DNA of 64,000 bases, taken from NCBI GenBank assembly GCA_965235115.1, contig OZ249453.1, positions 15,686,001 through 15,750,000 of the forward strand, written 5' to 3'. This stretch comes from Laetmonice hystrix. Taxonomy: Eukaryota. The translations under genes were made by a program, and so were the position numbers. The notes under the pieces were generated by a model. That model worked only from the letters and a program-made list of their open reading frames with translations, did no database searches and had not been told where the DNA came from. Positions 1 through 64,000 of the stretch are shown here, one piece after another (positions within the stretch are counted from its first letter, which is position 1; each line of letters starts with the position of its first letter).

Positions 1-1313
1 ACACCAGGAGGTAACTGTGCCACTTGTAGGAGTGGGACACCGGGAGGTAACTGTGCCACTTGTGGGAGTGGGACACCGGGAGGTAACTGTGCCACCTGTA
101 GGGGTGGGACACCAGGAGGTAACTGTGCCACTTGTAGGAGTGGGACACCAGGAGGTAACTGTGCCACTTGTAGGAGTGGGACACCAGGAGGTAACTGTGC
201 CACTTGTAGGAGTGGGACACCAGGAGGTAACTGTGCCACTTGTAGGAGTGGGACACCAGGAGGTAACTGTGCCACTTGTAGGAGTGGGACACCAGGAGGT
301 AACTGTGCCACCTGTAGGAGTGGGACACCAGGAGTTAACTGTGCCACTTGTAGGAGTGGGACACCGGGAGGTAACTGTGCCACTTGTAGGAGTGGGACAC
401 CGGGAGGTAACTGTGCCACTTGTGGGAGTGGGACACCGGGAGGTAACTGTGCCACCTGTAGGGGTGGGACACCAGGAGGTAACTGTGCCACTTGTAGGAG
501 TGGGACACCAGGAGGTAACTGTGCCACTTGTAGGAGTGGGACACCAGGAGGTAACTGTGCCACTTGTAGGAGTGGGACACCAGGAGGTAACTGTGCCACT
601 TGTAGGAGTGGGACACCAGGAGGTAACTGTGCCACTTGTAGGAGTGGGACACCAGGAGGTAACTGTGCCACCTGTAGGAGTGGGACACCAGGAGTTAACT
701 GTGCCACTTGTAGGAGTGGGACACCAGGAGGTAACTGTGCCACTTGTAGGAGTGGGACACCGGGAGGTAACTGTGCCACTTGTAGGAGTGGGACACCGGG
801 AGGTAACTGTGCCACCTGTAGGAGTGGGACACCAGGAGTTAACTGTGCCACTTGTAGGAGTGGGACACCAGGAGGTAACTGTGCCACTTGTAGGAGTGGG
901 ACACCAGGAGGTAACTGTGCCACTTGTAGGAGTGGGACACCGGGAGGTAACTGTGCCACTTGTAGGAGTGGGACACCAGGAGGTAACTGTGCCACTTGTA
1001 GGAGTGGGACACCAGGAGGTAACTGTGCCACCTGTAGGAGTGGGACACCAGGAGTTAACTGTGCCACTTGTAGGAGTGGGACACCAGGAGGTAACTGTGC
1101 CACTTGTAGGAGTGGGACACCGGGAGGTAACTGTGCCACTTGTAGGAGTGGGACACCAGGAGGTAACTGTGCCACCTGTAGGAGTGGGACACCAGGAGTT
1201 AACTGTGCCACCTGTAGGAGTGGGACACCAGGAGGTAACTGTGCCACTTGTAGGAGTGGGACACCAGGAGGTAACTGTGCCACTTGTAGGAGTGGGACAC
1301 CGGGAGGTAACTA
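1..1313. repeat. 36-bp minisatellite (gtaactgtgccacttgtaggagtgggacaccaggag), about 36 copies, truncated by the window start
   Basis: Directly visible; variant pattern repeats with a 360-bp period (for example 61-120 equals 421-480). Confidence 0.98.
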
Positions 1314-1349
1314 TTAAAAGACAAGTGTACCACCAGGGAACTGGGTAAG

Positions 1350-2658
1350 ATTTTGTGAAGGGATCGCCAGGAAAACTGGCATGGTGCAAGAAGGGTTAAG
1401 ATGGAGAAACTTTATTAGGGAAAAAGTTAGAAAAATCGCCTGCTAAAGGGGGCACCTCCCCCTCTAAACATTTCCCAGAACCCCTTTCAATTACGTACTC
1501 AGCAGCAGTGCAGATCGAAATGGGGTAATTAATAAGAGACCGTTGAAGGGGTGATACTTAGCGGAAGGGGTGATAGTTAGCGGACAGGTATAGACTGCTC
1601 TGGGGTCCGTTCTGACATTGGCGACATGGGCTCGACTTGTGGTGGTACTTCGCGACGCGCTACTCCACCGCCTGTCCACGACTGACACTAACAAGGCGCG
1701 ATGCATGATGGCAGGTTCCTTTCCACATCCTCCAAATTTACCTTCCAAAGACCTGTTAGAGATTAAAGAATGCCCAGAAAAGGGTGCGGGTTCTGTGGTC
1801 TAGTAATGTATTGGAATTTGATAAGTGATATAAAAGGTTACGCGACAGGTCGTTGACCTTTAATGTGTGAGCGAGGGTGGAGGATTTTGGTGAAGCAAAT
1901 AATACATGATCCACAAAAAAACACTCCTCGGAGAAATGGAAGCAAGGGGACTGCGACCAAATGGACTGGACACACTGCATTGACATCGATGAATTTTTCA
2001 TTTTTCAACAAGCATCAGCGGGATTGAAGAAGGTCGCGATTTGGACTGATGGTGGGCGCGAGAGCGTGAAAAAGTCGCCGCTGTCCAAGATGGAATTCGA
2101 TGAAGTGCAAGATCTCCTGTAATGGTGGGGGTCTCCCCAGGGGGTTTCACCAGCCACTAGCACAGATTGGCCGGGAGATTTTGTCAGCCCCTGCATGACT
2201 CTGGCCAAGCGGCAAGCTTTAGGCTTTCGGTGGAAATCCTTTGCAGCCTTCTGCCTGGGCGGCCGATGTCATTGCTTGGATGGGTGCGCTGGACTGGCAT
2301 ATTGCACGGGGGTAGCTGATGGTCGATCTGTGTCGATCCGCGTAGATTTCGATGCCGCCACCGTCGGGGAGGCTGTCGTAGTGGGAGGCCAGGCAGGCAA
2401 TCGGCAAAGGCAGTGGATGGCGATGGCGGCACTGGGGGGCTGTCGGTAATAAGTAGTAGTAGCATTGAGCAGCAGCGCGCCTAGCGGCAGCCGCAAGTAG
2501 ATGACTTTAATACTTGGCTGTTTTCAGCAGCACTCGGGTACAGCTGGCGAAAAGTGACTGCTGCCTAGCCACAAGTGGGGCTCTCCTTCTCTGTCTCACT
2601 GAGTGTGTTGTATACTACCCGGCACTCTTAGTACCGCTTCCCACCGTTTCCAACCCTA
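1350..2658 (-). mobile_element. Decayed DIRS/Ngaro-like (tyrosine-recombinase retrotransposon) reverse transcriptase remnant
   Basis: Frame-switching fragments occur in the expected order: LVKPPGE.PTITGDL, SNSILDSGDFFTLSRPPSV, CLLK..KFIDVNAVCPVH...PLL..LRGVFF/VDHVLF.ASPK..TLAHTL, TRPQNPHPFLGIL. These resemble Ngaro RT (PKK.PG..RLI.DLS; SVN.ID..F.L.Y.SV; CLLAK.DI..CPVH....PLLG; YY.D.VLPFG..SSP; GP....FLGI). Many stops, and the YLDD motif is missing. Confidence 0.5.
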
Positions 2659-2849
2659 CACTGTAAACCCTGATGCGCCAGCACAGCTCAATTAAATTGA
2701 GGCAACACCGTTGCCTCAATTCACTTAAGCCACCACAGCTTAATATTTTGCCGTCGTCAAACGTGTATATATTGGGTCAGGTCAGCTAAACTGTTGTGTG
2801 AAAACTTAATATTATGACGTTGTACCGACTTGAAAAATATGAACTACAT

Positions 2850-3500
2850 GAGCTCAAGTTCATTGAGCTTGTTTGACAGCTACTAATCTAGCCACGGTAA
2901 CTTAAATCCATTGGATCGAAAGAACTTAAATAGATCAAGTTTATCTGGACAGTTTCAGCCAAGTCAAGCTGGCATAATTTTGTTGAGTTAGGCAAGCCAA
3001 AATTCATTGAGTTTGTTCGGTTTATTTTACTTGTGCCAGGATAACTTAAATCCATTGGATCGTAGCAACTCAAGTCGATCAGGTTTATCTGGACAGTTTC
3101 AGGCAGGTCAAGTTGACGTAATTTTGTTGAGTTAGACAAGCTCAAATTCATTGAGTTTGTTCGGTTTATTTTACTCGAGCCAAGGTAACTTAAATGCATT
3201 AGATCGAAGGAACTCAAGGAAATCATGTTGATGTGGACAGTTTCATGCAAGTCAAGATCGCGTAATTTTGTTGAGTTATATGAGCCCAATTCCCAAGGGT
3301 TGGTTAAGTTTATTTAACTTTAGTTAAGATAGTGTAAATCCATTTAGCCGAAGGGGCTTAAGTAGATCAAGTTTATGTGGACGGTTTCAGGCAAGTCAAG
3401 ATGGCGTTATTTTGTTGAGTTATATGGGCCTAAATTCATTGAGTTTGTTCGGTTGATTTTACTCTAGCCAAGGTAGCTTAAATCCATCGGATTAAAGGAG
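2850..3500. repeat. Left subterminal array of the EnSpm element, about 4.5 x 144 bp
   Basis: tgttgagtta recurs at 2981, 3125, 3269, 3413 (period 144); units are rich in TTGAGT/AACTTAA motifs in both orientations. Confidence 0.85.
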
Positions 3501-3833
3501 TGAAAGAAAAAGTGGGAGGAATCAGGGGAACGGTCGGGATCAATCAGCAACGATCACTGTAGTTATGATTTTAAAGAATATAATATTTTATTACCGCCCT
3601 AATACAAAGTAAACTGTTTTTGTAGTGAGGTGTCGTAAATCAATGAAATTTGGAAAATAGACCTAACTTATTCTAACAACCACCAAGATAAATCTTACAC
3701 AAACACAGCTACCAAAACAACACTCGCAAAATTTAGCACTCGCCATTCTCTGTACAGAGCTAACATATGGTTAAAATGACAACAACCAAGAAAACAGTAA
3801 GAGTAGTTAAATTACGCTTTCCCTCTTATTACT

Positions 3834-4103
3834 TTACTGCTGACAAACAGTGGCCTCGGCAGTTCTACTCCCACCAAGTGTCGCATCCAGGATAACCTTG
3901 AGTGTCGAAAGATGAGTAACACCTCCAATATCCTGCAGGTTGACGAACTCGTTGAAATCCTTGTCCAGGTGTTGCAGTCTGAAACTGCCCTGGATGTAGA
4001 ACTGCCCTCTCAAAGCCTCTTTCAATAGATCGACACTGCCAGATATGTCCTAAACCGCCCAGATTCTGCTGTCTTCCTGGCCAAAGACAACGCGCAGTTT
4101 CAT
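3834..4103 (-). pseudogene. Remnant of the EnSpm accessory ORF (N-terminus of the SAMD3-like family found in animal EnSpm elements)
   Basis: Reads MKLRVVFGQEDSRIWAV*DISGSVDLLKEALRGQFYIQGSFRLQHLDKDFNEFVNLQDIGGVTHLSTLKVIL (one internal stop). This resembles the recalled LRVI..FRLQ..D.DF.NEF.NL......TLKVI motif. Acceptor cttttcag just upstream on minus (4124-4131). Confidence 0.7.
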
Positions 4104-4739
4104 TGCCGTATCTGATCAGTGATCTGAAAAGATAAGTATATAATTATAGAATTTCTTTCATGGGACAACCGTTATAGAAACATGGTATTTTTGATGCAAC
4201 AAGATTACGTTCAGATACATAATGCCGCCAAAAATAACATTCTTGTTGTATCATGTGTGCAATATCTACATTTAAAATACATGGGTCTTGAGGCTGATAT
4301 ACTTACAGGAAATTGATGAAAGGAGAGGTGCTGAATTCCACTCACGTTGAGTCACCTGTAAATACAATGTATATACTATTTAAAATATTGTCATCAGCAG
4401 CATCATGATCATCATTCTCACACACGCTCTCACCAATACACACACCCCATACACTACCACCCCCCCCCCCCCCCGACACACACACCACATACACGCATCA
4501 ATATATCTTCTACCATATCAGAATTGGGCATATGAAAAATATATATTCCTACTGCTACTGAATATCGAGGTGAATTTCATTTTGTCGGGCATACCTGACA
4601 ACTTCGCTTCACGTTCACGTTTAGACATTCCTTTACCTAATCCATTTAATTAACTAATAACTAATACACTTTACTAAATCGTGTACATTTTGGTCTTTAT
4701 CACACTAATCATGACAAAATATGTTACAGTTTAGGTTCT

Positions 4740-5130
4740 TTCAGGCAACTTCAACTTAAATTTGGTAAACAGACTGTCTTCATGCTGCTTCTGACAGTTA
4801 CATCAGAAACCATGTGTTCGCATATGAAATTATATAAGAGAAACAAGACAAAGATTCTGTTCTCTGGTGGCAGGCAGTCGACTGTCCTTTGATGTGTAAA
4901 TTGAGAACCACACAGCAACTGACTTTGTGATATGATCTCCTTCAACCTCTAAGGCCATGTGGCCTGACCCAGGTAGGCTGACTGGAGATGTAATCAGGAC
5001 CATAAATGTGATGCTAATTGGCAAACACCTATTTCACATACAACGGACACAGAGTTGGTTATAAAATAGTGCTTGTGTCCCACTGGGTGCCACTGGTAAG
5101 AACAGAAAAGTGACTTCAAGGGAAGTCCAT
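4740..5130 (-). pseudogene. Possible decayed N-terminal zinc-finger region of the EnSpm transposase
   Basis: Frameshifted fragments such as KHYFITNSVSVVCEIGVCQLASHLW and FHMRTH...KQHEDSLFTKFK; located where the transposase N-terminus is expected. Similarity is weak and judged by eye. Confidence 0.3.
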
Positions 5131-5829
5131 TATGAGCAGTTCAGTGACCCAGCTTGACCCCCTAACTTGGCAAAGACATTTTTTTCTGTTGCATATCTTA
5201 TTCACCAAATTATTTCAACCTATGTCGGCAGTGACAGTGTACATATCCTGCCCTACACTATAAGTATCTCAGTTGCTGTTTATAGGGTAAGCAGAGGATA
5301 TAGGGTGTTTAGGCCATTTTTTAATTTTTATCGCATTTGTACATTTTTAAGCCCCCAAGCCCCAGGACTAGGATATGCGCTGTGTATTTGCGATGTGTAT
5401 GGCCACTTCTCCATTTGGGGTGACAATTACTGAGGTTCTGCATGTATGTTCTCATTTCGTACTAGCCCGCAAAAAAAGGTTGATTTCCTACGCATCCACC
5501 ATTTGTTGAACACATACATAATTATAGTGAAACATATCTGCAACGATACCCATGCTTTCAGTGCCAAATTAAAAAAAAACACTTACCCAGTTTGAGTGGA
5601 GACTAACTTGAAGCGCTGGTAGACTTCTGATGGTATACTGGATTGCTGAGTAAGCCTGAGTTGTTGCGAGTTGGAGTGAAACTTGCAGAGCTGGTCGATT
5701 TCTGCCGGTAGCCTGGATAGCTGAGCTGTTGCTTGTGAGTTGGAGTGAAATTTGCGTTGATAGAGCGATTGCTGATGATTGGAGCGGTGGAAGAACATAG
5801 TTTTTGAGCGACCCGCTTAGCAGCTCCTT

Positions 5830-5999
5830 CCTATTCCGGAGATCCATTCCGGATATAGGCCTATATACGGTACCACGTGGCCTGCATTCTGCGCGCAGAA
5901 TGGCATCCACTATGATACAGTGCGCATGTTCCAGTCTAACAACACCCACCCCACCCCCACCAGTAAATACACCAGTGTCTGGTGTATTTACTGGTGGGG
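5830..5999. promoter_or_regulatory. Palindrome cluster, probable internal promoter of the EnSpm element
   Basis: tataggcctata; perfect 18-bp palindrome cattctgcgcgcagaatg (5885-5902); 21-bp-arm hairpin 5955-5999 with 3-nt loop; lies just upstream (minus strand) of a noncoding exon ending in CTGG|gtaagt at 5587. Confidence 0.4.
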
Positions 6000-6124
6000 T
6001 GTAATGGAAATCGGGGGCAAGGTGAGACACGACCTGACCGGCCGGCCATGCTGGGGTGCGGGTGGGGGGGGGGCGTGCTGGTGTTGGTGGGGGGTCCACT
6101 GGACCGAGCTAACTTAAAAAAACT

Positions 6125-7670
6125 TACCATAGCGCATATAATTTAAGTCTAGTTAGCTGGAGAGAATCAAGTAACCATGCAGCGTTTCTGTTGAGTTATA
6201 ACAACTTGCCACAGGCAAAATATTTGAGCTAGGCTGACTCAATATTCCATTGGAGCGAGGTCATTTAAATGAAGAAGGTACTATAGAGCAAATTATTTTA
6301 AAAGCCTAGCTAACTGAACAGGATCAAGTCACATGCAGCGTTTCTGTTGAGGTCTCACAACTTGCACCAGACATTATATTTGGGCTAGGCTGACTCAATA
6401 TTCCATTGGAGCGAGGTAACCTAAATACAGAAGTTAATATAGCGCAAATAATTTAAGCCCAGATAACTGAACAAGATCAAGTCATCATGCAGCGTTTCTG
6501 TTGAGTTATGACAACTTGCACCAGGCAGGACATTTGAGCTAGACTGACTCAATATTCCATTGGAGCCAGGTAACTTAAATAAAGAAGTTAATATAGCGCA
6601 ACTAATTTTAGTCCAGTTATCTGGATAGGATCAAGTCACCAGGCAGCGTTCCTGTTGCGTTATAACACCTTCTCCTAAACAAAATATTTCAGCTAGGCTG
6701 ACTCAATATTCAGCTGAACCGAGGTAACTTAAATAAAGAAGTTACTATACCGCAAATGATTTAAGTCTAGTTAACTGAACAGGATCAAGTCACATGCAGC
6801 GTTTCTGCTGAGGTTCCACAACTTGCACCAGGCATTATATTTGGGCTAGGCTGACTCAATATTCCATTGGGGCGAGGTAACTTAAATAAAGAAGTTAATA
6901 TAGCGCAAATAATTTAAGAGCAGATAACTAAATATGATCAAGTCATCATGCAGCGTTTCTGTTGAGTTTTGACAACTTGCTCCAGGCAGGACATTTGAGG
7001 TAGGCTGACTCAATATTCTATTGGACCGAGGTAACTTAAATAAAGATGTTACCGTAACGCAAATATTTTAAGCCCAGATAACTGAATAGCGTCAAGTCAC
7101 CATGCAGCGTTTCTGTTGAGTTATAACAACCTGCCCTAAACAGAATATTTGAGCTAAGCTGAATCAATATTCCACTGGACCGGGGTAACTTAAATAAGGA
7201 TGTTACTATAGCGTAAATAATTTAAGCCTAGCTAACTGTATATGATCAAGTCAACATGCAGCGCTTCTGTTGACTTATAACAACATGCACCAGACAGATC
7301 ATTTGAGCTAGGCTGGCTCAATATTCAGCTGAACCAAGTTAACTTAAATAAAGATGTTACTATACCGCAAATGATTTAAGTCTAGTTAACTGAACAGGAT
7401 CAAGTCACTATGCAGCGTTTCTGCTGAGGTTCCACAACTTGCACCAGACATTATATTTGGGCTAGGCTGACTCAATATTCCACTGGACCGAGGTAACTTA
7501 AATAAAGATGTTACTATAGCGTAAATAACTTAAGCCCAGCTAACTGAATAAGATCAATTCACCATGCAGCGTTTCTGTTGAGTTATACCAACGTGCGCCA
7601 GGTAGGATATTTGAGCTAGGCTGACTCAATATTCTATTGGAGCGAGGTAACTTAAATAAATTAGTTGACT
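6125..7670. repeat. Right subterminal array of the EnSpm element, about 10 x 153-156 bp
   Basis: gcagcgtttctgttgag recurs at about 154-bp intervals (6189, 6345, 6499, 6653, 6806, 6960...); shares tgttgagtta and ggtaacttaaat motifs with the left array. Confidence 0.9.
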
Positions 7671-7820
7671 CATTCCGGGGAAACTTAATCAAAGTGAGCT
7701 GTGCAGATTCAAATCTGCCATCAAGTTATGCTGGCTTAATTTTTTTACGCTAACACGGCTCTTTGCGCCACGGTAACTCAATTCAACTGGGCCATGATGG
7801 TCAGCAGGGTTTACAGTGTA

Positions 7821-8400
7821 GCCTGGGCGCTAACTGTACAACAACCCCGCCACTGAATGCTATAGAAGGCAGTCAGTGAACGGCTGGAAGTCCCAGCGGC
7901 CTGTAGTCTGCAGGGCCTCGCGCCAAACGCCAGTGGAGGCAGGCAGGCACCGGAAACTGCGAAAAATCGGCCTGAGAATAATCCTGTACACGTCGTCTCA
8001 GTCTGTATGCTCTACCTCATAGACATTTCAAACACCGGCACCATTATTGCACAGCCATTCCTGCAGAGCGTGTCCTCCAGTGTCCTCCCTGAAGATGGTG
8101 TCCTCCCCTGAGGTGGTGTCCTCCAGGTCGATGGTGTAAGGATGTCTGGGTGGTCATATACTGACTGACAACCCCAGGAGGAACCGTGCCGTCCAGGAGG
8201 AAGGACCTCCCGCTCCTCCAGTACTGTCCTCCTGGGTATAGCTATAGCAGAGGTGACAACCCGATCAGAAGTAATCAAGGATTTCTGCGATCCTTCAGAG
8301 CTGCCAGACAGCATTAGTATCTGTCGGCAAAGGTCACGTCATCGCTCTGCTTGCACCAACACCACCAGCCGCAGCAGCAGCGGCAGCTGATGCAGCGTCA
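7821..8400 (-). mobile_element. Probable upstream (gag/ORF1-side) continuation of the same retroelement, split off by the EnSpm insertion
   Basis: Directly abuts the second TA duplication and has the same GC-rich coding-like texture; no firm motif match. Confidence 0.3.
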
Positions 8401-8689
8401 ACTACACTATAGCACCACCAACAATAACAGCAGAAAATGTGGCCATTCCCAATGAATAGACTGCACACTTCTGTGGGTGCCATGCTTCCTCTCTACATAA
8501 AAGTTAAAATTTCTTGATTTAATGAATGCTGTGATTAACGTGAAGCAGTCAGAGCTGTTTTGTGGCATATATGTTGACACTTGTCCAGATAACACGTACT
8601 TCTTACATAACCAAAGTTCTTACAATACGAGCAAACCAATATATGAATATTTCATTAATGTCTTTGTTTTCTTTTATTCTAAATTTCAG

Positions 8690-8824
8690 ATCGTAGACGA
8701 GTTTGGCAAAGTGAAGGGTTGGGTAGACGCCAGCGAACCCGGTTCTGGTAATTGGATGAAATACGTTCAAACTACCAACAACCCCACTCACCAAAACATG
8801 ATGGCTGTCCAGGTTCAAGACCAG
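8690..8824 (+). CDS. PRDM16/MECOM: PRDM3/16 (MECOM/hamlet-like) coding exon, PR/SET domain middle part; internal exon, phase 0 in / phase 0 out
   Basis: Acceptor tttcag at 8684-8689 after a pyrimidine tract; donor CAG|gtaaag at 8824/8825. 135 nt = IVDEFGKVKGWVDASEPGSGNWMKYVQTTNNPTHQNMMAVQVQDQ, which matches by eye the MDS1-EVI1/PRDM16 PR segment (ILDEF..VKFCIDAS.P..GSWLKYIR....QHNL.ACQINDQ, recalled). Confidence 0.95.
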
Positions 8825-11149
8825 GTAAAGTCCTTTAATTATACTCCAGTCATAACGCCAGCTTGTGGCGCCATCTACCCAGCAAACCATGTGTGCATTG
8901 ATGGAACTGCACTTTGAACTGTTTGGGATCAATTCAGATTTTGAAAACCGCTTCACTCGCATATTACCGTAGAGCTGCTTAATTGTTCAAGACCTTTGTA
9001 ATGTCAAGGGAGTAAATTGTCCAAAGATGGGGGGGGGAAGAAAAAATAGCAAGCAGTCAAGGAATCATGTTTCGTTTTGGTTGTACAAATTACGAACATC
9101 TGAGAGACTTTGTTTTCTGATGCAGTATTATGCGGGTGAGGATGAGATATCTGTGTACCGTGTCTTCTTTTGTTGAGGTTTTAAAAAAACGGTTCAGAGT
9201 TACCGAAAGATTTTGAGTGATGCAGTTGGTCGGGGTGAGTTTTTTTTGTGGTGAAGTGAACACAAAAGTTTGGTTATGGGATATATGAGGACAGGGGGGT
9301 GGAAGGGGTCCCTACCCCTGGGAGGTATTGTTAAGCCACCACTCAGTCCACACCACAGAGGGGGGCACGCTACACAGACACACACCAAACACACCGCCAT
9401 CTTTTTACCTCCACATTCACAAAAGGAATCTTGTTTGCCACCTTGGCTTTGTCTTCCTGAACCAACATTGCATAATTGTCATTCGGCATGTCTTGTTAAC
9501 AAGTCATCAGCATTCAACTGGTCTGTTGAAACCCGTTTGGGAGCATTGTGACTGGTCTCCCTGAAAAATGAAATTAATATCGTCTCCCAGCTGGGCCATT
9601 TTTCATGTGAGCCGAAAACGGCCATGTCAGTCGTTCGGTCATGGCGCGGCCGCTGTTCTACAGTTTGTTGACATTTTCAAGGATATAATCAACGATCACT
9701 TCATTGAATTACAGCCTACATTAAATTCTTATTTCACAATTGAGGAGACGTTGGTGGGGCTGCCCCCTTAACCCTACTCCCCTGGCCGGGGCCCACCGCG
9801 TCCTCCCCTCCGCCGCTCGTGTTGACATTTCATTGGAGTACGCATTCACATGAAAATCAACGCCGCTCAATTGCCGTCAGTCGCGCTTTGGGTCATCTTG
9901 CCGCACATGACAATCAAGAGCTGGGGTTTTGTCTTTTGGTCAGAATAATGGCTGGACGAGTCTGGGTATTGTTGTATCGGGCAGGTGGTGCAGCAGGCAG
10001 GCTCACCTGTAGCCGACCGGAGCGTGCCGCTCCCCTCGCCGTCAATGAGACACCCTCCGTAGCCTCATCACAAATTCTATGCAGAATTTTTTTTTTAAAG
10101 AAGGGAGAAAACTTGAACAGATTTAAAAGGGGATACGTCAGCACTGTGCTGGGATGGTTAACTGGCCAGGGGGGGCATTCACGTTGTGAGACAATCAGAA
10201 ACTTTGGAAGGGTAACAATGCATCATGGGACGGGTTTTTAATGTCCCAATCTGAATTCCATCCTGGTTTTTTTGACGCTGACAACTGATGGCGTGGTGCT
10301 TTTCATTCTGGTTTGGTTGTAATCATAGACAGTTCATGAGCGCCGCGGCGGAAGACTTTGAATTTCACCGGCAAAATATTTGCCCGACCTTTTTTTATTA
10401 ATTGGGTAACCACAATCAAATTATTCAAGCATTAACTCATCAAAATTGGGATATAGAACCTGTATTTTGTGGAAAGTATTACTCAGGAGTCGTCAAAATT
10501 TTGGATATTGCATGGATACGCGAATGCGGTTCAGACATAATGTGCCAAAATCTGTTGACGCCCAGGCCGAAGTCAAAATTTGGTTCAGAATAAAGTTCAG
10601 ATACTTTTTGAAAGGTGCATATCGGCCCGGCCTTGTTGTGACATGTCTAGGAACACCCTGTAAAAATGTAGAATATGGGGGGAAAAAAATACTTGTCACT
10701 TAAATGAACCGAAATATAACAATATGGAGAAGTTTTATGAGAGTAGCCAACAATTGAAATGCACAATACGCTCGGGACGTGAAGGTTAGCGGCAAGTGAG
10801 CGTATTTCAAATTTAGTGTTAGCTTTGATTGTGTGTGTGTTTGTGTATCGCTCGTAAAACGGCGTACGAGTTTGCGTGATGTGGCGAGGCTGGTGGCGCC
10901 CTCTACAATTGCCGATTACCTATTGATGGCACGGCGCCGGTTAGAGTCGCTCTGCCTAACACTGGGGTTCATATTCTGGCTGCGTCGACTTTCAAAAGCT
11001 TGGCTGGCCACACCACCAATAGGGCGTACGTCTCATAGGCAGTTATTGAGCAACGTTTTCGTAAATTGTGTTGAGATAGCCGGTGGTGTGATCCAGGGAC
11101 ATTCAGGAACCCGTCAGTCTGGGAGGCAACTTTACATGGGAGCAAGGGA

Positions 11150-11700
11150 GGGAGAACTCATTGGGTGTCAGCGCAGAGGTGTGAAACGACCTAAATGAAG
11201 GATGTCCAGGATGGAAAGAGTCAAATGGTTGTTTGGTCAGGTCCCATTGGAACTCGCCAGATATTACTGGCGTAATCTCAGGCAGGGAGAAGGCGTTATG
11301 TAACTCATTGTCCACACAGCGAACAACAGGTACAATAGCGTGGACGAACCTAAAAGATGATTATCATTTCTGCTTGGCCAGGGTGTGGACAACACGTGTA
11401 TTGACTCTGCAGTAAAGTACGTAAAACAGGGGCGCTAAATTGTGGCAGTGACACGTTGTTATTGTATTGTGCTCCCACAGCCTCTGTCTGCAAAATGACC
11501 GTTTGCCTTTGAAAGACGCCATCATAGATGGGCTGGTCCGCAATAATTGTCGGGCCAGGGAAAAGCATCGCTGGTCAACTGCGCAATAAGGGAGTAGTCA
11601 TTATCTGACAGGGCGTCGTCTGCTGGATGATGACTTGATTGCCGGCTCGGAGATGACGTAATGCTCGCGGGTGGACATAGACAGCGGCAGAAACAGAACC
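11150..11700 (+). mobile_element. Possible second, heavily decayed DIRS/Ngaro-like RT fragment
   Basis: Fragments LSFLLGQGVDNTCIDSAVKY, TGAL, NDRLPL and HYLTGRRLLDDDLIAGS occur in RT-like order but need several frameshifts. Confidence 0.25.
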
Positions 11701-13091
11701 CTCTCCCTGCCTTCTATAGAGACTATAGAGACTATAGAGACCTAATACTGTACCTGATGACAATCTAATTATACACCAATCTACACATACGGGATCTTCT
11801 CCCGACCGTCCGTTTGTCTGATACGATCGTGACGTGACGTAACGTCGCCAGGACGGATGTCGACCAATGAAATAACCGCAGACACTCCCACCTGGCGGCC
11901 ATTGTGGCAGCAATTTGAAAAGACTTTTTCTATTAGCTATAAGCACGTCGTTTGAATCCTTCTGAATTAGCAGAGGCAAAGATAACGTTTCACTCAACGG
12001 TTTCCTGTCTACCTACATTACGGTAATTAATATAGGCGTGAAGAAGTCATGAAGGACAAACAGGGGGGACATCGAGTAAAACAGATTTCAACATAATGGT
12101 TGCTTCATTAAATCCCCTTAAAAATATAATGAATTCTTTGTGGAAAAAAATGTAGGTATCTTTTGATGGGTATTTGGGAAATAGAAAACGGGCCATAGGA
12201 AATGAAGCCAACGGGTGACATATAAATTGCTTTAAAAGATATATTAAATTCTGAGTAATATTTATTGACACAATTCCTAAGATTGTGTGCTCCTGAACCA
12301 AGGAACCCCCTCCCATGACCCCCCCACCCCCACCCCCACCCCACCCCAGAATACATGCTGTGTGTTAATGACTCAGTTAGAAGATGTGTGACACCTGTCT
12401 CCCGTCACTGGCGACCCTGATGATGCCAGTTTGATTGTGACTCTGACCGCCAGCTCCAGCCGGGTGATCGTGACAAGATAACCTGACGGCATGTCGCACT
12501 GTTTCATGCTCTCTGGGAACCTTCCCTTGCTCTGCTTCCCCTCCTCCACACAACTGTCCGGGGGGTCCTACAGCCCCGATTGACCGTCCCCCCTAAAGAT
12601 TCAACCCCGTCGCCTCTTTTCTGGAGACAGCATAATCGGTACTAATGTCAGTCGGGGGGAGGGATGACGAGTGATCTATCTCCCAACCATCCTCCCCGTG
12701 TCGTCTCGCATTGTCCGCGCGGACAATATGCGGGCGGTAGGTGGCAGGGACGGTGTTTTGTGGGTCCGCCTCCGGCCCAGCAGGGACCCGCCCGGCCGGT
12801 CGGCTGCCCACCCCGCTCCCCACCGGGCTGTAGTCTCATCTCCTCTCCGTCTATTGTGTCCATGCTCCTGCTGCCCGTCCGGTCAGCCGCCAGGGGGCCT
12901 CGCATCCAAGGGCCGCTTTTCTTGACCACCGGTCATCTCCACCCGGTGTGGACGTGTCATCCAGGGAGACCTGTGAGAAAGGGCAGAGGAATATTCTGTG
13001 GTTAGGCAGAGATGTGGCAGGCGCGACTTCCTGGAATATAATAGAGTTCTGACGAGGATCGCTGAGCGGGGGATGATATACAGGATCTTAG

Positions 13092-14377
13092 TCACTCGTA
13101 TAGTGGACGTTATACGTCACTGGACGTTCCACTCGTATAGTGGACGTCATACGACACTGGACGTTCCACTCGTATAGTGGACGACGTCATACGACACTGG
13201 ACGTTCCACTCGTATAGTGGACGACGTCATACGACACTGGACGTTCGATCCACTCGTATAGTGGACGACGTCATACGACACTGGACGTTCCACTCGTATA
13301 GTGGACGACGTCATACGACACTGGACGTTCGATCCACTCGTATAGTGGACGACGTTATACGACACTGGACGTTCCACTCGTATAGTGGACGACGTCATAC
13401 GACACTGGATGTTCCACTCGTATAGTGGACGACGTCATACGACACTGGACGTTCCACTCGTATAGTGGACGACGTCATACGACACTGGACGTTCCACTCG
13501 TATAGTGGACGTCATACGACACTGGACGTTCCACTCGTATAGTGGACGTCATACGACACTGGACGTTCCACTCGTATAGTGGACGACGTCATACGACACT
13601 GGACGTTCGATCCACTCGTATAGTGGACGACGTCATACGACACTGGACGTTCCACTCGTATAGTGGACGTCATACGTCACTGTACGTTCCACTCGTATAG
13701 TGGACGACGTCATACGACACTGGACGTCCCACTCGTATAGTGGACGACGTCATACGACACTGGACGTTCCACTTGTATAGTGGACGTCATACGACACTGG
13801 ACGTTCCACTCGTATAGTGGACGTCATACGACACTGTACGTTCCACTCGTATAGTGGACGTCATAGGACACTGGACGTTCCACTCGTATAGTGGACGTCA
13901 TAGGACACTGGACGTTCCACTCGTATAGTGGACGACGTCATAGGACACTGGACGTTCCACTCGTATAGTGGACGACGTCATAGGACACTGGACGTTCCAC
14001 TCGTATAGTGGACGTCATACGACACTGGACGTTCCACTCGTATAGTGGACGTCATAGGACACTGGACGTTCCACTCGTATAGTGGACGACGTCATACGAC
14101 ACTGTACGTTCCACTCGTATAGTGGACGACGTCATACGACACTGTACGTTCCACTCGTATAGTGGACGTCATACGACACTGGACGTTCGATCCACTCGTA
14201 TAGTGGACGTCATACGACACTGGACGTTCCACCCGTATAGTGGACGTTATACGTCACTGGACGTTCCACTCGTATAGTGGACGTTATACGTCACTGGACG
14301 TGCCACTCGTATAGTGGACGTCATACGACACTGGACGTTTCTCTCGTATAGTGGACGTCATACGACACTGGACGTTC
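13092..14377. repeat. CpG-rich 37/40/44-bp minisatellite (ccactcgtatagtggac[gac]gtcatacgacactggacgtt[cgat]), about 33 copies
   Basis: Directly visible; each unit contains the inverted repeat gacgttccact-cgtat-agtggacgtc. Confidence 0.98.
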
Positions 14378-14573
14378 AGATCATTATTTACAATAGCATG
14401 TCCAGCCTCAAATAATTCTGGATATTTTATTAGGGATTTTTTATTATTAACTGGGCCAAAGGATCCCTCGATTTACACTCAACAGCCACCCCTGAAACAG
14501 TCAATTGTGATCTCAGCCCCTTTCGAGAAGTATTGTTTCAGATGACTGACAGAAATCAAATTAATTTAAAAAG

Positions 14574-14688
14574 CGTTACCATGGCAGAGGGATGCCTCGT
14601 TACCATGGCAGGGGGATGCCTCGTTACCATGCCATGGCAGAGGGATGCCTCGTTACCATGGCAGAGGGATGCCTCGTTACCATGGCAG
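14574..14688. repeat. 24-bp tandem repeat cgttaccatggcagagggatgcct, about 5 copies
   Basis: Directly visible; each unit carries an X-box-like GTTACCATGGCAG. Confidence 0.95.
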
Positions 14689-14900
14689 ATACCAACCCCT
14701 AGGAGGATGGTTAAGAGGATGGCAGTCTGTTTCTACTTGCCACTATTTCAGCCACGGACACTTTTAGCAATAAATTTTGAGAACATGCCCTTCAATTTTA
14801 GGCATTGGGTCTAAGCGTTTCTCCAGGTGTGTTTGTTGGGGCTGGGGGTGGGGGTAGCGCGGGGATGTCGCATAGAAAAACAGGTCATAAATTTAGGGCA

Positions 14901-15055
14901 TCAGGGGCAGATCCAAGATTTTGATTTTTTGAAAACTGGGGGCGGGGTGGGGGTGGGCACCAGGACATGGTATAGTCTTTGTAGATAAATTATGTACAAT
15001 TCTTTTAGGCCTACGTATACAGGCCCCCCCTCCCGACCCCTAAACGGATCTTGAT
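14901..15055. mobile_element. Degenerate CAGGGGCGGATCC-type MITE fragment (related stub near 37480)
   Basis: Begins caggggcagatccaagatttt, then a G-rich run, and ends ccccccc...cggatc. This is a recognisable invertebrate MITE layout, but the TIRs are decayed. Confidence 0.35.
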
Positions 15056-18000
15056 GTGACTACATTAAAAAGGGGTCAATTCCTGCCAGTGTGATTAGTG
15101 TTGATACGACTCATCGACCTATATAAGGAAAAAAACATTCTGTACGACTCCCCCTAGCGGCCAATTCACTGGGAGGGGTCACAGTGCTGCTGTCACACAC
15201 ATTCACACGATGTGACCGGCTGGTTTAATGCACGATTGACAATAAATTAACACAAACACGTCCACTCGGATCACACAAAGACTCCAACCTGGGTGGGTCC
15301 CGTCATATGGTTTCAGTTAGTTAGTTAGTCTACCAATTTCACGGCTCATAGAACTCGTGTCAATGTCGGGATAAGTAAACGAGTTGGCTGAAACAAAACC
15401 ATTTAGGTTTCCGTCCCAGCACCGAAGATCTGCTTACATATGCATTAGAACGGTAAATGTAGGACGCAGGTTGGTCCCCACTTCAGGATGATCTCATCTG
15501 GTGTTAATCTGCGTGGATTAACCCAATACGTACAATGATAATCTCGGAGATTATCCTAACAGTAATCTGCGCCATACTGGACCCCTTGAGACAGCTCGTC
15601 CTCCGCGTACTCTGTCACCTAAAACACAAAAACAAATTTCTCTTCTCGTGATTCATAACATTACATACCAGTCAATACCCCACACAAACACTGGAATATA
15701 CTCTGCTTGTGGTCTTTAATTGGTTTTCACCGCCCTGTTTTTGGTATGTTATGAGTTGAGTGCAAAGTGCATTAGACAAAGGTGGCTGTCGGGTGGGGTT
15801 AATTACAACTAGCCCCAGGCCCGTGACACGACTGTCAGAGGAACTTGATAGCAAAGTGTCGGTTAATCAGCGAGTCTATGAACCGACTCGCGTGTAAATC
15901 GCGTGTGTCTAGCGACGTGTCTGTTGGCTTGGGAAGCATGCCACATCAAAGAGTTAAAACCGGCGAGCAGCACTAATTATGTAAATTGTGATGGGCCAGG
16001 CAGTGAACGCTGGCCACTGGAAGGTGTCGTGATTGGTGGTATACCTGCTGTTGTCATGGAAACAGGACGGCCGTCTCGTAAAACAACACAACTGATGGGT
16101 ATGGTTTGGGGGGAGGGGAGGGGGAGGGGGGGGGGTGTTTTGACCATAAACAAGATTTAGTTATATGTGTCCCTCTTTGAAACAGTAACATTAAAGGAAC
16201 ATTGATTGCATTTGGCGTATTGGGTTTTAGGATGATAGGTATCTATACGTATTTCGCGCTAGAACGTCACATCTTGTTTCTGGATATCTCTCAATGGTAG
16301 ACTTTCCACTCAAGTCGTTTCGCCGTTTCAACTCAAATCCTCCTGGTAGATGTTCCTTGCGATCTGTAGGGGATTCAGGTTCTAAGGAGTTAAAAAGTTG
16401 TTTCTTTTTTTGGGTAAAACCCGGTGGTTTTGTAAAGTCGAATGCTAGCGGAAGCTACAGCAGTGAATTATTCAGTCTTAAAAGCGACTGGAAGTGCGGA
16501 AAAGTGATAAAATATCAATTAGGGTAATTGGCTATAAAAGCTGTTTTGTCAAGATCGCCATCTAAAATGAGCTGAAACTTTCCGTTATCAGGGAGTTAAT
16601 CAGGTTTCCATAGAAAGACCATATCTCCTGAGGTGGCGGTCGTAGAACTCGTACAATGCAGATGTATACTTACGGCTTGATTTTTTAAGCCAGTAGATTT
16701 CATTACAGACTTCTTTCTGGTTGGGTTAAGCAAACTGCCCCGAGGAGACTTAACAAAGAGATGTGCCTGACTTTGAGTAAACGAATCTTGTCTAATGTTC
16801 TACATGAATTCACATTACATTAGCAATCCCGCCCTGAGTGCTCTAAGTCGAGGGATAGATTTACCCCCTCGGGGGGTGACACCCCTTTACCCTGCCCCCT
16901 AGGGCTGGTGTATGTGACACCCTCGTTAGCCTTTGTTGGAGGATGGATGCTCGTGTTGCCTGGCTTGGGGTAGGGTAGTCTGGTTAACCCTAATGTAACC
17001 CTGTTACAGCCAACCCCAACAGTGTCAGGGTGGTCCTCGACCTAACACACACAAAAAATAACACCCCGTTTCCCCTACCGCCATCCCCATCACTGCACAC
17101 AGAAAGAGAAACCTCAATCGTAAACATCCGCGTAAAACGGCACATCAAAACTTCTCTTGTCACGTAAGCTTAGATCTTCACAGTCTACAAGTGTCAGCGG
17201 CAATTAGATCAAGCTTTTCTGAATCTCTCCTGACGGAGGGGAACCCCCTTAATGACGTCAATCTTTCGGAGAAAAGCACTGTGTCGTAAACCCAGAAGAA
17301 TTGTGTATGGAAGCGTAGAAAAAGATTGACAGTTCCAATATTGTTGTTATAGATACCAGGAATTTCCCCTCAATACAGGAAAGATAAAAGTTAGGAAAGC
17401 ATCTCTTCCTTTCCCTTTCCTTGTATACATTGTGGCTTCTTTCCTCTTGTTCCTATACTGGTCTTGTTTAGAGGAGTGCTGTGAAAGATTCACATGAAGT
17501 CATCCTTCCGCAATGTGTGACGATGAAGTCATCATTCCTCAATGTTTGTGATGACTTGAGTATACAATGCCCAGGTGTGCAGGTAACATATGCTGTTCTG
17601 CTGTAACCAGATGGTCGGGCGGCGGTTCTGACATGACAGAGGGGGTGACTGGGGTGTACCCCCTACCCCCGTCCCTCCTAGGGGGTGTGAGGCCCCTCGC
17701 CGCAACATGACATACTTCAACCTCCACCGTTGCCCCTGTGCCATGGTTCCAATGTCCTGAGTGTCAAAACTCATTCTTTCTCCTCAACCCATGGCCAGAC
17801 ATCTCTTCTGATGTACTCTGATTTGATTTTGTTTGACAGACGTAGGGCTGAGTTGACAAGGGGGTGGAGGGTACAGAGGAGCAGGGGTGGTACTCTGATG
17901 GGAAAGATGACACAGGGTTACAGAGACAAGGCGAGAGTCGGCCACAACAAAACGTTGCCATTGCCATCTCAGGTTCAGGTCGTCGTGGCGACTCAGGCAG

Positions 18001-19030
18001 GTGTGCGGGGGTGCACTGACAGATACATGGGAATCTGTTGGGACCTCCAGTCGTAGGATTACTGCTCAATCACAAAGGGGAAGAAATAATTGTCCTTTAT
18101 ACATTCATCTTGTCTTACCACGGCGTTCCTTCTGTCAGCCGCTGACATCGCTCTGTCACAGCAGACAGGGCACTGCTATCTCCCGTTTCTGTTCCCGTTT
18201 CTGTTTCGTACTCATCGATTCATCAGTTAGCATTTTATTTCCAAAGACAGGCGAAAATCCCTGCAGTGGTTCCTTCACCCTTGACTGGGGTCGTGGCTCG
18301 GGTGGCGCTGTGTTTTGTGGTAGGGGTGGGGACCTTTGACAGGGAGGACCGAGTTCTGGGCGAGACATTAGCTTGTTCACCTTTTGTGGGCCGCCATGTA
18401 AGTGTCATCGGCGGTGACACTACATTGGGCAGCGGGTCACCGGTAGACGAGGAGGGGGTCACCGCCGAGATGGGTCGAACCCCTCCCCGTCTGTGGGAAC
18501 GGGATGCCTGGGCCCCTCGACCGACGGGCCCATCCGACTATACCCGCCCGCCGGGTGCTGCACCGCAAGCCAAACACTTGGTAGCACCTCATGAAGGACG
18601 CTTGAGTAGTTACCGCTGCTATACGAGTCAAAGTAAAGGCGTTTACCAAGTTCCTCAAGTAGGCGAACTGGGGGGGGGGGGGGGGGGGGTTAAGGGTGGT
18701 AAAAAGGATAAGACACTGCAAAGCTCTCCACATATTTCCTCCAATAATTACAATTTCTGCATTTGTTAAAATTGATTACACAAAATTGTTACTAAGTGTA
18801 ATAAAAGCAGGTTTGCCCGTACTAACCAACCCCAGGGGGCGCTTCGCGTTCTAAACTCCCCAAGGATATGGGCCTGCTAGTTTTTCTTCTGCCGTCTGTC
18901 CTTACTAATGAGGTATTACGTTGCGTTGTTTGACAGCTCCGTCGACGTGTACTGACATGTGACAATGGTTGAGATGAACGTATGTGTGCCAGGACCTAAC
19001 GCCATGTTTGTTCTGTGTGTCATCTCACAG

Positions 19031-19142
19031 GTGTTCTACAAGGCTATACGGGACATCGCTCCCAGCCAAGAGATGCTGCTCTATGACAGAGACGCTGTGT
19101 TCCCAGAGAAGGAGATGGACTCTCTCCATACCCCCATACACC
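19031..19142 (+). CDS. PRDM16/MECOM: PRDM3/16 coding exon, end of PR/SET domain; phase 0 in / phase 1 out
   Basis: Acceptor ctcacag at 19024-19030; donor C|gtgagt at 19142/19143. Encodes VFYKAIRDIAPSQEMLLYDRDAVFPEKEMDSLHTPIH, matching the IFYRVVADIAPGEELLL motif. Phase joins the previous exon exactly (10,206-nt intron). Confidence 0.95.
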
Positions 19143-22100
19143 GTGAGTATACAGCTTTCCCTGATCACGTGACTTGTCAGCGTCTGAATGACCCCTGTTG
19201 ACCTTCAAGAGGTGCAGGAACCTGCGTCTGCAGAATTGAACTGATTTTATTGAGAAGTTGAAAGAGCGTGGTCATTAGAACGGACAAAATATAGATCATT
19301 GTGTTTTCTTGTTTATGTTGTGCCTTGTCGTCTTTCTATACAGGATGCAGTGCATAAATTCAGAGACAATTATTTAATGCGATGACAGTGTTGCCGTTGT
19401 GTAATTGTGTTTTATTGAGGTAACGTTTGCCACCGCCCTCCCCGAGCAGACGGAGATTTTAGGGCCAAGGAATGTCGGTAAAACTTAGGTCCATCCTTTG
19501 TTTGCACAACGATCACAAGTATTGTCCCAAACATTATAGCCTACGACTGACCATAAAGATGCCTGCCTTCCTTGTAATGGTGCCTTTCCTCTGACAATGC
19601 TTCCAAATCAAGCAGGAAAAATGAGACGTTGGTCAAACTTGTCTCGGAGCCGGTATAGATCTTTTTGATCAGCGTCTCTAGGCGCCGCGCATGAATTTCC
19701 GCTACTCGGTCGTTACTCGGCGCGGTACATCACAGATTAACGCGCAGCGTGACGTCATTGCGACGTCGCGTGATTTCCACCGAACATGCTGCGAATAAAA
19801 ACGAGTTCTATAAAGAACACAAGGGATGGAATTCGGAAGGAAAGCAGAGAGAAAATGAAGTAGCATTACGCGGGCAGCTCCAGAGAAAATGGTGGGGTTG
19901 GTTGACATGGAACATGATAGATTCAGGGTGGTTGTTTCTGGCACGAGATAACTACAAAGGGACCAGCGAGGCCGTCTGCGCGATTCCGTATTCCGCGCGT
20001 CTCCATGCATGGTCGCACACCGGCCGGGGCGTGGCGCTGCGATCGCACAGGGAGACCCGTGGATCATGTCTTATCATCGATACTCGACGGCAGGTGAGAA
20101 CGTATCAAGGCGGCTCTGAACAGGGTGATAATGAAAGAGAACTCCCACGGCTGATGGGACTACCTAGAAAGGTGGGATTATATATCAGCTCACGAACTCG
20201 GAATCGCGACGACTTGGTCTTTTGAGCACGGTTTGGTAGGCGTGTTTATGCAAACACAAATAATTATGCAAATATGTAGTTGTGTTGTCTAAAGCACCCA
20301 TAAAACATGAGGAAATTAGCCTAGTATAGCCATATAAACGAGATAGATACATCAGCACCCGATAAGTCTGATACAGTTAATATCAATGTGAGATAGAAGG
20401 GCCCTGGGCAAAGATATAGAAATGCACCTAGAAATACCTCGAAATGGGGAAAGAACCTTTACAAACCAGAGAGGGAGATCTGTCATTTGTAATATGTGAT
20501 CTGTGCGTTGTTGTTATTACCCTCCAGGTCTGGGGTATCTGGCAGTACACGCAGTCAATAATTAATGGACAGCATCTTGAGGGTAGAGACCCCGTTCTTG
20601 AACCCAGAGATGAAAGGACAATAAGTGTGTCCAAATTACCTGCATATAAAGTGAAGCTTGATGTCAGGCCGATACCGTAATCTTCATGATGTATCGCTGA
20701 CTGCCATGCAGGATGTCGCGACCAGCCTAGGGGCCAGCGAGTAAAAAGCCGATTTTAATTTGAGATTCCACCAAGAGAAAATCACAGACAGCGCATGGCG
20801 TTGTCACGCGACGACGTAATGGACGCAGTGTTACGTCGCGACCAATCATAACCGAGATGTGCATCTGGGAGGACATGCGCACGCGCGTGGGACGCCCTCT
20901 GGCGGGCATACCTTGTGAACACACCTTGTGAGCACACCTTGTCAGTAAAGCCTTTTGAGGGCGGATCTCTGTATACACAATGCGAGCTAGCTTCAATACA
21001 TGCACGCGCTCAGTGGGCCGTCTGGAAATATCGCCACTGGTCCATGAAAGACTACCGACGGATAGCATGGAAAATAACCCACTTTGTTGAAAATATCAAT
21101 TCTGCTATTTATAATTCATTCCAGTTTTCCTCATTATTTCCTTAAGGCCTTTTAATGGGACCAGGTGTCCGTCCTGACGCAGAGTTAAATGATATTTGAT
21201 GAGGCCATCTCTGACCAGGCGACTGCGAGTTCTCAATGCGTGCCTGATGTAATGATGATTGTATTGTTGTGCAGCCAATCCACTACTGTAACTTCAGACT
21301 GTTCTCAGTGACTGCCACAAAACGCCTCACAATCTTTTAGACACAATCTGCCAATTCAAAATTAAATTGTTGCTTTAGACTTATTAAGTACGAAGCACCT
21401 GAACAATTTGACGATAATGCTTAAAGAGAAGTTGGAGTCATAAAAAAGGGAAGACTGTTGAATGATGTTTGGTTGAATTGTTATCATGTTTTGGTATTGA
21501 CTTTTTGCGTGAGATTTGAAAACAAAAAGCATGTTAAAGATGATGGTCATGCTCGAGGTGGTGTGCTCAGTGGTCCGTGGTGGCATTTCGTGAGTAGACT
21601 GATGGTCAGTGATGCATGGTCATCGTTAGCGGAGCGTGACAGAAGATGACAGAGGAACAATGACTTTTAATTGACGTTTTTTATTGTCGGGTTTGGAGGT
21701 GATGCTGCAGGAATAGCCAGAGGAGGTCGTCGGTATGCTGGCCAGGGACTGCTCCTATATCTGGTGGGGCACGGCGTAGAAAACGTAGAAACAGTTATAC
21801 TTGCCATGAAGTATGTCTGTTCTCAGTATTATGTCGCTGAGATGACCACTGTCGGTGGAGAGATGCAGGACTGAGCCAGACGTCGGGCTGGGCGGGGGGG
21901 GGGTGGGAAGGGGGAGGGGGCGGGAAATCAGGACTGGCCGTGCAGGGAAGGACCAAGCCGAGCACGGCCGAGCTCGCGATCGCTGGTAATGTCAGTAATT
22001 GCTCTGTGCCAGTGACATCAACGCGGCCGGAACAGATTCATCATAACTGAAGCGTATGACAATTGGCGGGGCCACGGCAGGCAGATAGCTCCCGACCGTG

Positions 22101-25100
22101 CATTAGCGCCAGCGGAACTCAATCTCAGGCCCGGCCACTCATTATGTGACGAGCGACATCTGTGGGCGGTCGCTGCGATCGTCATTGTCGGCATCCGACC
22201 AGTACTCGATCAACGTCGCTTTTCAATAAGGCACTGGTCAACGTACAGACGCACGGAGCAAAGGATGCTGCAATAGCAGCAGCAGCAGCTGGTTGGTTGA
22301 CTGCAGGACTAAAAAAATCAAACACAGAAAAGATATGAAATCTCAAGAAAGAACCAGGGTAATGCATTTATGTAACCTGATTCGAACAGAATCACTGATG
22401 CAGCACACAGAGCGGAAATATTGAGACCGATAACGCGAGTTGTCAAATGATGCACTTACGTGACATCCATCTATCTGATGTTCGCAAAAAAAAACCAACC
22501 ACAGTTTCCAATGCTACTTAGTAGTTTTCATATGATAATTTACCAGACGGTTTTTTTTGTTGGGCAGAGTGTGGAACGATTTGTATGAGCAGTAAATTTT
22601 TAAAAGTCCTATGAAGAGGAAAGTCGTTAATGCCAATTAAATGTAACATTAATGGTATCTATGAATCACCAAATATGTCGCTCTTTGATTTACAAACCAT
22701 ATTGCGATGAATTGCAGGTGTTTATTATAACCTCAGATCATGTTTTTGTGTATATAAGTGGAAGAGGACGAGAAGGAATCAAACTTTGCCAGTTTCTGGC
22801 TTGTACTCGTACAAAATGACGATGACCTCGTCACACAGACGGAGGTGCTAAGTGACCTCGTCATTATCTGTTAAGTGAAGTTCACTAACGACTAATGGAT
22901 CACTCCTAGCCACCCCCTTACGTTACCCCCTCCCTTCACACCCCTTTACCCCCCTTTCTAATTTAATTGTGACAGTCATAATTGTTCCTGCTATCTGATA
23001 ACTTCTACACTAATTGTTTGGGATGCGATGCCTTGACTTGCACTCGGCCCTTTTTCTCTGTCTTCATTTTACCGTATCGCAGACAGCCATGATATCAAAC
23101 TACTTTGTACGTTTTTATCTTGCTGATAGAATTTTAATAACAAAATGGATTATATAATATCTGTAAATGACTTAGTAATGGTACGATCAATTAATAGGAT
23201 GAGATTTCTTTTTAAAGCAGACCAGGTTAGATCTGTTGAGGTTAAAGGGCAGAATAATATCCGTTCCTGACTTCAGGGTTAAATGTTGGGGGTGAAATCG
23301 GCTTATCTCGGAGGGACTGAATGTCAGCGTATAGACCCTGCCGTCTGCTCCGACTTGACACAGATCCGGCGTGATGGGATGATGGGACTTTTTCCTGCGA
23401 TTAGATGATCAGTCCCAATGAGGATTGATGGCGACAGATTACGATTGCATAATTACCGAGAAAAATAACCTTTGGCTGTCATTTTCCCTCCAGGAAATGT
23501 AATAAGATGATTCAGAAATTAAGAATATAAAAGTGATGATGACTAAATGATGTTTAACATCAGATATTTTAAAAAATTCGAAAGTCTATTTCCGAAGAGC
23601 ATAACTGGTGATTTAGATAAAAGCACTTCTTAAATGATAATTGCGTTATTGATGCCACTGCACGACAGTGAATAGGAATCAAAATAGATTATGATTTGAC
23701 GAAGTAATGTATAGAATTACAAAAAGGTCATTCTCTAAGATTCCATCCCCTTAACGATAATGATTTAAGGGGATCATTTTATTTTGTAGTTAAGTGATTG
23801 CTAGTGTGCAAGAGATGCTCATAAGAATACAGGAAAGAAATCGCAGAGTTGGACTTCATTTTCTGATATAATGATTAGGTCAGATTAGAAAAGTTTTCAA
23901 AATGAAGCATACCTATATAAGCCTATCTATAAGGTATCGTATATCTGGGGATGAGACCTAAATAAATACAGTGAATGTTAATTCTTGTCATTTGACTCCT
24001 TCACTAATTGAGCAACCTTTTACAAATAAGGGAGCCCATACCGCTCCTAGTTACAACTACATATTTGTCGATAATGGATTAATTACAAGCTGCTTGCTAA
24101 TTATCATGAAATTACCAACAAGGATACACTGTATAGTATCCATTGTTGTAGCGGGATAGGCCCATAATTAGTAGCTTTGCGAGGTGCTATAGGTCTAACG
24201 ATACAAGGCCCCAGGCGTGTATACACTTGTCTTACCTATGTGAGTACAGGGCGGGTATGATAAGACACATCAAACGCTAGTGTTGTATAGGAGTTGCGGG
24301 CAGACGTGTTCATTAGGGACAGGTGAGAGGACTAGGGTGGGTGGTCCAATCTGATAATGTTTACCCGTGCCATAACGCCTTGTAAACACTTCAAAGGTCA
24401 GGAAGGTCTCTGAGCATGACGCAGGAAGTCCACGCGCCTCGTATTCCTTGATGTTTCTGCCCAGTTATCCGAAATATATATATAGGTTTTGTATCGGAGC
24501 GTGAGCATTGGGGGGTTCCGTTAGGTTTGGACGCCGGTAGGTTGATTGACCAGTAGATCTAGGGCAGCACGCGGTTGGGAGGCAGCGCGACGTTACGTCA
24601 TGACGTTTACGCAAAGGATGACGGTAGTTAACGTTCGACGCACTAAAGACCTTATCTTTTGTACATCTGTGCTCCATTTAACCAACTGATTGCTATCTCG
24701 ATACAGCCGGTCGCTTAGCACCTTCACAATACTGATTGTCAGCTTCCAGCTACAGCGTTTTGTGTACTATGGAAAATGTCGGAAACGTGTTTCATCAGAC
24801 CGTTAATGAATAGAGCCGCATTTAGAAGAAGATCCATTGACCGGGACACAATGGATGACGAACAAGATCAGAGTGTTTCTTTAGGATTACTGTTTTCATC
24901 TAAGGGAGCTTGAGCCTCCCGATGGACAAAAGACATTCCGGGATCTGCAGGTAGCTAGCAATTACCTGCAGGTAATCAGCTATCTGTTTTGTCCGCAGGT
25001 GTCCAACTGTTACACATGGTCCAAGCGTAGCCTAAAGGCAATCAAATGTATTTACACCCTGCGCGCAATCAGAGCAGGTGGAGATAGTCTTTTGCGCCCA

Positions 25101-26110
25101 GCATAAAATACCTTTCTCAATAGAGGCACTGAAAGGTGTGAGTGACTGCATAAATGACAATTTCATAAGACCACTGGCATTCAAATAAAGCGATAGAAGA
25201 TATTTATAGCTGAAGTATAGCGGTCTACAGCATACAAAGTGATTCCAAGGGTATTAGAAAATGACAACCCTGTTAAGTAAAGATTCTCTCCTTTTTAAAA
25301 TACTTTTTCATGTGTGAAGAAGCAGTCATAAATGGAAGGGTCCCAGAGTGTTTTATCCTTCCCTATCTGCAGCGATTTTTATTAAAGAACCGACATTTAT
25401 AAATCATGTTGCTGTCAGGCTGCTAATTTACCATTAATTACCAGCGGTTCTATCAATGATAATGATGCAATATTTTGATCAATACTCGCCATATTGGAAC
25501 CTTTATTTATTGCTTTTATTACATTGTGTGGCCTGAGTGTGCCACCCGTCAGTGATTCTGCCTTAGTTATAGTTTCACCGTATGGACGGGATGGGCAACC
25601 GCTTACAATGACTCAGCCATCTCTGTCCAATCAGACACACGATCTCAACCCCCCCCCCCCCCCCACTGGGCCCGCGGTGTGCCCACATTAATACCATTAG
25701 GAACGAGTTGCGCTTTAATTACACATTCGGTGACAAAAGGTGTGCACTAGCCTTTGAAACCCACTGAGACAATTACCTAATCATACCCTTAGCCAGATCA
25801 GTGACTGACAATTCAACACTCCAAGCGTATTTCAGAACTCCCCCGCCTCTGGCGTACTACTGCCATGTTATGATTGACCGATCGATCAATCTAGCCTAAT
25901 AACAAGTACAGACTTCTATCTTAGTGTTCGTTAATCGAAAGGCAGCACTTTATATTAATACAGAAATCTTCCATTCATTTGAAGCTAAAATTGCTCACTC
26001 CGTTTCAGGGTTCCTGTTCTGATAATAGAATAATAGAATCGTAGCTTTTTCACCTGATCGTACGAACTCATGCAATATGGTGCTGGAAATATGTTGCGAT
26101 GTATACTGTG

Positions 26111-26443
26111 CCTGGTTTTACAGAACGTAATCTCTTGGCCCAGTTTTACAGAACGTAATCTCTTGGCCCGGTTTACAGAACGTAATCTCTTGGCCCGGTT
26201 TTACAGAACGTAATCTCTTGGCCTGGTTTTACAGAACGTAATCTCTTGGCCAAGTTTTACAGAACGTAATCTCTTGGCCCGGTTTTACAGAACGGAATCT
26301 CTTGGCCCGCTTTTACAGAACGTAATCTCTTGGCCCGCTTTTACAGAACGTAATCTCTTGGCCCGCTTTTACAGAACGTAATCTCTTGGCCCGGTTTTAC
26401 AGAACGTAATCTCTTGGCCCCGTTTTACAGAACGCAATCTCTT
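26111..26443. repeat. 28-bp minisatellite ttttacagaacgtaatctcttggcccgg, about 12 copies
   Basis: Directly visible. Confidence 0.97.
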
Positions 26444-27755
26444 GCTGATTGGCATCAGAAGTATGAGAAGTTTTGAGAATCCGGACCCTGGTCAATAAGT
26501 GCGGAGTGAATGCCTTTGAGAAGAGGATGATAGGGTGGGATGTTGCGCGGTTTTGACATCCAGCGGCCAGTCGATTGTAGAGGTCACGACCTGAATATGG
26601 AGACCACCTAGCACAAGTCAAAACACCTCCCCACTTAACGGCAGTCACATAAAATTGATCTCTAAATTTAGACCCGCCGATGGCGGTCACCTGCGCCGCC
26701 ATGGCTTCCTCTTGTGAATGGCAGCCAATCAGATGAGCCGGAGGGGCGGGGAGGTTGGAGACCATTAATGATAGGCCCAAATAAAACGTTTGTACAAACT
26801 GGTGGCGAATTATGTCAGTGTCCAGTGACTATAACCCCCCCCCCCCCCCCCGCCGCCTGCAGGCCTCAGCGACAATGTGATTCATCACCTATACTCTACC
26901 AACACCTCACTGGTCAACCCCACATTCACCAACCTTGACTTTTATGACAGATCAGTCACAGCGGATAAAGCATCTCTGGCTATTTAACCGTAAAGTAGAC
27001 CGCGGTATAAAAAGACCTGGGTCTGGGGACCGTCTAATAACCACCCGGACTTAAATGTACCACCCTAGGATTAAACCCTGAACGGAAAATTGCTACAAAA
27101 TTGTCCGGCCACAATGGAGAGCGAATCCCATATTGTTCGCCATTGTCCAACAAGGCGGCTATTTCCATATTTGAAATACCTGCCATTATTTTTTGCCGAC
27201 AGAGGGCGTGTGTGTATGTAACTGTATATGTAGGCAATCGGTGGTCCAGGTGCACTCGCCCGCTGTGTGGGATGTAGAGAACTACCCGGTATTAGCGCTC
27301 AACCGTATTTACCACTTAGATTGACACTTAGGAGTGGAAGAATGACACTTACTAAGGAGTGGAACATTGACACTTGGTCGGAACATACCAGTGTCATCCA
27401 TATAACAGTGTCATATTACAGAACATGGTAGACAGACAGCTTTCTGTTCCGCCACGTTATTGTTTGTATTTCATGCGTATCTCTGACATTTAAATGTAAT
27501 TTTGATTCTAAGGGTGCTGAAACAATTCTGAAACAATCTGTAAGAAATCCTAATTGAGAAACATTCCCATACAGGCCAGAGCAAGCCATGCCGCCTTGTA
27601 TATCCCCTGCATCAGGCATCTATAGGTATAAGCGGGTTGGAGGAGGGGGTTTGTTTGAAATGCCTTTATATGCCAGGTCGTTTGCCGATGTTTGCTGCTT
27701 GGTGACGGTTGGTAGCATGTTATGAGGTATACGACCGAACCAGGAGCCTGCTGCA

Positions 27756-27821
27756 GTCTGAACGCTCCTGTTCATCGGTCTGAACGGTCCTGTTCATCGG
27801 TCTGAACGGTCCTGTTCATCC
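27756..27821. repeat. 22-bp repeat gtctgaacggtcctgttcatcg x3
   Basis: Directly visible; each unit folds as tgaac/gttca. Confidence 0.9.
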
Positions 27822-30800
27822 CCTGAATGGACCAGAGAAGGCGTAAGGAACTGCTGTTATACTACCATGTCCTTCTGTCGTGTTCTGGCAGCCACGACCG
27901 TCTTTGATGCTGACAGTTGGCTTGGCGATAATTGCAGTCCGTATGTGATTTCATACTTTGCACCCATTGTCCAGCCGGTGATTATGTTAATATGACCATT
28001 GATTTGTGATAGTGTCTAGGTGCTCCCAAGCCGGGTACGGCACTGCCCCAACCTGCTCACTATATGTGCTCATTGAAAGCGCTAATTTCAGGGCCAAGGT
28101 AAATTTTGTTTGCTTGTCATTGTATGGTGTTATTCTCTGCCCACTGCACATGGTGTCGCTAATATCCCTACGGTGGCCATTGGAGCCCCCCCCCCCCCCC
28201 CCCCGAGTTGAATTCTGGTGGTTTAATGTTTGTATTGAGGTTCTGCGGCCGGGTGACAATGCACATGGAATGTTTGTGAGCCAAAAAAAAGGGGCAGATT
28301 TTGTGGTGAGCTCTTGCTCGACACTGCCGTGACCATTGCTGTAGGCAAAGCTTGCCTGGTGAAAGCCGTGGATTCAGTCGACTGATGACCTGCGTGATGG
28401 CTTTTCCGAGCATTCAAATAGACACACTGTGAAATGAGCGAAGATTCCCCGCTCTCCACTGTATTATGACACCACAGAAGGTGATGGCCTTGACTTCCCG
28501 CTCGCGTCCCCATTCACAGTGGGGCAATATTCCGATGGCATTGACGAGGCAGTCGTGGCTCACTCACTCGCCACCTCCCGCCAGCCTCAGTCAAAGCGAC
28601 ACGCGGATATGAACCTTAGCCGCATTGTCACCGCCTCACACGCTAGTGTGAATGCTCGGGCCCAGCAAGACATTTGGGGCGGGAAATCGAGTCATCGCAC
28701 TGACTCCTATCTTAGTTAGCATTTAAATGGCAACTACAGGCTGCCATTTGGTGCTGTGGCTGAATTAATGCGAGCACTTTGGGACGAGCCATTCGTTCAT
28801 TATGACGCATTAGGTACAATTCAATTTGTTAGCCAGAAATGACGTTTTGCAGCAACCTCCACGTCCTCGAGAAGCGACCTTTGCCGCGGCAGCTGTAGGA
28901 CGTTCTGCTGCTCAGACATTGCAACGTCAGAAGTTGCGGCTCTGACGACAAGAGGTACAGGCAATGTGTAATCAATGACCGTTAACTCAAGGGGCGGCGA
29001 GAGTCGAGGCCGAATTGTCTGTGTCATCTGGTGCGTTTGGCCATGAAAAGCTGTCTCATTGGAAGATATTCTTTCGAAATCAGTTTCTGTTATGGCCCCA
29101 TCAGGTGTGAAAGCGGCCCCGGGCGATGGCGGGTCGCGGTTCTGACGGCACGTTTGATTCGGTGAAACCAGCCAAAATTTCCTGTGCCCTGTGTACCCCC
29201 AGGGATAATATACCACAGGCTGAAAATTTCAGCCCAATCTGACCGCGGGACCTTGGGCTTTGTTGTATAGTCAGTCTTGAGATGACCATTACAAAAACTG
29301 CGCAGCTTTATGAGAAAATCTCCGGCATTGAGGGGATTGATTGGACCTGATAGGGCGCGCCCGTGGAGAAGCTTCAATGGGATTGCAGTTAAGTGTTGAC
29401 GGTCGGGAGATGGCATCTCTGCTCAAGGCGGCAACGAGAGAAAGCCAACAGAGATGAGCCCTGTCGAGGACAATTTACAGACGATCTGTTGACGAGAGAG
29501 AGAGAGAGGGAGAGAGGGAGAGAGAGGGGACCCCCTCCCTCTCCCTGCCAGACGCAGCCATTGCATGCAAGCGTCTGTAGCGCGTCTGATCTTGTTGGTC
29601 CCTTCGCTGTGGCGTTCGGCGTTGCTAAGGTTACAGGGTGCACGGTAGGACGACTGTGTCAGCGTACTATGATAACTTAGTAAGGGGGGGTACTTGTCAT
29701 TGCCACCAGACCACTGCCTATAAAGTTATCACGTTAACTTTACTCTTTCTGGATGATAAATGAATGGAATTGCATGTTGGAACTGATGATAGTCATCATA
29801 GGGCAAAGCCGTCGGGTCAGTGGCTTCTCTGAAACATTGGCCACTAGAGGGCGTTGTTACAAACGGTCCCAGGCTCTCTCGGGCCTGCCCGAGTTCATCG
29901 GCACCGCGTCTCTAATGGTGTAATTTTATAGGTGGCTCATTCGATCGTTTGCTATCGATCTGGTGCGATGACAATGAAGAGAAATCAGCAAAGGGCAGCA
30001 CCATAGTGTACAACGTTAAAATATCTGCGAACAATTGACTTCTTAATACCCAAACAACCCATAACATTGTTACGCTTCCGTTAATCAAAATGATGCCATT
30101 TAAAAGTAGGGGTGGATACTTTAACAAACTTACTGGGCAATACACCACATCAGTTTGCAAAAACAAAAATGAATCTGCGTACTTTTGGCTGCAGCCCGGG
30201 TGACTGGGAGGCAGAAGGTGGCACAGGTACGAAGCACCCGGGGCATATCCCAGCGATCACCATTTAATGAGCCTAGTGGTTTGCCAAATGGATCCATTTG
30301 GTGATTATTTTAGGAAAAACACTATCTGATGGACTGTGATTGGTCAGAGAACATGCGCGCTCGAACCAACGGCGTGGAATCTCTGCGCACCATCGGGAAG
30401 TCTCGCACAGACAATTGCACTCTGGGAAATATGCCCGATGCCTGGCAGGCATATAAGGATTGGATGAATAAATTTGTGAGGGGCCGACTCTGTGGCCTTC
30501 TGAAAAGTTTCCTATCAAGTGGCATTTTGTTCACGCCGGGGAGAAATTAAATGATTTCATTTATCCTGGCCATTTGTTGTCACCAAGCTGACGTTAAGTG
30601 TAGTCTAGTAACTTTTCTAATTCAGCTCTAATCGCCTGTATTATTCATCCATTTTACAGGATTCCTTTCTGCCAGAAAATGGTTATAATGGGCGTTAACA
30701 AATGATTAGAGGGGAAATATCAAGTCTCATTTCATCAAATATCGTAAAAATCCAAATAAAGACCCATGCACAGTTGTTATTTTTTCTTTTTAACTAAGCT

Positions 30801-33441
30801 CGGTCCCTTTCTGGGCATCTAAGTTATATTCCCGCTATTTCGACCATATCTTCCTTAGGTTTTCATAACATAAGATGGATAAAATAATTGATGAGAAGTT
30901 GGTGTTTGGTTCATGTGAATAATGTATCGTTGTAGTGACGCAATACTTTTGGCAAGAGCGATGAAATCCGTCGTAAACACATGCATGCTTGGGAATCTGA
31001 GAAACAATAGAGAACATTAGCTCTGCATCCACACGAAGGCAATTTACCGGATTACGGATAATCCAGCAGATTAACAGATTAAGACCTGACAATGGAAACG
31101 TTCAGCCTAATTTTTTTTATTGTCCTAATGTCCTATTCTCGGCCGAATGATCAGTTAAATGAACGGAAGAGAAGAAGTTGATCCCTGCCATCTTTTAACA
31201 GATAAATGAATTCGGAGAAAACTTAATTCCTTTTTTTTGCAGGGGGTATTTAAACTTTCCAGCTGACAGTGCTGAGCATTTGTCGTTGCATGATGGCGGT
31301 GTGGGTTTTTAATACAGACTGGGTAGGTTGATGTGTTTGATGACGTGATGAAATTGTTGTCGACTTTTGGTGGCCTTTGGAGAATGATCCAGGGCCGGGG
31401 ACAATGCCTGTCAGAGGGGATCACGACTGGGGGGTGTGAACGGGCAGATTAAAGTACTGATAACGTAAGAATCACATGAGCCTCAGCCTCAGCAGCCGGG
31501 GTGGGGTGTGGGGTAGGGGTAGTAGGGGTTGATGAAGGTAGACTGGGGTTGCATGGCATCGCGTGCGGGTAATGAAGGAACACAGGGGGTTTAATGCATA
31601 CACTGACACGGACCTGGGCAGCAGATTGGGTCCCGGGTTGATTTTACCCCCTAACCCCCCTACCCCCCCCCCCACCCCCCCCCCCCCACACCCCACCCCT
31701 ACCGGTGAGCGACCATCGCGTGTCAGCAGATCTCACCTTGTCCCAGGGTCAGAGAACTCGTGATTCGATGACGGGCCTGAAACAGACGAGGCGACATTCG
31801 TTGTACGTGCATTCAACATCACAGGCAAAATGTGAAGACAGGCTTGCATTTCTCTCTGAGAGGTCCCGTGCAGTGCACACACTCCGTGTCTGAGGTAAAA
31901 TAGTGGCTGCCACCAGCTCACCATTGTGAAACAAGGAACATGTTAATGTACTATTTACCGAAAATGATATACATAAAAAATACAACATCAGTGTGTTGGT
32001 ATATAAGACGATTCTGGCGCTTTAACTGAATGCCAAGATTGCGAATAAACTTTCTTTATAAAAGTCTGGCCCCATTTCCCAACACCTGGATGTTTATGCC
32101 AGTGTTTGCATGCAGTTCAGTTTCCTGTCAAGATCAGAAGGTCCATTTTTTCGCTGATAATTTCAGCCTTATACATTGAATTGAAGTTCTGCCGTAGGCG
32201 ACTGGTAGAGGTGCTTTTCTCCTCGCGAGCATCGTTAATAAGGCACATCGTCTTGACCTATGGCCTTCATATTCAAAATGTTACAAATGTGCTCAATGTC
32301 GTTGCTCGGAGCTGTGACTTAATCAGATAGAAATATGGGGGATCCTTACCTAGTCCTTTGTAAGGTAGAGGGGTGCCCCCAACCCCCCGACCCCCCTAAC
32401 CCCCCAGCTGACGCTCCGACGGCGCAGAGTGGCCTAACTGGGCACCTGGGCTATTATATATGTGAATGGTCCGTCCTTTTGTGAGTGGCGTCGCTTACAA
32501 AGACAAAAGTAGTGATTACTACGGGAAGACAACCGCCGCGCTCACTAGGGGGAGCTCCTGCTTGGCGGTGATTTATGGACCAACGTGACGAAGGTCGGTT
32601 CAAGGTCAGCAGGGTCACGACGTCTGAATGGGATGTCCCGCCGAGAGAGCTGGGTCATCTTGACACTCCACTGTCACCCTCCAATGATAGCGCAAGCAGT
32701 AATTACGAGTCTCCGCAAGCACCCCCCCCCCTTCTTTTTCCAATCTTTTTAAATGCGATAAATGGGGGAGGAGCAGTACGGGCGTTTTGTCTCGTCGCGA
32801 TCTCTTGACGTCTTCATTATGAACGTTTAGCGTCCATTGGTGGGTCGTCAGTGTCCAGCATAGATAATGACTGCCGATGGCCGCTCCTAAACACAGGGTG
32901 CCGAAACCGACCCTGAAAAACTAGTCCGAGCAACGAACAAAACTCGCACAAAACGTGAACAGCACGTCATGGTGGGGACGCGGGGCGTCACACAGGGTGC
33001 GCGCGCATCCTCGGGGGATTGAGGTCAAGGTCGGACACCCAAAGGTCACCGTACATCTATGTACATGTACTTTGCCGTGTTTTAATACAGGCGCGAGGCT
33101 ATCCCCATCTTTTGACCATAAAAAAACATGTCGCTTTCATATTATGCAGGAGTTGCCAGGTGGACTTGGCGGTATACAAAATGGGCAAAATTCCAGGCCT
33201 ATCTGTTATCATTTGAATGCGGTTCGGTCTTTTACAATTATATGTTTTTCAGTCTAGCATTAGGCTCGGAGTTGCGCTGCTGATTCCTCACATCGCTTGG
33301 CACTAAAGTTTTGACCGATTTTTTTATTAAATGCATAGATTAAAAAGGTTGGTTGAAACTTCATTAAAACAAGAGTTTGCGGTTTTCTATGGAATGTAAA
33401 AGGACCAATCGTAGGAATGTTGCACTGAAGATGTTACTAAA

Positions 33442-33550
33442 GGCCCAGATACACAGGCCGATTTACGGCCGATTTTGAGATACGGCCATTTTCTTTCATA
33501 GGAAAACTATGGAGAAAAATCGGCCGTAAGTCGGTCTGTGTATCTGGTCA
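33442..33550. mobile_element. Small fold-back MITE, Harbinger-like
   Basis: About 35-bp imperfect inverted arms ggcccagatacacaggccgatttacggccgatttt / aaaaatcggccgtaagtcggtctgtgtatctggtc; GGCCC start after taa(a). Right end is degenerate and the TSD is not clear. Confidence 0.6.
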
Positions 33551-34682
33551 GCGCTGCAAACCCATGTGATAATGATGGTCAAGTATTCCCCGTAGTCTGT
33601 GACATGTTGCAGAATGTCTATAGTTTACGGACGCCCAGTCAATAGTTTGTGCCGATGACTATAGAATGATCGTTCTAGCCGGTGAAGCATATACCTTCAC
33701 GTCTAGTGTAATAATAGGTAAAATGTTCCCTTTATAGATGTCCTGTTTTAGTGTAGACAGGAGCAGGTGACAATACGGTCATCAGTAATAATAAACAGGG
33801 TGTCCCCAGCACCTGTGCAGGTCGGAGGATGTGCTGTAATTAATCGAGGACTTATTATTAATTAAACAGGCTTGCCGCTTGTTATCAGTAAACAATTTAT
33901 CATGTGCTCCCAACAAGAGCAGATGGTGGGGAATCTTGCTGCGTGACAGCGACAGGCTTGCGGAGGCCGCCCGGCGTGCTGCTGACATTGGGGCGAGCAG
34001 GGTGACTACGTGAACAAACCCCATCAATTCAACCCCCCACCCGCACCCCCACACCCCACCCGTCCCCCAGGAACACCATCACACCCCCAGAACCAATATC
34101 TGACTTCAGATCACTCCTCATGGCTTTCACCAACCAAAAGATCAGTCAAAATTTGAGCCATGTATTTGTGTTCAGGTGGGAGTTGTGGTCTGGGAATTGT
34201 CAGGTGGGTTTGGTTTTCGCTGCCGTGCGGTTTTGGCGGGGAAGGTGTGTTGTGTATCCACAAAACAGCGAGTAGATGACAATGTTGCCTTTTGTTGCTC
34301 ACACACAGTGTGTGCGCAAGATCTCAGAATGTAGCCACGGCCGCCCATGTTTCAATCAATGGAGCCATTGCAAGCTTCCTCGACCATCATTGATTTTCTA
34401 TGACAGCAGTAATAAAAAAAGGCCAATATAAATTTTAAGTAATCGTTGGAAGGCACTGGACAAGGATGTTAGCAAAAATAACCTATATTTAAGTGGATCC
34501 TTACTTGTATCGTTAGCTCATGTTGTGATCCGACCCCCTGGGCAATGTGCAATGCTTTTACCCAAAAAAAAATATCATTGTCTATCGATTGATTATGAAT
34601 TATTGATATGTATTTATCTCCAGTTGTTTCATGTGAAGTTATAACCCGTAAACAAAAACTGTTTTTTTTTGTATCACTTCAG

Positions 34683-35022
34683 GCGAGGAGCCTCAGTTTT
34701 CCTGCGACCGCTGCTCTGAGGTGTTCCGATCTAAGGTGGCCCTGCGTCGTCATGAGACGTACGTTTGTAATAACCAGAATGCCATCTTTAGTACAATCAA
34801 CCGTGGCTTCAGGGAGACCATCCACCATCAGCACCTGCACCTGCATCAGCACCAGCACCATCAGCAGCAGCAGCTGCAGCAGCAGTTCAGTGATGAAGAG
34901 GATGTTGAGGACCACCAATCCCATCACCCATCTCACCCGGACCGGGCGGAGAGACCACACACCTTTGAAGGTCATCTCAACCCGGGGATCAAGGACCCAG
35001 ACAACGAGAACTCCAATGATAG
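34683..35022 (+). CDS. PRDM16/MECOM: PRDM3/16 coding exon: zinc finger 1 (C2HC type) plus His/Gln-rich linker; phase 1 in / phase 2 out
   Basis: Acceptor ttttttttgtatcacttcag ending 34682; C+GC completes Arg, then EEPQFSCDRCSEVFRSKVALRRHETYVCNNQNAIFSTINRGF. This matches EVI1 ZF1 ([28 protein letters not shown]...AFS, recalled), including the terminal Cys. Probable donor AG|gtcagt at 35022/35023; the 3' end is less certain than the 5' end. Confidence 0.9.
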
Positions 35023-35649
35023 GTCAGTGACTTCAAACTTTGAACTAAAAACATCCTCCTTGTGTGGATGTTTGCGTGGCTGCTTACACAGATTGATGAT
35101 CTCCTAATATTGTGGTTGCATCTATACATTATTCTGATGTTACCTCAGGAAAGCACGTCAGGTATATAAATACAGACATACCTGCAAGTATCCCTATATG
35201 AAAGCACTGTCCCATGATACCTGCAGTTCATATTCTATAGCTAGATCCCCTCATTAGGCGATCTCTTACTTGGTGTTGATGTGCATGCCAGAGGGTAATC
35301 AGTCATCACATAGATATGATACCTGTGAAATATTCATTCACCTCGCCCACCATGCACGGCGATGGCTCCACTCATTGTCTCTTCACCAGCATCCAATTTA
35401 TGAAATCGTTCTCAGCATGTCTTGTTTTTTTGTTCTCAGATCACAATAACGCGAACCAGTATTTTAAATATATCTCAGAGTTATATCTGAAGAGTACCAC
35501 GGTCAGTGCCCATATAACAATGGCACTAGATTATAATTCTCATGTAATCTGTAGGCTAAGCTCACACAAACAAACCTTGGCAGGTGGGACGGGAAGAGAC
35601 CAATAATATAGACTTCTCTAACTATATGTAGCGAGTGTTTGAAGATATG

Positions 35650-36022
35650 GGGTGCAATGTATTTAGCAGTGAAGGCTACCATGTATTTAGCAGTGAAGGG
35701 TGCCATGTATTTAGCAGTGAAGGGTACCATATATTTAGCAGTTAAGGGTGCCATGTATTTAGCAGTTAAAGGTACCATGTATTTGAAAGTGAAGGGTGTC
35801 ATGTATTTAGCAGTGAAGGGTACCATGTATTTAGCAGTGAAGGGTACCATGTATTTAGCAGTGAAGGCTACCATGTATTTAGCAGTGAAGGGTGCCATGT
35901 GTTTAGCAGTGAAGGGTACCATGTATTTAGCAGTGAAGGGTACCATGTATTTAGCAGTGAAGAGTACCATGTATTTTGCAGTGAAGGGTACCATGTATTT
36001 AGCAGTGAAGGGTGCCATGTAT
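35650..36022. repeat. 24-bp minisatellite catgtatttagcagtgaagggtac, about 15 copies
   Basis: Directly visible; explains ORFs 35503-36018 and 35639-36037. Confidence 0.97.
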
Positions 36023-39000
36023 ACCCGGTTAGGATGAGCCGTCTGTTCCTGCTGCGGTTGAAGTGTCGGTTACGGAGACAGACTTCCCTCGCGTGTTTAA
36101 CAAATGACTCGCGTGGCGTTCAGAAACCACTAATGATGCCAGCTGGGCTTGCCAAGTGATGAGCAGCCATGTATCTATCTGTTGCGGGCAGCAAGGGTTT
36201 GCAGTCGGAGGGGGAGGGGGGACACCAACTGATCATTGCCTCGTTAAGTGTCAATTAACTTAATTGGCATCACTTGAGTCTTGGGCATTCATATTTTATG
36301 TGACGTTGCGGGCAAGGGGAGGCTGTGTGATGAAAGGGGGGAGGGGTGGGAAAATGGACGAATGATGTGTGCGCGTGGATTTGGTGCGGGATTATAGCGC
36401 GATGACGTGTTGCGGTGTAATCGTAGCGTTCTATGCCGTCACCCGTACCGCAGAAAACGTAAATATGGTGCGCTTTTCTGACCAACGCCGCTCGTCATAA
36501 TCTTAATTACTTTTTACTTTATTAGATCCCAGGTCGTCTGATCGTACAAAGGGCGACGAATGGGGCGAAATTGCAGGGATGCGAGCCCGGGCAAAAGTGC
36601 TTATGCCGCCATAGCATGACTTGCAAATTAGGATAGCACTGCAACATGAAGAGCAAATCCAAATATTGGTCACCCTTTAGTGCGGGACTGTCATATTTTA
36701 ATTAGCAATGTGCACAGATAGTATGGATGGGGACCGATGGAGCAAATGGTCTGATGTTGTGATGAGGGCTATCTTTGTTTATGGTTATGGCCCAATGACG
36801 TGACCTGACAAGTATCGGTAACGTTAGGATAGAACGATTGTGGATGGCAAGGCTTCGTTTGATCATAATCAGAGCAAGAACAAAGAACGTTGGATTGGAG
36901 CTCACAGTACGACGGTCTGTGATGGCTGTAATAGCGCAGACGTAACGGTATTATTGTATATAGGCATAAATCGTGCGCATGGGAATTATTCAAGTCGGGA
37001 TAAAATAAAATAAAAATAAAATAAATCAGATGCTACCCATACCCAGATATGTGCTGTGTGTCACGTTTTATGCTGTATTTTTAACATAACATTTAATATC
37101 AGATGTTTTTTATTGGGGAACTGAAGAAATGGTGGCCAGTTGAGTTCTCAGCAACTGGTTGAAGGTGTCCGTTTTTTAAAAGGCAGTGCCTGGGGAGTGG
37201 GTTGTCAGAAAATGTCTGAGAAACGTAATTGTTTCTGACATGCCAGGGTCGATCATACTGGGGTGTCTTCGGAGAACCATCCACTTCCGGTCTGTGCACC
37301 CGGATCCAGCCAAGAGTAACTGTTAATACTGAGTTAGAAATGAAATCCCACAAAAAGGGGTATAGGAACCCTCCGTGGGTGGTTGCATGGTAATGTTTGG
37401 ATGGACTAGAGAAATGTCGTCGAAACTATGGTTGTGTCTTGAGCATTAGATCAACTTGCCTTCATAAATATATGCCAAGACAGGGCGGCTCCAGGATTTT
37501 AGATCGGAGATTCCGACAGAAAATATTTGTAAAAAACGGCCGAGCTCGTCCAATTTAGGGAACCATATCAGAACAAAGAAAAATCGTACCAAAAAGATCC
37601 CCGGGATCCACCCGTACAAGTGATGGCTGTACATGGTAGAACGAAGTGTCTGAACAGCTGTTAGTTACATACCAAGACAGAACTGGTTGAGTTGATTGTA
37701 AGGGATGACACGTGGATTCCATGTCGTGCACACTCAGCCCCCAATGGTTTATTTCTTTAATATTACAATGATCTGTCAGTGTCACCCTCTCGCAGTCAGA
37801 CCGGGAGTGCCTGTTTCTTATATTTCACCAGAACGAGGTAGACTTTCAAGAGAACTGATCTTTCCCCCATCAACGTAAAGAAGAGCTAGGGGCCGCGGGA
37901 GGGGGTGGGGGTGGGGTGGTACCAGGCCGCGACAGTGCCGCTGTAACAACCCCACCGTCACAATCCCCCTGGACACGTGACCATCACGGGGAACTCAGAC
38001 ACAGGATGGTGTAGATGACAAGACAACGAGGCTCTTCATTCAGTCTCACTCGGCAGGGGGTCTACAAAAACCCTTACACCCTTCTCCTTATCCACCCCTT
38101 TTGTACTATATCACCCCGGATAAAAACGATACAAAGTGAGGCCGTATATCATCAGCAAGGTCATCACGTTGAAGTCATAAGGACCAACGGAGAAAATTTA
38201 TGTAGACCCTAGACTGTGCCTAGGCAAGTGGTTTTATGATATCGGCAGTTTTTGCGATATATTGTTATGTACATCGTTGTATATCGGTACATCCTTAGAG
38301 TTATCGCAAGTTAAGGGGACTATCAGCCCTTCCCAAGATGGGATAATCCAGTTTCCATGGTAACAGAGGGTGGGGAAGTGTCAGTTGGTGACAGTGTAGG
38401 GTGGAGGAGGTGTCGGACCGACTGACAGTGAGTTCGTGACACGGAACATCTGAGCGTTGTCCCGGGGCCATCGGTACACGGCCGGCGGGAGGCGGGCGGC
38501 CGGTCGCAACACGAGACGGGGCGGTGGTCGAGCGGCCCGGACCCCGGCCCTCCCCGGCCCCCGGCGGCCCTCGGCCCCCGCCCCGGCCCCCGCGCTCGCC
38601 AGCCGTGGGGGGTGGGATGGTACGGATTCCGCCCAGACCGTGTCAAGATGACATTCTCCGGGTCGTCTCCACCAGCCGTGTGGGCTGCGATAACGGCACA
38701 TTCCGTACACGCGTCATTGTGGCTTCTGCCATACTTCCCACCTCCTCTCTCTCTCTCTCTCTCGCCATCTCTCCCCCTCTGTCAAGGAAAATGCCACATA
38801 AAAAGGCGAGTCAGTTGTAACGTTAGAGATGGCAGTATGGGCCTCAGCATCCTGAGCCGTCTAAGGACACGAGTTGTTTTGTAAACAACGACCGTCCCTT
38901 GTATTATTGTATGTCTGCCTCCATCCCGCCTCACTATACCAGCAACAGGTCGTCATGGAAACACTCAACCGAAGGGAGTCAGGGTGGAGATTTAAGGGCT

Positions 39001-39117
39001 AGACATTTACAAGGTCAGTCAAGGTCAGAGGGTCGGAATTCAATGCATTCCTCCCGGGAAACTGTAGGAAATTATAAGGATGAGATGTCAACCACCAAGG
39101 TCGTTTCAAAGATCACG

Positions 39118-39118
<1 letters not shown>

Positions 39119-39148
<30 letters not shown>

Positions 39149-39165
39149 CTTCTTCTTCTTCTTCT
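39119..39165. repeat. (TCT)n microsatellite
   Basis: Directly visible. Confidence 0.95.
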
Positions 39166-39566
39166 CCTCCTTCTTTTAGAGTGAGAATTAATTGCTCAAA
39201 TAATTTAACACGTTTGGTTAGATCTACAAGAACAATCGGGTTATGTTTTTACAGTTTGCTAACATTTATCCTGAAAATGCCCTGCAATGATTGCCTCCGA
39301 GCAAGAACTCCAGAGGAAACATGACCCATAACTCGTCTTGACATCACTAATACACTATTGATGAGGTTCTGTCAGACGGCGGTTGATGCATGATTTCATT
39401 GCAGATTTCTCTCCGGTATTCGGGTATTTGAAAGGGATCAATGCAGTAGTTTCTGGGTCATCGGTTATGGATCAGGAGAGTGGGCGAGATATGGAGTAAG
39501 TATGGCCGCATGAAGCGGGCATGGGAGGAAAGTCTGACAGAGCCAAGGTCTTAAACGGTTGAGTAT

Positions 39567-40228
39567 AGGACCGCTGCTGGTAGGGTCAAGGTCTAAGACT
39601 GCCGAGACAGGACCACTGCTGGCAGGGGCAAGGTCTAAGACTGCCGAGACAGGACCACTGCTGGCAGGGGCAAGGTCTAAGACTGCCGAGACAGGGCCAC
39701 TGCTGGCAGGGGCAAGGTTTAGGACTGCAGGAAGGCGGGGTCAAGACCTAAGACTGCTGGGACAGGGCCAGTGCTGGAAGGGTCAAGGTCTAAGACTGCT
39801 GGGACAGGGCCACTGCTGGCAGGGTCAAGGTCTAAGACTGCTGAGACAGGGCCACTGCTGACAGGGTCAAGGTCTAAGACTGCTGAGACAGGGCCACTGC
39901 TGACAGGGTCAAGGTCTAAGATTGCTGGGACAGGGCCACTGCTGGCAGGGTCAAGGTGCTGGGACAGGGCCACTGCTGACAGGGTCAAGGTCTAAGATTG
40001 CTGGGACAGGACCACTGCTGGCAGGGTCAAGACCTAAGACTGCTGGGACAGGACCAATGCTGGCAGGGTCAAGGTCTAAGATTGCTGGGACAGGGCCACT
40101 GCTGGAAGGGCCAAGACCTAAGACTGCTGGGACAGGGCCAGTGCTGGCAGGGTCAAGACCTAAGACTGCTGGAACAGGGCCACTGCTGGCAGGGTCAATG
40201 CCATGCTGAGTGAACTGCTGGCAGGGCC
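39567..40228. repeat. 41-42-bp minisatellite gggtcaaggtctaagactgctgggacagggccactgctggca, about 16 copies
   Basis: Directly visible; ends about 10 bp before the piggyBac MITE. Confidence 0.96.
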
Positions 40229-40242
40229 GAGTTGGCTGTTAA

Positions 40243-41014
40243 CACGTTGACTGCCATGCCCAGATTGGGACGAATCTTCCCATTTGCCAAACCAGGGTCA
40301 CGTGTGATTTATAATTATAAATTACTAAACTATTTATCTATTGGACACTGAACACTCGTTTTCTATTTTGAAGGTAGAAAAGCACTACAGAAGTATACTC
40401 GTAGTTGGCACCACAAGAGAGTCTGTTCTTTGGATATGCCAGCTACGAGTCATAGTGTGGCAGAACTTTTCTTACAAGAGAATTAATTACCTAGACCATG
40501 AACTTATACTTACCTTAGAAAAGATGTTTGAAACCATTAGAATAAGCCTGCCGTTGTTGTAGGCCGAACATGCTTAGGCCTACTATTGCTTTTGAACGTG
40601 TTAAAATTTTTAATGTTTTATTGGCAAAAGCGAAGTGAGAAGAACTCTAAAATCATATGGTTATGATTTGAAAAGTTCTGTTGTAAAACTTATTAATGTT
40701 TTACAAATTTTATGTTTTCAGCATCGAAAATAGTAAAGTGAGAAGGAACCCTAAAATTGTCATAGGGTGACATATATTGTCATATTGTCATATGTGAAAA
40801 GTTCTGAATTAAAATTTATTAAAATATAAAAGTATGCAAATCTTTATGAGTGGGCTCTATAGTGTTGCCACTGAAAACCTAAAAGGAGTTTCATCAGTTG
40901 CCAGTGTACTTAAGGGGAGACTGAAATCAGTTGGTTTCACTACGACTATACTCGTAGTGGCAATACACAGTACACTTAGTACAACGAGTATACTCGTAGT
41001 CGGCAGTCAACGTG
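40243..41014. mobile_element. piggyBac-type MITE, 772 bp
   Basis: Perfect 13-bp TIRs CACGTTGACTGCC / GGCAGTCAACGTG, TTAA on both sides (40239-40242, 41015-41018), subterminal palindromic gagtatactcgtag motifs, AT-rich interior with an internal duplication. Confidence 0.9.
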
Positions 41015-41598
41015 TTAAATGATACTGCACTATGACCACTGATCACAGGAGGTCCATGGGTGGTGAATGTGCACGGATCAGTCTTTGAGAAGGTTTGGAA
41101 TCAGTTGACAGCTAAAGTTTCAATCACTGTCCAACAACTTTGTGTTCAGGTGGGATGCTGCTCTGGGAGGTTGAGATGGGGATGTAGATACCCTCCAAGG
41201 AAGGATGAGAGCCCCCCCCCCCCCCCACTCCTCCTCCCCAATCCCTCCAACAGACGCCGGGGGTTAGATGTGGTCTGTGATCCCATTGGTCCGACTGAAT
41301 TGACACAGTGCCTGGGACCACGTGGAGGGGCCGGCTGCTGGCTCACAGCCGTCAGGGCCCGGACCATGACAAAGGCTCGAGAGACAATGCTGAAGGTCCA
41401 CGCCGAATGGTAGCAACCCAAAGGTAGGTCGGATCCAAAGTGCTGTGACCGATTTAGAAACTTGTAGCAAAGTTAGACGAGTTTGGCGGCAGGTTTGGCT
41501 GAGTAAGGGAGCAGTGACAGTAGTGTAGCTTGGTTAGTTCAGTGTATAATAACGTCCCTAGGTTGCATTGAGTGACGTTTCTCAGACATGACGAGCTT

Positions 41599-42060
41599 GT
41601 TGCTATGGTAATAGAGTTAGGGAAACATTGGTAATGGCAAGTAGTGCCACGTGGCTGATGTAATGTTATAAGGTCGGCGGTGCCTGACCGTTCCCCTGCC
41701 CGGCGCTGACTGACGGCCGGCCGGGGTAAGGCTGGACGGACGTCCATTCACAGGGCCGGGGGACAGGACCAGACGGGGAGGGGGTACAGCGGCAGGGTTA
41801 CCACCGGGGCTCGGGGCAATCGTCAGCCGGTAAAAGTGAATAGAGTCGGCGGAGAGTGGCGTGGGGCTCCACGTGGGTGAGTGCGGTCTGGATGGTAGGA
41901 GCGAACGGAGCGGAGTGATAGTGGCGCCCCCTGGACCGGCGCGGAGGAGTCGCTGCTGCTGCTGCTGCTGCTGCTGCTTGATACTCCAGCCACTGCGAGG
42001 CGAACGGAGCCGCACAGGGGAGCACAGCCAAATAGCGTCAGGTGTTCCGACCCACCCACC
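41599..42060 (+). promoter_or_regulatory. GC/CpG-rich candidate internal promoter and 5' UTR
   Basis: Abrupt GC/CpG enrichment, X-box-like GTTGCTATGGTAAT (41599), CTCF-like GGTCCAGGGGGCGCC on minus (41923-41937), (GCT)n tract typical of 5' UTRs, Inr-like TCAGT at 42074 just downstream. Confidence 0.4.
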
Positions 42061-42137
42061 TCACCACAACCACTCAGTGCCATCGGACAGGGTGCTTTGA
42101 TACCAGAGGGGTGACCATCCGACACAGTGGACGCATC

Positions 42138-42196
42138 ATGTCAATACAAGCCTCCAATCTATACCATGACACTGACTGCGGGCTGGTCCAGTCAAG
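42138..42196 (+). CDS. Candidate alternative first coding exon (MSIQASNLYHDTDCGLVQS) for a PR-less isoform
   Basis: ATG with A at -3, upstream in-frame stop at 42033, donor AAG|gtaacc in phase 2 (same phase and same AG as the exon ending at 35022). Lies downstream of a GC/CpG-rich island. No homology support. Confidence 0.4.
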
Positions 42197-44948
42197 GTAA
42201 CCGTCATGCTGAACACTAACCACCAACTTCATCGCCAACACTACCCGATCCTCATCTTACGGAGGTGATGATCTCACACATGTAATCTCTCAGGGGATTG
42301 GTCAGTCGATTCTTCCGAAACACACCCAACAGAAAACAAGAAATCGGTGGACTCTACCTATAGAAAGATTCCAACCTCTTGTTTTGTTGCGCTGAAAAGA
42401 TTCCGATGATTTAGTGATTGGGTGTGTATACGTACGCTACAGAAGGAAGGTTCACGGGTAGCAACAGTACAAATGGAATCTCATGTCGCCTGACATCAAC
42501 ATCGTCGTCGGACGTGGGGGAAATCCCATTCTTCACCCAGCCTCCTCCTCCTGTCGTGCTGGTGCTACCCCGCCAAGTTGAACACCGACAATTCACTGAA
42601 GCAGACGACCTATAGACTAGCACGGGTCCTGACGTGAGCCCACCCCAGACTGGCTAGGATTTGTCTCCCCTCAATATCTGCTCCGGTATTTTAATTTCTC
42701 GTGGGAAGTTGAGGATCTACTGCTGTTGTTATATTACTGTGGTCAGCAGAGAATGCAGGCCACAGACTGACCAGCTGTGAATGAAGACCAAGGTAAGAAA
42801 CGTTTTCTTCGCGCTGACGTTTGGTTACGATATTTCAGTGGTCAGTCAAACACCGTCGGTCAGCCGCTAGTGGCGAGCTAGACCGTTCCGACCGGCCTTG
42901 TAATAAATAGCCTGGCGTCGGAAACTCTTATTGTCCGCACATTATCATATCAAACGGCAGGTGTTGAAATCCAGGCTCGGTATTTACAGTATTGGCGGGG
43001 TGGCGGGGGGGGGGGGGGTAATATATTTGTATCGATAGTTTATTTCTCCTAGCAGCGAGATCCACGGAAATTTGATCGAACGAATTGGTTTGACTCATTG
43101 ATTGACTTCCAAACTCGCCAATCTACGGTAGTTCAATGCTGTATCTTCTGGAGTTTGTTTGTTTACATAAATATTTAACACTTAGTGGAAGTACCGGTTG
43201 ATTTATCAAGAACAGCTGATAATAGAGGATGCTGAAAGGGATGTTTTCTCTTTACAAAAATGTACAACGTCAAAACTGTCAGCTATAGGAACCGTGACTG
43301 TCAGCATTAGGTTCTGTGACTGAATCAAGTCATTGTGACTGATGCGTCCAAGAATTGTGACTGATGCGTCAAGAATTGTGACCGGTGTGTCAAGACTCGT
43401 GCCGGAGCGCTTGGTCTGTGAGTGTGGGAAGTTTGAATCAGATCAGCATTCCGTTATCCCAACGTCTAGGGTCCGGGAAAAATAAAACACCCCTCATTAT
43501 AACCCCTTTCTGAGGGTTTTCGCAGTAGGCGAGCAGTTCCCTTGGAAGTGGTGGACCGCCCAAGTCGTGAGGACCCTCAGCGGTGGAGGGGGGAGGGGGG
43601 GGGGGGGCATGGGGCGCAGAGCCCCAACGTGAGGACACGGTTTGACATCACTCGGCATAAAAAAAAAGTTTCCTTTTTTTGTGGCCAGTTCCCGTAAGCA
43701 CCATCGAAATTCCCATGAGCTTGTCAGCAATTTGAATAATTACCACTAATGAATTATTGTCATTCGTCACAATGTGGACCGACATGTTAATTAGTTTGAT
43801 GTAAATGCCAATAAGGAGGGCTGTGGTCTCACCACATGAGATCACACCAGGCGCCATTTGACAGCAGGCACAGCAAATAATTGTGTTATTTTTTTAAGGA
43901 CATTGAACGTAAGGATTCGGTTAATTCAATGTAAATGTTTACATTTACTGTGATAACGGGGCCGAGGTTGGGTATCGTTTTACTCGGCTAACAACTCGAC
44001 TAACAGTTCCGTTTGTTGTGTGGTTACTGAGACCGGGGTTTGATTTAGTACCAAGGACTGGTACAAGCAGGTTTGGGTTGTTGCATGCAGTCATGGGTAT
44101 TAGTATTTATAGCTGTTCACTTACAGTGCTTTATGTAGGAGGCTTTGTGAAAGGAGGGCGGGGACTGGGGTAGTGTGTGACCGCTGGGGTAGTGTGTGAC
44201 CACTGGGGTTAGGAGTGTGACCGCCGAGGTTTGTGTGTAACATTGATTGTGTTAGGATCTACAATTGGTAGTGGTGATGGTGGTGGGGGGCAGGACTCTT
44301 GACTTCTGCAACCCCCCCCCCCTTCCTTGCCTACCCCCCCCCCCTCCACCCCTATACATGTGTCCCTCGTTACCGGCCCCGCTGATGTCGCTCAGACGAC
44401 CCGGCCAGCAGACTGACAGGGAGCAGCCAAAGTTTGAAACGATTTGGTGAAGACTGCGTCAACAATGACAGCAAATGAAAACAAGGTCGAGCTGGTCGTC
44501 AAACTCTTTGCTCGATTAACGGGAGTGACATTATGGATAAATACAAAATGTTGACCGGAAACGGGACTTTGATTTATTTTTCAATTGATTCCCTCCTCCT
44601 CGCGGCAGGTGTTGCTGGTAATGCCGTATTGTTTCCTTTTAATACAGAAAATGTGCTGAAAACTAAAATCAAAACAGTTGCGCATGTGGACTACTAAAGT
44701 GAAAAAAAGAAGAAAGTAAGCTCTAGCTATTTATGGAATGAAGATGACATGCTGGTTCGTGCTCTGATATTGAAAGAACAAACTCATGATATATCTATAC
44801 AAAGTTTGATAGGTTTGATACAGGATATGTCATCGATCTAATATCCCATGTTGAGTTGTAATAGTATTCGTACAACTGTATACACACAGAAACAGACAGG
44901 GAGGGCTGAGATTGTATATCATGAGAGATCATCTTATTAATTATACTG

Positions 44949-44990
44949 AGATTGGTAAAGATTGGTAAAGATTGGTAGGTAGTGACGTCA
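44949..44990 (+). promoter_or_regulatory. Three tandem reverse CCAAT boxes (GATTGGTAAA x3, 10-bp period) followed by a perfect CRE TGACGTCA
   Basis: Directly visible: gagattggtaaagattggtaaagattggtaggtagtgacgtca. Confidence 0.35.
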
Positions 44991-45048
44991 CGACCAGAAT
45001 CCACCTCCGCTTCCTCTCATGTTCTTTCCTGTTTCTACACCACATCGG

Positions 45049-45120
45049 TCTCCTCCTCCTTCCTCCCCTCCTCCTCCTCCTCCTCCTCCTCCTCCTCCTC
45101 CTCCTCCTCCTCCTCCTCCA
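45049..45120. repeat. (CCT)n microsatellite
   Basis: Directly visible. Confidence 0.95.
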
Positions 45121-45397
45121 GACCATATCAGGAGGTTGGCCACCACACAGCCAGGGTACACACAGTATACATAGCCCGCCGACCGCACCCTGACCTTAGT
45201 GACTGTCCGTGCATGCACGTCGCCCTGATCGCCGATCGATACGGTTCCAGCGATGCGTTACGTCGCGCGGCATGTCGGTCCGGCCCAGCGAGCCGTGACG
45301 GCCGACTGAGCGGGTTGATGGAGGTCTGTCGGAGCTTCACCGCCGCCCCGCATCCGTGACACGCGAACCGTCTGCCTGCTACCTGTCCAGGTGGGCC

Positions 45398-45450
45398 ATG
45401 GACCGCGACCATCCTAACCCACCCAGTACTACCCCCTGGACACACACTCC
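45398..45450 (+). CDS. Second, weaker candidate alternative start exon (MDRDHPNPPSTTPWTHT)
   Basis: Strong Kozak context gccATGg, phase-2 donor CC|gtaaca (weak exonic context), preceded by an acceptor-like cctgtccag at 45390 and by a CCAAT x3 + CRE cluster 400 bp upstream. Confidence 0.2.
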
Positions 45451-45639
45451 GTAACAATCAACAGATTCAGACAGCAGCATCCTGAGTGGAGATAATATTG
45501 ATGATTGAACGGGCTAGCGTAATCGGACTTTGTCGTGCTCATCCCAGCTTTGGGAGATGATTAATTAAGATTAATTACGAGTAATTAAGAACGTCTTTGG
45601 CGTGGAAAACAAAGGATGTGTTGGGAGCGTTTGGTATAA

Positions 45640-46835
45640 CCCAGACAGCATGGCCACCTGGGCCCCATATGGGTTTTGGCCAGACATGATGGGCTTGTCT
45701 GGGCTAGGGCTACAGGTGGGCATTCTCAATGGGCCCCACTTGGGCATAGCCCAGTAATTCCCCCCTTTGCAAGTTCTAAGTGGGCTTGAGGTGGGTTGCG
45801 TGTGGGCACAGCCCAGTACCTCCCTTCTGAGTGGGATTTAGTGGGTTGTGTGTGGGCTCACGGGTTAGTTCCCCGATTCCCGCTTGGGGCCTAGATGGGC
45901 CCATAGTGGGTCATCTATTTAAGACCCTCTGAGGGCCCAGATGGGGCCTTACTGGGTTAGCCCAGTTGGGGCCCAGTTGGCGCCCATAGTGGGTCATCTA
46001 TTTGGGACCCTCTGAGGGCCCAAATGGGGCCTTGCTGGGTTAGCCCAGTTGGGGCCCAGTTGGGACCACAGCAGGCGCTAGGTGGCGCTGTTATCAGTGA
46101 GATTGACTAGACTGTCCGAAACACAGTCTACGTGAACTTCTAACGACTTCAAGTAATTCGCACGTTATACAAGAACAGCTATTCATTGTGTAAAATTACG
46201 CTTTATTTTTTCGTTGATTGTGAAAAAACAAGATAGGGACGTAGAGATGATATTTTGATTTTTTAACAACCGAATATAGAAAACACCAATTTGAATTTAC
46301 GACGGTAAACATCAATAGGGAGGACGGGGGTATGGGTGTTAAGCGTCAGTGCTTAACTGGCACAGGGGATACCTAGCGTGCCCACGCAATGGTTCTGCCT
46401 AAGCCAGGATTTTACTAGAGTGCCCCTGTGGGAATCCAGGAAGGTGGTGCGACAACGTCGTTTCAAAACGTTTTAGCAACCTTTCTGGGAGTCTACAAAG
46501 TTACGTTGCCACAACGTAATTTCGAAACGTTGCTATTAGCTAAACTGAAACCTTGTGAAAACGTATAGGCCTAGTTACAATGTATTGTTATTTGGGTGGG
46601 ACCCTCTCAGGGCCCAGATGGGGCCTTACTCTGTAAGCCCAGTTGGCACCCATAGTAGGTCATCTATTTGGGACCCTCTCAGGGCCCAGATGGGGCCTTA
46701 CTGGGTTGGCCCAGTTGGGGCCCAGTTGGCGCCCGCGGACAAATTTAGCGGGGCCCCAGCTGGGTAGCCCATTTGGGGCCCAGTTGGTCGTCGTCCTGGG
46801 GCCCAGTTGGGACCCAGCTGGGAATGTTGTCTGGG
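45640..46835. mobile_element. CCC-terminus EnSpm/CMC-type MITE, 1,196 bp
   Basis: TIRs CCCAGACAGCA / TGTTGTCTGGG (10/11 match), 2-bp AA duplication (45638-45639, 46836-46837), about 82-bp TGGGC/GCCCA-rich modules repeated near both ends around a roughly 530-bp unique core. Confidence 0.8.
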
Positions 46836-48874
46836 AAGTGACCAGTGGGCTCGAGGGGTCAAGGCCAGGCTGCTGACCCCTGACCCTCAATGTCCTGTAG
46901 AGAACCGGTTCAGTCATAGCGACAATTTCCTCATTCATTCTAATAATTCCTCATACAAAGCAGAAACGAAAACAAACAAAAAAACAAACAAAAAACTATG
47001 GTGGATGGAAAGAAAATCCTGAATTTTATACTGGCCTAAATGATGTTCAGTATAATCTTGTTTGCCCATGATTGACAAAAATATATAAATTATATGTCAA
47101 TATTGTCAACCTTAAATAATAAGGTTAGGGTTCAGTGGGAATAATTTGGGCTAATACACCGAAATCGCGACCATAGGTCTGCATGGCCAGCTTGTTTGTG
47201 GCTCCATGTGTATATGTAGACTATATGTGTAGGCCTACAGATAGTTGTAGGCCTACACATTCTATACTGTATTGGTCTATACACATGTAGAGTGGGTGGT
47301 TTAGCATCCAGTCGGGGCCAGTAGACGGACAGTAGAGACACCTGGTGGCGGTGTTTGGCAGGCAGGTGGCCGGTGACTGCCCACCGTGCACACAGCGGTA
47401 CGCAGGGTTAGATTGTGGTGTTGTGTTGTCCGAGTATTATGTAACTAACCTGTCGCGATGATTTACGGAAACTATACTCTCAGCTGGGATCGGATCTCCA
47501 GGATGCTGACGATTATTCCAGTAGACGGGCGTCGATTGAGAGTCACCGAATCCCAGCTGGTGGTGTCGGAAGTCGGCGGGGACCGTCGCTGCGAGAGCGG
47601 GAGGCCGGGGTTGGGTGGGGACCGGGGGCGCCGTGCCCCGCCCCGACGGCCGGGCCGGGCGGGGACGGCCGGGCGGGGACGGCCGGGCCGGGCGGGGACG
47701 GCAGGGCCGGGCGTGGGCGCGCCCTCCGTCCGTCGGCCGGTCCATGCTCACGGCCCGGGCAGGGGCAGGGATAGACAGCTCCGATTGCTGCTGCCCTCCT
47801 GGCATTGTTCCAGTAAGAAACGAGATCGGTTCACAATATCGCACCCAGTCAAGCCACACCTACAGGGGCGCCTCGCCGCCAGACCGTATGTTGGCATGCC
47901 GCTGAGAGCGATATATTCTATAGTTCCTGGTCGTTGTATCATTCATGAGGGAGTGAGGGAGATTCCAACTCTCTCCTAAAACAACTCGTCCGTATACACA
48001 CCACCCCCGACACCGTCATAGAAGGATGACTCAGGATCGTCGACCAGATTTAGCTCTGTGTACAAATCATCCTGATTGAGGACCTTTACAGATATACGTG
48101 TTTCACCCCCTCCCCCTCCCACTTTACGTGTGAAATTATTGTGAGGTATTGTCGAGGCCTGGCAGGAGGGTTGAGATGACAATACATGGGGTTGAATCAT
48201 GCAGGCTTTAAAGAAACGCATACGCCTATAAAAAAAAGTAGAGGGTAAATTAAAATTACAAATTGTGACCACATGGATTTCATTCCGAAGAACAACCTTT
48301 GGCGAAGTTTGGTGGTGCAGCTTTTAGAGTCGGAGGGGGGGGGGGGCAGGGGTGTCCGGGGGTAGAGAGGGGGGTGTCCAGTGAAGGTGGTGGCCGTATG
48401 CAACCATAAAATCAGTGTAGGGATAAAGCAAGTGACACTTCTCCTAATTGCCTCCCGTCATTTGACGAACTTTCCCACGTGGCGGAGAGATCAGTCGTCC
48501 GTCTGACATGCATGGATGTGACGGACAGGCAGACAGTCGGCCGTACGGCCGGGTGAATGGACGGACGGATGAGAAGGGAGGGTAGTCCCGAGACAGGATT
48601 CGTAAGAAAGAGAAACGCTACACCTCACACGGCCTGCCCATTTCCACATGTTATTTGCATTCACGTTATGTGTGCGTGATTGCTTGGAGACTTCCTATAT
48701 CTGTGTAGGTGTCAGTGTTGGGGTGGTGTTGGGGTGGTAGGACAGTCGGTGTGGTGTGGTGTGGGACTTTCATGGGAACTGTTTATAAAAGAGGAAGATG
48801 AGAAAGCGGCAGATGTTGGTGGAATCATTCCACTTATTTCCCCCCGTACGGGGTACTGTGTCCGGGGTGGGGGG

Positions 48875-49019
48875 TTCGGTGTGCAGGCGTGGCCTGCAAC
48901 AGGATGTATGTTTGGTGTGCAGGCGTGGCCTGCAACAGGATGTATGTTTGGTGTGCAGGCGCGGCCTGCAACAGGATGTATGTTCGGTGTGCAGGCGTGG
49001 CCTGCAACAGGATGTATGT
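48875..49019. repeat. 36-bp repeat ggtgtgcaggcgtggcctgcaacaggatgtatgttt x4
   Basis: Directly visible; internal hairpin tgcagg/cctgca. Confidence 0.95.
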
Positions 49020-49087
49020 CCATATTGTTACCGTCAAGTTATTTACCAACCGATCTGCACGGGTTCTTCTCAACAGAGGATGCCGCT

Positions 49088-49450
49088 GCCCCACAGTCCG
49101 GCCAGCCCCACAGACCGGCCAGCCCCACAGTCCGGCCAGCCCCACAGACCGGCCAGCCCCACAGACCGGCCAGCCCCACAGACCGGCCAGCCCCACAGTC
49201 CGGGCAGCCCCACAGACCGGCCAGCCCCACAGTCCGGCCAGCCCCACAGACCGTGCAGAGCTCGACCAGCCCCACAGACCCCGCACCCACAGACCGGCCA
49301 GCCCCACAGACCCCGCACCCACAGACCGGCCAGCCCCACAGTCCGGGCAGCCCCACAGACCGGCCAGCCCCACAGTCCGGCCAGCCCCACAGACCGTGCA
49401 GAGCTCGACCAGCCCCACAGACCGTGAACTCACAGACCGGCCAGCCCCAC
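49088..49450. repeat. 17-bp minisatellite ccccacagaccggccag with interspersed variants, about 21 units
   Basis: Directly visible. Confidence 0.95.
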
Positions 49451-49829
49451 ATACCCCGCACCCACAGCCCGACCCTTCCCCAGATCCTACACCCACAGTC
49501 CAGCCGGCCCCCGGCCCTGCCCTCCCTCGCCATGTCAACCCTCCCTACCACGTCCCACAATCCCCACCAACCAGGTTCTCCTATTCCCACCCTCCCGGCC
49601 TACAATTTCTCCTCTATACCCCCATTATACCCCCCACTTGTCAAATCATTTTAAAACTACCCAGTACCTCATCATCTGTCCCATGTCACCCCACCCTAAC
49701 CCTGACATAAAGTACCAGCGAAACAAGAGAAAGCGGCCGCCAACAAGAACTTAGAAGGTGTCCTGCTTTTTTCCCCTCCTGCCCATCTCTGCACTTGATG
49801 GAGAGAGTGGGTCGTCACAGCTGTACTTG

Positions 49830-50099
49830 AACTCCCGCCTGGAGAACTCCTCCCTCCCTCCTGGAGAACTCCTCCCTCCCGCCTGGAGAACTCCTCCCTC
49901 GATCCCGCCTGGAGAACTCCTCCCTCCCACCTGGAGAACTCCTCCCTCCCGCCTGGAGAACTCCTCCCTCCCGCCTGGAGAACTCCTCCCTCCCGCCTGG
50001 AGAACTCCTCCCTCCCGCCTGGAGAACTCCTCCCTCCCGCCTGGGGAACTCCTCCCTCCCGCCTGGAGAACTCCTCCCTCCCGCCTGGAGAACTCCTCC
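49830..50099. repeat. 22-bp minisatellite cctggagaactcctccctcccg, about 12 copies
   Basis: Directly visible. Confidence 0.96.
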
Positions 50100-50914
50100 G
50101 TGTGATGGGAGTTTCTCACTCTGGCAGACTTCTCCAGCAATGAACCCGCTTGTTTGAGACACGCCGGTGGGTTACCGCTAACAAGTGGTCGATTCGCCCC
50201 ACCCGACCACCCTCACCCCTACCCCCACCCCCACCCCCACCCTCACCCCCACCCCACCGAACACAATACCCCAAGTCCTCCCCAGCCCCATTGGAAGCGC
50301 GGTTGTTTTACCCCCAGCATCCTGATAGAGGGTACGACCTTTGACCTTGGTTGGGGTCGGGTTGGAAGCACTGCGCGGTCCGCTGTGTTTCTGACGGTTG
50401 TTATAGGGAGTGTGGTACGGAGGGGGGGTACGGAGGGGGGTACGGAGGGGGGTGATTGGGGTAACTGCATGTTGGAAGGTGACGTCCCGGTATATGTTAC
50501 ACTCTCGATCAACTCACCAACATATCGATGTACGGGATTACTTTTTTAAAGAGACACGGAACAAGAGTTTTAGAGAAGGAATTAACAGTTGGAAGTGAAA
50601 ACCCAATACTCATGAGGTAATCACTGAGTTCGATTAAAGGAGATTTCCTTTCTTTGCTTTATTGTTATTGTTTAGGATGACATTAATTTTTGGTACTAAA
50701 ATTATATGATTGCATACAAGCGTCAAGTGTTTCATTGATGAAATAACATTTCTTGTTATTAGACACAGTCTAATAAAACAATAACTTTGCGTGAATGTAT
50801 CAACTATATGTATATATAGTAAGATATAATATGTTATCAGTAGCGGACATAAACATTGAAGTTTTCTGGGATAATAGTGCAGGGTTGACTCTATGCTAGG
50901 CTGAGCTAGTAAAA

Positions 50915-52140
50915 GACTGACCCATCAATCGACTGACCCATCAATCGACTGACCCATCAATAGACTGACCCATCAATAGACTGACCCATCAATAGACGGA
51001 CCCATCAATGGACTGACCCATCAATGGACTGACCTATCAATGGACTGACCCATCAATGGACTGACCTATCAATAGACTGACCCGTCAGTAGACTGACCCA
51101 TCAATAGACTGACCCATCAATAGACTGACCCATCAATACACTCACCCATCAATACACTCACCCATCAATACACTCACCCATCAATAGACTGACCCATCAA
51201 TAGACTGACCCATCAATAGACTGACCCATCAATCGACTGACCCATCAATAGACTGACCCATCAATCGACTGACCCATCAATAGACTGACCCATCAATAGA
51301 CTGACCCATCAATAGACTGACCCATCAATCGACTGACCCATCAATAGACTGACCCATCAATCGACTGACCCATCAATAGACTGACCCATCAATACACTCA
51401 CCCATCAATACACTCACCCATCAATACACTCACCCATCAATAGACTGACCCATCAATAGACTGACCCATCAATAGACTGACCCATCAATCGACTGACCCA
51501 TCAATAGACTGACCCATCAATAGACTGACCCATCAATAGACGGACCCATCAATGGACTGACCCATCAATGGACTGACCTATCAATAGACTGACCCGTCAG
51601 TAGACTGACCCATCAATAAACTCACCCATCAATCGACTGACCCAGCAATCGACTGACCCATCAATAGACGGACCCATCAATAGACTGACCCATCAATAGA
51701 CGGACCCATCAATAGACGGACCCATCAATAGGCGGACCCATCAATAGACTGACCCATCAATAGACTGACCCATCAATCGACTGACCCATCAATGGACTGA
51801 CCCATCAATAGACTGACCCATCAGTAGACGGACCCATCAATGGACTGACCCATCAATGGACTGACCCATCAATAGACTGACCCATCAATCGACTGACCCA
51901 TCAATCGACTGACCCATCAATAGACTGACCCATCAATAAACTGACCCTGACCCATCAATAGACTGACCCATCAATAGACTGACCCATCAATAGACTGACC
52001 CATCAATAAACTGACCCTGACCCATCAATAAACTGACCCTGACCCATCAATAGACTGACCCATCAATAGACTGGCCCATCAATAGACTGACCCATTAGTA
52101 GACGGACCCACCTATGGTCTGAGTCTGACCCATCAGTAGA
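50915..52140. repeat. 16-bp minisatellite gactgacccatcaata, about 75 copies
   Basis: Directly visible. Confidence 0.98.
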
Positions 52141-55100
52141 CTGGTCGGGAGCCCCCCCCCCCCTCGTTTCTCCCCCTGCCCCCCTACCCCCCCCCCCCTT
52201 ACTCACGCTCGTATAATTGAGGCCAGTTGGCACCCTGCCCAATGCTTTCGTTGCACTCATTTCAACAATGAATATCATCAAATAATTGAGGGAGTCGGGA
52301 AGCCAGTCATCGCAGTTTTCCCAGCAGTGATAGGGGGAATCCCAAATCACGACGATATTAACGGAACTGTTATAACTAGAATATTCCAACAGATTATTTT
52401 ATTGGTTTGCCTGAATATCCAGAAGATCCCAGGGGCACTTTTGATTTTCCAAATTTCACTTATAATGCGAGGACCGTCATTTCTTTCTCACTCTTTCTTC
52501 CCATTTTAAAGAATAGTTTTGTGATCACTTCCGTGCTCCCTGACCGGTACATGATTCCATGTTCACCGTCACAGTACAATAACCAACGCTTGAATACCAA
52601 AAAAACCACCATAGCACCAATGGTGGCCGTCGGGGTGGGGACCCGTCCAGTGAGTGCACGGCTGTGATTGGCTCAGACCTGTCGGTAGCTCGGATTGGTC
52701 GAGGTGTTCCTATCGAGTAAAATGAAGTGTGTGGCGAGTTGAGTCCAGGTGAGAGAATGGACTGTTTTGTCTGCGAGAAGTGGGTAATACCATAAAGGCA
52801 GCGTTTTGTGGGGGTCGGCGTCTCTTTGAGTCAGTGATGTGGTTGGAGAAGTCGCGGTCAGCCCTCAGACAAACAAACGCTGAAGGTTAGTCCACTTTCT
52901 CCCGAGTATTTTCATTCTAAACGTCGCGTATTCAATTAGTGCCAAAAAGGTGTTCCATAACACAGCAACTGATTTTATTGTTTCACAAGCCGCTTTAAAT
53001 TGTGTACTTGAGCCTTAATTGGCATGGCCTAATTCTTTGTTTCGCCATGATAGTAGTCACTGTTTACAGTAATCGTTAGCCACTGTGCCGGGTCCCGTTG
53101 CCTAAATCTGTTATTTTGTAGATTTTAGAGTTTTCTTGCGGGGAAAGAATCAACAATAAATACGTGATGTCACATTTTAACAAACAGACAAAGGAAACAT
53201 AAATTATATGTAGTAATACATGTTTTTATGTAGGCTTACTGTGCCTAAACTCGTCCACAGTGATGTAACGACGCACCAGTATATATTAAATAGACAGTTG
53301 CTCTCAGATAGAGCGTCTCATACATAACGTATTTAGGTAGAACTCTCAGACAAACCTCATAGTTTTACTATACCAGTATAACACCCTGCACCAATGGTGG
53401 ATTGTATATTACCTGGACTCGTCGACAATAATACCTTATACAAACCAATATCTGCCCACACCCACACCCCCACCCACACCCACACCCACACCCACACCCA
53501 CACACCGCGCCGGGCGGTACACTATAGCTGTACAGACATCCTGATAAATATTCCATAGAGAAGATCACTGCAGTTGGCAGTCCCTCGATTGATGCGTTTC
53601 TATCATGTCTGAATCTTTCATTCATATCGACCTCTAACTCTGCTCGACTTGTGTATAACCGACTATCAAAACATGTCGACTGAACGGAGTAAGAATGGAT
53701 TAACTCAGGGGGATAAAACCAAGGGATTATCAGGTTAAAGACGACGGATATTGTCAGGAGATGTTGGAGGCCTTGAGAGTTTAATCCGGATTGTTTCGAC
53801 AGGATAGGTCTGAAAGGGATGGAACTATAATATTTGTTAACATCCTGAGATTATCTTGATCCATGGATAGAGCTCTGGGCTGGCTTATACTGAGAGTTAT
53901 ATACAGATACAGATATACAAGCTGTACAGATAATCCTGGCCATAACTCGTACAGCATATAGACTGAAAACCGGCACATTCCATACATAACAACTACTTTC
54001 GTCACATAGAAACGCGCTCATTCACCATGTCAGTTACTGATTGTATTTTTCTACTCTCTGTCATCTATTGTGGTGATAATAAACAGTCGATATTTACCTC
54101 CCTCTGCCCGCTGGTTCTGCATACCTGTGAAAGAGTCACAACTGTTCTCCTAGCTTCCATTCCATGGCTATTGTTGGCTGGTATTGAACGGTCCTATTAT
54201 GTTATATTGAACTTCTATTAGAGCTGTCATTGATCGAAATAACAGTAGATGAGTCCGATTGACAGTAGTGGGGGTAATGGGGGTGTGTGGGCGGACAGGA
54301 TCAAGTCGGTAGGGGGTGGGGGAGGGGGTGCGGAAGAGGGGGCACTATGGGTTTTAACAGGCTCTCAATCCATGCATTATGAGATGATAAATGACACCTC
54401 CTAACCTCCCCCCTTAATGGTCCCTGACATTCACCTAATTATCACCTTTACCGTTAATAGATGCCAGGGATTAACTGCTGGGCAGTGCACATTATAAAGG
54501 ATAAAACACTCCTGTTTTAATACTTAATCCGTGTATTGTTTTGGGGAGTCGTCAAACACATCCAAGGTTGGTCACAGTGGGGCGTGAAAACACTAATTTA
54601 CCGGCTGAAACACTGCGCGCACAAGTTGGTATTGACCGTTGAGGGAATGAGTGCCCGCCTGTAAACATGTGTCAACAACGGTTTATAACACATTAATGAC
54701 TTGTTGCATTAATCCATTGGTCAAGTCAGAATCCAAATAAAGACAATGAAAACACGTGGAGGTATTTTTACGGGGACGCGGTCTTCTTTTGAGGTATAAA
54801 AGTCGCTTTGCGGGAAGAATAGCTTTAATATAGATGGATTAAAAATTGTCTTTTTTATTGTAGATAGGCCATGTTGGGTTTTCAGATAGTTATCAGTAAT
54901 CAGTAATCAGTAATCAGTAAGCACCACTTGTGACCGGTAGGTTGGTTACCGCGAACACCTGGTGGGGGTAGATCGTTTTTACCTGGGAAAGTTTGAGCAG
55001 GGGGTGGATAGTGCATGGATATCACATCCCGGTTGTCTGGGGCAGTTAACTGAGTCGAGGGATGTGTTAGAACGACGGCAGGAAGAGAGAGATAGAGAAA

Positions 55101-55609
55101 ATGATAGAGGAAAAATATGAAAAAGAAAATAATGGAATGTTCACGGTTAGAGACGGGAACATATGTACATGTAAATATGGCATGGAGAATGCAAGGTGAA
55201 ATAGTATAACTGAAATATTATTTTTACAGAGAAAGGAGAATGAAAGATGAAACTAAAAGGTATTAGATAGAAGGAAGGGGAAAAGATAGAAAATGAAAGG
55301 AACAGGAAATATGAGATTTGAAAATTGTTGAATTAACAAGACTTATATAGTGATTCGTTTTGATTCAACAACCTATAATTGCTGCTCCAGCCCATTGAAT
55401 TGATTGCCTGTGTGTGACTATACGACAGCGAAGGGGACTGTCTGCCGCCAGTTTAGTTGATGAGTTTTAAGGCAGAGAGGCGGGAATAATAAAACCTTTG
55501 CTGTGGTAAGCGGAGATGGAGGTTAGATGCCGAAGAACCGCAAGCATTCAGCGATGTTGGTGCCGTGTCATCCTGTGTTATAAACTGGACCGTCCGCGTG
55601 TAGACAGAA

Positions 55610-55672
55610 CGGGACAATCACAGGACAATACACAATCACAGGACAATCACAGGACATATACAATCACAGGAC
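55610..55672. repeat. Short 18-bp repeat (caatcacaggacaataca-like), 3-4 copies
   Basis: Directly visible. Confidence 0.8.
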
Positions 55673-55755
55673 ATAAAGTACATGTCAGTGCCAGCGTCCG
55701 AGGCAGGGATATATCCACACGAGGACCCTCAGCAGGTGGATGTGTCGTCTCTGTG

Positions 55756-55811
55756 GTGTGTTTACAACACGCCTGAGTCAGGTGTGTTTACAACACACCT
55801 GAGTCAGGTGT
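55756..55811. repeat. 26-bp duplication containing TGTTTAC, TGAGTCA and CAGGTG
   Basis: gtgtgtttacaacacgcctgagtcag x2; the second copy gives the palindrome acacctgagtcaggtgt. Confidence 0.85.
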
Positions 55812-58800
55812 TATCAAGGTACATCCGTGTTGACGTAGGGTTGATATTTTATGGCAGATTCACCTTCTATCATTTTGTACTCGGTATGAATACAAAGGCA
55901 GATTTACCGCAATGTAAATATAACCGTAGAAACATCTCAAAGTCCACTTACCGGCAACTATTATACAAGAAAGAAAAGAGGCTGAAGGGGTTAGGGTGTG
56001 TGTATATAGTGCTTACGTCAATTCGATCTTTTAATATCAGCATCGTGACTTGATTTAAAAATGCGTGACCAACCAGTGATCGTAATACATTGGATATTCT
56101 GGGAGTCGGGCCCCATCACTTCGGAGTTTATCTCAAACCAGTGTTTATCTATAGGGTGGACACGGATAGCGTGGGAACGCTGAGAGGGTGGGTGGAGGGG
56201 GTAAGTAGTACGGACAGGGGTAGCAATAAATCACAGACTTATGGAAGGTGGCGGAGGTTCATCCCAAGACTGTATACCCTCACCGACCGTGTCGTTTTGA
56301 GTTTATGATGGACACCGTTAGTGTCCTGTTCGTTTATTGAGGCTCTTTTATGGCCAGTACACCACACATAGCGAACATTGTAAGGGACACCGTCCTGGCA
56401 GACACTAAGGAAATGATTTTATGGCGGGCATCGTTTGAAAAGTGAAATGTCGCAAATGTTAACATGTCATTTCTGGTGTTTATATACCCGTTAATGTCTG
56501 AGCAGGACATTGTCGAGTTGGGGTCCGAGGAGTGAAGTTTGGTGTCCCAGGTGTAGGAGGCTATGATGGGTGAGGCAGGGGGGGCGGGGGCGGGAAGGAG
56601 GGGGGGGGGAACGGTAGATAAATTATGCTTTCTTTGATGTTTATGCGGAGATATTCTCACTGGCGTCTGTTCATGGTAACCATGGCAATGGTTCATATAC
56701 ATGCACAAGGGGGCAACATGTGAATAACAAAAAAGTTGAAGCATGTTTTCTAAAGACGTTAATGACAGTTCATGCTTTGTTATCATTGAATTGGTGAGCA
56801 TGGCGTATGAACTCCATGCGATGGACTCCTTATGTTAACTCCACACATAACGCATGCTACATTATGCTACGGCCAAGAATGCTATGTTAACATGTGAAAA
56901 TAGCAACGGCTGACTTCTCCCTGCTACCCAGAATGTTTAGGGGGAGAGTCAGGTACAGTGCAGCGGTCAGTGCTGGCGACAAACGCTGCATGTCCCGACC
57001 CCATACGAAAACATGCAAAGCACATATGTCTCGTCTACGGGTGTGCACACCTGAGAGAACAGCGCCACCAAGCGGCCAAGCTCGAGCGGCGATCTTCAAA
57101 CGCCGTCGATTGCGGCGATCATGCAAGGAGGATTATGAGACGTTTTCGCCTCATCACACTGAGCATAGAGCGGCGAACGCGATTGCACCGTCGGAATATG
57201 CCGTACGCGGTATCTTGAAAGGGTCACGTCGCTGGGCGGGGAGTGGGTGGGGAGGCAGTCTAGCCGAGAAATCATGTAATGAGGAGTCTGAAGCGAGCGA
57301 GATTTCATGATATCGAACTCGGCAGAGAAAGCGTCGCATCCAGGAACGCTGTGGCGTTTGTTGAACGCTGGCAATCATTGCGGGTCAGCGCGTTGGACCC
57401 TTGGCGTACCGCTTTGATATCGCGCTGATTTCATTAGCGTTAACGTCCTACGTTCGCTGATCACCAATCAGGGTTCGTTTTTAGAGGTCGCTGGAAGGTG
57501 ACCTTGAAGGTTTCCACTTCTTGGACCCTGATGTGATAATTTGCCGCATAAAGTTTTCTACGCGACGCGAATCTGAGATTCCTGTGAGTGTTCTGTCACT
57601 GGACAATGGCGCGGCAGGTAACGTGCTGCCAGCACAAACGGTGTGAAATTTGGTATTATTCCATGAAAGAATATAGTAAAAGGTTTCTAGAGGTCAGCCG
57701 AGTGCACTTCGCTACACTCCCCACCGTGCTCTGTCTAGTAATTTATCTGCAGTGCTTTTTTAAATATTTTTAATGTTCCTCTAACAGTGTGACGTCTCAT
57801 CATTTATATTAACAAGCTAACTGAGTTTTGGTATAAACAGAGCGAGTGTAGTGAATTTGAATGACATAATCTCTACATGCGACTTAGCCATAAACCCTGT
57901 TTGGGATTTAAACCTGCATCGAATACAAAACAATTTCTCACATGCGCGAAGGGCAACGTCAACAAGAAAATAAACAAAGAGGGGAATGACTTTAAATAAC
58001 GCCCCCTAGTGGACATCTATGTTATATCGTTGGCTTTGGGGATGAGAGGTCAATACAGCTGATCAACATATCACCCCGTTAGGGTTCATGGTTTGATGTT
58101 TCGATATGAAACGGCTTGCCGAGTGACTGAAAGTAAAATTGTCCCTTATATGGAAACTGTTTATGATGATAAAAGAAACGCTTAAAAACGTTTTCTGAGC
58201 TCTCGAGTGGTGTGTAAACTAGCTTGTCTTAAAAAAACTGACAATTTCATGTGTAATGCGTTGTTTGCTCATCTCGCGTGAAATGGCGAGATGTCGGCGG
58301 GATTTGACGGTTCGACGTCACCTGGCTGCAAGACAGTCGGATTTTTTTCTGGAATAAAATCTTCAAAAAAAATTCTAGCATTCTGCTGGGTGTCTGGTGT
58401 GCAGGGGAAGGGGTTGCTAACTCGCGGGTTGACACGGGAACAATTAGTTTTATATCTCACTTAGCACCCTCTGTCAGAGAGCATGATTACACATCAGTCG
58501 AGGATGGACCACCTGTTCCGTGGTTGTACCAACACCAGCGCCCTCTCGTGGTAGAGTCATCGCCTCAACAAGTGACCAAACACGGGCGGGCAGTCAGTCC
58601 ACCCCCACCCCCACCCCCGCCCCTTATTGGCCACAGTTTTGCCCCCAGGGGTATATAGCAAGCACCATCCCGGGGTATGGGTGGTGGGGGTATATCACCA
58701 TTGTCAGGGTGCTCTGATGTTGCCCGGGGTGACTGGACGCCCGGGGGGCACCGTGACCGCTGAGTGGCGCTCACAAAGTGATTGTGACGACGATTGTAGA

Positions 58801-61051
58801 ACTTGTTCGGACATAGCACAGGATGGTCCACCCCATATCAGTCTCCCTATCAAAACGGCCGCGCTCACACCCTGTGCAGGTCATATACGATCTACTTCTT
58901 AACAGATCCAGCCCCCGTCAATGAAGCCAGGTTCTGTTATATTCTTCATGATCATTTAAGATCTGAATCACAGCACCCCGCTGAGATGTGGTTTGGTCCT
59001 CTCCCCGTTTTCCCACACGTAGACCCATCCGTCTTTCTCGGATAACAATGCTAGCCCAAGGCTTCACCGTTTTCTTACCGGGCAAATTACGCATCCAGCC
59101 TTTTAATTCGGTTTATGGCCTATACCTTTACTTAGCTTAGCAGAATATACAAAATGATCAAATCATCTAAGCCAACTACGTATGTCACACTTTACAGGAT
59201 GTTGAAGTTAAAGTGTACTGATTCAAAGAAATGCATAAGAAAATACACAAATTCTAGATATTTATATATGTGTGCATGTGATCCATAATTAGACCCTAGC
59301 TGGTGTACATCCTGGTTCTCCTGAAGTCCCGGCTTCCCACTGCGAGGTTTTTATTTCTCTGGAGCCGACTCGTCCTCGTTATGGGATTTGTGTGGTGTTA
59401 TTAGGAGACACCGACTGTCTGACGTACCTCATACGTTATGCAGTCATTATGCGAACACACGATCTGGGGAACTTTGGCAGGATGAAAACTTCTACCAGTA
59501 CAGGAACTGCGGTGAGTGGCCATGCCACAGTTAGGTGACTCAGGGTGCGCGATCAAATAGTGAATCTCAAACTAATGGTCGCTATTATCCCAGTCGGAAT
59601 TTCCTGCTTGGTGTTGATTTGAACAGGAGGCTCCCATCGCAAAGTATACGGACGCCTAAACAATAGAGCAAAAACTACAGTTCAAATCTAAGATAAACCA
59701 ACGAAGACTTGATGTTCATCTTTGTTGGTAAATTTGTTGTATTTTCCCCCCTCCTGTTCTGATTTGCGGTTTACTGCACATAACAAAGCGTATAGAGTAA
59801 TCCAGTTTTTTTAACGCTTTTGTTATATTCTGATGGTTTCAGTTTGAAATGATAGAGTTGCTATCCTTTCTTGTGTTTTGTTTGGGAAGGGTTGTGACGA
59901 GACCATCGTCTTATCTTTGTGTATACGAAATACATTATCAATCATTGTGAGAACCTTGCCACTTGCGACCGCTTCGAGTGAAGAACTCTGATTAAATTTA
60001 CGATCATCTATTTTATAAATTGTACTCCTCTAATGTAAGGAAATATCGCAGTTGTAACCCCCAAAATGGACTGCAGATGAACATTATATGACCTGTGCCT
60101 TTAGGCTGACAGTTGAAGAAGTTTTCTTGCCCGTATTTAAACGCGCTTGATTGCCCGGTGGTTGTGGGTTCGGGGGTGATGGGGTGTTATAGATGAACAG
60201 GTTTTACATGAAAGGGTGTCTCCCATGGGACAGGTGGGAGCAGGTGTGTTTTGACAGGTAAGTGGCGTTTACCTGATGGGCTGCTATCAACAGTTCACCC
60301 CAAGTATAGATAACAACAGGTATCATCAACACACCTCGAGCTGTCACCTGTAAGGGTCGCCATGGACCGCTCGACCGACTGTCGGACCCGCTCCGCTGTC
60401 ATCCGAAACGTGTATGGCCGAGAGGCATAACTCGTGGGGTCTTCATCTAGCCAGATAAAGTTATAGAGGCGGTCACTAAACCCTACTGTATGCGTGTAAA
60501 CCGGCGAAAATCTGGCTGGAAAAAGCTCATTGACTCTGTCACCCCGTGGCACTGTATAGTAACAGTGTTTGTGGTTGTGAATGTCGCCGTCCCATAGAAA
60601 CCAACTTTGTGTGTTACTGAAGATGGGTTGGGACAAGACTTTGTAGTAATTCTGGTGTAATACGGAAAGCCATTGTTGGTCACAGAGTTACTCCACTGGG
60701 GTGAGGGGTTTAGGGTGGTTGGGTAGGAGGGATTAAAAACTCCTGAATCCCTCTGTAAGCTTTGTCTACTGCCCGAACTGTGCGGTGACATGCTGGGTCA
60801 ACATGAGACCTGTAGGTGCACGCATCTTGGGTGGGTGGGTCGGAGGGGGGTGTATTAGACAATCGGTAAGCTGACACAAGTCTTGGCAGTGTTTTAACAC
60901 CCTCCCATAAAGGGGCTTAGCGCCTCGCCCCCCACCTCCCACCCACCCAGTCGAGCGCGCCGAATCCCCACTTGATGCTACCGGGCTGACGGCTGGTCGG
61001 GCCGGGCGAGCATAGACAGAGCGCTCGCCGCTATCCACCTGTTCGCTGAGC

Positions 61052-61090
61052 TATAAAAGCCGAGCGAGCGTGGCTCCTTGTCGTAGTCCG
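61052..61090 (+). promoter_or_regulatory. Candidate TATA-box core promoter in a GC-rich island
   Basis: TATAAAAG at 61052-61059 in GC-rich context (60940-61200), Inr-like TAGTC about 33 nt downstream, CTCF-like motif at 61183-61198. Confidence 0.35.
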
Positions 61091-62094
61091 TTCTGAGCCG
61101 CCGGAGCTGATAGGTCGGCAGACAACGCTCGCTCCTCCCTACTCGCACACGCCGCCAACCAAACCTACCGCAGCGCTACTATCGCCGCCCTAGTGGCACA
61201 TGGGAGCACTAAAAACCAGCGCCAGGATTACGGGTACGGAAGGCGTCGTTGTCAGACACGCTAACTATAAGGTCGTGGGAGGAACAGCAGACCATCAGTG
61301 GATGACTCGTTGTTAGTAACAGACGCAACCTCTCTACCAGGAGGAACGGATAGTGTGTGATAGAAGGACAACTGGAACTCATGTGTAAAGTGGAAACTTG
61401 GCAGAACTTAGTGCAACCAAGGAGGACGCTTGTACCGAGCAATTGGAAACTAGACTCCGTTCAGCTGTTGGAATGATCCTAGAAACAGTCTTTCCATGGT
61501 AGGCCTACTTTTTCTCTCGTTTCTAATTGGAAACAGTTTTCATGGGACAACCTGTTATTGAACTACCACCAGATAGGAACGCTAAGGCAGGCATTCAGAC
61601 AATGTCATGATCATTGCGCAGATGTTGCTGAGACACGGTGAAATGTTCTCCGTCTAGAAAATCCTGTCTTTGTTTGATATCATTTGAAAGGACAACTGGT
61701 CTTTTTTAGGATACTTATGTCATATGTATTAGAAGACAAATGTAAAGATCTCCGACTATACTTTGGCAGCTTGCCGAGCGGTTAGGCGCTCAGAACAGTG
61801 AGTATAGTTGGATTGGTTGTTTGTGGTGTTTGATTGGTTTGGAGTCGGTGCTATACAGTGGCGAGCAAGCGACGGTCGGTATTTGTAAGACAATGCCGGG
61901 CTCACATGAGGAGTTTGGGGCGGGGGTCAGATGAGGGTTACCACTGAGGCCAGCTACGTTTGGGCTCAGATCGGAGGAGGCTTTGTCTTGGGGCTTATAA
62001 TGACCATCCACTGTTAGAACCAATTGAGTTTGGCTGACCCACCGTGGCGTGGGTAGGAGCAATGTTGGTAGAAGCCTTTACGATGTTAGCAGTG

Positions 62095-62439
62095 TTAGCG
62101 GTCCCATTGTAACGATGGGTTGAGCAGAGCGTTTGTTGGCACAGTCCACAAACAACCAGCAGATACAAAGCTCAGGGATTTCATGCCGTGTCGACGTGTA
62201 TTTCTGAACATGGACAAAGCCAGCTTTAGTCTCTTGTGTTGATTGCGTTTCAAGGATTCGGTTATTCGGGCTTCCATGCTACTCGCTGTTTGTTTCAAAA
62301 AGCGCTTGCTGTTGTGGATTATAGGGAGTAAAGGTAAAGGCAGCAACTGGTCTTCTCTAGATGTCCGACTCATTGTATCGAAACGCCTAGAACAGTCATC
62401 GAACATGTGGTTGACTGTTGAAAACACCTCTGATACCAT
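62095..62439 (-). pseudogene. Possible retroelement (Penelope-like N-terminal?) coding fragment
   Basis: 114-aa non-repetitive open frame with helical basic composition (IIHNSKRFLKQTASSMEARITESLKRNQHKRLKLAL); only a vague resemblance, with no RT or GIY-YIG motif nearby. Confidence 0.2.
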
Positions 62440-63902
62440 GTGAATGACTCAGTGAGAGGGTAACTTGGGGTCAAATTACATTGGTCAGTTCAAGTCGTCC
62501 AACCGCAAGGGTGCGGCATGTCTTGACATCGCAACAACAGAAAGCAGTTGGAGTTTACAAAAAGAAAAGTGCGCTCTGGTAGTCCCAGGGTATTAATTTT
62601 ATGTTCAGCTAGTACTGCTCGCCCGGTCTCGATTTTGTCTCAATGCGTGCAGTACGCATTGTATATTTCAAAAGTTGTTTCCCAATAACAGTGCATGAGA
62701 GCTGCAATAATTGCCGCTTCCAGTCAATAAGATTTAGGTTAAATACGTCTTGGCCACGTATCCCCGACCATACCACACTGTTGTATACCTGTGATCCGGC
62801 CTGGCATTTTATGACCGTTTAATTACATGAACGGAATCTTTGCGGGATGAGCAGTCTACAGGTTGGCTATCTATAGTGACCGTCTTGTCACGCCCTGACA
62901 GTTTACGTTCTGGTAGTTTGGAAGTGGAATGTTGAAGTAACCGATGATTTCTTTCCGCTTACAGTGGCCAAAGTGCGGAGATGCTCCATCTAGCCGGTGG
63001 TGAGGACGTAACGCTAGGATCCACGGAGGAGCAACCTTACAGTATCATAGACGCAGTAAGTATAGATTCCCACAGATCGGGGTTAGTGAGAGACTAGGGG
63101 TTAGCTAAAGAGACTGATAAACATTCGGGACTACATTGGGGACTATACTACATGGGGGACTATAGGTCTGGTGTCGATCAATTCTTACGTCACATCAGAT
63201 CTGATGTGGAATTTTCGCTGTATTTTTCTTTAATTGATTTGTAAGCTGTTAGGAATTATGAAAGTCATAAGAAGTTTAGCAAGCAGTGAATGCTAACTGA
63301 ACCCCTTTCACAGAGCAAGACAAATATGGCGAATACGAATTTTAGACAGACAGCTTTGAAAAAAAATGACCATTCATTTTTTCTTTTTATTGACCTTTAT
63401 ATTAACCATTCATTCTAAATTTAAATTTGTCAAAGGACATAAAAACATAATGTAAATAGACTGTTGCATGGATGACATAATTTCGCGCTGAGTATCGGTA
63501 ATTTGACTCCGTAAACTGGCTAACTCAGACGATACGCTACAGTTATTGGTGTCTGGTCCGTCGCCGGTTTTGTTTGGTGGGCAGCTGACAGAGATCCTAT
63601 CAACTTCACTCACCTTTGTACTGATGACAGAGACATTAATAAATATAGACCGAAATAAATAATTAAACAGAATCATTGTCTGTCTCCCCGTACTGGGAGG
63701 ACACCAACTGTAACAACTACAGAACGAAATCATTTTTTTCCGCGAACAAACAGACCCTTCTCATGCATAATTTGTCTCCTATTTGGGAAAGTGTCATTTA
63801 GGAAACTCATGCCTACACATCATTACTTTCTCTTACATGCAGCTGTTATTTTGATGCGTTAGTTATTCACTTTCCAAATTCACCTGGTTTTATTTAAAGC
63901 AG

Positions 63903-64000
63903 GTGGGTGGGTGGGTGGGTGAGTGGGTGGGTGAGTGGTTGGGTGAGTGGTTGGGTGTGTGGTTGGGTGTGTGGTTGGGTGTGTGGTTAGGTGTGTGGGT
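63903..64000. repeat. GT-rich simple repeat (gggtgagtggtt / gggtgtgtggtt, 12 bp), running off the window end
   Basis: Directly visible. Confidence 0.9.

Follow-up and report, generated by a model that had tools for sequence, protein, structure and literature searches.

PR-minus forms are known for the vertebrate genes PRDM3/MECOM, PRDM16, PRDM1 and PRDM2 (PMC4009873). Within the PRDM3/16 family, MECOM (MDS1-EVI1 versus EVI1) and PRDM16 (full-length versus MEL1S) each give a PR-minus product with a shared zinc-finger body, and in PRDM2 (RIZ1/RIZ2) an internal promoter within the gene yields the PR-minus form (PMC4009873). Drosophila hamlet, a protostome orthologue, has the PR-containing long isoforms B, D and G together with PR-less shorter ones, which differ in their genetic requirement (PMC12227202). 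Short PR-less forms are established in both vertebrates and flies. The presence or absence of the PR domain changes how PRDM3/16 proteins act, and the balance between the two kinds of product is important for the biology of vertebrate blood, fat and cancer as well as for fly development.

A product of this type was proposed in a sequence-only reading of the annelid locus considered here, which took a GC-rich patch in the intron after the ZF1 exon for an internal promoter followed by a first coding exon. The proposed product would lack the PR domain and share the zinc-finger body, as in MECOM and PRDM16; it would stand beside a PR-containing product, as in hamlet, and arise from a promoter inside the gene, as in PRDM2. 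EVI1 retains ZF1, as seen in EVI1-type database sequences, whereas the candidate product would lose ZF1 and begin just before the linker and ZF4; its start, predicted here from sequence alone, would lie at another gene position than those of EVI1 and MEL1S. Annotation and western blots back the fly isoforms, whereas the annelid-type candidate is a prediction, and PRDM2 belongs to a different PRDM subfamily with an experimentally mapped promoter, whereas the promoter here is hypothetical. If the proposal were true, it would suggest that the PR-plus/PR-minus pairing is either ancient in bilaterians or re-invented at different gene positions. Should a spiralian, too, produce a PR-less form from an internal start of its own, the two-product design would be general to the family, and this locus would offer a simple test of it.

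The window, that is, the whole 64,000-nucleotide stretch of DNA that was analysed, holds a gene that is identified by its domains and protein matches as an annelid-type PRDM3/16 (MECOM/PRDM16/hamlet) gene. An exon near 8.7 kb encodes a PR (SET-related) domain (Pfam PF21549 PRDM2_PR, E 2.2e-9), which matches the PR domains of Lingula, Lineus and Haliotis at 64-67% in tblastn. Both finger arrays were found, the N-terminal one including the FPCENC...DPSNLQRHIRSQH finger and the C-terminal one made up of three fingers, and the CtBP motif PLDLS sits in the last exon. The top named protein matches are PRDM16, MECOM and hamlet (Capitella at 56%, and Platynereis PRDM3/16). The protein of the closest relative (P0001) has 82% identity. 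For neither the last exon nor the ZF4/5 exon did protein-database searches give a protein at or near 100% identity, and the species appears to be absent from the collection.

The exon model downstream of ZF1 could be corrected, and the coordinates are collected in Table 1. The ZF1 exon has 62-70% identity to ZF1 of Capitella, Owenia and Lineus. The true next exon is a newly located 91-base linker exon. Its homologue in a related annelid (contig L026, positions 7067-7153; 41% identity, E 4e-4) has the same acceptor phase and stands 2.2 kb upstream of the ZF4/5 exon of that species. In Owenia and Capitella, the phase-2 donor of the ZF1 exon is likewise followed by a small exon with phases equal to those of the linker exon, unlike it in sequence. 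This agreement, together with the linker exon itself, upholds the donor at 35022, whose phase the sequence-only reading had correctly given as 2 and as equal to that of the candidate exon. A rival phase-0 GT at 35027 (TCA/GTGACT, exon end 35026) would join in frame to the ZF4/5 exon, which begins at 64622 in the extended window (L003:622) with a phase-0 acceptor and an in-frame TGA 9 bases upstream. This rival donor scores -2.4 against 3.0 for that at 35022; because of this low score, and because it skips a conserved exon, it is unlikely to give the main form. The phase argument had appeared to fail on the phase-0 acceptor of ZF4/5, which has the same phase in another annelid (transcript contig L023), but this objection was overturned by the small exon of Owenia and Capitella and by the exon at 62965-63055. 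Neither a motif scan nor tblastn with mollusc and annelid proteins found a ZF2 or ZF3 exon in the 27.9-kb intron. The Owenia, Lineus and Tubulanus proteins are likewise without ZF2/ZF3 fingers.

Table 1. Features of the ZF1 exon, the following intron and the linker exon, in window positions (a slash marks an exon boundary)
Feature	Position	Strand	Remarks
ZF1 exon, atypical CCHC finger FSCDRCSEVFRSKVALRRHETYVC and His/Gln/acid-rich linker	34683-35022	+	Donor TAG/GTCAGT, phase 2
Intron enclosing the candidate start, 27.9 kb	35023-62964	+	Owenia and Capitella counterparts about 1.1-1.3 kb
E-box CCACGTGG, first of three	41318-41325		Motif count
X-box-like GTTGCTATGGTAAT, one mismatch to RFX consensus GTHNYYATRRNAAC	41599-41612		Chance-level motif count
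GC-rich single-copy patch	41600-42000		GC 0.60-0.68, CpG o/e 0.72-0.92
E-box CCACGTGG inside 12-mer CCACGTGGCTGA	41647-41658		13-mer ATAAGGTCGGCGG next, at 41668
E-box CCACGTGG inside 12-mer CCACGTGGGTGA	41869-41880		13-mer ATAGAGTCGGCGG before it, at 41840
Upstream ATG, 8-codon ORF	41892-41918	+	In 5' leader if transcription starts before 41892
CTCF-like GGTCCAGGGGGCGCC	41923-41937	-	By eye 12/15 core positions
(GCT)9 microsatellite	41952-41978	+	Sequence
In-frame TAG, 35 codons upstream of ATG 42138	42033-42035	+	Sequence
Candidate coding start, ATG + 19 codons + 2 bases (MSIQASNLYHDTDCGLVQS), phase 2	42138-42196	+	Read from sequence
Candidate donor GTAACC (AAG/GTAACC)	42197-42202	+	Score 3.3; real donors of the host gene 2.3-3.0
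Linker exon, 91 bases, 1 + 30 codons: GQSAEMLHLAGGEDVTLGSTEEQPYSIIDA	62965-63055	+	Acceptor ttctttccgcttacag/T, donor GCA/GTAAGT

The elements of the candidate start exon were all found as the sequence-only reading had described them, namely the ATG (42138-42140) with A at -3 (42135), the upstream in-frame TAG, the 19 codons ending in AAG/GTAACC, the (GCT)n tract and the distance of 6.6 kb from the ZF1 donor. That reading had expected the exon to splice onto a zinc-finger exon beyond 64000, and here it was mistaken, the actual next exon being the linker inside the window. Joined straight to the ZF4/5 exon, the candidate exon runs into an immediate stop (AG/G TGA), so that the expected in-frame join holds for the linker exon and fails for the target that had been named. 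The phase of the downstream acceptor, on which the proposal had been staked beforehand, fits the frame, since the acceptor at 62965 takes one base. The linker exon is the only in-frame target. Joined through it to the ZF4/5 and last exons, the frame stays open for 758 codons with no stop; PR and ZF1 are absent, and ZF4-7, PLDLS and the three C-terminal fingers are retained. As an internal cassette exon the candidate was rejected, because the segment from the TAG at 42033 to the ATG contains no acceptor that combines the right phase with a pyrimidine tract.

CACGTG E-boxes are targets of bHLH-ZIP factors such as Myc/Max and USF, and their symmetric extended form, CCACGTGG, is the one that Myc/Max prefers. 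Five copies of CCACGTGG occur in the window against 0.97 expected, a count reached in 1 of 100 shuffles, and three of the six copies in 264 kb lie within the 560 bases from 41318 to 41876, where 0.02 are expected from the local base composition; the E-boxes were spotted by eye ahead of the statistic, and these counts are post hoc. Two short motifs, each of them repeated, adjoin the E-boxes. The cluster is non-random, so the patch is probably regulatory DNA. In having three CCACGTGG sites in a GC-rich setting it resembles known clusters of CACGTG E-boxes, with the difference that its putative binding factor cannot be named by sequence alone. The stretch occurs once in the 627-Mb genome, and none of the variants of one re-sequenced individual falls within the E-boxes or the X-box.

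These features suggest that the patch at 41.3-42.2 kb is most likely, though the assignment is tentative, an intronic cis-regulatory module of the PRDM3/16 gene. The three E-boxes and the two repeated motifs in GC-rich single-copy DNA would be bound by proteins of the bHLH-ZIP type, and the patch may act on transcription of this gene as an enhancer-type element. The ATG, 19 codons and GT at 42138-42196 would then be a chance by-product. The 27.9-kb intron has 3 ATG-to-phase-2-donor set-ups of comparable quality on its + strand, and its - strand, the control for chance set-ups, has 8, so the coding-looking part needs no special explanation. The intron is long compared with that in Capitella and Owenia, so regulatory DNA could have been added to this developmental transcription-factor gene. 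Against the enhancer assignment, E-boxes of the CCACGTGG type and GC-rich patches are typical of promoters as well, and the frame match to the next exon favours a promoter over chance roughly tenfold.

Somewhat unlikely, but the next to be weighed, is that the patch has no function at all and consists of intronic DNA, rich in GC and in part of low complexity, where motifs, ATG and GT came together by chance. Its composition is compatible with this. The sequence-only reading had called the patch a GC/CpG island; the GC content is indeed raised by about 2-3 sd over the window mean of 0.47 (sd 0.07), but the CpG observed/expected ratio is not clearly above the background mean of 0.74 (sd 0.27). 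No fewer than five other, richer places in the window, near 21.8, 38.3, 45.0, 47.5 and 60.9 kb, pass stricter thresholds that the patch does not reach, namely GC of >=0.58 together with o/e of >=0.9, both taken over 400 nt. Two further motifs that had been read in the patch did not hold up. The window has 16 X-box sites with up to one mismatch to GTHNYYATRRNAAC, such as that at 41599, where 12 are expected, which is not above chance; perfect X-boxes lie at 16050, 17343, 38351 and 38949. The CTCF-like site was not recovered by a search with the 14-base core pattern CCNSYAGRKGGCRS at up to one mismatch. A low variant density in 41804-42222, where the variants form one cluster, was considered as a mark of function and dropped, the plain intron at 40494-41018 equalling it with 3 variants in 525 bases. 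ATG-donor set-ups are common in the intron, as the strand counts show. What a functionless patch accounts for poorly is the E-box cluster, since three 8-base palindromes at this density are hard to obtain by chance even when the post hoc choice is allowed for.

An internal promoter for a PR-less isoform is an unlikely explanation that nevertheless has several features in its favour. Transcription would start in the patch, the first exon would end at 42196 and be spliced to 62965, and translation from ATG 42138 would give a protein of 758 residues without PR and ZF1. The frame that stays open across the join to the linker exon, the donor score that equals or exceeds those of the real donors, the A at -3 and the upstream in-frame stop are all consistent with this, as are the E-box cluster and the GC-rich single-copy patch directly upstream. 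The candidate is one of only three such set-ups on the + strand of the intron, and PR-minus or PR-less forms have precedents in the family (PMC4009873; PMC12227202). On the other hand, a phase match arises in one of three cases by chance, the - strand gives its eight comparable set-ups, and the CpG content is not clearly above background. The ATG at 41892 would intervene if transcription starts early. The sequencing runs that contain the stretch are of DNA, and their contigs pass unspliced over the donor at 42196 and tile exon and intron alike.

The comparison with relatives may also count against the short isoform. No match to the 19-residue peptide turned up in Capitella, in Owenia or in contig L026 of the related annelid, a comparison in which the L026 sequence ahead of the linker exon spans just 7 kb, while Capitella and Owenia, with introns of 1.1-1.3 kb, are too distant for their non-coding DNA to be aligned. 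The homologous introns of these two are short and AT-rich and contain no island; in blastn and tblastx of L026 against the intron, covering 7 kb of the L026 intron, only the exons align. An 'MLQ' start of one relative's protein (P0005), considered as a conserved start of the short isoform, proved to be an artefact, a bacterial gene caller having begun at a TTG as it read the tail of a retained intron. The fuller proposal, in which a protein lacking both PR and ZF1 would be made from an E-box-rich internal promoter in a lineage-expanded intron, with a start position unlike that of vertebrate EVI1 or MEL1S, is less likely still and decidedly doubtful.

It is very improbable that the patch is the promoter of a non-coding or antisense RNA, or of a non-coding PRDM3/16 leader exon with another donor, such that ATG 42138 is no protein start: in its favour, the GC content and E-box cluster would serve such a transcript equally, the - strand ORFs of 97-132 codons that cross the patch have no Pfam match in a search of ten ORFs in and around it, none of which matched, and no Rfam family was found in the window; against it, there is no conserved ORF or RNA family to which such a transcript could be attached.

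Returning to the preferred cis-regulatory module, the analysis supplies a compact E-box cluster marking a likely regulatory element. It also yields a corrected gene model, with the linker exon and the 27.9-kb intron, and a concrete predicted junction from 42196 to 62965. Small-share matches of sequencing runs to the stretch are presumably due to (GCT)n words.

The 5' two-thirds of a PRDM3/16 (MECOM / PRDM16 / hamlet) gene lie on the + strand of the window, and the analysis covered the window together with 200 kb of downstream DNA (264 kb for motif counts). The top protein matches come from the PRDM16/MECOM proteins of annelids and other spiralians, with two relatives at 82% and 63% and Capitella at 56%, which makes this an annelid-like animal.

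Exons and introns of the PRDM3/16 gene; L003 is the DNA directly downstream of the window, L003:622 being 64622 in window-extended coordinates
Feature	Position	Strand	Details
PR-domain exon	near 8.7 kb	+	Pfam PF21549, E 2.2e-9
Second PR exon	near 19.0-19.1 kb	+	
ZF1 exon	34683-35022	+	
Intron after ZF1 exon	35023-62964	+	27.9 kb
Linker exon	62965-63055	+	91 bases, acceptor ttctttccgcttacag|T, donor GCA|GTAAGT
ZF4/5 exon	L003:622-797	+	starts 622 bases beyond the window end
Last exon, long	L003:2535-4482	+	ZF6/7, PLDLS motif, three C-terminal fingers

The sequence-only reading had proposed a first exon for a PR-less isoform inside the intron after the ZF1 exon, spliced from a donor at 42196 onto a zinc-finger exon beyond 64000. 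The acceptor of the ZF4/5 exon is in phase 0, with AGs in phase 0 only and an in-frame TGA 9 bases upstream, and the same phase was found in L023, a transcript contig of another annelid. Joined directly to this exon, either the ZF1 donor at 35022 or the candidate donor gives AG|G TGA, a stop. The conclusion that the phase argument thereby fails was dropped after the Owenia and Capitella loci showed an intervening small exon. In both loci a ZF1 exon with a phase-2 donor is followed by a small exon of 1+3n bases and a phase-0 intron before ZF4. Guided by this exon order, the intron was scanned for an exon with those phases, which identified the linker exon, with a textbook acceptor and donor. 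Its 30 codons match L026:7067-7153, on a contig of a related annelid, with 41% identity (E 4e-4); the match shares the acceptor phase, and the ZF4/5 exon of the related species follows 2.2 kb downstream of it. The exon that follows ZF1 is this linker, inside the window and devoid of a zinc finger. The linker exon and the phases in the relatives also uphold the phase-2 ZF1 donor at 35022 and set the limits of the intron, which measures 1.1-1.3 kb in Capitella and Owenia versus 27.9 kb here.

Two overlapping GT donors, 4 bases apart, are present at 35023-35028, TAG|GTCAGT (phase 2) and TCA|GTGACT (phase 0). The latter, with a poor donor consensus, joins straight to the ZF4/5 exon in frame, skipping the linker exon. 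L023:1-114 belongs to an RNA-like contig in which splicing has joined the ZF4/5 and last exons and whose 5' end includes more than 100 bases of the upstream intron, reflecting either intron retention or a start within that intron.

The candidate exon itself reads as described earlier, with ATG 42138 (A at -3), an upstream in-frame stop (TAG at 42033), 19 codons plus two bases, and AAG|GTAACC after 42196; the (GCT)n tract is (GCT)9 at 41952-41978. Spliced to 62965, it opens 758 codons (MSIQASNLYHDTDCGLVQS-S-GQSAEML...), so that the downstream acceptor does have the phase 2 on which the proposal depended, and the predicted product would lack PR and ZF1 and retain all else. The donor scores 3.3, like the gene's real donors (2.3-3.0). 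A count of ATGs in the intron that have a purine at -3 and run through 10 or more open codons to a phase-2 GT scoring 3 or higher as a donor gives three set-ups on the + strand (the candidate and two sharing donor 55195) and eight on the - strand control. The chance of such a set-up beside a given 400-base patch is ~0.05-0.1, making its position adjoining the GC-rich patch (41600-42000) suggestive but not compelling.

The stretch 41560-42330 is single in the 627 Mb genome. The GC/CpG-island label is weaker than claimed: GC is 0.60-0.68 across 41600-42000 versus 0.47 +/- 0.07 in the window, but CpG o/e (0.72-0.92) does not exceed the background of 0.74 +/- 0.27, and stricter GC/CpG thresholds, not reached by the patch, are passed at five or more further sites in the window. 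The reported X-box has one mismatch, and such sites occur at chance frequency (16 in the window versus 12 expected), while the CTCF-like site was not recovered at up to one mismatch to a CTCF core pattern. The 8-base palindrome CCACGTGG, an E-box, occurs at 41318, 41647 and 41869, in a wider patch (~41.3-42.2 kb) where 0.02 copies are expected from local base composition. It is found five times in the window versus 0.97 expected (five being reached by 1/100 shuffles) and six times in 264 kb; two of the three sites lie within a repeated 12-mer, adjoined by a repeated 13-mer, ATARRGTCGGCGG. The palindrome was noticed before testing and its statistics are post hoc; even allowing generously for this choice, the cluster is unlikely to be due to chance. 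It points to a putative cis-regulatory module for bHLH-ZIP-type factors.

Tentatively, we favor the patch as an enhancer-type module of this kind, with the ATG and donor beside it by chance. That the patch has no function is somewhat less likely, the cluster speaking against it. An internal promoter making the short isoform, suggested by the open frame, is unlikely. A promoter of some other transcript, for which the same GC-rich composition could be invoked, is improbable. A search of Capitella, Owenia and L026, the last reaching only 7 kb upstream of its linker exon, gave no match to the 19-residue peptide. In Capitella and Owenia the homologous intron is short, rich in AT and free of E-box clusters, and between L026 and the intron studied here the alignment is limited to exons.

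The run search found the stretch in three sequencing runs (one sample) and in no RNA run; the three are genomic DNA, as indicated by even ~50x tiling of 40300-44900, introns included, and one unbroken contig across the donor (41532-42444). Searches of the protein collection gave no sequence from this species, and the absence of a low-level transcription-factor gene from RNA contigs is not evidence of absence. In a re-sequenced individual, 41804-42222 has one variant cluster (42085-42100) and each flank 6-7 variants; the plainly intronic 40494-41018 is equally low, so this low variation is taken to mean nothing.

PRDM1, PRDM2, PRDM3/MECOM and PRDM16 are all known to give products with and without the PR domain, two promoters being documented for the first two genes (PMC4009873). 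In Drosophila, hamlet gives rise to long PR-containing and shorter PR-less isoforms that differ in genetic requirement (PMC12227202). An annelid form lacking PR, if real, would be of a known kind, differing in the loss of ZF1 and in a start site elsewhere in the gene. The short-isoform proposal is viable, though unproven and not new in kind, and is now sharply testable at the predicted junction of 42196 to 62965.

Perfect RFX X-box matches (GTHNYYATRRNAAC) lie in the gene's introns at 16050-16063, 17343-17356, 38351-38364 and 38949-38962, amounting to six strand-matches versus 0.7 expected (six reached by 1/100 shuffles). An island at 38.2-38.9 kb, rich in both GC and CpG, is flanked by two of these matches, and RFX may provide input to the gene. 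Several repeats were also observed. A minisatellite of 36-base units, open in several frames (VPLVGVGHREVT repeated), occupies 17-1348 at the window start. The intron after the ZF1 exon contains a 42-base tandem array of ~15 copies (39567-40198) and a proline-rich repeat block (48700-49700, GC 0.64) with several frames open on both strands. Downstream of the gene, at ~15.82-15.90 Mb of the contig (L015-L021, 134-212 kb in window-extended coordinates), lies a very large array of an ~846-base repeat in both orientations, caught in a zinc-finger motif scan via a recurrent CTVCLYTTVASSIGTPHVSCFH-like translation.
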